From: Paraphysomonas bandaiensis
Lineage: Eukaryota; Protista; Chrysophyceae
Assembly: GCA_965644295.1 (NCBI GenBank)
Contig: CBFFRP010000429.1
Span: forward strand, 76,218 to 140,217
Direction: 5' to 3'
Length of the DNA: 64,000 nt
Below, piece after piece: positions 1 to 64,000 of this stretch. Within the stretch, counting starts at the first letter, position 1; the number at the start of each line of letters is the position of its first letter. The notes below the pieces were generated by a model. It was not told the DNA's origin. It did not search any database and saw only the letters and a program-made list of their open reading frames with translations. The position numbers were made by a program, and so were the translations under genes.

Positions 1-43
1 GTATATCATGCATGCACTATGTTGTGTGATGGTATATGAGATG

Positions 44-974
44 CTGAATGTTGTCATGGTTTATTATGCTGTTGTAGGCGCAATGACGTTTATACTTACC
101 GGTGCAAGAGGGATGCCTAAGCGACACAAGCGCCCGGCTGCCCCTGTACCATCTTGCAGTGAATATGTGTCATGTTGTGTAAGGGTATGCAGTATGGCTG
201 TATGTGATAAGAATTCTGAACGGTGTGGAATAATAAAATGCTGAAGGCTGTGATGGTTTATTATGCTGTTGTAGGCGCAATGACGTTTATACTTACCGGT
301 GCAAGAGGGATGCCTAAGCGACACAAGCGCCCGGCTGCCCCTGTTCCATCTTGCAGTGAATATGTGTCATGTTGTGTAAGGGTATGCAGTATGGCTGTAT
401 GTGATAAGAATTCTGAACGGTGTGGAATAATAAAATGCTGAACGCTGTGATGGTTGATTATACTGTTGTATGCTCTGTAAATAATGATACGATGTATTCC
501 AATTACTAATGAATCATTAATTATAAGGGTACAGTATAAAAAGTTGATGGAGTGGTTATAAATGAATACATATAGGCATTCTACAGATTACTAACATCAG
601 ACTGTGTCGAATAATAAAATGCTGCACGCTGTAATGGTTGATTATACTGTTGTATGCTCTGTAAATAATGATACGATGTATTCCAATTACTAATGAATCA
701 TTAATTATAAGGGTACATTATAAAAAGTTGATGGAGTGGTTATAAATGAATACATATAGGCATTCTACAGATTACTAACATCAGACTGTGTCGAATAATA
801 AAATGCTGAACGCTGTAATGGTTGATTATACTGTTGTATGCTCTGTAAATAATGATACGATGTATTCCAATTACTAATGAATCATTAATTATAAGGGTAC
901 ATTATAAAAAGTTGATGGAGTGGTTATAAATGAATACATATATTGGCATTCTACAGATTACTAACATCAGACTG
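44..974. repeat. Composite tandem array: 2 x ~197-bp unit A, then ~3 x ~184-bp unit B, all sharing a ~45-bp core
   Basis: Units start at ~44, 241 (A) and 438, 622, 806 (B). The core GAATAATAAAATGCTGaAngCTGTrATGGTTkATTATrCTGTTGTA recurs at each junction. The array may extend left of the window. Confidence 0.9.
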
Positions 975-3194
975 AAGTTTCCTTTTCTTTGTCCTTGGAA
1001 TAATGTTACCATCACTGTCCCTTCGTGCACTCATTGCATCATATATACTGTTTATGTATTTCTTAGAGGCTTTTTTTTGGGGTGAAACTTGTCGTAATTT
1101 TCCTGACCAAATAAATCAACAATAACACGCAATTCAACCTTTTCAGCTATGCATTTTAAATTACTCTTCCATTCTCTGTACGAAGTAGACTGACTTGCCA
1201 TACAGGGTTTCGGCTCATCAAGAAAACGTTTCTCGTCATCGTACAATAGGCCGAGTCCTTTAGTCAATACTCGATTTAGTTTTTTCTGTTTGTTGACGTT
1301 GTCTACCATAGGGTATCTCTTTCCTACAATTTCATGTAATTCATAATCAAAATAGTCAATAATAACTGTTGATAAGCATAATTTTTCGAGAGTTTTATAT
1401 TGAATGAAGGATATATGGGGCATGCGCTGCATGTTAACTCTCATGTATTGAAAAACATTTGTCGTAGTAGTGGATGGACCTTTGGAAGGTCCTTCAGTAA
1501 TCGGAGGCAAGACTGTAGGCGATGTAGGTATCCGTGATACAGTCTCTGAAGTTGGTATAGTGGTATCCGTTGGAATATTTTTCAAGCCTTCTAGAATATC
1601 AGCCACAGCAGTGTCTAATTTCTTGTGCAGATCAGCTATTGCAATAGTTTGGGTGTCACACTTTCTATGAAGCTGTTGTATTTGGTCTCGAAGAATGCGA
1701 TTCTCCTGGTAAATTTCGTCTACATTTCTTGTGTCTACAAAATTAAGGCGAAGCCATTCCTCCTCAATCGCAGCACTCCATTGCATTATGTCATTCCAAG
1801 TGAAATGGTGGCGCATCATGTTGTGCTTGAATTTACAAACCACTGCATGTTGTGCCGTGTATTTAGAAACAAATGATGGTAACCTCATAAGGAATGTAGC
1901 AAACACAGAGAGTTTAAATTGAAATAGACAGCCATCAACCCCAAATTCTGGGTAAGTGAGTGGATAACATGTTTCGATTAACGCCATCACTTGTTCTCGG
2001 TTTCCATTGTTGATAAATACACACTCGGGTGGATATATCTTATTCCTGGGATTAGAGTAGCCACTTAAAATTTTTCCACCCACAGCAATAGTGACATCTA
2101 GTCCCATGATATACTCAAAAATGCTGCACTCTCCGGAGAAGTCCCATCCTCCACGCATAATCGCATGGAAGATGCCGCCTGACTGACTACTGGCTATGTC
2201 AGTTGCAGCCCCGACTCTAAGACCCTTGCCTGTTGTTTCCTTTGTAACTCCAGGTACCTTCCCGATCATTTGTTTTAGTAGCTTAGAAACAAATTGACTA
2301 GCGCTTGATGTAGTCAATGCTAGATCTGGAAAGACGAAGTCACCGTTGAGATCTGCTGCAGTACAGGACATCCAGTACATTGAATAAGCGAAGAAAACAC
2401 AAGTCTCTAGACAAGAGTAGTCGGGAAAAAAGTTCATTGTTTTGATAGAAGCCACCTTCAATTCTGTCCAATCAAACGTTAAGTATCCATCGCAGTGCCA
2501 CATTGCATTATTATACGAAGCAAACATTGCTTCAGACACCCGACCAACAGCAGCAAACGTGAAAACCAAATAGAGATTGTACAATGAATACTTCTTCACT
2601 TCTAAATAAAGTTTATTAGCATACAGTAAATCATAGATATGTGAAGTATGTCCACTTACCGGAGAAATCAGATGCCCGATGTATAATGTATTCACCTATG
2701 CGCTTCATTAGTTCTTTCCCCACTGGACTTGTTTTCTCTGATATACGCACTCCTTGTGCGATACACCGCTTGATAATATGCTTTGATACTGCCGCTCTCA
2801 CATCTTTGTACCACAGCTCATTGGAGCTGCTTAATAACTCATTTCTTTTAAATCGCTTCGTCAGCGCAGTCTTCGTGTCTGACAAATACTGCCAAGCAGT
2901 ACCTAGGGTCAAAGGCTTCTTCGTTGTTCCATGGACGGCGTGATCGATCAAAAAGCCACCGAAACATTGAAATAGTTCTACATTTATATCACTGTCTATG
3001 AGTTCCTTATACCTCTTCTTCCCGTCGAACCGCATCTCCAAGTACTTCGCAAACTGAGCTAACGCAGAGGAGTTACGATTTTTGGTTTCCCCATCACCGA
3101 CTTTTCTAATGCCCCCTGTGGTAGTTGATTCCGTGGTAGTTGATTCCGTGGTAGTTGATTCCGTGGTAGTTGATTCCGTGGTAGTTGATTCCAT
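951..3194 (-). mobile_element. Crypton-like DNA transposon tyrosine recombinase gene (one intron)
   Basis: ORFs 2631-3275 and 1052-2695 join in frame through a GTAAGT..TTTAG intron at 2602-2659 with a GCTAAT branch site. YR motifs: AVGRVSE (R), GKGLRVGAAT (HxxR-like), MRGGW, FEYI (Y). No RT is present. The C-terminus continues to a stop at 951 if one base is added in the T8 run at 1071-1078. Confidence 0.8.
3118..3192 (-). repeat. 15-bp coding minisatellite x5 encoding (ESTTT)5
   Basis: GTGGTAGTTGATTCC repeated five times at the recombinase N-terminus. Confidence 0.95.
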
Positions 3195-3822
3195 GCTACT
3201 ATGATATGTTCTCGCTGTTATTATGTTCTGTATGTATGATACCATGCTGTGATGAGAGAGCTCCTCCTTCAACACCCACCTCCCTGGATCTATTACTCAC
3301 CAGCAACACCATACATACCACTGGTCACTCATCATCACCACTTATATAGTTCCACACCATTATGGTGCGGGCTTGAGTACGGTACCTTCCACATTTTACA
3401 GAAAAGTGACAAGTGTCGAATCTAAAAGTCCGTTTCGAGAAAAGTGTTTTTCTTCTAGATATGACACAGTAAACTACACTGTATTCCAGTGTCATCTCAT
3501 TATACAGTCCACATATGCGGCATTCTCATACTTTATTCTGACCCATATCACACTGTATTCCTGTATTCCATTCAAGCAGTTGGCCCGTAACTGTATAGGT
3601 GCACCAGTGTGCACTGCCTGGTCCTGTGACTGTGATGGTCATTGCTATTGTTGCTTGTTATTGCTGCTGTTATTCCAAGAACTGGGCACTGTTCATTGTA
3701 CGAGATATTCTTCTAGTGCTATCTCGCTATTGGATTATATAAGCAAAGTTCTTGTATATACGCTCTGAAGTATTAGTGCGGTGCATGCTCTCTCTATTAT
3801 ATATTTGATAAATAGAACACTT

Positions 3823-6800
3823 ATGGCAGCACAGATGCTAAAAAGCAGACTGTATCTGCTCGTCTGTATTTTATGCCATGTTTATGTGCAGTCATCCCGT
3901 CAGAAAGCATCTGCATGTCAGAAACAATTGCCGTTATCGTTCACTGCCCAGCAACGATCTCATTTTTGTGCTGGTGTTGTTCATGAGAGTGGTGCAGTTC
4001 ACTGCGCAAATGATGCAAAATCTTCCCTAAAGATGAAGTACGACGAAATATATGAGTTGTGCCAGCATTCATCATCAGCTGCGCCTGTTGAATGTTACAA
4101 AAGTTTATCCCTTAAAGACAGGAAAAACCATGGTATATTACTATGTGGAAATGCAACGTCGTCTCTTCCATCAGCATGTTGGAGTGAATTGACTTCCCTT
4201 AAAGGAACCAACAAGTTGAGTGCGGATCTTATATTGCCATTTTGTAAGTCTATTCAAGATTCTGGCCCACTGCATTGTTTACATCACTCGACATCCCTTT
4301 CACTATTGTCATCCTCACTTGCACTGGATGCGTGTCTTTATGCAACTCTTCCAGATGAAGGCGATGACAAGAACTACCCCGAACAGTGCATGATTGATAT
4401 GAAGAAGAGCATTCAACCTTCACGTGGTATTACCGCATCTGATGTTGTTCAGTTCTGCTACGCAGTGACATCTTCAAGTACCTCGCCACAAGATTGTTTT
4501 CACGCCTTATCCGAATCTCCAGCCGCAGCTAAGGTCTCTCAATCAACCAGGTTAGCGCTGTGTTGGGACTCAGAATCACCAACTGGGCCTGGGGAGTGTC
4601 TGGAGGCAGTGGAGAAAGCTCGAAAAGAGGCAGCTACTGGAGTGATGGGTCTCACTGACGAAGGAGTGGTTGAGCTATGTTCTCATGCTCTGTCTGATGG
4701 ACCCGCGCGGTGCTTCATTGCAAGTCGCCATGTATCCTTCCCAAAAGCTTCATCTGGCGGAAAACAAATGGATGATATGTCCAATCGGCTGCAGCTCTGC
4801 CATGGAGCTCCTAATGACGGCCCTGCCAGATGCATGCGCCGCGCACTAGGAGCTTTCCGTGGAGGCGGGCAAGTGATTGGTGGTGGGCAATCCTCAATGT
4901 CCCCCGACGACATCACGTATTATTCAACGGCTCTTTGTGTAGGTGCCGAATCTGAAGGTCCTGCTGATTGTGCGTTAAAGGCCCCCGCATGGCTATCTCC
5001 AGACGAGCGGGTGCATTTATGTGGCGGAATTATTCACGCCAACAGGGCACAAGAACCTTTAAAGTGTCTGGAAACTATATCAAATTCTGTCATTGCGAAA
5101 AGACTTTCCAATAGTCCAAAGAAGTGTATGGGATACTTTCTCGGCAATATAGTCTCGGAATCAGAGAAGTACTCTCGATACCTACTCCTGCACATGTGTT
5201 CTTTTCTGGGTTCAGACTATCCCCTCGCTGCTGCGGAGTGTTTCCGAACCGCTCCTACAATTCTGGATCACGATACAGCTGTTACAGGTGTGTGTACTAA
5301 TCACACGTACTCCCCGGATTCACCTGAGGAGAATGATGAGAAAAGTGGTAGTGGGGGACTAAAGTATGATCCACAAGCCCTATCATCATGTGTGAAACTC
5401 CTTCCTGCAGACTGGAATGGTGAAGACCGGGCAGTGCTATGTGCGCGAGTAAACTCAACGCAAAAGGCAGAATCGGTTGTGAAGTGTGCCATCGACCTAC
5501 ATAAAACTACTAGACTGCTGAGTAAGCCTGAAGCTGCAGCTGTTTGTGCCGCTGCTGTGGATGAGAGCCCTGATGGTGAGGCTCTTCCTACACGTGTAGG
5601 CGGGCCAGGGACTGGGCGGAGGATATTGGGCGGTGTTGCAGCGTGTGTGAGACGTGCTATGAGCGATGTGACCTCATCTTCTGCTAGGCTTCCACCTGAC
5701 ATTGATCTGATCACTGAAGTATGTTCCAAGGCGCATATTGGGGAAGCTGGAACTTGTGTGGCATCATTTAGTACGAAAAGTAAACAAAATGTGCTGACAA
5801 GAGACGGACTACGAGAGTTTTGCTCTCATAAGGGCTCCCTAAGCAAAATGGGGTGTATCAAGCATTATCAAAAAGGAAAGTCTGGACCACTCTCTCTTGA
5901 GGAGGTACAAACTTGTCTACACACTGACCCTGTCGTCAACGACTTAAGGGTTGTTAAATTCTTAGCAGCTGATAATGGTATTGAAGCTGTTGCTGGAAAG
6001 TGGTTCTCTATGGAAATTCAGGTTACATATTACAATATTTGCTCATTTCTTCTGATACACTTACGTCTTTTCAATGTAGATGATTGACCAGTGGGGACAG
6101 AACATGGACGGGGTTAATGGGGTGCGCATTGTAGCATCCATAAATGAAAACAATGACCAGGGTGCGGTGTTGTGGGGTCTGCGATCCAACAGCAGTGTGG
6201 ACGGAAGGTTTTTTATTTCCTTGCTTATGCATACTGTTGGGTGTAACGGATATTTTACTGATGCAGAGTCACTCTAAGCCATTTGGTTGTGTCCCAGGCT
6301 GGACCTGTTGAGCTCAAGTTATCTTCAACTTCTTCTGGTGATATGACCGCCTCCAAAAGTATTCAGAGAGGGAGGACTCTGATGATAAGCAAGATGTATG
6401 TATACCCCAACCCCGTGATGAAGAAATCAGACAGGTGTTTGTTCGTGTTCACTGAACTAAACTGTCCAGTCACAACATCACCTGTGGATACTACTCAGTG
6501 GGAGACCACGTTTCCGAATGAAATCGGTAATACTCGTGGTAGTTGTAAAATTTGTAGGTGACTTCAGTTTACAGGAATTTTACCCGCACGAGTATATGGT
6601 GATCTCTTGATGTGTTTGGATGTGCTGGATATGTGGGCGGTTTCAGCTGAAGTATTACCATCAGGAGAAGGTCATATTAAGTACAGATATGGTGTAGACG
6701 CTGTGTGGACAGGCCGTGGTCTTCCTCGAGAAGAGATGTCTTACTTTGAGCGACTGGATCTGGAGGAGGGTAATTTGAATTTGAAGGACATTAGACGCGC

Positions 6801-7093
6801 CTATCATAAAAAGAGTCTTCAATGGCACCCGGTAGTTATATGCTATATATATTTATTTTCAGTTATATGAAGCCCGTATTGTTTCTACTTATCAATGTTT
6901 TAATGTTGCACAGGATCGATGGGCGGGCTTGACCAACAACGCAACAAGTATCAGTGGCGAGGTGTACGCTCTTGCCGTACAAGGCGCTTTCGAACTAATT
7001 GCCGAGGCATACAAGGGACTGAATGATGCCGCTGCTGTAATCGTAGAAGAAAAGAAGAATAGTGTTCCAAAAGATGAGAAAGTGTTTTATTAG
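3823..7093 (+). CDS. Predicted secreted cysteine-rich repeat protein with C-terminal DnaJ domain (multi-exon)
   Basis: Hydrophobic N-terminus and repeated LC..A..GPAxC units in ORF 3781-6087. J-domain DIRRAYHKKSLQWHP|DRW..AFELIAEAY, with HPD split by an intron after 6831. Stop at 7091-7093. Confidence 0.75.
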
Positions 7094-8699
7094 GTAGCTA
7101 GGTGGACGGGCTAGATGTAGCTAACAACTTTATGCATACTTGTAAATCAATCGTGACAATCTCTGTTATTTAATTTTGCACTCTATTGTACTGCTCTCGA
7201 TTTGAAGTTCAAACTATAATAAAGGAATATATCATCGGTATAGAGAACAAAGAACAACATATTGCAATAGTACGACTCAATCTTGGTTTGGATCATTCCT
7301 ATTCGATTGAAGTCGTCAGAGTACACAAAAATATATATACAATTTGATATTATTATGCGGAGAGTTACTGTTACACGAAATCAGCAAGTCTGCAAAAGTA
7401 TCTACGTATCTACCATGTGTACCATCGCTTCATAACCAGGACCAGGTAAACATATTTATTGCAACATATTTATTAATTATTATTGGTCTTTAAAATTGAA
7501 TTATAATTATTTATTGCTGGCACTATATTGTTATCGCCCCTGGCTCTGTTCATATTCATCGATATCAATTTATCTCCATGAACCCTTTAGAAGAATGATA
7601 TCGGATGCATGTTCAGGCGATATGTAATACTCTGCTTCTCGGTTCCTGCGACCTCCGCTTGTTCAGTACTGGTGGCAACACTTCGACCTCATTTCTTAAT
7701 AGATGAAGTATTACCACCATTACTGAATACTCGTTCCGTATCTATATTTAAATTTAATATGGAAGCTGTATCCATATTTACTTGATACTTTTCTTTTGAC
7801 TCCTGAAGTAGATAGCACTTTGCCGTTGACCAAATCACACCGTGTAAATGGGTGCGTTGTTTCTACAGCTTGAACATCCCTTACAGATACACGAGTGATA
7901 TCATCTGAGCATACGACTGTAATTTTAGCGAACTATGTCTACAATGCAACTATCTGAGATACATGCAGACCAGAGACCCTGTGGCACAACCCATAGAAGG
8001 ACAGGACCACCTTCAATGATAGTGAATACGATCATCATTTCATGTTAACCGTAGACTGGATGCACAGACACTGGCAGATCATCGCCATGAAGTGGCAGCT
8101 CACTGCTGCAATTAGATATAACTACACATCTCTGAGTCACTGTGATGCACTGCGCTATCTTCAGATGATGGTGAATTCATTGACGAACAAACGGGCTGAT
8201 TATAGTGAAGTCCTATCTATGCTGTTGCTATAACAGTGAATGATATCAGCCACCGGCACCATGGAGGAGGCAGTGGAGTTGTTTGGTGGGAGTTGAGATG
8301 AGAGGATCAGATCAGGCTCAGGCAGCCAGATCTGCTCTGCTGGTCGGATTTCCAACCGGCTTTGGCTGATCGAGCCGGTAGCCGTTAGACCGGCCGGCTA
8401 CGACTCCACCTCCACCAGCAGTATACGGTACTGTATACAGCAGGCGTCGAGTACAGCAGTGTATTATAGAGGAACGTTACAGCCAGCTCTACCTCCTCAT
8501 ATACATAGACATACACACACCACCCACTGACATGTGAACACTGGCAGATATATATATCAGACGAGTTCTTTGCATTGTTGGAACAGAATTCATCCTTCGT
8601 TGTATCTGGAGTCTCATTGAGCTCTGAGAGTTGCTTTGACAGCACAACCAGCAGACATACATACACACATCATCATACTGTTGCATACTGTAGTATAGG

Positions 8700-9206
8700 A
8701 TGCCGAAGGATAAAGATGAAATGCCGATACTGCAGAGAATAGATGTACATGAAGCACAGAGCATAAAAGAAATGTTTGATCTACTCGCTGTTGATAGGTC
8801 TGGACGGATATCGCAGCATCATGCACATAAACTTCTCATGGCTTTAGGCCTCGAGATGCACATTGAAAACCTTCCTATGCAGCTTACCCTCAAAGATTTA
8901 TTGCTGCATGCTGACTCTGTAGCACCCGAGGAAGGACCTGAAGGTGGTGCCAAAACTCTAAATTGTCTCATATCCCAAGACGGGGATGGTAGTCCGAGTG
9001 GGATCACGCCGGCAAAGGTTGTAGCATTTGCTAAGAAACTAAATCGCCCTCCTCCTTCTATGAGTGAGGCAACTGTATATGTTTCGACTTTAGTTGATTA
9101 TGATGATTGTGAAAGTGAACCTGAGGCGTCGCCTGCAGTGTTTCAAAAGGAAATTGTGAAGTTTTGTAAACTCCATGGCATTGATGCTGATGATGGGGAT
9201 CTCTGA
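8700..9206 (+). CDS. Small EF-hand-like protein
   Basis: IKEMFDLLAVDRSGRIS..KLLMALG resembles a degenerate calmodulin/centrin EF-hand. Intact 168-aa ORF. Confidence 0.55.
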   Translation: MPKDKDEMPILQRIDVHEAQSIKEMFDLLAVDRSGRISQHHAHKLLMALGLEMHIENLPMQLTLKDLLLHADSVAPEEGPEGGAKTLNCLISQDGDGSPSGITPAKVVAFAKKLNRPPPSMSEATVYVSTLVDYDDCESEPEASPAVFQKEIVKFCKLHGIDADDGDL

Positions 9207-9794
9207 TACAAATTGTAAATAATTCCAATATTTATTATATATAGTCAATTGGTAAAATATACCATGTTTATATTTATCGATAGTACCATTATACAGCACG
9301 TATAATGTTTGCTTGTGGAAATCGATCTGGTGTGGGTCATTCTTACGAATACAATGAAATTGTTTATTCTTTCGAATACTTCTGAGTACAACACATTAAA
9401 ATAATTTACTTATAGTAAATTAACTATTAGCTGCCCACAAGAGTATATATGTAGTATCCTAGTATATATTTAGTGTAAATTTCTCGACTAAAATGTAGTA
9501 GTCAACACTTAATCCTTAATCTATCCAAAATAGTTTTGGTGCAACACCACCAGACCACATAACCACTCGTTAAGGAGATGAATAGCATGAATTACGATTT
9601 TTGAAGTCAACAATAGCAGTAAGTGTGAAAGCTCTGTATGATATTTCTACATAATGTTCAATGACAATAATGCCTCTATTACTATGAGTATTACTGTATT
9701 CAGTAGTCATCGCTGGAACAACGTTAGTTTCCTACTCTGTGCTCTACATTACTCGAATCAACGAACTACATCAAAACAGGAACACATGATCCGG

Positions 9795-12194
9795 TTAAAT
9801 CCCTAAATCAGCAATTTCTTTTCTGATGTCTTCTTCTGTCGCGATTTTCCTGATCTGTTGTTAATGTTAGCCGTTGTCTAATTGATACACATCGCTTGCG
9901 CGACGAGTGGCATAGCTGAAACGCACATCACACAGAACAGAGCCTGTTTTACCTGCTCTGGTTTTAACTCCACGCCTGCATCTCTTTTGGCTTTCAACTC
10001 CTCCACCTGCTTCAGCTTCTTTTGAAGGTTCTTTTTCTTCTTGCTAGGATCAATTTCAACAGTCTCACTTTCCGCTGGCGGAGGGGGTGGTGGCACAGCA
10101 GCAGGTGCAGCCTGGGGTTTGGCCTTCTTTTTACTTCCCCCCTTACCTAATATATAGCATTATTTACATAACATTTGAAGTCATTCAGGAATGCACAATC
10201 ACGCACCAGCTGCCTTTGGTTGAGGTGGAGGGGCCCCGGGAATCGTCCGAACAGACGGTTTATAGGCCGGTGCTTTCTGTGTAGGCGCTGTCCCGTTGGC
10301 ACCAACCTTTCCTTTCGGACCTTGATGTTGCTCTCGCTTCAGCATATTCGATAAGCTTCCGGTAGAGCCAGGAGGTCTACAACATCACGACTTACTTCAA
10401 CTATACCATGCGGAAAGACACACCAGGAAATTTAGTTTCCACATACCTGTATGGAGCAGCGGCAACTGGTTTGGGCGCGGGAGTAGCCTGTGTTGAAGAA
10501 GCCCCAGCTCTAGAGGGAGAACGGCCTCTATCTGGGTAACGCTCGGTAGGGCAGGGCACCCACTGGGCGTCATAGAGACATCCTACCCTATATTATTCAT
10601 TTAATATCTTCACAACTGCAGAATGATTGAATACATACTTATAATCTACAACAGGGCCAACGCCGTTGTACTTGAACAACTTAAATCCGTTGTCAACGTT
10701 CATACGAGGTGTCAATGTACAGGTCATGAAGTATCTAGAGTCTGGGCTCCATCCCCAACCAATGGCACCGTGTGACGAAGCCGTGCCAATTTGACGTCGT
10801 TTACTACTCGTAATCTCATAGAAGTTCATATCCCCTACGATAGTAATAATGATACGGCAATTAGGATACGTTGGTCTCATTATAACATATACTACACCTC
10901 CAAGATTTCCAAATCCAGCAAGACACAGAAACCGACCATGTGGGGAGAAACTGATAACGTCCCTGTATAGTGCGCCGAATTCGTACACCGGTTCACCAGC
11001 AGGATTGAACATCGTCACGTGACAAGGCATTTTTCCTGCAGCCATTATAAAGCACGAACCGTCAGGCGACCACTGAACGGAGTAAACGTGTCCGTCCTTA
11101 GACTGAGGCACTGGACGGCTGACAGACCCATCTACGGAGACTATGAATAGGCCTGTAGCACCGTAGTAGGATCCACCGGAGGAATCTACATCACTGCAGG
11201 ACATATTAATTAAGCCCCGATACGTGTTCAAACAACAATACAAGGCCATCAGACACACCTCTGGGTTTGTATGAGCACTCTATCGCCTTCATTGGGTCTC
11301 CACAACATCTTGCACTCAGACGCGCTGAACAGCGTGCGACATATTCCAGTGTCTTCAAAAGACCAATTGGACCCGTCCTGTTGACTGTACCTGATATGTT
11401 GCATTAGTTTATGCGCTGGAAACGCATTCCGCAAGATATCAGCGCCTACCGGTATAATGAAACCTTTGCAGGTCCTCCTGATCCTTCTGGTGTAAATGCG
11501 GCTACAAATGGATGACTAGAATTTGGCGCAAGGCTGAACTGGGAAATGTTTTTGTGGTACACTTTACTAGCTCGCTCAAACGATCCATTGGCCCCACTGG
11601 GCAACAAAAGGTGGATTTCATTGGTGACTACCCGCATACAGCATGATTCATCAGCATTCCATTGAATTACACTTTTCTTAAGTACACGTTGATTGAAGCT
11701 GGCAACCATGGTGCACTGTCCGACATGCCACACTTGAAGATTGCCCACTGCGGGAGTTTCCTGCTGCTGCTGAGGCTGTTTCTTAGGACGACTCCAGGTG
11801 ACCACATAGGTTCCCAATGGGCTGAATTCAACATATTCTGCATCAACAACAGGAATACTAGCCCGTAGTTCCCCGGTAGCACTGCTCATTACACGTATTG
11901 GCGAACCAACAGCAGAGAGGATGCAGACCATACTCCCATCAGCTGAAAACATAGGCGACTGACGCATATCACTTCCCTCCAGTGACAGGACCTCATCATT
12001 CTCAACTCCAACAGTGACAGGTGTCTCAGAAGGGAAGATAATAGAGGGCGGGCCGTATAGGCTCTTAGTTCCCTAACAGACGTCAGTGTGAGACAGTTAG
12101 CTGTAATCACATCACACATCACCTCCTTAGTCCGAAGCAGTAATTTGGTTCGAGGAAAATCAATCCCTTCGAATCTTTTGTAGTGATCCTCCAT
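9795..12194 (-). CDS. EIF2A: Eukaryotic translation initiation factor 2A (multi-exon)
   Basis: SYYG, FSPHGRFLCLAGFGNLGG, WSPDSRYFMT..TPRMNVDNGFK, and C-terminal KKKNLQKKLKQVEELK across the exon ORFs. Confidence 0.92.
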
Positions 12195-12291
12195 GCTGCA
12201 GCTAGAGCGTTAATTATACTCCTCGTTGAAATGTCATGATCTGTCCACCCATAAACAACACCACAACCCCATACAATATACGCATGCATGG

Positions 12292-12462
12292 ATGTATGTA
12301 TGTATGTATGTATGTATGTATGTATGTATGTATGTATGTATGTATGTATGTATGTATGTATGTATGTATGTATGTATGTATGTATGTATGTATGTATGTA
12401 TGTGTGTATGTATGTATGTATGTATGTATGTATGTCTGTATGTATGTATGTATGTATGTATG

Positions 12463-12493
<31 letters not shown>

Positions 12494-12639
12494 TGTAGGT
12501 ATGTATGTATGTATGTATGTATGTATGTATGTATGTATGTATGTATGTATGTATGTATGTATGTATGTATGTATGTATGTATGTCTGTATGTATGTCTGT
12601 ATGTATGTATGTATGTATGTATGTATGTATGTATGTATG

Positions 12640-12670
<31 letters not shown>

Positions 12671-12717
12671 CGTATGTATGTATGTATGTATGTATGTATG
12701 TATGTATGATATGTATG
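12292..12717. repeat. (TATG)n microsatellite, ~430 bp
   Basis: Direct reading; near-perfect tetranucleotide run. Confidence 0.98.
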
Positions 12718-12800
12718 CAGGTACAGCGTGTTGGTTATATGGGTGTGGAGTGGGTCTGGTCATCGTTGTTATTATCTTCCACATCTCATAGCATCTGAGG

Positions 12801-15800
12801 ATGTATTGGCCTTCCTTAGAAGCACCTGTGGACATCTCTCACAGGCGCCTAAGCACTCCCAATTATGTGGATATCGTAGTTATAGTCGGCTTATCGGGTC
12901 TGTTGTTCTATCTGCTGTATGTGCTACTGAAGCAGAGTCATGTGTGGAGACTGTGAGTGGATATCGTGATATAGTATACCTGTATAATGCATATGAGGAT
13001 AGTCAGAACAAGCAGCGTGTGAAAGAAGTGTTGGATCAGCGCAGGCACGTGAGAGACGAGTTCCGCACAGAGAATGGCTACTCGTGGGACTTCTGTATGG
13101 TGTTTAAGGTGTACAACAATCGCGACAACGCCACTGAACTGCAGAATAAATGGAACTTGAAGTATATACTACGAGAACTCACAAGAGGTGGATTTCAGAC
13201 CAAATCGTTTTATAGTGCACAGGTTGGAACTGACCTGTTAATATGATGCTTAGTTTGACATGCCTTGGTGTAGGCTGATGAGGTGTATGTAAAAATACGG
13301 GCTCCACTGGATCGACTTCTTAGGGAGGCGGATCGTATTGATCTCAAACTTCCGTTGAACCCAGAAAATCTCAAGAAGTTATTAAAAGAAGGCAGACGAG
13401 AGGGAAATAAGGTGCAAAGTAGATTATTTTTGCTTTAATTATGCACACCAAACAATGTAGTATTTGTAATATTCTTGTCTAATCTAGGAGCTTTGGGGTC
13501 CAGTTAATATTCCCGATACTAGTGTGGAAACACCACTGTCTCCGTACGACTACATATATGCCAGATACGAGTACGATAGACCGGAGGTCGCAAATTTGTA
13601 CCACGTATGGGACAACCATACTGTGTTTCGTGGTGTGGATAGACTGAAGCTGATGTACAGTATAATGACAGCCCGCAAAGTCGATGGAGGGTGCAATTTA
13701 GACGTTTACCGTATCATTAAAGACGGCGCCATGCTCGGCTTTTTTCCACTGCATGATAAGTTGGAGCTGTTGCAGCTGCAAGAGAAATGGCTTGTGTACT
13801 GTCAATATCCCTGGGACCAACCTATAGACGATGTGAAGAATTATTTCGGGGAAAAAATAGGACTGTATTTTCTGTGGCTAGCACATTATACGTCGTGGCT
13901 GATGTTTGCTGGTGTTATCGGCTTTTTTTGTTGGATCAATGTCGCTGTGGAAGGAAACGATCCGAATGCAGTTATTATGCCATATTTTGCAACATTTATG
14001 GCACTGTGGGCAACCCTTTTTTTGGAGTTTTGGAAACGGAAAGAGAGTAGGTATGTTTCTTTTGTACAAAATAGTTGCATCACTGCTTTCGTAACGTGCG
14101 TTCGACAACGTGGCTTTCTACATAGTATACGTCATAAAATTATATCACATTCCATGATACTGCAGGTATGCTATGATGTGGGGCATGTCTGGATTCGAAT
14201 CTGAAGAGCAAGATCGTCCTCAATTTGAAGGTGTCACAATGGCTTCGCCGGTAACAGGCCAAGACTATTTATATTTTCCACGGCGAGAGAGTTCGAAACG
14301 GCGGGCCTACTCGCTGTCTATAATCAGCGCTTTCATTGCATTAGTTGTGGCGGTTGTGGGGTCAATATTTATTTTAAAACTCGTGTTATCTCGTATCAAA
14401 GCGCTGACGTATGAGGGTACCCAATTAGGTGGCATAATTGCAGCTATTGCGAACGCAATTCAGATTCAAGTGATGAATATTATATATGGTGGAGTTGCCA
14501 TCAAACTAACGAATTATGAAAATCATCGTACTGACACGGCATATGAAGATTCTCTCATTGGCAAAACTTTCGTGTTTCAATTTGTTAACTCGTTTGCAGC
14601 TCTGTTTTATATTGCCTTTGTCAAACCATTTCTTCTCATCGACCCCTGTCTTGGACCGTAAGTGATATGAATTATACAGTGGTTATTGTGATCAACATGT
14701 GATGTGTATGTTAGATATATGTCAATAAATGTTCTAACTACTGCGCTCTGATGATGTTTTAGGTGTCTCAGTGAACTCCAGACGAATCTAGGAACAATAT
14801 TTCTCACTCGCCTAGCATTAGGAAGCACCTTAAAGGTTATTATACCAAGCGTGATGTCTCATCTGGCGGATAAAGCGAACTCCAAGGGAAATGTAATTCA
14901 TGAGTTGACGGAGGCTGAAAAGGAATTCAATTTGGTGCGTAGGTGGAAGTTTTGTTATTACTGTAAATTTGAACCTGTATTTTTTACACTCGGACTCATA
15001 TATTATGTGCTTATAAAGATGGAATATCATGTCATGCTTGGGCCGTTTCAAGATTATGCGGAGGCTGCTATACAGGTGTGTGAGGAATATGCTGTAGAAA
15101 GCGTACGCTTATTTCATTGGTCGTCATGCTGCCGCCGATTAAACTTTTGCCTCACATATCTTAGATATGTTGGATATCAATGACTTTTTTGTGTTTGTAG
15201 TATGGGTACGCGACAATGTTTGTTGCAGCCTATCCTTTGGCTGCGATAATGTCTTTTGTGAACAACTATATAGGTGAGCTATTCGCTGCGTATTTTGTAT
15301 TGAAGTGAAGTAGAAAGTAATTGTGGAGTGAATTATTTTATTGTGTTTTCAACGCTTACTGTTATAAAATTGTTACGGGTGTGCAGAGCTGAGGGTTGAT
15401 GCATGGAAGTTGCTACAACAAAGTCGGAGACCAGAACCTAGATCAGCTGAAGATATTGGTACATGGTAGGGAGTGATCACGTTATTCTTAATTTACCATA
15501 TATTTACGTGTGCGATTCTCTGTGTTTGTAGTATAAATAGCTTCTGTTTTTAATATTTGTTGTATTATCCCAGGCAAAGTATACTGGAGATTGTGTCGAT
15601 ATTCGCTATGATCATCAACGCGGCATTGATATCATTTACTGGCACTTTTGTCGTAAACTATACCTGGAATGTCCGAGCCTGGATATTTATGACAACAGCG
15701 TGTGGAATATACCTGTACGTTGACGTACCCATTATGTTTTGTCGAACCTTTATGTTTTAGTATTCGTGGCTTGTCGATGTATATATCAGTTACGGGCCTC

Positions 15801-16256
15801 TGACTCAACGAATTGTTTCAGTATGAAAGTAACGGTTGCCGCGTTTATCCCTGATGTACCCCCAGAGGTCACGATACAGGTCGCTTTGTATTTTGTTTAG
15901 CATGTGTTCATATAACTCTTTTAACTGTAGCTGGAACGTCAAGACTACATCATTGGGAAAGTACTGGATAATATCCAGGTGTGTTACGTTACGTCTGCAT
16001 TAAACGACCTAAGCAGTCCTAACACGTTTACAGGATGAAGATGATGATGGCTTAATTGACACCAGTGCTGTTCATGTTGCGGATTTTTCAGTCAAGTAAG
16101 TGTGACATTTTGTGATGTCGAAATGGTCTCGTTAGCTCAATATTCAGTGCTTTGTGTAATCATTATTTTACGTGTAGTGTAGTAAGTCCTCCATGTGTTT
16201 GCACTGATGTAACTTGTTTAAACGTGTACAGATTTGTTGACGACGATCAGCTTTGA
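12801..16256 (+). CDS. Anoctamin/TMEM16 family channel or scramblase (many exons)
   Basis: YFGEKIGLYFLWL, LEFWKRKE, ENHRTDTAYEDSLIGKTFVFQFVN, AAYPLA, RRPEPRSAEDIGTW. Confidence 0.93.
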
Positions 16257-16777
16257 GTCTATTTGCATATCAGCCACGTACCGTAAAAGGAATAAGGTGG
16301 CGGCACAGACTGATACTGAAGTGTTTATCCATTTGTGTAGTATAATTCCACCCTAGTATATGTTTAATATTAGCTTAGGACCATATCATATCGATCTTTA
16401 CAGCGAGGTCAAAGTTTTCGTAGACTTGATAGGTTACTCATTATTCAGTTTTAACAACTTGTTGTGACTACAATAACTTTGCATTATTGTTGAACGTGCA
16501 CTGCTGCTGCAAAGGCACAATATACATTTCATTTTTAGTCCGCAATACAATATAACATATATTGGACAGTGACAGTAACACGCAATTCGCACTGCTCTAG
16601 ATGTAGATACTTAACAAAAGGGGTCACTTAGTACAAATTAATTCTATTATCAATTCTTCAAAATAACTGATTATTATACAAAACATCACAAACATATACA
16701 AGTCAGATATAATACTCAACGACAAGACATCAGTATATACTTTGTGAGAATACAAAAAGAAACACAATAAACTTGAA

Positions 16778-19700
16778 CTAAATCGCGTCATGCGTAATTT
16801 GTGTGTGCTGTGCAAATTGTAAATTCACATTTTTCATAAGCTTTTTGATGTCTGATGTCTTCTTGAAATGCTTGTCGATTGTCTTCGCCCCTAAAAATTT
16901 ACTCATGTCATACACGAAAACATCTGTCTTTGGGCCTGCTCCCGAAGTCTGTGCAGCCTTGATCAACTCTTTCATGTACTGTGTATTTATGTGATCTTTC
17001 CAGTGTTGCATTGTATCTGATAGTATATTCTCCAGCAGAGGGTTTAGTACCCTCACGAGTATACTTGCGCCACTCTCGCATAACTTCAATGGGCTTTTCT
17101 TCATACTTAAAACTCGAATCAACTCTTCAAAAGGGTGATCAGATTCAATAACAGATTGGTTGACAGGACCTTCGATTAGTGGCAATTGATACACCCCAGA
17201 CACAACATGTGTGTAGCCAACTTTTTTTATGATCTCGGTACCAAAAGGAAATATAGTCCAGAAAGATTTCCTCTTCACAGTAGGCTGCACTTGAATGTCG
17301 TAATCACTCTGTATACAAACATTAAATTTAAAAGGAATTAACAAAAAAGTACAAAAGATTCGCACCTTCGTCTTGGAATACTCCAGATTTATAGAGCGTA
17401 CGTCAAATATAAAGCACAACTTTTTCTCGATAGAGGTGGGGTGAAAAGTACAAAAGCCGTCATTATATGCGGGGTGCTTGAGGCAGCTCTCCACATTGAC
17501 GTCACGGGTGAAGTGAACACCCTCTGCAAGCGGAGGTTCCTTATAAAAGAGCCCTGGGGGAGAAGTCGAATAGATGACCTACACAGTCATATAAGCAAGG
17601 AAAATACCACATAATGGCATATAACGACAATGAAAATACAAAGTTGCATATGTATATACTAACCTTGTAGAGCACATCATTAGTCCCAAACATGCCAGAT
17701 TCCGGTAGATTATGAAGTTCGTTGATGGATACGGAGACACCACTATCAAAACTATAAGGCGTAGTGAGCGCATAATTAAGAACCATTCGCACGTTAGTAC
17801 TGGGACACAATATGCGGGAGTACCACTCTTGTAGTTCATCGGGAGAAGGATTTACAGGCTTTGGAGGAATGTGAGTAGGCAATTTCGCCTGAGACACAGC
17901 ACCGATTGCTTGCGTACACATAGTTTCCACAGTTCGATTCATTTGAGCAGCCTTGGCTTCAAAAGCTTGTACAATAGTGGGCGTCGGTTCACAAAGGCGA
18001 CCGTCATAACAACCTGTCAAATAAGCTCCAGGCGGAGGTATATCCAGCTTTAGGCGCGCCCAGTCAGCTGCAGGATAATCAGCCTTCGACAATACATCGA
18101 CACCATCAGATGACTTAGGCGCAGAATATATCCGCACGAGTAGAGTTGCACATGGAATTTTCGGCATCTTAGCATTTACTAAACACTTTTCGTCCATTAG
18201 CTTTGCTTTCTTCAATCGCCCTCCGTATATTGGAAGTTGGAACAACCCAGTATTTATATATACATCGTTGGCATTAGCTGATGTAGGCTGCTCTCTGTCT
18301 CGAGTGGAAAAAAGCTTGATGGCAGCATAACCGACGCCTACGGACTCCAAGGTGTTGGAACACATAGTGTCTATGCGGAGAAGCACAGTGCTCGCAGTAT
18401 TCATTACTTGTTGCCGACACTCAACCTTAATTTTATAAATAGGAGAAACCGCAGTGCCCTCCGACAGAGCAGAAAGGCCTTCGTGTGGTTCTCCCACTGC
18501 TTCATAGTCGGGCGTCATGATCTTTACCACACATCGGCTGATTGTACAGTTATCCGGAAGATACATTGCACCGTCAACATAAATGTCTATACCATCCCCT
18601 TTTTGATACTTTTCGGTGCACGGTCCACATGGACTCCCAAGAGTCCAAAATTTTGACACTGGGTCATTTGTTTCTTCATCAGGTATGGAGTGCTGCGAAG
18701 AGTGAGTGGAACCAGCGTCACTGTCAGATTTTTCGTCTTCCTCTTTCAAAGCAGTTCTGGCATCATCATCAGTGCTAAGAGTTGTTTTCGACTGCGACGG
18801 TGCCATTGATTTCTGCGACTCAAGACTCTTCATACTTGCCAGTCGATTGAATGATGCCCGACTATTGGCAGTCTTAATAGTCCTCGCGGTACCAGATTTA
18901 GACGGAGCTGGGCTGGAGGACACATGGGACTTCATTTTCATAAGTGAAGGGAGCTTTGAGAGTGTCTTCTGAGGAAGAACAGAAACCTCCGCACCTCCCC
19001 CTTCCAGAGGCTCATATTTGTCAAACACAGCTGCTACATCATTAAGGTTTTGGGTTTTCCCGGAAATCGATAAGGGGTCAGATATGTCAATATTATCGGG
19101 TAGAACACGAAATAAGAACCAACCGTCACTAGCATCGGTCGTCGAGCTGCGTTGCCTCCCAGATGTACTCGCAATCCCTTTGCGAACTTTAATCCTCCAG
19201 GCCCCAGGACTAATTCTTAATTCATCTTCCGATGCACCAGGTATAGGTCCATTTGGCGTCACGAGTGGCATAGAACACAGTGCCCATCCAACAGGTTTCG
19301 ACACACTATTTTCATCTTCCATGCTCTGGACCTCCATCAATACTTTAACGAAATTCGTTGGATCTTGTCCTAAATCTTCTTCTGATCTGTTCGCACATGT
19401 TTTTGCATTATGCTTCGAAGACTTAGGGGGCTTACGAGTGACGCTACTACTAGCATACTGCACAGTTCCAGTCCGATTCGCTGATCCTACCGGTTTCGAC
19501 CATGGAACCCAGTTCGAAGACTGCATTCTGCCCAACGGCTTGTTTTTGTAACTATAGAGACTACACGTTACTCTGAAGGACCCATCAGTGATGACATCCG
19601 ATGAAACAACGACACCATCCAATACAAACGACAAGCCATCGATGTAATTGGTTGAAACAGAATCAAGAGATTCTTTTGCAGGAGTCTGAGCTGTAGTCTT

Positions 19701-22506
19701 TTCTTTCCTTGCGCTTGTAGGTGAGGGAAGCTTTTTGTTGTTCCCACACGACTCTTGTAGCCGACTTTCCTCCATGGCAAGGGCTTGTTTAATCTTCAGA
19801 GCCTGCAACTGACGCTTTTGATCTTCCAGCCACCGCTAACAAGTAACAAAGATGAAACAACAGATATAATTCGTACTGACATACAAAATAGTGTACATAT
19901 GGATCATTACATAAATCAACGTAAAAGCATATACACTGTAAATCGAAAGCACCTGATGCTCCTCTTCAGAGTTTTTCGCAGAGCGTCGCATCTCCAACTC
20001 TCTTTTCACATCTTCTAGTGCCTCCAATTGTTTTAGTTTTTCGATCTCAAACTGCATTCGTCTCATCTCCTCACGATGCTTAATCTCCGCACGAGAGAGA
20101 CGCTTGGGGCTATTCTGCTGTGGAGCAACATGCTTTAGATAGTTTGGGGTAGAGTCTAAATAACTCTCTGCTGCTGTCGAACCGTCCCCACTTCGACTGA
20201 TAGGTTTGTTTCCCAGTGACGACAGTTTCGAATTTTCCTGTTCCAGCTGTTCTGCCAACTGCTGCATCTCTTTAATAAACGACTGTTGTTGAGGTGGATG
20301 ATCATGATGATTCGGCGGTTGAATCTGCTGATTTGATGGCGGATACTGTGGGAACGGCTGCGCTGGTTGGTAAGGAGGTTGCCCGTACTGCTGTTGGTAA
20401 GGGGGATTATAGCCTGGTTGCATATAAGGCTGTTGCATGAACGGGTTCTGACCATAAGGTGCATTGTACGGCACACCAAAAGGGCTTGCTGACGGATACA
20501 TAGGTGCCTGTGGATTGGGCTTGTGCATATAGGGATTAGACGGGTAATTCCCTGGGTGATACATATTTCCGCCGTGGTCATTCGGAATCCCCCTATTCCC
20601 TCTCTGTCTCCTCCGTTGGCGTATATCACGATCAAAACCAGATGCATATACGTACTCCCTGCCATGAATTCCATCATTCGACTCACTACCATTACTGTGG
20701 GGTCTTTGGTTGTTCCTTGGTTCATTTCGGAAGTCGCGTTGTCGCTCCTCAGGGCCCTTCAGAGATTTATGACTGCTGCGAGACCTAAGAGCATTATGAC
20801 TATTCTCGTGAAAATCCCTCCAGTGCATTTGGGGTTCACCATTGTGTTGACTACTATTATTATTATTACTACTACTCTCTTGGACTTCTTTCATGGCTTC
20901 ATCTAGAGTGTCGCGTCCAGTATCCATCACAGCATTTTTCATTGAAATGCTTTTGAGACTAATATCTGAAGGAGACTGAGACACTTCTGATACAACACCA
21001 CCGCTCATCTCGGCCCGATTTTCTGACGTTTTATCTGAGCGTTTACTAGGCGAGAGCATTGCATCAGTACTGATATCTCCCATGAGCCATTTCTCTAAAA
21101 ACTCCTGGCTACTGAGCACTCTCCCTGACTCATCCACCTGAATCATTTTCTTTCTCCGCTCTTCCTCCTTCATACGGGCAACCCGGGAGGGAGGTTGAGT
21201 GTCAATTGGCGAACTGCTGACGCCATTTTGCATCCTTGTCTTTAGAGCTTGCAATCGCTCCTCCTGCACCTTGAGACCAGCTTCCGTCGCAAGTGAATCC
21301 ACCAGTCCTCGACTATTTTCCAGATTTGGTAGGGGGGATCCACTGGGTCTGGAACTGGCAGAATTCTCCGCAGCTTGCAATGAATCAGTTCTACTGACAG
21401 AAGTCCCACGAGATTGAACTCTACTTACATTTTCTTCTCCCGATTGAACTTTACCGACATCTTCATCTCTAGTTTCTACAACGTCAGGCTGATATGAGGA
21501 TTTTTTAATTTCCGGTTTGTTAGCGTATGCCTTGCTTTGGAAGTACCCGCCACGTTGTAGTTGTTGCTGGTCATCTAGGGCAGACTGCTTGAGCGCTCTC
21601 GAGGCAGCAAGTCGTTGTGCATGCTCCGCAGCAAGCTTCGTCATCTCTTCGCGGTGCTTTACGCTTGTGTGGCCATCCTTGCGGCGTTCTACCGGGGCAT
21701 GGTGATTCTAAGTTATTGACGGCATGTTCCAGCAACATATACATGCTACAACCAATGCCCATATAGTGGTAGCATCACTTATATGACAATATCTACTTGC
21801 TTTACTAGGTAATACACTCACCTTCATATGCACGTTCCCGTTCTCTATCTACTGCATACAATCCCTCTTTCGCCTGTTTAACCTCCCGCCTAAGATTTTC
21901 CATCTCTTCTTTCCTTCTAGCCATATCAGCTTCCATCTCTCGCTGGGCCTGATCGAGTTGAGCAAGCTCACGAAGTGTATCTGCCTCAATATCCTCCAGA
22001 TCAGCACGCTTTGCTTCTTTTACTTCTTGCGCAAGTTTCTGTTTGGCCAATTCAATTTCAAGATGTTCTGCTCGTAGCTTTGCATCTAGTTCCTGCAAAA
22101 TCCCATGTTATCATAAATATAATGATAACGAACGATGTGCTTCCACTACACAAAATTCAATTCTATCAAATACTGTCACAGGACTTACTGCAAGTCTAGC
22201 AAGTTCTTCTTCTTCTTTCTTTGCGTTCTCCTGACTCATATTCTCTTCTAATAACAGTTTATTCAGTAGTTCATCCCTCTCTCTCTCTTTCTCCCATATG
22301 AGCTGCTCGTACATGCTTCGTGGATTAGAATAGATACTGGCATTGGGTGCAGTGGGTTTAGCGACAGATGGTTTCGTTGGGGATTCATTTGATCCACCGA
22401 GAAGGACTCTCTCTGCCTCTGCATCAGCACCTGTGTCTAGAAGATATCTACGGACATCATCAAGAGACAACTCGTATTCATTTGTTGCAGGAGATGTAGA
22501 AGACAT
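16778..22506 (-). CDS. Large uncharacterised protein: coiled-coil and Pro/Gln-rich N-half, globular (possibly C2-like) C-half (multi-exon)
   Basis: Collinear long ORFs 22111-22506, 21805-22098, 19836-21644, 17541-19808 and 16778-17494 separated by GT-AG introns. Motif GIDIYVDGAMYLPDN. Function not recognised. Confidence 0.7.
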
Positions 22507-23034
22507 TATATCAGTGTGCTAGATGGATCTCATATATCCCACTAACATCACACAGGTAGCTATATATATAACACTATCTCGATCTGCTTATAACTACCAT
22601 CAGATAGTATCTACATACACACACATGCTCTATACAGGCCCTGCCCTCATATTCATATAAGACTCTTTACACACTATGCTGTTGTATGTATTCACATACA
22701 CGAAGTTACTTCGAACTTTATTAAACTCTTCGACTTCATTTTATTGTACCTCATAATTGTGTTCAGTTGCGGGTATATTCATAACGTTACTCCTATGCAG
22801 TATGCAGTCTTTTGTACTGATGTAATCATACACCGGTACACACATACAGGACTCTGGTATGGATTTATGTACATCTACTGCCGTAATGTACTGCTATAAT
22901 TGTACTGTTGGATATATATCAAAGTACCAGTGTAAATGGTACAGTCGCGCATCAGCACATACGCAGCAGCAGGATGTGCATCTATGTGTGGCGTGAATTC
23001 ATTAAACTACACAACAACACCCTCTTTTACCGCC

Positions 23035-24214
23035 ATGTTTATTCAGGACCTTATCAGCGACATTATCAGTAAAGACTGCTGGGATACCATCATTGTGAAT
23101 GGTCAGCTCGATGAGGAGTGTATCAAAGCAGTGATCTCTAAGCTATTGGGGTACATACAGAGATAACCACATTGTTTCCCTCCTAATAGTATAACAGATA
23201 TGCCATATTGGGCGGGTCAGTATTACTGAAGTTACCTCAGGTTCGTGTATAGTTGGATGCTAGCCGTGTAGTGCTCATAATACGATTGGTTACGTATCAG
23301 ATCATATCTATTCTATTGGCGAAGAGAGTGGACGGTCTCAGTCCAATTTCATTCTACTGCGAGGTTGAAATAACCGGAATTCTATACATGTCTGAACTAA
23401 CATTTTCTATGTAGCTACCCATGTCTATGAGTCTGATCGTGTACAACTACCTTCAACAAAATCCTTTTTCTTCTTACGGCGAAAACATTTTTGTTTTCGT
23501 TCAGAATTTGATATTAGTGTTGTTATTGTGGACTTACATGAAGGTTCGTTTTGTATTACCGTTAGCCGAACTTTGTATTTAGTGTATATGCGTTGAACAT
23601 CACACTCGACTCATATTGATACATATGCAGCCTGCACCAACATTGTCAACGATGGTGGTCATGACCATCGGATTTTTACTGGTGACAGCGGGATGCATTT
23701 ACACGCCGTCTGAGTACCAGGTCTGTATAACCTCTTCCTTCATCTCCTTGTAGCTGTCTAATTGTTTCGCATGGTGAATTTAGTACATTCTGCCGTTGTC
23801 TAGTGTTCCCCTGATCTTGAGCTCCCGGTGCTCTCAAGTGTACACCAACTATAAGAATAAGTCTACAGGTACCCTGTCACCGATCACTGCCGTTCTTTCG
23901 TTGGCAGGCGCATTAGCTCGTATCTTTACTACCATCCAGCAAGTTGGCTGGGACTACTCATTGTTATCTGGGTTTGTTTCAACCGCACTAGTCACTGGAG
24001 CTATGTGTGTGCAGGTGTGTCTTATATTGTGTGATACAGTGTATGTTAAATGATTTTGGGTGGTGGGGCATATATATTTCTCGTATATCTGTGCAGTATA
24101 TAATGATACAGTTTGTGGTTTAACATTACCTTCCCTATGTAGTTCATTCTGTACGCCGGAAATGATGTGTCTGGTAAAAAGAAGTCTAAGGGTACGAAGA
24201 AGAAGTCAGATTAA
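23035..24214 (+). CDS. MPDU1: Mannose-P-dolichol utilization defect 1 (PQ-loop) protein (multi-exon)
   Basis: ISKLLG-YAILGGSVLLKLPQI, FSSYGE..FVQN, NYKNKSTGTLSPIT..ARIFTTIQQV. Confidence 0.9.
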
Positions 24215-25180
24215 GGTTTTGTTTAGTCTATAGACTCCGTAATTATTAGTGACTGATATCCTCAATATGGTATTTATTTGTCTTAGCACTCGAAATGCCA
24301 GCACAAGAAAGTTAGAATACATATTTATACATTGGTCGGCTCCTTGATAAACTCGCTACAACGAATGAAATATAAAAAGTGAAAAGGCCGTGAACGTATT
24401 TATACTGAGCGATCTCCTCATTTTATATCATTCGAGATAGAGATAGAGACAGCTTCAATATTTAGTTGAAGTGTGCAAGATATGCATTAACATTTTAATA
24501 TTTACTAATTCACGTATACCTATATTCCTATCTTATTAGGAATCATTGATTCACGTATATCTCTTAACGCGTGAATACAACACACGTATACAATGAAATA
24601 CCAAATAGACTGAATAATTACCAAACTATACATGATACGCGACTGTACAAGATACGCACACGTGTGGTGCTAACGCTCTGCTCAAACATGTCTTGCTATT
24701 ATACTATTAGGCCTTATCTTTCAATCTTTATCTCTAATAATATCAAGTATATTCTTACTAAATATCAAGACTAACCTTAAATCTTGTTTTATCTCAATCA
24801 TACAGCCTCGTGAAAACAACAAGAAACAAGATATACTGAAATAACAGTTGCCTGAATTATTATTAGACTATATAAGATTAGCGACTGTCCAAGATATGCT
24901 ATTATAAGATTGATCAGTAGTTAGGGTTGCGTAACAATTAATTGCAATGGCCGTCGATAATCTACGTCAATATATTGTTGATAAACAGGCAGGAAACAGA
25001 GATGCCTTTAACTCTTCTGTATACTGCATACATAATTATTAATATATCTACTCAACCTCAAGACTATATATTAATAGTCAGAGCATGTTGTAGTAGTCGT
25101 AGCACATTCTCGCAGTATATTAAATACTTTGATATCCTATTCGACATCTCTACATCTGCACTCGCACACATGAGCTCTAT

Positions 25181-26260
25181 TTACAAATTGTAGGCTACAA
25201 ACGCCTCCTCCCACTGAGAAGGGATCTCGCTTGCCCATATCGACATACCATAACAACCGTGGTCTTTAATCCACTCAGCAATCTGTTGCATATCATCTCC
25301 ATCGACAGACCCAACAACATGGGTCTGGTGCGTAAAACCTACATTACTGCTGCCAGAGGTCACATAAGCTCCAAGCTGTTGGACTAATGTATCATTCAAA
25401 ATATCAGACTTTACCGCTCCACGAATAGATGGAAATTTCTTCAATAAAAAGTGGCCGACTTCCCGGCGAAATGAAATAACCGTGTCTCTATTTGACTCAG
25501 AGTCTGGTGCTTTACCCAGAAGATAGTCCGGAAGAAGGGTTACACTTGCTGTAGAAGTCAGAAGACCAAATCCAGCTTTACTTGGTGACACTTCTGAGAG
25601 TAATGTCTCGGCTGTCCATACAAAACTATCATATGATTTACCATACGTATCCATGGATACTATGGATTCGATATAGGGAGAGGCATTGAGATCAGCAAGA
25701 TCATAATCAGCAGAACCTCCTATCCACACAGATAGAGACAAGTTATGCGAAGACAGTGCTTCTCCCCATTCTAAAACAAATGGAGTAGTTTCAGTAAAAT
25801 TAATATGATTGAAACTCTCAAAGTCGACACTATAGCCATCCCATCCCCAGGTAATGGCCTCTTCTATGGTGGCCCTTATGAATTGTTGCTTGCTCGCTTC
25901 ATCATTAGCGAGAAGAGATAGTATTTCTGGTAATGGTTCGCAGTTACCAATAGTTTCATCACAAAACAAGCACGGATATGCCTTGAGACCAAGATTAGTC
26001 TTTAGATCGCGCTGAAACTGTTTACTTGACCAAGTATCATCTCCAGTTTCCCAAAACCCCAGCGAACCATCCGCATTAAGGGAATAAATCAGCATAGAAG
26101 ATACCGTCACTTCATTACGAATTTTATATTGCTGAAATAAGTCATATTGACGTTGTAGTTGTGAGTGGTTAAACCCGCCCATGCCCGCAGATAGCCATAC
26201 ATCGCTACTAACAGCTGAGGAGATATGCAGCAGAGTTAATATGAAAGATAATGCACGCAT
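25181..26260 (-). CDS. Secreted glycoside hydrolase family 18-like (chitinase-like) protein
   Basis: Signal peptide; WGWDGYSVDFE matches the GH18 catalytic motif; late GMSIW motif. Intronless. Confidence 0.7.
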   Translation of the reverse strand: MRALSFILTLLHISSAVSSDVWLSAGMGGFNHSQLQRQYDLFQQYKIRNEVTVSSMLIYSLNADGSLGFWETGDDTWSSKQFQRDLKTNLGLKAYPCLFCDETIGNCEPLPEILSLLANDEASKQQFIRATIEEAITWGWDGYSVDFESFNHINFTETTPFVLEWGEALSSHNLSLSVWIGGSADYDLADLNASPYIESIVSMDTYGKSYDSFVWTAETLLSEVSPSKAGFGLLTSTASVTLLPDYLLGKAPDSESNRDTVISFRREVGHFLLKKFPSIRGAVKSDILNDTLVQQLGAYVTSGSSNVGFTHQTHVVGSVDGDDMQQIAEWIKDHGCYGMSIWASEIPSQWEEAFVAYNL

Positions 26261-26609
26261 GCGTATAGAGGGGATTCAGAGCAGGTAATACGATGTGACT
26301 GATTATGGTTCAATGGTACTGATTAGCACTCAGTGTGGTTATGTTTAACTCCAATCTGCAACACATCAGACACACACACACATATATATCTATATATATA
26401 TACAGACAGAGCGGTAGAGGACCACCGCTCTTATACACTGTATTCCACGGTATACTACATTTGTGTATACGAAGTACGAAGTATGTAGCAACTTATCTTT
26501 CTTGTATATACCGCCGTATACAGCACTGCACAGTATATTCATATGCATGCAGAGGTGGCAGGCACATGCATATGCCCATATCCATAAACACACTCTCTAT
26601 CGCCTGCCC

Positions 26610-27740
26610 ATGACTATACTTCACCCTCAACCAGTCTATTTGCTTCTATTCAGTCTATCAGTATCCCTCTACAGGGCTCAGACTGTATTATCCCGATCCA
26701 GCTATGGGTCTAGTAACATGTCCTGGTCTGTCCCGTGTATGGCCCCATACAACACACTGTGTGCATCATTTACTCAAGAATGCTCTCGAGTTGTACTCGA
26801 TGGAGCATTCAGTGAAAGGGACATAACGGATTTGAGGGACATTGCAGCTAAAGGGATGTCTGCTCGTGAGAGTATGGGCGGGCCCACCATTCTGGATATC
26901 AACACTGGCTTCCTCAGAGACACTAATGGTGTACAGAATCTATTTACAGAATCAAATGAGGTCTTTTCATCTTCTGATTTTGAGAAGTATGGGAATATTA
27001 TCCGACATTTGAAGAACTTGGTATCCTCCACGTAAGAAATCACCTGATGTTATTGTACTGACATCTATACACAATCTTTGATAATATCCGTATTTCACTC
27101 TTTGATACACAGATTTGGAGCAGAAGTGTATTTTACAGCTCCCACTTTTATCACACGACTTGATGGAAGGTCGTCTTGGAATCCTCAAGGTCAGACAACG
27201 AATTAGATTTTGTATGTTATGATGAACATCTTGTATTATATTTACGTTGTATTAATGATGGTTACTAATGTGAACAGAGATTCACGATGAGTACTGGCAT
27301 ATCCATGCAGATATGAATAATACGGCACACTACCATTTCTCTGGTCTGTTGTACCTATCCAACTACGAGGAGGACTTCACTGGAGGTACTTCAGTTACAT
27401 GTTGTGCATTTCGCAGTGGTAGATCTTAATGCTGTTATCAGGACGTCTCCTATTTTATCCTCCGGCCACCCCTCTATCACTATCACCGGGAGTAGAACCT
27501 GAACAGATTATAGAACCTGTGGCTGGTCGTACTGTGATATTTAGTTCTGGTCCCGAAAATCCTCATAGAGTGGAGAGATTGCTCTCTGGACAGAGATTAG
27601 TACTGGCCTTCTGGTTTACATGTGACCAAAGCAGAGAATTTCAGATATTTTTAGACGGGAAAGCGCACACGGTTTTTTCCAAGAAGATAAAACAACAATT
27701 AGAAAGACAGAATCGAAAACAACAGAGTGCTGAATTGTAG
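26610..27740 (+). CDS. 2OG-Fe(II) oxygenase, OGFOD3-like (multi-exon)
   Basis: [55 protein letters not shown]. Confidence 0.85.
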
Positions 27741-28636
27741 TTAAGATTATATATGTGGTAACGTTTTATACATATGCATAAAGCTATACCCTCACAATAG
27801 TGGTAGTCGCATTTGATGATCTCGGTGATGGACTAAGACTTTTGATTAGGCATTTTATTTCATCCCCTGCTTCAGTGTATGGAGATTTGATTATGTTAAT
27901 CTTCTGTAGCTAGACTAGCTAATAAAAATTGAAGTCAATCGAAGGTAGTTATGTGCTTATTGCCAGAGATAGAATTAAGACTAAGATTAAAAAGCTTATA
28001 AAAAGAATAAAACCTTTTATTGAAGAGCAGTGCACAATTGCTTAAAGTACCAAAACTTTTCATATACATAATACAAGTTTATCATGTACAGTGTACAGCA
28101 GGACTAAGGAATATATTGTAATTGTAATACCATTGTTAAAAGCGTGTCAACAAAAAAATTGATAAGAGTTTTTAGTAAACCAATGAAACAATACTATTTC
28201 AACAGTAATCTCAGCTTCTAGACTTGATATTTCAGCTTCTATGGTTACCATTACCATTTATTTCGAATATATTTACCACTGGTTATTTTCGTATATAATA
28301 GTATATAGTATCTTTCTAGAAGTTTCGTGTTCATTTTTAGCACACTACATGACTACTTGTGGAAAGAGTGTATATATTAATAATTAACATATCTTAGTGA
28401 CTTACAAGTGATACCCTTTCCAGCAATAAAAACACCCATTTCGTGTGGATTATACATGCAACTGAACACACGACTGTATGTTACAGCTCAAAAATACCAC
28501 GAACAGCCTGAGACGGGTATATATTAATTTGTATCATTATATATATATGATGTAAACCGGAAACATCAGATAACCCATCATATATTCGCAGCTTTGACAA
28601 TTAGCTCTACGTTAGTGGATCCCCTGACGAAAATGA

Positions 28637-30558
28637 TTAAATCAGCATTAAGAAAACAAAGCTTTCAACATACTTCATCGTCGCTTCAAGACTAGCAACT
28701 TCTTCAAGATATTCATAGGCCCTGCATGTAATAAATGAATTCACGTACTAAGAAATCGAGAACACAAAGAAAAAAATAGCATACACAAAACCCAGGAAGA
28801 AGAAACCCAAGCTTACCTTATTACTCTAGAAAATGTTTTGGTCCATAATTTATACTCCTCCTCATCATTGGCCATAAATTCCGCTGCCTCCAGAGGGGCC
28901 AATTCCGAATATATCTGTACACAATGTCACAACAACCTATAAATAATTGAACCTCACCTTCGGTAAAAGGGCAAATTTAAATTTATTCACTGCCAAACGT
29001 AAGTCGTACTCTGATGCCAGCAATACCGGCCATGCAAATTCTCCCTGATTCATCGTAATCTTTCTCAATTTCTTGGTAAGTGATGTAACTCCTTTCGGAA
29101 ATTTTCTACGGACATAACAAAATTAGACTGTCACATAGAGGTCAGTATAATCTATTGTACACATCAATTTCATATAAAGGTATATCCTGTATATTGCAAT
29201 TGAGTGGTGTGTATCTTACGAGTAGTCTGTCTCCAATTTGTATTGCCACAACTTGAAGGGCTTCTTGTTTATGGGATCATTATTTTCAACAAAATCCTGC
29301 ACACAACGCAATGACGTGAACGAAGGCAAGACTCACTATATCAGTCCATATAGTTCAGTATACTGATCACTGTATAAGCGTATATATAGCACACACATAG
29401 CACGATACAGTTTCGACACCATGCTTATATCATGTGGTCCGCAGGAGTACCTTTTCGCTTTTGTAAAGATCAAGCATTCCCCGTTCAAGTACCGCGTATC
29501 GACAGAGAAGTTTGCCACCATCAGACAGTGGTTGTCTCCACCAGAGCATTCCCCGAGCCCTAGTGCGACTAGCCTGAATATAATAGATCAGTTGTTTGTA
29601 CTGCAGCAAAGAGTTGAAACTACTATATATGACAACATTACAGACAGAATAATAGCAAGAAAAATGCGCATTATAACAAATTATATTTATACTTCATAGG
29701 AAACACTGTGTACACATACTTCTTGTTGGGAAACTGTTTCCGCTGAGAGCACAGTCTCACAATAGTCTTCTTCTCTTTTAACCTCTGATTCACCATTGGA
29801 TCCTTTGGAGTGATCGATCTCACCCTGATTAGGGGCTGAGTTCACTCTTTGATAGGAGCGATTACTAACGGAGGTGTCAAGGTTACGACCGCTGAGTGTG
29901 ACTGATAAAAGAGTTAGATATAACATTTTTCATCTCTCATTTATTTTATACCTGTAACCTTCTCCATGGCGGTTTTGCTTCCAGGATGAAAGGCATCATA
30001 GCACCTTAGCCCCTCCCTCACAGTGAATGCGTAACCAACGACATACACAATAGTGGTAGATAAGGCCACCGCTGGGGGAATCTTCGCCCAGAAATTAAAT
30101 ATAGTTGCCAGAAATATACAAGTTAGTGAGGCAGCACCAATAAAGAGAACTAAGCGACGCTGGTCTCTGATCTTGTTAGCCACAAAAAGTACGGTATCGA
30201 ACTCAGCACCCTTCAAAGCAACAGCGGGTCCATGCATCGTAACAAGCGTACTCTGCGCAGTGGCAAATATCGACAAACACAGTGTAGCATGTATAAAACA
30301 ATCATACAGGAACTCTAGACCGATCCACGTGTATCCTGTAGTGGGCATCGTGATCTCTCCAATCCCTATACACACATAAGGAACACTCCTGAGCCAATCA
30401 CATACATACACACCTGCAAATGAAAAAGCTCCAATGAGAGCTGCTTGTGTTCCTATGGACTGAAGGTTCCCCACATACAGGTTGATTAGACGGGTCTGCA
30501 GCTCAAGCATGCCCTTAGTAAGGGTTGCCTTGAGGTAGTTCTTATCTCCATGAATCAT
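28637..30558 (-). CDS. Four-TM membrane protein with cytosolic, possibly PH-like, C-terminus (multi-exon)
   Basis: NLQSIGTQAALIGAF, GPAVALKG and hydrophobic helices in ORF 29941-30558; downstream exons run to a stop at 28637. Confidence 0.6.
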
Positions 30559-31084
30559 TGTGTAGTACAGTTAATTAAGTAGCATATAGATATACTTCAT
30601 ACTGTGCTGCAGGTGTTATGTGTCTCGTCATGTGTTATATATGTATGTATATGTGTGCCTTAAGTGAGTGGGGTACATGTATATATGTATGTATATACAG
30701 TACAGAGAATACGATATGGATAACATACACACAGAGGCAGCAGTTCTATGACACTAAAGTGTACATAGAGACATATATACAGGAGATTTTTGTAGATAGT
30801 GTAGCAGATTTTCGTACATAAATATATGGTATATGGGCATGAAAACTCCGAAATATAGAATCAGTTTTCAAGAAAACTGTGCTTAGAGAGCCTCACGACA
30901 GCAGCTCTTAACTAGCTCAGAGTATGGGCGGGCATTCAAGTTTGCTTAACCAGCAGAATGAGCCCATCTATTCTCGCACAAGCATACTGCTATTCCATGT
31001 AGTAATCTGTGTCATTGTGACGGTACTTAGAAACCAATGTATGTATAAATATATATGCGGCTATAGTTATTTACAGTGAGCGCA

Positions 31085-31795
31085 ATGAATGTTGACAAAG
31101 AAGCTACTGATAATAATACCGAGACAAAGTCAAAGCGCTCTGAGCTTCCTTGGTGGATGCCTCCCCACTACAGAGCTCTTATGAAGCCCAACAAACAATA
31201 TAGTCAGCCTAATGGACCCACTACGACAGCTTCCAGTGATGACCGAGTAACAGAAAAACGGAACAGATATAACAACCCGTCTATTATATTTTACGCATTT
31301 ACTGCATTTTTTCTTGTGGATGTTGCTATCTGGTTAGGCATAAAGAGGTTTTATAAGCGTCCATCAAAGGCATGGCAAGACATGGGTCAGCAAGGAAATC
31401 GACATCAAGGTGACAGCAGTCAGCATCGACAGAATGCTGAATCATTTCACAAAAACTGGCAATCCGCCTACGCAAATTATGAAAGTTCACAGTCCTATCA
31501 ACGTAGCTCGAGTTATCAACGTAATGAATCGACTTATCGTAGTTCGTACAGTGGTATACCATCTCATATAGAACGTCATATGAGGGCTTTGGATATACAG
31601 GGAAGTAGTTTACCCACCATAAATGAGGTCAAAAAAGCGTTTCGTCAGATATCTATGCATAATCACCCAGATAGATTAGACTCCAGTATATCTCCTTCAG
31701 AACGACAGAGGCGTATCCGAAAATTTATTAATGCCAACACATCCTACAAAGCACTTTTAACGAATTTGCGTATAGCAAACAACGATATCAGCTAA
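31085..31795 (+). CDS. Membrane-anchored DnaJ-domain protein
   Basis: One TM segment; C-terminal EVKKAFRQISMHNHPDR..FINANTSY. Confidence 0.85.
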   Translation: MNVDKEATDNNTETKSKRSELPWWMPPHYRALMKPNKQYSQPNGPTTTASSDDRVTEKRNRYNNPSIIFYAFTAFFLVDVAIWLGIKRFYKRPSKAWQDMGQQGNRHQGDSSQHRQNAESFHKNWQSAYANYESSQSYQRSSSYQRNESTYRSSYSGIPSHIERHMRALDIQGSSLPTINEVKKAFRQISMHNHPDRLDSSISPSERQRRIRKFINANTSYKALLTNLRIANNDIS

Positions 31796-32352
31796 TTAAT
31801 GTAAATTTACCCTATGGCTTAAGTTAACTAAAAACTAACGTTTTGACATGGCTCTATGTTGTCAATTTCTATCATTACAGCACTATCCATTAGAATTCAC
31901 TAGTCAAGCATCAAGCAGAGTCAACATTCTCACACTCTTATTACAATGAATAATCTTTAATACTAAGTACCAGTAAGTTGCTATCGTCATAGTGATATGA
32001 ATTACTTCCAAGTATAGTATATATACATCACACTGACACCTAAATAAATACAATGTGTGTGTATTAATCTTGTCAGATTTTGACGCTTCCTGTGTTCGAG
32101 CATACACTTGTACTTCCAAAGGTTTCAGCAGTAATATTAGTACACTGTACACTGCTAAAGGACAGCTGTTCTGCATGTTATTATTACTAGTTACAAAATA
32201 TTCTATGAAGCACTCCTGAGCTCCTGAGACAATGATATTTCAATTTCTCTGTAGAGGAAAGCTTCTCGATTTCGCAACTTTGAATAAATTATGCCAATAG
32301 AATCTAGAATGCGTGAACAGTTTTTATCAAGAGTACAGGATAGCAAAACATG

Positions 32353-33161
32353 TTATTCGAACGGTTTGCGTACCACTACAGTTGCGAACTCCCATGTACG
32401 CCAACCATGCTTGCTACTAAACTCAACCCAGGTACGCGATATATCTAAAATTTTATTTTTCTCATCGGCATCCGTACTGCAGTCATTAGGTTCCGGCAAT
32501 GCCCAATTCCTCACATTGTTGTATAAGTGCATTTCGTATGCTTCTAGCGACTGCATTTTTTCGTAACATATATCACATTTATGGTTTGTAAACCACGATT
32601 TCAACTCACTGATATTGCCATAAGATGTTGGAGTTACCTGTAAATAATCTAAAAATTCCTGACACGGAGGGGATACAAATACCAATTCCCCAACAACAAC
32701 ATACCCCCCTGGCTTTGTTATTTGTAATATCTTTTCTATCGTTTGCGGCTGCTGATTTTCAGGTAACGCTCCAATGCACAAAACTGCGTCGTATTGATGT
32801 GACGATAAAGCAGCATTTTCAACCCACGTTAATAAATCTGATTCACACGTTTCAATATTGTTGTGTGCGGTCTCAGGCCAATTAGAGAGAACTGTCGCCT
32901 CCCTATCAACTCCAATACCAGAGCCTCTTGGACCAGTGCATGTCTGTACAATGTGACGTAGCAGTGCCCCCCTAAATATAACCCTGCATGTTACGTATTT
33001 AACTTGCATATATCAGCTAGTGACCTTCCACATCCAAGATCCACTACCACTGCATCTTCAGGCAACACCAATGCATTAACTATATCTTGGACAATTTCCT
33101 CGGTATGTGGACAGGTGTAAGGGAGGTCAGAGTGACCTATTTCTGATCTCTTCTTCATCAT
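32353..33161 (-). CDS. Class I SAM-dependent methyltransferase (one intron)
   Basis: VVDLGCGR|GALL, GIGVD, YDAVLCIGA, KPGGYVVVGE. Confidence 0.85.
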
Positions 33162-34187
33162 TACTGAAATCACTCGAGAGGGGGGGCTATATATATACCG
33201 ATAGATAGATATACCATACTCTCTCATTTGTGTGTTACATCAGTCTGCAGGAGTGATGCATACACAGCACTGCTGTACGCTGTACACCATATCCAGATAT
33301 ACACACACACCAGCAGCAGGAACTACAGTAGTATCTATGGTAGAATACCACAGTATATACCTACTCCTACTGCTGTCTTCTTGTGATGTGTGATGTACGG
33401 TTACGTTGTTAACTTGTGGACACATAATGTACAAGGCACTATCAATAGAGTATCTCTTATTTATCGTGAAATTGCTATCTCGTCACTTCCATAGATAACT
33501 AGTACCTATGCTAATTTACAACACGTCTATATTAAGATGTGTGACCCTATTAGCCACATTAAGTAGCCACGCCTAATATGTCAAGTGTAAATATCATTGA
33601 TTTGTTGTATGCATATTATGGCATTATTATTCCCTATCAAGATGGTATATGATAAAGTGGGGTTACCGTTTCAAATTTGTTCTACATCAGAATAACTTAA
33701 AGAGATGATAAAAATCTGATCAAAGCATCTAACAAATCGATTTGTTGACATATTATGCGATGCTTGAGTTGACAATTGTGCTGTTTAGGAGTGGCTGATT
33801 GCAGGTTTCTCAATGTGGCTAACATGGTAACTCATCCCCAGATAGCAAATAGTACTACTGTATTAACATTCTAACCCTGTCTCGAAGAGAAATAATAACG
33901 TCTATGTGCAAAATATCAATACTCAGACCCTAAATTCAAGTAGTGTCCCTACGTAGCGACTTCAGACTTAAAAATGAAGTACGTACATCTACAGTGAAAT
34001 AACAGATAAAGACATAAAATGACAAAAATAACCAAAAGAAACCACGTGCAATTATAACATGCTTTACAATCGGTATGACATTCCTAGGTAGCATTTCGTT
34101 GCAAAACAGCACTCAGTATATTATGTATTTTAGCATTCTTAATTTAAAGGACATTACTATGTCAAGATCAGAAAAAAATCTGGAAAG

Positions 34188-35525
34188 TTACTTCTGAAAA
34201 TCATGATTATCATTGAATGTTTCTTGAAGGTCAATTTCAGTTTCGCTCGTTGACACGAAGAATAATATACGGTCGTAATCTTCTTTGTTGGCAATACCTC
34301 TATGGATACATCCCGGGAACAGCTTTAGTATAGAGTACGGTTCCGTGACTACTTGACAGACCTCCAAATGATCGGTTTTCTCAGCGGAGAAGAGTGTGTG
34401 TGGCTCTCCAAAGTAAAGATCCTCGGTGGGAGACTTAATGGGGCCATCTGGATGGCGAACAAACTGCGTGGCATTCTGCTGAGTCATCATTGTCATCGGA
34501 ATCATGAGATTGCTCACAGTAGTGCCATAATCTTGATGCCATCTCTGGTTAAGAGTACCATTCTTTGGAGACACAATGAAGCCATAGGAGAGAATAACAC
34601 GCGGCGTACTGTAAAATTCCTTTAGGAGAGAAGCCGTAAAACTTTCGACCTTGGAATGCAGTTTTGATGCAAGCCATTCAGGATGAGTTTTCCCGTTATG
34701 GAAGAGGTTAGCCCAGTAAATTTCCTTCTGGGCACTAGTTTTGAAGTTAAATATCTTCGACGCATTGTCGAGGGCACTCTTAAGGAGGTCGACTTCGTTA
34801 TCATTGCAGGAGCGCATATGGGCCACTCCACCTGAGTACGAAGCAGTGGTCTCTCTCCAGTTTTCGACTATAAATATTAGTTGACAAGTCTCATGCCATG
34901 CGTACAACATAGCAAAAGGAGCAAGTGCATAGCACACCCAGAGCGGCATATTGAGACAATAGGAAATCGGGTAGAGTGTATTAATCAGCCAACATGCAGT
35001 CCCAAGATTATTGTAAGATTGTGCCGGAGTTAGCCATTCTTCGACAACGAAATACCATGGGAGTTTTGACGTGTCTTGGGAAGGATAAATAGACTGTGCG
35101 CTCACAGCAAAGTCAAACAAGCCAGTCGATATTTCTACGACAGTAAATAGTACAACAAATGTAACAATAGGAGATCCGAGATGAACACACCAAATTGCCA
35201 GGCAATATTGAGCTAACAGGTCAGCTAGCCAGTCCCAACCACAACCAATAACGGTTGACTGATTGTAGTGTCTTGCAATAGGCCCATCAATCCAATCCAA
35301 AAGCACGCTTCCAAATATGAGTGTGGCGATGCAAAACTTCCATTCAGGAGCATGAAGAATAAGCACCAAGGCAACAACAGCCATTAGTATGCGAAAGTAA
35401 TCAATAAGATTGGCATAATACCACCACACATCCTTAATTGTTTTCCGTATTCGGTGTGTGATCACATCTCCAGTGCTAGCTACAGGGCCTGAGACCCACT
35501 TCCCTTTCTGATTGATGTACAACAT
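34188..35525 (-). CDS. CDP-alcohol phosphatidyltransferase fused to a PhyH-like 2OG-Fe(II) dioxygenase domain
   Basis: DWIDGPIARHYNQSTVIGCGWDWLAD is the CDP-AP signature. C-terminal QRWHQD..IHRGIAN..DRILFF fits HxD..H..R. One uninterrupted ORF; the start is uncertain. Confidence 0.8.
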   Translation of the reverse strand: MLYINQKGKWVSGPVASTGDVITHRIRKTIKDVWWYYANLIDYFRILMAVVALVLILHAPEWKFCIATLIFGSVLLDWIDGPIARHYNQSTVIGCGWDWLADLLAQYCLAIWCVHLGSPIVTFVVLFTVVEISTGLFDFAVSAQSIYPSQDTSKLPWYFVVEEWLTPAQSYNNLGTACWLINTLYPISYCLNMPLWVCYALAPFAMLYAWHETCQLIFIVENWRETTASYSGGVAHMRSCNDNEVDLLKSALDNASKIFNFKTSAQKEIYWANLFHNGKTHPEWLASKLHSKVESFTASLLKEFYSTPRVILSYGFIVSPKNGTLNQRWHQDYGTTVSNLMIPMTMMTQQNATQFVRHPDGPIKSPTEDLYFGEPHTLFSAEKTDHLEVCQVVTEPYSILKLFPGCIHRGIANKEDYDRILFFVSTSETEIDLQETFNDNHDFQK

Positions 35526-35746
35526 CTCTCCCACTATGTATGAATATACGCCACACCTTCTCAGAATGACTGCTGATAAAACTTCGAATAGTGAACATCT
35601 TTCTCTGGATTACAAATCCACTCACTCACTCCACTCTAGCCCGTTAGTACATATGTGAGCAGAAAACATGTGATTTCCACCATCACTCGGAAATGAGAAA
35701 CATCTGGACGATCCATGCCTGATATACAGACACGTATACCTGAAGT

Positions 35747-36229
35747 GTATGTATGTATGTCTGTATGTCTGTATGTCTGTATGTATGTATGTATGTATGT
35801 ATGTATGTATGTATGTATGTATGTATGTATGTATGTATGTATGTATGTATGTATGTATGTATGTATGTATGTATGTATGTATGTATGTATGTAGGTATGT
35901 ATGTATGTATGTATGTATGTATGTATGTATGTATGTAGGTATGTATGTAGGTATGTATGTATGTATGTATGTATGTATGTATGTATGTATGTATGTATGT
36001 ATGTATGTATGTATGTATGTATGTATGTATGTATGTATGTATGTATGTATGTAGGTATGTATGTATGTATGTATGTATGTACGTATGTATGTACAGTGTA
36101 TGTATGTATGTATGTATGTATGTATGTATGTATGTATGTAGGTATGTATGTAGGTATGTATGTATGTATGTATGTATGTATGTATGTATGTATGTATGTA
36201 TGTATGTATGTATGTATGTATGTATGTAT
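35747..36229. repeat. (TATG)n microsatellite, ~480 bp
   Basis: Direct reading. Confidence 0.98.
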
Positions 36230-36378
36230 ATACAGTGTGTATTATTTGTACAGCTTGTCTGCCAATGAGATGTCTGGATGTCTTTATTGTCAGTGGTTAG
36301 CTATGGCTTCGTGCGTGTTCTATTAAACGCTCCAGTGCTGCAGAGTAAACTGTGCTGCTAAGTGTACATCAAAGAGCA

Positions 36379-37878
36379 ATGAAGTCAGCTCGTTTAGTTA
36401 AGATAACTTCAAGGCGATTCTCATGTGCATGCAGCAGTAGCAGTAGCAGTAGTAATAATCTGTATGCGTTCAGTGAGGAGTCTCTTAAGCAGAAGTTATC
36501 ACAGTTAGGCATCCCCTCCTTTAGAGCCACTCAAGTGCTCAACTGGGTATATGATAATGGAGTGACTGATTTTTCAGAAATGAGTACTCTTCCTCTGTCT
36601 GTGCGAGATATTATGAGAACTCAGTTTAGTTTTGGTTCGTCTGTTGTGTTGCACGAGCAGATATCTAAAGACGGGACACGAAAGAGAGCACATCAACTCC
36701 ATGATGGGCAACTCATTGAAGCTGTTTTGATGCCTTATAATGATGGGCGCCGTACGGCCTGTATATCTTCACAAGCTGGCTGTGCGATGGGATGTACCTT
36801 TTGTGCCACTGGTCAAATGGGATTTTCTCGTCAATTGACCAGTGCAGAGATATTTGAACAAGCGGCAATGATAGCGTGTGAGCTAAAGCGACAAGATCAG
36901 CGTTTATCAAATGTGGTTTTCATGGGAATGGTGTGTAGCGTAGATTGTGTACACTTATGTATGTGTTTATGTTCATGATAGGGGGAACCGCTGAACAACT
37001 ATGATAATGTCATGACTGCTATAGAGCAAATGCACAGTCTCTTGGGCATAGGCGCGAGACACATTACGGTGAGCACAGTAGGAATTGCTCCGAAAATTAG
37101 AAGAATGGCTGATGATAAATTACAAGTAAGTTGTTGTGTTCGTTTGGCCAAAGGGTTTGTGACAATTGCACTGCTATATGCAGGTTGGATTGGCGGTTAG
37201 TTTACATCAAGCAAACGATGAGAACAGAAGCCGACTCATGCCAATTAACTGCCGCTTCCCGATTGCTGAGTTAATGGACTCTTGCAGGTGCCTAACTTAG
37301 CAATACTTGGCCAACTGTGATGTAAGTTACTGCTCGTAGATATTATATAGGAAAAACGAATAGGCGTATTTCGTTCGAGTGGGCATTAATTGAGGGACAA
37401 ACCGACAGCCCAGAGACTGCACATGAGTTAGGAAGGCTTATTAAGGGTACTGTGTGACATTGTGACTCAATATTTTCGCCGTTTGATTTTGTGTCAGGAA
37501 TGCTTTGTCATGTGAATTTGATTCCTTTGAATCCTACTGATAATTTCTCTGGAAAACCCACAAGCAAAGCATCTGTGGATACATTTGTTACTATACTGGT
37601 AAGTAAGGTAAGCAACTGGTTATACATAATGTCATTCTTGTTGTAGAAATCATATAGCATAACTGCAACCCCCAGAGTTCGACGAGGTAAGGCCAGCCGC
37701 ATCTTGTATATGTAGTATACGATTGTCGAGCATTGGTAGCTGTCATTCTGATACCTAACTGTATGTAGGGATTGATATTGATGCTGGTTGTGGCCAACTA
37801 ACTGCGGCTGTTATGAAGAAAAAAGAGAGATTAGCTTTTTTATCGAAACAACGAGAAGATATATCGAGATTTGTTTGA
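36379..37878 (+). CDS. rlmN: Radical SAM RNA methyltransferase RlmN, probably organelle-targeted (multi-exon)
   Basis: [47 protein letters not shown]; basic, Ser-rich N-terminal extension. Confidence 0.93.
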
Positions 37879-38393
37879 GAAAAATGTATATAATAATCTA
37901 TTACCGATGTGTAGATTTCACTTATGTGTTCCATTGTTATTCACAACATACTATTTCCGTCGAATCAACGCATCGGGATGTTGTTCAGAAGATAGAATAG
38001 AGGTTTAATCTTCAATATTCATTCGAAAGTTTTCTTGATAATGTTGCAATGAAGTAATTACGTGTTGTGATTTATTACTTCGTATCTCGCTCATGTTAAA
38101 GCCACTCTACATGATATACGTATATCATACTCACTCGCAATATCAAGATTATAGTTCCATGTGCTTTTATTATACCAAATAATCTCTTTTTATTGTTCAA
38201 TATGTTTAACATAATCCATATTACCGTAAATCATACAACTTTTTAAAAACAAGTCTCAACGGATAAGAATCAGAACAGTACTCATATGAAGAGATGATAT
38301 TTTATATTCCGAAATCTTCAGACACTACTTATTAAATATAGTGAAATATACGGCAAAAAAACATGTGTAAAGAGGCGGCAAGTGTGATTTTAG

Positions 38394-39151
38394 CAGGGAT
38401 AAGGAACAATATATTGCAATGTATTGTAAAATATATTGATTGGTGGACTGGTCAAATATTCAATCAATATTGTTTCTGTTAAAAGAGCTCACAATACTAA
38501 TGCAATATATTGCAATCAATATTATGATAGGCATAGAAGTGAAGATTCAACTGTATGGTGCAAATATACGCCTATGTATACAAATATCCGGAAAATACAG
38601 AGGATGATGAAGCTGAAGTTGGCTATGCGGAAAAAATTCTTCAATCAGCTCAAAATCTTAAGAAACGGAAAGTTGAAATATCTAAGTACAGGTGCACGAG
38701 CCATGTAGTATGTACTTCCCATACATGTGAACGCCTTTTCAGCCCAGCAAAACTGATTATATCAGTGTTGCGCAAACGTATGCATCCTATACACTTAATA
38801 AGCTGTTGTTTCTGAAAGCTAACCGACAGTTGTGGCCGGATGCAAGCATATTTCAATCAATGTTAAATGAATATGGTAATGATGGTGTCACCGATGATGG
38901 CTCAGAGGATGAGTATGAGGAAACTTTTAATTAATTAAGAGTAGTGGGTTTGATTATCCAGTGACCTTAGACCTTATAATGGCAAGTAGTAAAAATGGAT
39001 ACTACGGATGTGTTTACTTTCTGATTACTCATATACTAAAATATTGCAATATATTGAAATAGTATTGTAGGGCCGGTTTAAAAAATCCATCAATACTATT
39101 GATGGAACGCTATCTAACAATAGTATTGCAATATATTGTTTCCTATCCCTG
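38394..39151 (+). mobile_element. Non-autonomous hAT element, copy 1
   Basis: TIRs CAGGGATAaGgAACAATATATTGCAAT; 8-bp TSD GATTTTAG (38386-38393 and 39152-39159). Internal relic CERLFSPAKLIISVLRKRMHP..LLFLKAN resembles the hAT dimerisation domain. Confidence 0.92.
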
Positions 39152-39514
39152 GATTTTAGAGACAACGTCACTAGGAATTAGGAACACATTCAAATAATGT
39201 AAACTATCAATCAAAACATACATTTCATGAAACATGTTAACAAGCTCTGTGAAAGGTATCGCTCGTTGTTTCATTAACTGCGTTACCCACAGTAACTATT
39301 AATTGTAAAGAGTATGCCTTATATCTATCAAGATCATCATAAATAGGGAAGTTTTTACTGAAAATCTCGTTGCAAATATTATCCTGTGTTTTTCATTGCA
39401 TGACACTCTATGATTGTATGGAACGGTATGGCACCTCATATCTAGAGATTTTATGATATGGTGATAGATACTCACACCGTTACATACCACTGTACATGCA
39501 CTTTTCAGTTGAAT

Positions 39515-39806
39515 CATGTATACATGGACAGCAGTTGTGATGTAGATGCAATAGCGGTAGACCCACTGCGAAAACAAGAGTACAGTGGACATCAATTCAA
39601 AATCCTTCATTGTCGAATGATTCTGGTCTGCCTCTTACCTTCTTGAACAATTCTCTCTTCAGTTGCTTGTCTTTCCATGTCTGATCATATAACAAGCAAT
39701 ACTTTTCTTTTCCTCAGCAGAAAAGTGATGTCCATTGTACTCTCGTTTCTGTCGCAGTAGTTCTACTGCTATTGCATCTACTTCACAACTGCTGTCCATG
39801 CAGATG
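39515..39806. repeat. Imperfect ~80-bp inverted repeat, possible transposase 5' relic
   Basis: 39515-39593 is the inverted counterpart of 39726-39806; both arms encode MDSSC(D/E)VDAIAV. Confidence 0.7.
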
Positions 39807-40165
39807 ATAGAGAGGAGGATATAAAGCTGGACATGCACGCTGGATTTTACGGACGGTGTGGTATACACTGTACTCTCTACAGTGTCATGGACTACAGAGA
39901 AATATCTCGGAAATTTAGCAGGATGACATCACTCCAGTTTCCTCTCAATATCGTATTCTAAAATTGCCATATTTTTGACTCTAAGTCATTGTTCGAATAT
40001 TCTGTTTTTCTATTCATAATGCCAGCTGATCGAAGAAAATACCGATTTTCAGGTGGTTTGAATGTATTTCAGAATCATAATTTAAGAGTTGTGAAAAGCG
40101 ACGAGTGTAAAAAAACAAACAAGATCTAACAGCCACACTACAGTGTACCAATCCAATCACTAACA

Positions 40166-40573
40166 ATGTCAATGTCATTGATGCGAACTGATCCTTTCTA
40201 CCTGGATGCATTTAGCCCTATGGAAACATCTATTGGGGGTCTTGCTCCCACCTCTAAAATGCAGCCTCTTCTGGATTGTAATTTGATTGAGACAGATGAA
40301 GATTATCATATTCGAGCAGAGCTGCCTGGAGTAGAAGAGAAAGATCTCGACATCTCCATTGAGAATAACCGCTTAATCCTCAGAGGGGATAAGGAAAAGA
40401 AAAAGGAGATTGATGGAGACCACGAGCATATCGTTGAGAAGAGCTCTGGTCATGTTCAGAAAGCCTTGCATCTTCCTCAAGCAGCTGACGTGGACAATTG
40501 CAATGCTACATTCAAAGATGGAGTGCTCACTGTATCATTTCCTAAACTTTCGGATTCTAAACTGAAGAATTAA
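40166..40573 (+). CDS. Small heat shock protein (Hsp20/alpha-crystallin domain)
   Basis: IRAELPGVEEKDLDISIENNRLILRG, ATFKDGVLTVSFPK. Confidence 0.93.
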   Translation: MSMSLMRTDPFYLDAFSPMETSIGGLAPTSKMQPLLDCNLIETDEDYHIRAELPGVEEKDLDISIENNRLILRGDKEKKKEIDGDHEHIVEKSSGHVQKALHLPQAADVDNCNATFKDGVLTVSFPKLSDSKLKN

Positions 40574-40933
40574 GCATTCAGACATCTTCTGAGCGTTATT
40601 AAATGTAGGGTTCATTATGACCGTACAGTGTTGAGTTTAAGGCGTGGTAATCACCGATAGCCAATCATTTTTATGCATATATTATTCAATGTAGCTAGCT
40701 ATTTAATGATGAGTAGTGGGACTAGGAAGTTTTCTTAGGACCTTGTAAAAATGAAGGGAATTTTAAGTATGCATTGTTTGTCAAGCAACGACCACCCTTG
40801 AGGAAATAGTCGAATACAAATATGTCTTGACCAAGGAAACGGAGTAGTGGTGTGTCAGCTTTGTAGCACTCCAGTTTAGAGTAGGGAAGCATTACAGTTA
40901 TGGCTACGTCGGAAAAAAATACAGCCTATAATC

Positions 40934-41349
40934 TATCATCTCTTGAGCAAAGGGGAATTCGAATGTAGCATGACCAGGGCTAGGAAACAGGATATAGGAA
41001 AGTCTGATTATTACATGAGAACGGTTGTGTACAGAAACTAGTTTATAACTATAGACTAGATTTGCTAAATACTACTAGTGGCGGGCAACCGTCTCGGGAC
41101 TGCTTGTGCATCGCTGCGAGCACCATGGTGAAACCGTCCCTTGTATTGAGGTTAGTCGGGGGGTCTACCTTTGGGCAATGTGTCTGGCGGGCCTGTGCCA
41201 TGGATTATGTCAGGGGTGGATGAGGCGAGATGTATATGAGAGTGTAAGTCGGTGGTGGAGATGGTGCTGGTTGTTGAGGTGGGGTTTCGGTATCATATCT
41301 TGAGCAAAGGGGAATTCGAATGTAGCATGACCAGGGCTAGGAAACAGGA
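40934..41349 (-). mobile_element. ~298-bp insert (40993-41290) flanked by 59-bp direct repeats
   Basis: 40934-40992 equals 41291-41349 with one mismatch. The duplicated segment includes the TSD and the left TIR tip of hAT copy 2. Confidence 0.75.
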
Positions 41350-42071
41350 AACAATATATTGAATTGCAATAAAATATATTGATTGGTCGACCGGCCAAAA
41401 ATCCCATCAATATTGTTTCTGTTAAAGTACCTCACAATATATTGCAATATATTGCAATCAATATTATTATAGCCATATAAGAGAAGATTCTCAACTGTAG
41501 GGTGCAAAATGAATATAAATAACCGAGAAATTGATTACAACATTACAGAGGATGATGAAGCTGATGTTGACTATGCGAATAAAATCGTCCTACAGCTCAA
41601 AAAATTAAGAAACGTTCAGATCCACGAGTCATTAACGGTTGCCAAGTCCTGGTATGTACTTCCAATACATGGGAACGTCTGTTCAGCACATCTAAACATC
41701 TTATATCAGTGTTGCGCAAAAGTATCCATCCAACTTAATATGCTGTTGTTTCTGAAAGCTATTCGACAGTTGTGGCCGGATACTAGCATATTGCACTTCA
41801 TCCTGTGGATGAATATGGTGATGTTGACGTCACCGATGATGGCTCAGAGGATGAGGACGAGGTGGATTTTTATTAGCTATTTGGTTGTCATGTGATCTTA
41901 ATGATTAATACTAAAAATAGAATCTACGGATGTGTTTACTTACTGATTAGTCATACTAATATATTGCAATATATTGTAATTGTATTGTTGGGCCTGTTTA
42001 AAGTCTCCATCAATAGTATTGATTGAACGCTCTATAACAATAGTATTGCAATATATTGTTTCCTAGCCCTG
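41332..42071 (+). mobile_element. Non-autonomous hAT element, copy 2
   Basis: TIRs CAGGGCTAGGAAACA; 8-bp TSD AGCATGAC (41324-41331 and 42072-42079). Internally homologous to copy 1. Confidence 0.92.
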
Positions 42072-42181
42072 AGCATGACAGCCACATCATATTCATGTTC
42101 AAGTAAGCGATTCCATTCATTATTGTAGAATAATAGATACACAGAAATCCAGAAAATGCGTTAAAAATTATGACTAACTGG

Positions 42182-43633
42182 CTATATAGAAAATACATCT
42201 ACTTCTTCTTCATCATCGTAGTCATTTTCGCTATCTTTTCCATTGTTACTACCACCATAGAGTAAACCGGATAAAGAATGTGTCGAAGACGACAATTTCT
42301 GAGCATCTCTAACATGAGAACTTGCTCTAGTGGAGGGTTCAGATGGGGGAACAAAATACACGTATGTCATATACATGGCAAGGCCAAATACAGATCCCAC
42401 AAATGCCCACAAAACCAGAGTGCCAGAAGTAATGCCAGTAGAATCCCCTGATCCAACTACAGAACGGCCATCATATCCCATAAACTTAAATGAATTGTCA
42501 GTAGAAACAGTGCTAAATGCAGAGATTGAGGCATCCAAGACAGTCACACCAAGCAGCGATGCCGTAGAGTGCATACATATATGCATCTTGCTGTCGATGG
42601 TCAACACCTCGCTACGCTCATCTTCAGCAGGGCCACGCTCACCAGACCAATCATAATCTGGGGCCTCTGGTCCACCGTCTTCTGGGCCGCCGTCTTCTGG
42701 TCCACCGTCTTCTGGCCCACCATCCTCAGGCCCGCCATCTTCTGGTCCACCGTCCTCTGGCCCACCATCCTCAGGCCCACCATCTTCTGGTCCACCAGCT
42801 TCAGGTCCGCCATCCTCAGGCCCACCTTGAAGTTTTCTAACTGGGTGTCCTATCTCTCCTCCGTCATTCGGTGGTCCAATATGTTCGACATCTCGCCTGC
42901 ACTGTGCGTTGTTGAAAAATTGTCCAGATATTATATTCCTGTTATTCAGATGTGATGTTGATAGGTCAAAGGACAGAAAACTATACACTTACGCTGACTG
43001 AGAAGAGGTTTCAGACACCTCTCGTGAGAAACGAGCAAAGAGCTCTGTGCTCGTTGAGGATTCAATGGCAGGGTAGTACAAGCATGTGTCTGGAGCAAAC
43101 TGTATCTCATCAGTTAAAACAATACAATCAAGGAACAAACCACTAACCAATTCCACCACAGATGGCGATTTCAAACATTCATTCTCCGAGTTAGAATAAT
43201 GCGTGAAAGCTATTTTCTCTGATTGAAAAGCATTGTAATATGACCTTGGATGCTTGTTTGCCGCTATTCCCCCGCAAAACAACTGAACAGATTGAAAATT
43301 CGTTTGAGATTTCATGGCATAGACAAGTTTCTGGCACGATCCATCCCCTCCATAGTTCTGTAATATAGTAGACTTATTTCCTGTCATCTGTCTACATGTA
43401 TTGTCTGTGTACTGAGCATACAGCACACTACCAGTGGAAGAATCGCATGTAAACTTGAAGTAATCAATAGCGGCGTCATCGTCAGCATAGAATGCGGTGC
43501 ACTGACCACTGTACGCCCTGAAGAGCTCTTGCCCCTTGCAGTAAGCATCTTTAGAAAATGCAATGACTGCAGCCTCGCCTTTGCCATGAACAGTGTGTAG
43601 ACCAAACACTAACAGCGCGATAGTTATGATCAT
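42182..43633 (-). CDS. Type I membrane protein with Cys-containing ectodomain and (GGPED)n stalk
   Basis: Signal peptide; ORFs 42989-43633 and 42182-42988 joined by a GTAAGT..CAG intron at ~42940-42992; ~11 GGPE(D/A) repeats; one TM helix; acidic tail. Confidence 0.75.
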
Positions 43634-44331
43634 AGTTTATATCTGTATCAGAGGGATATCAGAGTACGGTTATCGTTGACAAGACCTATATATACAGAGA
43701 TAGCAAGAAAAGCATACGCTGGTGGCAGAATAACCCTCGACCACTCACTCTTATCTCTTGTAGGTATAGTGCTGGGCTATTTATCTAATATGAGGGCAGG
43801 TTACTGTGCTATGCTCTGTACTCTGCTGTACATAACCCCTCTAATGTATACCCCGTACAGCAGGCTGTATTCCACGCAACAGAAATATACGGTATACAGC
43901 AGTGTGAAATTTTCAATATCAACAAAAATAGAGGAAAACCCTTGGTTTTATTTATTCCATCAACAGAAATAGTGGAAAACCTTTGGTTTTATTTCAGAGT
44001 CACTGTGTATGTGTATATATATACAGTATGTACAGTGGCTGGCCCCTACGAGGACCTGAAATGGGCGCACCTTGTAGGGGCCACCTTGTAGGAGCCAGCC
44101 TCTGTACGTATATGTCTATGTACGTATGCACTGAGGGTAGTGCGGTATCTATATGTATATTCTGCTGTATATTTTCATATCTATGTACCTGTGTATGTGT
44201 CCAGATCTCTCCTGGCTATCTATGCATATCTAGATATATATGACATACCTGCGCTGCTGTTATATTCAGCAGGTGGAGACGGACAGCACCCCTAACACTT
44301 TCAACCCCACAATCTCATTCTATATCCCCTA

Positions 44332-47300
44332 ATGGCAGATGAATACCGGGTACTGCTCATATGTATGATACACATGCGCTCACAGCACGCTGTTACACTA
44401 TCCAGGTGGGGGTATATGAGGCTATAGCAGAGTACACATCTATCGACCCAAAGAGTGCTCTCTATATCACTATATGTATAGTCATATTGTGTGATATCGG
44501 ATGTGCTGTGGGCTTATGTGCGGAGCTCAACAGATGGCCCACACTCAGCTCTGCGTCCCTCTCAGTGTATTTTTATAATGAATCAATAGACTGCTTACTG
44601 TTAGCTCTAATTCGATCTATTTTTTTACCACTCATTGCATGGGCGGCAGTTCAAAGTGGGAGAGTTGACTCAACTAATGAAATAGTTTCATGCAAATGCT
44701 TTAAATGTTTTTATCGTGGTCACTACTCTCGAGCCAGCTATAAATCTGATGATAAAAATGAATACAGTGGACGATATACCTGGGATAGTCATGGGGCTGA
44801 TACCGGACAACCACTTTTACAACATCCCAGTGATGGAAACTGTGATTCTTCTGATAGTGTGAGTGTAGTAGAGTATCTATGGAAGCGCTGTTACGACTGT
44901 ACGATTTAGCCTTCAGCAGAAGGGTACGAAGCCGAAGATGCTGCTAAGAGGATAGAGTTGGAAATTATTGAAAGTAATAAACTCTCTATCTCAAAGTAAT
45001 GATATCTCCTCTTGTAAAGCGTTATTTTCATTAACGAGTATATGTAATGCAGATCCAGCGCGGCTTTTAGACAGAATATTTTGCTGGCGGTACTGTTCTC
45101 GCTGTCAGTTGGGACTCAGGTAGCTCACTTGTGTAGTGTTCCATGAAAACGTGTAAATTCGAGCCTGTTGTAAAGGTGTATGTGGGTCTCAAATGTATAT
45201 CATTCCATTACCCATCTGAACGCAATCGAATGAATCGTGTCGGCGCATTGATGGGTCTCGCCGTTCTTTGGGCTAACGTTCTCTCTTGGAGTTTGCGCGA
45301 GCTGGTCAGCAAGGGTTACAGGGAAGATGGTATGCTTGTTCCATCTCTTCATCCTCATAGGTAAAGTTTTGCTGTCTATTCTATTTTAATATGTACTGAC
45401 ATATTCATGAATAGACTCCACCTGCATGCGACTATGGCGGGACATTGGTGTGATGTATGTTCCACTCAAATTAAGGATGGGCGTGCTTTTCGCTGTAAAC
45501 TTTGTGATTTTGATCTTTGCGTACGATGCTATTCCCGCAAGGACAAACTTACCATGGAAGGTATAATTAGGGGGGACAAAGGTGCTAGACAGGTAGGTGT
45601 ATTTCGAGACCTAGATGTACAACAATCATTTTTGCTCTTCCAGGACGCGGAATTGTCCAGTATTGAATACTTTGAAAGGGCCATCCGCCTTGTTAGGACT
45701 GAGTGGATTCTTTTTGCAGTGGCAATGCTATCCTTGTGTGCCTTTAATTTATTTAGTCTTACTCTTCCGAAGCTTCAAGGCTCTATTCTCGACGCTGTTG
45801 TGAGAGACAAGGAAGTTAAATTTAATCGATATGTGCAATATTATTTGTACGTGTCTCTTGCTACCGGAATGTTTGGGGGTCTACAAAGTTTGTTTTTTAG
45901 TATCGTTGGGAGAAAATTGGCGAAGACTATTCGATGCCAGCTGTTTAAGGGCATTATTCTACAAGTGTGATTTTATTGTAAACTCTTCATATTATGTTGT
46001 TATTCTATGTAAAATGCATTTATGTAATACTTTTGTCATTAGGATGTTGCTTTTTTTGATGGAAATTCATCTGGTAATCTTTCCTCTCGTCTGACGAACG
46101 ACGTCAGTTTTATGGTATGACTAGATTTATATAGTTTTAACACTGATTACATGTTGGTTCAGGTGCAACCAATACAAAGCATGTTGGGGTCATTAGTGAG
46201 CAATTCTATTCTTTTAGTTGGAGGAGTAGTTCTATGCTTTTATACCTCATGGAGACTATCGATGTTGGCCTTCACAACTGTCGGTCCTATAGTTCACATT
46301 ACCCAGGTAATAGCGCAGTTATCTTATCAAGTAGTATTGTGTGAAATTCAATACACGCAGGTATATGCTCGCTGGAGTAGTCATCTTAATAGGCAGATAT
46401 TCTCAGCCTTAGCATCTGCCAATGGGTTTGCAGTTGAGGCTTTATCAAACATTCGTACAGTTAAAGCGTTTAGCACAGAAGAATTAGAAACTAAGAAATA
46501 CTCAAATGGAATACTCACTGCATTGGAAAGAGGGTACGATGATTTTAAGAATAGTCTTAGTTGTGTGGTTTCATATTGCTAGAAGTGTTCTTACACTAAG
46601 TGTATTCTAAGTAAAATGTTTTGTAGCATAAAGGATGCCGTGGGAGGTGCAGGAATGTATACTATGAACTCATATCTTGATCTTGGTGCGGGAGTTCTCA
46701 TTCTTTGGTACGGAGGAAGACTAGCAATGGACCATGAAGGGGGGTTGACGCCAGGACAACTTATTACATTTCAATTATACTGGAATATGATAAACAGTGC
46801 TTATAAGGTATATTATATTTAGTTTGATTTCATATCCATTATAGTTTGAGCATACGTCTGATCTGGAGTATGAGATACTAATTTTAATATATTAGGGGCT
46901 AATTGATATACTCACAAACTTCACTCGTGCCGCTGGGGCTGCCTCACGAGTTTTTGCTCTTATGGATTCTCTTCCCGATATTGACGTCGATGCAGGGGAG
47001 CATGTCCAGAGGGATGATATTCAAGGCCATATCGAATTCCGTGATGTGTGCTTTTCATATCAAATGCGGCCTCACCACAAAGTTAGTTTTGTTTAGTACA
47101 ACAAACGTGTAATACATGATGCAGGTGCTGGAGGGCGTCAGCATATCCATTCCACCAGGATCTACATGTACTATTATGCTATATCATCGTATGAGTGTAA
47201 GGTTCTTAAGATTTACATGTCAGGCGCCTTGGTAGGAAAATCGGGCGGCGGAAAGACGACTATGGTCAATCTTATTCTGAGGCATGGTTAATTTTCATGG

Positions 47301-48251
47301 AGTATTGAGTGTATATCATATTTTGAATGTGATATAGGTTTTATGATCCACAAATGGGTTCAGTGTTGTTGGACGGGAAAGATTTGAGGAAATTTTGCCT
47401 CAAAGATGTCAGAAAACAAATTGGTCAGTGAACTTTTAACGTTAATTTAGCATTAAAATGCACACACAGGTGAGGTATCTCAGAACACTGAACTCTTTGC
47501 TTGTTCCATTGAAGAAAACATTGCTTACGGAATGGAGCCTGGGTCTTGGTCACGGTAGTATAGCTTTTGAATCGTATTTCGGAATAATTATGAATGTTAA
47601 TGCAGTCAGGATGTTATAGCTGCTGCGAAGAAAGCATGTGCCCATGAATTTATTTGTGAGATGTCTGAAGGCTACGCCACTCGCGTAGGTGAAAGAGGGA
47701 CAAGAATAAGCGGGGGACAGAAGCAGGTACAGCTTTATGGATATACAGATATTGCTGCGCGATAACATAGCTTCAGTATACTAACTCTATTTTGCAGCGC
47801 ATAGGTACACTTTTCTCCTGTGGCAATGAGAGACGCTAATAAGTACATAAATGCAGCCATAGCTCGAGTATTTCTTCGTAAACCACGCATTCTACTTCTT
47901 GATGAAGCAACTTCCTCTCTCGATGCGGAAAGCGAAAGCAAGGTTCTAGCGATCATGCGTTGTGTGGTACACGTTATAGTAAGTGGAATATACTTGCAGG
48001 TACAAGAAGCATTGGACCGTCTCATAAGTGAAGGAGGTGCAACAGTTGTCCTCGTAGCTCATCGACTGTCGACTGTTGTGAACGCAGATCAAATTGCTGT
48101 TGTCGGAGAAGGAAGAGTTGTTGAGATGGGAACACATGATTCCCTGATAGAAGCAGATGGAGCGTATGCAGCATTAGTGAAGAAACAACTGGCCAAACGT
48201 AACTCAGTTGTAGATGCTGATTCTGTAGTTGGTGAATATGACTGTAGCTAA
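44332..48251 (+). CDS. ABCB-type half transporter with N-terminal TM region and ZZ/DC1-like zinc finger (many exons)
   Basis: Walker [10 protein letters not shown], signature ISGGQKQ, Walker [19 protein letters not shown]. Zinc finger [19 protein letters not shown]. Confidence 0.9.
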
Positions 48252-49369
48252 TGAGCTGGTTTGTTATGATTCATATGTATTCAACTATGTACGCTTGACG
48301 TACCAACTATCGTAGTCACACATTTGTATACTAAATAAATAATGCTGGAATAACCTCGTGGTGTTGATACAGCAGAGTAAACGTTAGTCTAACGACAATA
48401 TGCCAGAGATTTTCTTTTAGCTAATTCACTGAAGCATGTGTAAAAATACTATTGGCGAAGAATATGTTGCCTCAATATGAAGTCACTAACTTGTCTAGTA
48501 CATGTTAGAAACCTTATTAATATCTAATATATCTTAAGAATTGGAATTAATTATTTAAGTGAACATTTCTCACTCTATACCTAAGCTGTATTACATAACT
48601 TAATGTTAGAGAGACTTCTTAGATAGTCCCAAGTATACAATATAGTGATATCTACTTAGTTGCATATCTCCAGGTAGTGTACTAATCTCTGATGGTATAT
48701 GTGTATATGTAGAGCTCAAAATTCATTCAATGAAATTTTAACTTCAGTGAGCTGAAGTTAAACTATTCGACATATATACTAACAAACCGCTCTTAGCTTC
48801 CCACTTTCTATCCCTCCCTCCTTCTATCTCTCCCTCTGTCTGTATATACATAGAGAGAGCTATCGCTAAAGGTGCATGTATGTATAGTATAAGCTCATAA
48901 CGTGTGATCCACCTCAAGAGGTACTTTGGAAGGTACATCACATGAAGAATAAACGCAATGATGAAATAAGCAGGGAGTAATATGCATAGTAGATCGCATG
49001 AGTTGGATCATCAGCTCAGTCTCATGTCATCATATCCATGATATCACAGTTACATGCCGCTGCTATATACAGTCATACAGCATCTCCATAATGGGGTAAA
49101 CCGGCCACTATCTAGAAACAGGTATTTTTACCATTTTTAACCCATGAAACACGAAAATTCCAATTTATATTTCTATATGGCTAGAAAGGTTTGCTTTTAA
49201 GGCTGGAGTGTGCATGTACTGGTGTATATGGTGTATATGTATATGTATAGAGAGGAGTGCTGGCAGTAGCTACATATGAGCGAGATATAACAACATCCAT
49301 ATCACAGTAAACACACAGACACACACCATCCACTACACCACACCTCCTGCAATACCCTACACAATCACA

Positions 49370-49912
49370 ATGGGGTCTTTTAACCCTCTGACTTATGTCG
49401 AGAATGCACTGGGGTTTCGTTTTCTTGAGGATGCGTTTGTAGATCGCATTAAACAGAAGTACCCTCAATATAATCTCAGTGACTCAGAGAGGGCTCATGC
49501 TAATAAGATGTGTACAGATAGAGCCACTCTAACTTCACTAGGATTAGGATGTGGTGCATGCATTGGATTTATGCTCACTGCGACAGTACTGAAGAAGCGA
49601 ACCACTGTTGCTAAGATAGCCACTAATATAGCACTGCAGAATGTGGGGTTTATATTTGGATCATATTATGGAGTAGTTGAGTCATTCGATTCTTGGATAA
49701 CTTTTGATAACAGCGCGAAGTTTAACTCATGGACACAAGAATGTATAGTTGAGACGGAGTCAGACCCGAAGGAAGTTAGTTTCATGGCGGAATATTTCCG
49801 CCGGTCGAAGTTATCATTTGCACCTGCTTTTGCAGATGTTTTGAATCCACTCTGCGTTTCTGATGAGGCCCTAGATGCAATATATGCCAAAATGATATCC
49901 GAGAAAGAGTAA
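49370..49912 (+). CDS. Hypothetical small membrane protein
   Basis: Intact 180-aa ORF with two Gly-rich hydrophobic segments. Confidence 0.6.
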   Translation: MGSFNPLTYVENALGFRFLEDAFVDRIKQKYPQYNLSDSERAHANKMCTDRATLTSLGLGCGACIGFMLTATVLKKRTTVAKIATNIALQNVGFIFGSYYGVVESFDSWITFDNSAKFNSWTQECIVETESDPKEVSFMAEYFRRSKLSFAPAFADVLNPLCVSDEALDAIYAKMISEKE

Positions 49913-50536
49913 TAGTCAAGAAATATATATAGTCCATCTCTTTCTGCCACTCGCAGGAGTAGATATTGCAAGTACTATTGTTAGCAAGCATTGTTGCACT
50001 GGTACAGCTAGCAACAACTCCTATAAGTGGTAATAATCTATAATTTATAGTTGTGGGTGTATCTTGTCGATATTACTCAACGTAGAGGAATTACCCTACA
50101 CCAATTTTGTGTAACTTGTCAAGTAGTAGAAAAGCCTCGCCGTATTTAATTAAGAATTGAACTAAACAAATGACGAGGTTGACTAGGTGTGTAAGCTATT
50201 CTGCATTGGTTTATCCGTAGTACTATGATCTCGTCGCAGTACGCGAGCATAATTTATTGTTTTTTGACTAGATTAAGTACTTAAAAAGGAAATGCTTAAC
50301 CTATTTAATATTTAACCATGGTGGCTAGGTTATACCACTTCTAATTTAGTATTCATCAATAACATTTGCAGTTTCAAGCTTATTATCTATATTCAGCACA
50401 TTACACACAATTGCCAACCGATCAAAATAAATGAAAAAAATATTACGCGCTGTTATGACGAATTCATTTAGGAATAAATATATACAGCCCTCTCTATAAC
50501 AACATAACATCCATTCTTCTACAAATAAGATAAATT

Positions 50537-51667
50537 TTATTTAAGTGCTTTCATAGCTTTTTGAATTCTTTTTTGTCTCCACTTGGAGTAGGACATCGAT
50601 GACCCAGAAGTCCCATCGTTGTGGCTAGTACACATGAGCGCATCGTAGTTTGGACTAACGAAATATGCCACCGAAGTACGTTCAGAACATTGACTAGAGA
50701 CACTTGACGATTCCGTGGGGTGAGGTGGAAAGGACACACGATGTCGCGTGGACATCAGGCGACCACCTGACCAATCACACAAGCAGTCTCCGATATTCAC
50801 AACTAGAGCTCCTACGCAATAAATATATTAAGTCATACTACATCTTTCACATATGCAAAGCATTGAAAACACGTCTAAAGAGTTTCAAGACAGATATCAT
50901 ACTTCAATACACACGAATAATTATAACTTCACGTGTCATTTTAGGCTACCTGGAATGTACGGAACAGCTGACCAATTTCCTTCGCGGTCACATATCTCCA
51001 ATCCTCCTCCTACAGACCCTTCTGATTGGCTCACAATGGTTATCATTGACACATCAGTGTGCTCCGCAATTCTAAGACGATCAGTTCTACCGGTCGACGG
51101 AGGATAGTAATTACAGCTTAAAATACTAGTATGTTTATCCATACAAGAAGTAAAATATGATGGATTCATATGGAGACCAACTGCTATAATCTCAAGCAAG
51201 ACAAGTGAGAGTGATTCCATGGCAGCATAATACGATGTTATGGTGTCCCGGAACACCTGCGGCTGATTTCCCCATTCGTTTGGAGCAAAATGAATTCTAC
51301 TTTCCTTTGTTTTATAGTAGGCATCGTCTGTATCAGCATCAATTGTTGGACCAAAACGAATCTTCTCAACAAGATCGTTCGGTTTCTTTTCGCCTGCAAG
51401 TGATGCAAAGTTTTCAGTTCCAATCGGACTGTATCCTCTTCTTGCTCTATCTTTACTAGAGAGAAGCATCTTCTGATCCTCTGTAAGATGAAAGAACTCT
51501 GTGCATGTCCTCATCATGGTCTGTATGTGCTGCTCCTCCATATTATGTCCGGTTATATACAGGAACCCTCGTGATGATAGAGACTGCAGTATACTGGACA
51601 CCACATCCTCTTTCCCGTCCTCGTTATGGACATATGGGGCGATATTAATAACCTCCAGAGAGGACAT
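50537..51667 (-). CDS. 2OG-Fe(II) dioxygenase, isopenicillin N synthase/DIOX family (one intron)
   Basis: RGFLYITGH, RRGYS, NYYPP, AEHTDVSMITI, NIGD..STRHRV, RTSVAYF. Confidence 0.92.
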
Positions 51668-51947
51668 GCTACTATGCACCAGCTGCACCAGACTGAGCCT
51701 GCAGGCGTGTTATGTACGCATATATCCCTATATGACTATATGACTGTACCTCCTACACTCCTACACTCGTATAGTGTATACATGCTGTAGTCCTGTCCGG
51801 GATACACCAATACATGCAAACACATACACATACACATACACATACCCAGCTATAGATAGATAGGTATGAGCATACATACATAGACAGACATATCCACCCA
51901 AGACACCATTCGTAGCCGATAGCGTACAGACAAACACTCCATCTGCC

Positions 51948-53147
51948 ATGGGAAAGAAAGGCAGTCAAGAAGATGCAGTTCTGTACAAGTGTGTTCCCGA
52001 GGACTGGCTGTGGCTCCCTCGACCTATTCGACTGGCTCTGGGCTGGTGTATAGTCACTCTATTCGCCACAAGCTTCTTATCTATACCCATCAGCTGTATA
52101 CTCCTCATACCCGCTGTATGGAGGTATTTCCCCGTATGCTGCACAGTGTATGTCGCTCTGCTGGTAGTGTCTCTGGTCTCCCCTCTGAAGGAGTGGGAGT
52201 ATACCAGGAAAATATGTCAACTCACATATGAAGTCTTTGACTTTTCATGCAATTTGTCTGAGGAAGAGCGAAAGAAAGCTATTGCTGCTGGTGACTCTGG
52301 TCAGTATATCATTGGCATGCATCCTCATGGTATTGTGCCCATCCAAGCGTTACTCTGGTGTGCATACTGTGATCAATACATGTCTATTGGTGACAAAAAA
52401 ATGTACGGCTTCGGTGCTGCTGCGGACGTGGTTATGTACATTCCATTCCTACGAAATATAATGGTATGATGATGCACTTGCTGCAAATGATGAAAATGTA
52501 TCTCATGTGCTGCAGGCGTGGTTATCAGGGGGATCTGCGTCGTATAAAGCTCTTTATGATGGTCTAACAAAGGTTGCTTTATACATAGACAAAGTACGAC
52601 CTAACTCGATATTAGGGTATTGCACCGGTTGTGAATGCTAGTGGGCGCACCCCTCGTCATTTGTATATATTACCTGGAGGAATTGCTGAAATATTCACTT
52701 CCACTCCTGGGAAGCACATCATTGTGGCCAAACGGAAGGGGCTGATGAAACTTGCACTTGAGACTGGGGCTCATTTATATCCCTGTTATGTATTCGGTGG
52801 AACTGATTTCTACAATAACCTCGCAACTGGGGATAACTTGCTTTCTCGCCTCTCTCGTAAACTCCGAATGGGAGTCGCGTTGTTTTACGGCATGTATGGG
52901 TTGCCAGTTCCATACGCTCCCCGGGTGTCGATGTGCCTGGGTGAAGCAGTTATGGTAGAAAAGTGGGAAGGAGAAGGCCCTCCGCCTGCTGATAATATAG
53001 CGGAGCTTCATAGAAGGGTAAATTATATTTTCTCCTTAGCGCACGTCTGACATACTATTTTCCCAGTATTTAGATGCTTTCCGCGAGCTCTTCGATAAAT
53101 ATAAAGGTGCTGCCGGATATCCCGATGCAGAGCTTGAGATTCAATAA
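51948..53147 (+). CDS. Diacylglycerol/monoacylglycerol acyltransferase, DGAT2 family (multi-exon)
   Basis: GMHPHG, LPGGIAE, RKGLMKLALETGAHLYPCYVFG. Confidence 0.92.
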
Positions 53148-53739
53148 TTTCGTACACGCATTTATTTGGTAGATAGATTGTTTCATTCTGCTTGGGCGTT
53201 CTTATTTGTGAAGTTCGTGGTTACATACTATCTATCGATATTTTCACGATAATATAGCATGGGCATAATATATCAACATATCAACACACGTAATTAACAC
53301 AATTAATTAATACCGACATCCAACTTGTGTAGAAAGTCAGCTGTACAAGATATATGCAACAAGTATCTTGTATATTGTATATTTCATTTGCAGATTTATC
53401 ATAAAACCATGACGATGAAACTATAACACTGACTGCCCCATTCTGAGCGCGTACTTAGGTAGATTCGGATGGGGGTCGGGTGGGTACCTAACTAATACTT
53501 GATTTAAGTCCCATACGTTATTTGCTAGCTACCTACTGATCCCAACTAGCTACATCATTATCACATGGTATTCAGCGCTGAATATGCAGTGAGACCCCGG
53601 GTGGGGTAGTGCTGAACTAAGCAATGTGTACATAGATAGAGGCGATCAATCGCAGCAGCACTCAGCCGCACCCACTAGGGGGCCGCACGCAGTAATTAGT
53701 TACGCTGTCAATATGAGGCAGATACTTCGCTGTAACACA

Positions 53740-53768
53740 GTTATGTGGGATTCATACCCACTAAAACA
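53740..53768 (-). repeat. LTR-terminus relic related to the copia LTR
   Basis: GTTATGTGGGATTCATACCCACTAAAACA versus GTTATGTGGGATTCTCACCCACTAAAACA at 58979-59007. Confidence 0.7.
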
Positions 53769-53839
53769 ATAACGACTATTAAAACGAGTAATCGTCATTA
53801 TACTACAGCTATATAGTATGTCATCTAGTCACCTTCTAG

Positions 53840-54352
53840 GATAAAACGGATGTGAAATCTTCATTATAAAGATACTGTGTACATTGATAATGTTTAACAT
53901 GACAACACACAATTGTGTATGCATTGTGTATGCAATGCACAAGCAGTTCCGATGCGGTCACAGTCAGGGCAAATCACATACGCAAAACTAATATAGTGTT
54001 GTAGACGAACTTAATTCTATTAATTACATGCACTACACTAGAGTTGAAGTAGTAGATAAACCACAATAAACTGACAAAACCCAATAATAATCAGACATTC
54101 ATATATACCACGGCGGCATTAGTATGCTCAAAAACAGAGACTGCAGACACCACAACATCGATGTGGACTCGACAACGCAGGCCTCAGCCTACTCACTCTC
54201 ACAATCACAACGACCACTAGCTGAGCCCAACCCAAAAATCCTACAACTACTCCGAGTGACATCCACCCCTAGATAAAACGGATGTGAAATCTTCATAAAG
54301 ATACTGTGTACATTGATAAAGTTTAACATGACATCACACAATTGTGTATGCA
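53840..54352 (+). mobile_element. ~340-bp insert flanked by ~82-bp direct repeats
   Basis: 53840-53923 nearly equals 54272-54352. An extra 11-bp duplication (TTGTGTATGCA) sits at the left junction. The insert shares motifs with 40993-41290. Confidence 0.72.
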
Positions 54353-54788
54353 ATTCAATAACATTATCTATCTAGTTTAACTACTAAAACTTCTCTTAAA
54401 ATATCTTAGTTGTCTGAAATGGTCAATTGTCAATATACAAAGACGTAGCTTGTTTTTCATTACAAACTACTGCCAACCGACTTGACACCCTGCCAGAAGC
54501 ATATATTTTTGCTATCACCTCATCAACGTTGTAATTGCTGGAGGCCAATAGATTTCTGAATCGTGTGTCAGGAGAACGTAATTCTATGTTCGACAAAGAA
54601 CAACATATAAGAATACAAGGTAATAACATAATATATATACATGATACGTGATTAATATAAAAACAGTTTTTTCCCCCTTTTATCCATGATATTTTTAATT
54701 ATTAATATATATAATTTTGGGAATATCATGGGTTACTACATCGTCCACGCTACGTTTATGATACTCCCGTTGATCATTGAGTGCGTCA

Positions 54789-55981
54789 TCAACATTTTGG
54801 CAAAATTTCAATTTCTCTCAAGAAATTTACCAATTTAGTACACTTTGAAATATACAAAGATGAACATATCGATGCATAACTACTCGCATTGCTGTTCACT
54901 GTACTTGAAATTATTTCCATTGCATCATCCCCCGATGCCCTTTTCAACTCATCAACGTCTATTTCCTTCGACTCACTCTCACTCTCCAGATGAATCCCCA
55001 CAACCCGTCCATCTCTGAGCACATACGGCCCTCCAGAAGACCCGCGGAAAAGACCACTACCTTTGCAGCGTATGTGATGTGCCTTGGGACGACCCGTTTT
55101 AACCCAGTCAGAAAATACGGTCAACTCTCCATTCAAGGAATCGTTGAACATTGCGACAGGACCATGAAATATCTTGATGTCAATATCAGGTTCAACAGGA
55201 TCCAGTGATATGGGTATTGCCTCTAAGTTGTCAAGTCCATCCTGGAGCTCCAACAACGCATAGTCCATTTGAGTGTTATAGCGAATAACCTTGACGGGAC
55301 GGATATCGTCCTCGAAAACAAGTTGCCCGTTTCTCTTAGAAATGGAAAGAGTAATGGAATACAAGAGCTTTCCACGATCCATGAAGTGTTGGCACGACAA
55401 TAAATACTTCGACGAGATGGCAAAACATGTTGCCACAGGCTGACAGTTGCCTCTATCACAGATAAAGAACACTGAATTCGGATAACGGGGATTTGGACGC
55501 CCTGACATGGTAGCTGTATATACAAAGCATATCATATAAAAATATTCGGGTGTGGATGGTATGAAATGATGGATGCATGAGTGATTGAGTATACAGTGAA
55601 CAACACTGTTAGAAATGCAGCAGTACACACAAACTGAAAAAGTTCACCTCTCAACTTCTTCTCTTCACGTAACTCCTCCATTCGGTACTCATGCTCCTCC
55701 TTTCGGCGTAAACTTTCGTGTAATAACTTCTTTTCTTCTCGCAGCTGCTCCTCCATTCGGTACATATGCTCCTCCTTTCGGCGTAAACTTTCACGTAATG
55801 ACATCTTCTCTTCGCGCAACTCTTGAAGTTCAGACTCCCAAAACTCTTTGTTTTCATTGGCTAATATTTTGTCTTTCGCAACTTCAATTGAAGATTCCAC
55901 GCTTCGAATCTGTTCATTAACTTGGTTTATTTCAGTCTCAACACGGTCTATTACTGCATTGATATCATCGATATCACTCAT
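54789..55981 (-). CDS. Coiled-coil header plus trypsin-like serine peptidase (Crinkler/CR-like architecture)
   Basis: In-frame intron 55514-55647. Catalytic triad motifs LLSCQH, MDYALLEL, FRGSSGGP. N-terminal coiled coil with an internal tandem duplication; no signal peptide. Confidence 0.78.
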
Positions 55982-56851
55982 CTTAAATACAGTGATATCA
56001 ACTATGATAATATGTATGTATGTATGTATAGTCTGTAGAGCTCTTTGTTTTCGTAAGAAGAGTGATTGATACTACTGCTGTATGGAGAAGCACCTCGTGT
56101 AGATACCCTACACTTCTGGACTTCCATAAAATACAGCCAGAAGAACAACAATTCGATGTGGGTGCTGTGGTCGGCAACAAGCGCGCTGGTTGTTTTTTTG
56201 AACCGGATAAGGGTGATTTAGGGTGGGTCTCATTGAATTCTTGACACAAGTACGAAAATCTTGTGAAAATTGTATATAGGTACGTATTACGTTGTATACA
56301 GGATAGATATATACATGATAGTATACATGGTATACTGCTGTATAGACAACGCCTGCACTCATATCATAATCATATGTAACATACACGCCACTTCATGTGC
56401 TTATCATACAATAACTAGCACTGAGTTGCACGTCTCTGCTGTCTTATCTATAAAAGAAATGCGGCTAATTGAGATTGTATGCTGTGGGTAGATGAGACTG
56501 CACATATAGGTTACACTTGAGCTCTCTCTGCAACAGACCTGCCTATATGCGTATATGGCTATATGCCTACATGACTGTATGACTATATGATTATATATGA
56601 CTATCAATGAAGAAGCGTTTCATTGTATGAATATGGCGGCATTCGTGGTGCTCTTCTTATGAAGTAAGTGCAATAACGGAACCGGCTGTCTGGTACCTTG
56701 TAATTTGGGATTGAGAGGGAGGGAAGGCACAACTCCAGGACATGAGCACATAACGCGAGTAAACCTCGTTATCGGTACTGGTAGGACTTTCCTGTTTGTT
56801 GTTCAATGGACGTGAAAGTAGGTGGATATTGACTATTGGTCATTTTCACAA

Positions 56852-58180
56852 TTAAGAAGTTGAGACACCAACGTCTCTTATATCCAGGTATTGGTTCAGC
56901 ACCATGCACAATTCCGCTGTTTCGTAAATGTGCTCTTCAGCCACTAACTCATGTACATTGTCAAGAACTGTCAGCCTACTTAACCACTCGCGAACATTGG
57001 ATGGTAATTGCAATCCGTTTCCTCGATTTAAGACTAGTTGGGCAAGCTGAGAAATATCTTCCGCAGAACTCTCTCTTGCTATTTTCATTTGCTCAAAGAA
57101 GTGGTCCTGTAAACGATCAGTGACCTCAGTAGCTGTACAAGCCATGTAAATCTGCTGCTCCCAATGCTGCAGTGGCTCTGCTATATGAGCGGTGTATCGC
57201 TGTTTTGACCATCTGGTGGTATGTACCCTCCGTCGATCTGCGTACTGCTGCAGGATGTCAAGAGAAATCTTTAAGTCCATAGGGTCTCTAGCCCCACGAT
57301 CCAGGTACAAATGATCCATATATGTGTTCTCATTTAAGTCTGGCCGAGGACGCAATCTTCTATGGCCTAATATTATGCACTTCTCTAAAGTGTCTGTGGT
57401 GGGTCTCTTTGATCTGAGTATCCCCCTTCTTACTCGGCATCGATAACATAGACCACCCTGAATTTCCATTGAATTTACCTGGTCCTTACAATCAATACAC
57501 TGATTTTCCGAGCAATAATAACATATTCCTCCTGCGGTGAGACGCTTGGGATCTGTGAGTCGCTGACAGATTTGACACCTATCCGCATCTCTACCTAGTT
57601 GGTCTGGTCTGCTGGTGTTATATACACCTTGCAATCCAGAGGTGGAATGTAGCACATTGTGTGCTTCATCCCCTGCGTGAGGTAAGGGTGTATAATGACA
57701 CTCCTTATCCTCATCCTCCCTGTTACTTTGTCCCTTGAATGGCAAGGGGTCCATATGTAATGGACTTTCTCCTGTCGCATCTGCATCAAACGAACAAAAA
57801 TCATCTTGGGCCCTCAATGGTTGAATAGCGTCCTTACCGAATGCGAGAGGTTTTCGGGCTGACAAGGGTACCTCCTCCGGACTACTAAGACGATCCACCA
57901 GTTCTGGAACAGTCGTTGCTTGACTGTCTGCTTCATGAGTTTCTGTCTCTCTAAAGTCGTCACTTTGTTTATTGAGAGATGAAATTTCCTTAAAAAATTG
58001 AGACACCAACGTCTCTGATTCAGTCTCACTTAACCCAAAAGCCAAGCCTATGTCTCGGATTTGATCCTCACTAGCATTGGCAATGGAAGGGTCTAACCCT
58101 CCAAGCATAAGCCTGAGGGTCCTTCTCACTGACTCGAATTTAGTAGACTCTTGTGCGCTATCAAGAGTCTCCTCCTCCAT
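56852..58180 (-). CDS. Hypothetical intronless protein with tandem CxxC zinc-finger-like motifs, possibly TE-derived
   Basis: 442-aa ORF with CQIC..GGICYYC..CIDC..GGLCYRC. Confidence 0.55.
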   Translation of the reverse strand: MEEETLDSAQESTKFESVRRTLRLMLGGLDPSIANASEDQIRDIGLAFGLSETESETLVSQFFKEISSLNKQSDDFRETETHEADSQATTVPELVDRLSSPEEVPLSARKPLAFGKDAIQPLRAQDDFCSFDADATGESPLHMDPLPFKGQSNREDEDKECHYTPLPHAGDEAHNVLHSTSGLQGVYNTSRPDQLGRDADRCQICQRLTDPKRLTAGGICYYCSENQCIDCKDQVNSMEIQGGLCYRCRVRRGILRSKRPTTDTLEKCIILGHRRLRPRPDLNENTYMDHLYLDRGARDPMDLKISLDILQQYADRRRVHTTRWSKQRYTAHIAEPLQHWEQQIYMACTATEVTDRLQDHFFEQMKIARESSAEDISQLAQLVLNRGNGLQLPSNVREWLSRLTVLDNVHELVAEEHIYETAELCMVLNQYLDIRDVGVSTS

Positions 58181-58546
58181 AATAATAACAATATAATCAA
58201 ATCACAATGAACAAATATATGTCTACAACTACAATGCTATCTACCAGCAACTTCAAGAGTAAGGAAATTGCATCTTATTATCAATAATATAAATATGTCT
58301 ACCTACGATTCCGTGATCAATGGAATGAACATCATTCATATTCAATACCAAACACATCAGTCTAACACAGTTGATCATAATAACTCATCACAACTGTATA
58401 AGGGAAGATACATTCAGTATTCTCATTGTAGTTGAAGCCTGGTATTCGTACTCCTAAGTACAATCAATCCCCAATAAGCACTGAAGGAAATACGTAATGT
58501 ATAACTGTATTACTGGATAATCTGGCAATACACATCTATCAGCGTG

Positions 58547-59007
58547 TGTTGGGAAATGCTCATTTTACTTAGATCAAAGAGAGATTAAGTTGTTAGACTA
58601 GATAGATTTATTAATATCGTTTACACGAATTGTGTTAAACAACACAAGCTCGTTTTGTGCCATGCATAAATCACTACTTCTGTAGACCTTTCGCTACTAA
58701 ACATATCTTGAAAGAGCAAACTATTTCAGTTTTCTCAATATCATAACAGCATCTACACATCACCATACTTCACTGTATTCTCGTACATTGTCTTCAAGTA
58801 CCACATTGAATATACTAGGATACAGTCCATATTCTAATACTCCCACTCAATGTAGAATGCAGTGATACGAAACAACAATGAGTACAGTGATCTTCATGCT
58901 ATAAACTAGTCTCATAGGTAAAATAGATGTGAAATCTTATCAAGATACATATATAACTAGCAGTCAACTAGATATATAGTTATGTGGGATTCTCACCCAC
59001 TAAAACA
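58547..59007 (-). repeat. 3' LTR (~461 bp)
   Basis: TGTT...AACA termini; purine-rich tract immediately upstream on the minus strand; matches 63708-64000. Confidence 0.9.
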
Positions 59008-59012
59008 CACCT

Positions 59013-62000
59013 TTAACCTCTTCGGGGTCGCTTCTTCTGCTGCTCCTCAACTCTGGTTGACACACTTCTCTTAACCCCGGTAATAGTTTTCTCATGACGA
59101 CTGAAAAGTTTCGTTGACAATGCCTTCGTGAAAATATCAGCCGCCATATCATCCGTCGACACATGAATCAACTTTGCCGTAGGAAATTTTCCATTTACAT
59201 GCTCTCTCACCCAGTGATACTTGATGTCTATATGCTTCGACCTCTTATGATACACAGGATTCTCGGAGAGATCTTTCGCACTCTTGCTATCCATAAAGAA
59301 TGGAGTCGGCTTCGCAACTAAGAGCCCGAGCTCCTTGAACACCCCCCGAAGCCACACCAGTTCTTGCATAGCCGCATACTCCGCCATATATTCAGATTCC
59401 ATGCTCGAAGTTGCAACTGTGGTCTGTAGTTTAGACTGCCAGGCCAATGCGCCTGCACATAAGAACACAATGTATCCTGTTGTCGATCGCCGAGTCAGTC
59501 TATCACCAGCCCAATCTGAATCACTGAACACATGTAAGTCGAACTCACTCCCACTGAATCTGATGCCCTCATCAATTGTTCCACGCAAATATTTCAATAA
59601 GTGAATCGCCAGTTTGCACGATGCATATGTCGGACAACTACTAAATCGAGACAATAACCCCACTGCATAAGCCAGATCAGGTCTAGTATGCATTGCTAGA
59701 TACAACACTGCTCCAATAATTTGCCGATACGGAAATGAGTCAACCCACTGCTTCTGCTCCTCCGTAAGTTCACGTTCCTCTGCCAACAGATCCTGAACAT
59801 TAGTAGGTAGTGGGGCCTCCTTATTCTTACTACTCTTTCCCATAACTGAGCTGAATTTCTTGATAATATTCTTAGCATACTCAGATTGATCTAACATATA
59901 CCAATTTTCTCCTCTGGTTATCCTGATGTTCAGAAATCGCTTACACACTCCCAGATCATGCATCTCGAATGTTTCACAGAACCTACGCTTTACGCTTTCC
60001 AAGTAAGTCAGATCAGCGGATGCAATTATGATATCATCAACATATATCAATAATAAATGCAGTTTTCCGTTACTCCATCGCATATACAAACACGTATCCA
60101 AAATACACGGAGTAAAATGCAATGATTTAATAAACTTGTCAATATGTTTATTCCACTGTCGCGGTGAAGATCGCAGTCCATACAATGCCTTGATTAGTTG
60201 AAAACACCATCCAGCTAGTAATTCCTCATCTGGTGGAGGTGCCATATACACGTCATCCTCCAGATCTGCATAGCAAAATGCGGATGATACATCTAATTGA
60301 TGCACATGCATCTGTAACATAAACGCAATCGCTAACACTAGTCTAATGGTTATACCCTTAACCACTGGAGCGAAAGTGGACGGCTCCTCCTCCTTCTTCT
60401 CTTGGAGATTTCCTAATGCCACTAGCCGAGCCTTGTACTTTACTATATTCCCTAGTATGTCTCGCTTCACCGTATGCACATATTTCGCTCTAACTAATTT
60501 CACTCCGCTTGGAATTTTCACGATCTTCAAGACACGTCTTTTCAGCAATGATGTCTTCTCCACCATTCGAGCTTTTCTCCATTGTTGATACTGTGGAGAT
60601 CTCTCTGCCTCGGCATATGAATTTGGTATCTTGATATCTTCTGTCTCTGCATGGTTAAGATCAATATTATGCGCATCCGGTACTTCAACCATATTAATCT
60701 CTCCTAAAACTGACGCGTTTGCCAGTCTCCGCTGCAGCCGTTTGCGTCGGACCCGACCATCACCATCTAGTTCAATCGGTCGACGAGGTATATAAGAACC
60801 CGTACCTTGCTCATCCTGAGCACGCACATCGTGCGTTGTGGGAGGAGCCCCGCTCACAACCCCAGACTCATAGTCTTCAGAGGTCTGCAACCTCACAGCT
60901 GTCTCCTGACAGGTTGGGTCAGGACTCTCCTGTAACCCTCCAGGTCTTCCCTGGTCCAGCACCCTGGCTGGCATAGTACTCAGGGCGTCCCCCTTTCCTA
61001 TATATCCGGTATTCCCGGGAGTTTCTGCAGTCATTCGCACTACGTCCTCGACGTGAATCGGCACCCGGTGCTCGATATGCTTCCGACCTGCAGTTACCAG
61101 AGATCGATAGGCTACTATTACCCCCTTTCGATCTACTACTCTCGTGGTCTTGTAGAGAAGACCATCCTCATCATCAATATGATATGTACCTTCTAAGCCC
61201 GCATAGTCAGACACAATTTTCGGTCTCTCGGCCTCCTTCACTCGAAGAGCATCTATCTCAGCGAAATAGCTCTCCGAGCGTGACGGTATGGACTCATCAG
61301 TTAATACATGTACCGACGTGACGACCCTATCAGTCGCAGGTAGATATACATCATATCCTACCTTTTCATCTGAATATCCTATCAGATATCCGATAAGGGC
61401 CTTGTCGTCCCAGTCTTTCCGTCGATCCGCCTTTGTAGTGAGGACATACGCACGACACCCCCATACTCTGAGATATTTCAGGTTGGGAGCCTCACCAGTC
61501 AAAAATTCAAGAGGGGACATATACCCCTTCGCTGTCTTTGTAGGCAATCGAATTAATATGTACCTGGCTGCCATGTAGGCATCTAGCCAAAACTGTGAAG
61601 GCAATCCTGACTGAATCAGCATCGCTAATGTCATCTCACCACAGGTCCTGAATTTCCGCTCCTCAATCGCGTTCATCTCAGGAGAGTCCGTAGAGCTCCA
61701 CGTATGTTGATAGCAACCCTGTGACCTAAGATATTGTCGCAGCTCATCACATATTAGCTCCCCTGCTCCATCTGCATGGTAATGATGCATTTCTAATTTG
61801 TACCTTTTCACATCTCCTTCAAAAATCTTCTTGAAAACCTGCAGTACCGATGACCCAGTCCTATGAACAAGCCCTTCCGACCAGAACATCCGACTGGCAT
61901 GGTGTGTTAGTTTGAGCACATATATTTCCCCTCCTCGAGCTGGACAATTTAAGTATACTGCTATATCGGCCGAGAAATTTGGACGAACGGAGTCCTCATC

Positions 62001-62822
62001 CTTTGTCCGAAAACTTACTCTGGTGATCTTCGCCCTGGCGCATACATCACATAGACACTGTTCTTTGGAAACACGTTTCGAGAGATGTTTTCGTTTCAGT
62101 CCAGTCCCAATAATTAGCATTCTTTTGTGGGCTTCTACCAACGCATGCTTGTTAAAATGACCCGCTCTCCTATGTAACAGCTCCAGTTCATCCTCACCCG
62201 TACGGTCACTGAGATTTACTTCTGAATCACTGGATGTCGATACGTCTGGAAGCTCCAATAACTGCTGTGTTGGCACAGCAGTCATTCCATTCTTCATAGG
62301 TCCCTCCAACACCAGCTCATCCGTATTTCTGTCATATATCTGTATACCATACCATACAGTAAATCGATATCCCATATCGTTCAACTTCCGTCCAGAACAA
62401 AGACACCGATTTATCTGACTTGATACCTCAATGTTCTTCCATGCTCCACGGGAACCTACACTCGTGACGCATATCTCTGACCCTTTTTTCGAACCATTAA
62501 TAACCTTTGATGTGTGCATATGACTATCAAGTATATTCACATCATTTATCAAAAACATTGATGACGAACAACAGGTATCAATGTATGTATAGTGAATATC
62601 CTCATGCACACTACTGCATATATTCGTCTCATACACATTACATGACAAGTGATACTCTTCCTGTTGCTCGATCATATTTGCTTCGTCTTCGTCAGACAAA
62701 TCCGCTGGCTCTCCACGCCTGATGTTTTCAACTGTAAGTAGTCTTTTGTCTGGTTTCCTTCCATCTTGAAACCTCACAGCCTTGCTCTTGCTTTGCAGTA
62801 CTTCTTTTTCGATGCTGGACAA
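59013..62822 (-). CDS. pol: Copia pol (protease, integrase, reverse transcriptase, RNase H)
   Basis: YIDTCCS; LHRRAGH..CDVC, HADGAGE; HQLDVSSAF, YVDDII; FSDSDWAG, KHIDIKYH. Confidence 0.96.
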   Translation of the reverse strand: MSSIEKEVLQSKSKAVRFQDGRKPDKRLLTVENIRRGEPADLSDEDEANMIEQQEEYHLSCNVYETNICSSVHEDIHYTYIDTCCSSSMFLINDVNILDSHMHTSKVINGSKKGSEICVTSVGSRGAWKNIEVSSQINRCLCSGRKLNDMGYRFTVWYGIQIYDRNTDELVLEGPMKNGMTAVPTQQLLELPDVSTSSDSEVNLSDRTGEDELELLHRRAGHFNKHALVEAHKRMLIIGTGLKRKHLSKRVSKEQCLCDVCARAKITRVSFRTKDEDSVRPNFSADIAVYLNCPARGGEIYVLKLTHHASRMFWSEGLVHRTGSSVLQVFKKIFEGDVKRYKLEMHHYHADGAGELICDELRQYLRSQGCYQHTWSSTDSPEMNAIEERKFRTCGEMTLAMLIQSGLPSQFWLDAYMAARYILIRLPTKTAKGYMSPLEFLTGEAPNLKYLRVWGCRAYVLTTKADRRKDWDDKALIGYLIGYSDEKVGYDVYLPATDRVVTSVHVLTDESIPSRSESYFAEIDALRVKEAERPKIVSDYAGLEGTYHIDDEDGLLYKTTRVVDRKGVIVAYRSLVTAGRKHIEHRVPIHVEDVVRMTAETPGNTGYIGKGDALSTMPARVLDQGRPGGLQESPDPTCQETAVRLQTSEDYESGVVSGAPPTTHDVRAQDEQGTGSYIPRRPIELDGDGRVRRKRLQRRLANASVLGEINMVEVPDAHNIDLNHAETEDIKIPNSYAEAERSPQYQQWRKARMVEKTSLLKRRVLKIVKIPSGVKLVRAKYVHTVKRDILGNIVKYKARLVALGNLQEKKEEEPSTFAPVVKGITIRLVLAIAFMLQMHVHQLDVSSAFCYADLEDDVYMAPPPDEELLAGWCFQLIKALYGLRSSPRQWNKHIDKFIKSLHFTPCILDTCLYMRWSNGKLHLLLIYVDDIIIASADLTYLESVKRRFCETFEMHDLGVCKRFLNIRITRGENWYMLDQSEYAKNIIKKFSSVMGKSSKNKEAPLPTNVQDLLAEERELTEEQKQWVDSFPYRQIIGAVLYLAMHTRPDLAYAVGLLSRFSSCPTYASCKLAIHLLKYLRGTIDEGIRFSGSEFDLHVFSDSDWAGDRLTRRSTTGYIVFLCAGALAWQSKLQTTVATSSMESEYMAEYAAMQELVWLRGVFKELGLLVAKPTPFFMDSKSAKDLSENPVYHKRSKHIDIKYHWVREHVNGKFPTAKLIHVSTDDMAADIFTKALSTKLFSRHEKTITGVKRSVSTRVEEQQKKRPRRG

Positions 62823-63724
62823 TCGATGGCAAGATGTTCCTTTGACTTACAATTTCTGCACCCAGTATATTCGGCACTTCCAGGTCGCTGCCCTGTAATC
62901 TCTGTATCCTTCTTCATCGGCTTCTTCTTACCGTTGTTCTTCTTACGATGATCCCTCTCTCTGCGATATCGTTTCTTACTGTCTATCAGGTTCAGCTCCT
63001 CCACTCTTTTACGCTTCTTCTCCAACGCTTCCTTCCCAGCCATAGTATCATCATAGCCTTCTATCTTACGTGATACAGTTACATAATTAACATCATCATC
63101 CATCAAGTATAATCCAACTCTCAGTTGAGCATACTCTTCATTGAGCAAGCCTTCTCGTAGTCGACTTGTTTTTGATACCTCCGAGATATCCTGCTGCTGC
63201 TCCTGTAGTTCCTTCAGCAGTAGTTCGAACCGTAGTACGTAGTCCTTCGCCGTCTCCTCCGGACGCATACGGAAAGAACCATATTGAGTTAAGAGGTCAC
63301 TGATCCTATTTTGCTTCCCTCCAGCAAAACACTTCTTCAACTCATCAATCATTACATGTGTTTTGAACCTGTTTACACCACTCCCTTCTGCCTTGAACGC
63401 TTTGTGGGTAAGATGGAATTTACGCAGCGCTTTCGGGGAATGCTGCACCGCATCCCTGCAGTAAGAATAAGCTATGGCGTTCGCCTTCCAATACCTCTTC
63501 ACAGCCTGTCTGTACGCCTTCTCCTCCATCAACGTAAGTGGCTGCTCCCCGAAGTCGCTCTCCTTAGGTGGCAGTTCCACCGCTACCTCGCTTTGTTCCT
63601 TCCTCATAAGGAATGTCTCGAAGTCCTCAATCCATTGTTCAACGTTAGTCTCGTTGAACTGAGGAACTACTCCTCTATCCTCCTTCTCTCCTCCTCGCTC
63701 GCTACCATGTTGGGTAATGCTCAT
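62774..63724 (-). CDS. gag: Copia gag
   Basis: FRMRPEETAKDYVLRF; zinc knuckle CRNCKSKEHLAIDC. Confidence 0.9.
   Translation of the reverse strand: MSITQHGSERGGEKEDRGVVPQFNETNVEQWIEDFETFLMRKEQSEVAVELPPKESDFGEQPLTLMEEKAYRQAVKRYWKANAIAYSYCRDAVQHSPKALRKFHLTHKAFKAEGSGVNRFKTHVMIDELKKCFAGGKQNRISDLLTQYGSFRMRPEETAKDYVLRFELLLKELQEQQQDISEVSKTSRLREGLLNEEYAQLRVGLYLMDDDVNYVTVSRKIEGYDDTMAGKEALEKKRKRVEELNLIDSKKRYRRERDHRKKNNGKKKPMKKDTEITGQRPGSAEYTGCRNCKSKEHLAIDCPASKKKYCKARARL
63697..63707 (-). promoter_or_regulatory. Primer binding site
   Basis: TGGTAGCGAGC directly after the ...AACA end of the 5' LTR. Confidence 0.75.
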
Positions 63725-64000
63725 TTTACTTAGATCAAAGAGAGATTAAGTTGTTAGACTAGATAGATTTATTAATATCGTTTACACGAATTGTGTTAAA
63801 CAACACAAGCTCGTTTTGTGCCATGCATAAATCACTACTTCTGTAGACCTTTCGCTACTAAACATATCTTGAAAGAGCAAACTATTTCAGTTTTCTCAAT
63901 ATCATAACAGCATCTACACATCACCATACTTCACTGTATTCTCGTACATTGTCTTCAAGTACCACATTGAATATACTAGGATACAGTCCATATTCTAATA
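63708..64000 (-). repeat. 5' LTR (partial)
   Basis: Matches 58547 onward with only one mismatch seen by eye over the visible ~293 bp. Confidence 0.93.

Follow-up and report, generated by a model that had tools for sequence, protein, structure and literature searches.

The window of 64,000 nucleotides of Paraphysomonas bandaiensis DNA analysed here contains two small non-coding inserts, each bracketed by a long direct duplication, and the question raised by the locus is by what route such inserts arrive and duplicate so much of their surroundings. In the initial annotation, the two were read as circularly permuted copies of one non-autonomous element, and their origin was sought in templated break repair or in copying from a template that was circular or arranged head-to-tail, as for retrozymes or Penelope-like elements. 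The part of this proposal describing non-autonomous, non-coding repeat insertions with long duplications stands, whereas the part deriving them from a circular or ribozyme-bearing template does not. The best explanation, to which we assign a probability of roughly 55%, is that both inserts are 5′-truncated copies of non-LTR retroposons flanked by long target-site duplications (TSDs).

The duplication around insert 1 was recovered both by self-comparison of the window and by a repeat finder, and it is real as originally described: 59 bp at 40934-40992 recur at 41291-41349 with 58 of 59 positions identical, the sole mismatch falling at 40940/41297, and the two copies bracket the 298 bp of the insert (40993-41290). 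The duplicated segment joins 41 bp of host flank to the outermost 18 bp of a MITE, which belong to the left terminal inverted repeat (TIR) of that element. In the left copy, the host flank includes the 8-bp TSD of the MITE, AGCATGAC, at 40967-40974 and is followed by TIR sequence at 40975-40992, where the copy runs directly into insert 1. The right copy ends in the 18 bp that form the true left terminus of the MITE and runs on into an otherwise complete element. Microhomology is found at neither junction of insert 1. The inserts are non-coding and lack TIRs and poly(A), as had been noted for both; in insert 1 there is no credible ORF and no Pfam match, the ORFs that overlap it are likewise without a Pfam match, no simple-repeat tail is present and the copy ends in TATA. 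A tRNA scan found nothing. The sense of insert 1 is probably that of its C/A-rich minus strand, and the end at 40992/40993 lies at the sequence block referred to below as motif B.

The target of insert 1 is one of two copies in the window of an ~740-bp element with terminal inverted repeats, which are 78-90% identical to each other. Copy A (38394-39151, plus strand) is flanked on both sides by the 8-bp TSD GATTTTAG and shows the uninterrupted left end, and copy B (41332-42071, plus strand), the target itself, begins with CAGGGCTAGGAAAC and has its TSD AGCATGAC at 41324-41331 and 42072-42079. The TIRs are ~25-30 bp long and begin with CAGGG, a terminal start that we take to resemble the maize Ac terminus. 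The element appears hAT-like, an assignment made by TSD length and TIR only, and its internal 128-aa ORF has no Pfam match at E≤1 and no transposase domain. The family is present at high copy number in each of the four public sequencing runs introduced below, with a summed contig depth in the tens of thousands, and at the edge of copy A (39151/39152) the contigs break into unrelated flanks. The left TIR of copy B carries an extra 7-bp AGGAAAC that is missing from most other copies of the family and is located exactly at the entry site of insert 1. Because the 59-bp duplication spans the boundary between host and MITE and its second copy continues into a complete MITE, insert 1 must be the younger of the two elements and must have entered the left TIR of the MITE 18 bp from its outer end. 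The same layout of host flank, MITE TSD and 18 bp of TIR, with the second copy leading into the complete MITE, rules out a simple tandem duplication.

The relation of insert 1 to the rest of the genome was examined with Logan contigs from four public runs (X1, X5, X7 and X12, bearing four organism labels), which were aligned at 80% likeness on positions 38300-42300 around insert 1. The stretch is found in runs deposited under several organism labels and also in marine metagenome and metatranscriptome runs. Host DNA beside insert 1 is at single-copy depth (26.6 in X1 and 80.9 in X5), and a unique X1 contig of 1,885 nt covers 39123-40992 with 0 differences. From 40993 onward the summed depth in X1 is ~38,000-44,000 as compared with 26.6 in the single-copy flank, an increase of ~1,500-fold, and a jump of like pattern at the same position is seen in X5, X7 and X12, with depth remaining high throughout insert 1 and the MITE. 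Insert 1 is a fragment of a dispersed, very high-copy repeat family of the order of 1,500 copy-equivalents. At 40992/40993, 28 X1 contigs break and their flanks are mutually unrelated (agreement 0.39), so that this position is a fixed linear end of the family, abutting different DNA at different loci. At the opposite side, three contigs of X12, which may be alleles of a single locus, read beyond 41290 into one conserved sequence (agreement 0.94), and this continuation of 30 nt is absent from the window; these three contigs from one run suggest that the 41290 end is a point of truncation. Within the insert, position 41211 was considered as a putative junction between fused pieces and is crossed by 43 contigs. 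The internal order of insert 1 is therefore the normal arrangement of the family, and an origin as a one-off chimera was rejected.

The same contigs show that the site differs among related strains. In organisms B (X5, in a contig of 2,505 nt) and D (X12), contigs join 40956 to 42089 with ~9 nt between them, and since these relatives have an allele that lacks the MITE and the insert together, the site is young and polymorphic. The unique X1 contig carries 16 letters past 40992 that do not align to insert 1, and the X1 strain may thus have an allele with the MITE but without the 298-bp insert. Searches with motif A, one of the blocks common to the two inserts, gave 0 matches in viral contigs, and in metagenome contigs gave 23 loci, all of them chance 18-19-mers by BLAST. 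A 41-bp match in one metagenome locus (L005) lies within a prokaryote-like ORF and is without an Rfam match.

The second duplication is likewise real, with 53836-53923 recurring at 54269-54352 in an alignment of 88 positions that is 93% identical and contains a 3-nt indel, and it encloses the ~345 bp of insert 2 (53924-54268/70, the uncertainty reflecting an ambiguous edge). Read on the plus strand, insert 2 (53924-54270) comprises an 11-nt repeat of the target end, motif A, motif B followed by TATATA at ~54085-54109, and ~160 bp of unrelated C/A-rich sequence that closes with motif C. At the left junction, the last 11 nt of the target are repeated as a stutter (53924-53934), after which an ATGCA microhomology leads into motif A. 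The left copy of the duplication belongs to a copia-LTR-like relic. Once 53924-54352 are taken out, the rejoined sequence aligns without a break to the 3′ part of a copia LTR at 58547-59007, and as the restored site is collinear with this LTR, insert 2 sits in an LTR relic and its duplication is a target duplication. The nesting of both inserts in repeat-derived DNA, a hAT-like MITE end for the first and a copia-LTR relic for the second, and the abnormal length of the duplications, 59 and ~88 bp, are thus borne out. No other structure of direct repeat, insert and direct repeat was found in the window by the repeat finder, nor in a separate scan of positions 1-36,500.

Around insert 2, at 53739-53768 and 54366-54440, lie segments in opposite orientations that resemble the beginning and the 3′ part of the copia LTR; the host site is an LTR relic that has been rearranged, and not a clean solo LTR. 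The copia-type retrotransposon from which the comparison LTR was taken occupies 58547-64000 on the minus strand and runs off the end of the window, with gag, integrase and reverse transcriptase in long ORFs. Its LTR is ~461 bp long (TGTTTTAG...CCCAACA) and is followed by a PBS-like TGGTAGCGAGCG. Over the 293 bp that can be compared within the window its two LTRs show 100% identity, and this copia insertion is therefore very recent.

Similarity between the inserts, which are compared on opposite strands, is limited to short blocks that exceed chance. Motif A extends to ~27 bp at 85% identity and motif B is 22 bp at 91%, and of 2,923 segments of equal length drawn at random from the window, none attained either score against insert 1; the score of the segment from A to B was reached by 0 of 500 dinucleotide shuffles. 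The inserts are also alike in their strand-asymmetric, C/A-rich composition. The initial annotation was correct that A and B are common to both, and their order is A then B in each, which makes them collinear, with a spacing of 98 nt in insert 1 as compared with 150 nt in insert 2 and a spacer that cannot be aligned. Membership of the two inserts in a common family is a weak suggestion at the sequence level, given that they are alignable over ~50 bp only. With A and B collinear, the claim of circular permutation hangs on the 11-mer C, and C is at chance level: 19% of dinucleotide shuffles give an equally good local match when the C/A-rich start of insert 1, read on the minus strand, is compared with the end of insert 2, and the final bases of C run into the CTAG at the ambiguous boundary of the second duplication. 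That C should close insert 2 has a probability of ~1e-3 by a zero-order estimate, a post hoc figure that is not counted as evidence.

Target-primed reverse transcription (TPRT) of a retroposon RNA is favored as the source of the inserts by the fixed common end, the apparent truncation at the other end, the target duplication with an empty site that can be reconstructed, the junction with microhomology and extra nucleotides, and the nesting in other repeats. Two features expected of this process are directly visible, in that insert 1 has many dispersed relatives sharing one fixed end, and in that removal of each insert with one copy of its duplication restores an empty site, a continuous MITE terminus in the first case and a continuous LTR in the second. 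In the proposed sequence of events, a non-coding retroposon RNA would have been reverse transcribed at the target by a LINE enzyme encoded elsewhere in the genome, and the two target strands would have been cut 59 bp apart for insert 1 and ~88 bp apart for insert 2, giving rise to the long duplications. Insert 1 would then represent a 5′-truncated copy of its family, with its sense on the minus strand and a fixed 3′ end at ...AATCAGACTTTCCTATA, and its landing in a MITE already in place would have duplicated 41 bp of host and 18 bp of MITE. Insert 2 may be an older insertion of a related sequence into the copia-LTR relic, having the two short collinear blocks A and B in common with insert 1, and its 5′ end was probably joined through the ATGCA microhomology with a short stutter. 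For the second half of insert 2, the mid-insert position of block B and its TATATA suggests either a related family whose tail is longer or template switching of the reverse transcriptase that produced a chimera, and both fit equally well. Chimeric retrocopies of the U6-L1 type arise through reverse-transcriptase template switching, and insert 2 resembles these in that its B-like block and TATATA resemble the natural terminus of the family to which insert 1 belongs, followed by the ~160 bp of unrelated sequence.

Truncated LINE and SINE copies, such as those of human L1 and of RNAs mobilized in trans, provide the closest comparison, having the same fixed end, truncation at the other end, target duplication, microhomology or extra nucleotides at the 5′ junction, and nesting. 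At insertions of 5′-truncated L1, microhomology and extra nucleotides are known, and in occasional cases the TSDs are extremely long (PMC2912911). The differences lie in the length of the duplications, for which the L1 mode is 14-16 bp as compared with 59 and ~88 bp for inserts 1 and 2, and in the tail, as neither insert has the poly(A) or simple-repeat tail of a truncated LINE or SINE. Both the TSDs, far longer than is typical of LINEs and SINEs, and the missing tail count against TPRT as the mechanism. Within the window, no LINE, partner reverse transcriptase or full-length parent was seen.

The main rival to retroposition is repair by template switching (FoSTeS/MMBIR or aborted synthesis-dependent strand annealing), in which ~300 bp would be copied from an ectopic repeat and the strand would return 59 or 88 bp behind its point of departure, yielding an insertion with a duplication and no transposition. 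An insertion bracketed by a duplication of tens of bp is the classic footprint of such repair, and templated insertions of this kind have the same layout as the inserts, including a stutter at one junction, as found together with the ATGCA microhomology at the 5′ junction of insert 2. The source of insert 1 is moreover a very abundant repeat, and its position in a transposon end may be a break-prone one. A copied patch with an arbitrary start would not, however, be expected to coincide with the boundary of an element, and one junction of insert 1 falls within 1 nt of the natural end of its family as defined by the 28 contigs, with microhomology at neither of its junctions. The break-repair alternative in the initial annotation is weakened by the coincidence of this junction with the natural end of a repeat family, and we consider an origin of the inserts by template switching to be improbable, while keeping it as the foremost competitor of the retroposon explanation.

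Copying of a small non-autonomous element from RNA or DNA in circular or head-to-tail form, with copies that start at different points of the circle, would account for motif B being terminal in insert 1 and internal in insert 2 and for motif C being terminal in insert 2 and internal in insert 1. The post hoc improbability of the position of C could be cited in its favor, as could the fit of the ~300-bp size and the long TSDs with metazoan non-LTR retrozymes (PMC7229834). Retrozymes and Penelope-like elements (PLEs) have in common with the inserts a small size (~300 bp), non-coding content, low GC and TSDs longer than usual, and PLEs in addition form partial tandems that resemble permutations (PMC7229834). 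The distances around the supposed circle nevertheless disagree, being 98, 89 and 111 nt from A to B, B to C and C to A in insert 1 as compared with 150, 175 and 22 nt in insert 2, and the match at C is insignificant and runs into the ill-defined border of the duplication. The defining feature of metazoan non-LTR retrozymes is a type I hammerhead within tandem repeats of ~150-450 bp (PMC7229834). The inserts differ from retrozymes and PLEs in lacking a hammerhead or other ribozyme, a tandem arrangement and a stable fold as circles, and in the linear family end that is fixed in the genome. An Rfam search of the whole window at the gathering threshold returned nothing, and at E≤10 no ribozyme was found in either insert, insert 1 giving no Rfam match and insert 2 none above noise. 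As a ribozyme split in a linear copy would be missed, head-to-tail dimers of both inserts were also searched, and the hammerhead core CUGANGA is absent from both strands of these. Folding of the linear and circular forms of both strands gave z between -0.6 and +0.6 relative to shuffles, with no excess stability. The ribozyme scan and folding check that the initial annotation had suggested therefore gave no support to its reading.

Further observations bear on the same point. Neither site contains a head-to-tail tandem, both inserts being single units and not arrays, and no ORF or Pfam domain of the Penelope type, with reverse transcriptase and GIY-YIG, was found in or beside the inserts. In 28 contigs the B end of the family of insert 1 adjoins unrelated DNA and not the head of the family itself. 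A fixed end was the observation that the initial annotation had itself named beforehand as telling against its reading, and it is found for this family at 40992/40993. Through the chance-level match at C, the lack of a ribozyme or stable fold and the fixed linear end, copying from a circular template is already largely refuted. What would be left of it, namely a small retroelement without a ribozyme that is copied from a head-to-tail or circular template and inserted by a process making duplications of tens of bp or more, is very improbable. An artefact of assembly, in which mis-joined haplotypes or reads at a hemizygous repeat insertion would have generated the flanking duplications, agrees with the polymorphism of the site among related strains and with the 16 unaligned letters of the X1 contig past 40992, which may mean an insert-free allele, but is quite unlikely, as the copies differ in the way of aged real duplications (1 of 59 positions for insert 1; 7% and an indel for insert 2) and the structure is internally consistent, the second copy leading into a complete MITE whose TSDs match.

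Insert 1 and insert 2, taken as truncated retroposon copies, represent ordinary nested-repeat biology, the first being a truncated piece of an abundant repeat in a MITE end and the second an older one in an LTR relic. It is mildly unusual that the duplications are as long as 59 and ~88 bp, and their length is the one point worth following up across the genome. Should long duplications prove to be genome-wide and not an effect of assembly, they would constitute a peculiarity of this marine protist, pointing to widely staggered target cuts or to gap-filling repair. For such a survey, the pair serves as two clean, small examples, each with an empty site that can be reconstructed.

The remaining features of the window lie outside the two inserts. 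An intact 135-aa ORF on the plus strand (40166-40573), 360 bp upstream of insert 1, resembles by eye a small heat-shock protein of the alpha-crystallin type, and the protein collection searched contains neither an identical sequence nor a relative at E≤1e-20. Downstream of the MITE, a minus-strand ORF at 42182-42988 contains about twelve 15-bp repeats encoding GGPED-type units, and may belong to the same gene as the 214-aa ORF beside it (42989-43633). Repetitive DNA of other kinds includes tandem arrays of 197-bp and 184-bp units at 36-968, which adjoin a tyrosine-recombinase (Crypton-like) gene, a long array with an 8-bp period within overlapping ORFs at 12208-12900, and an (ATGT)n microsatellite at 36000-36240. 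A minus-strand ORF at 34191-35525 appears to be a fusion of CDP-alcohol phosphatidyltransferase and dioxygenase-like parts, and in the protein collection searched it is present, as an exact match, only on a 1.5-kb JGI contig (sample 3300017004, L024). This contig is apparently a transcript, and if so the fusion ORF is expressed as one unit.
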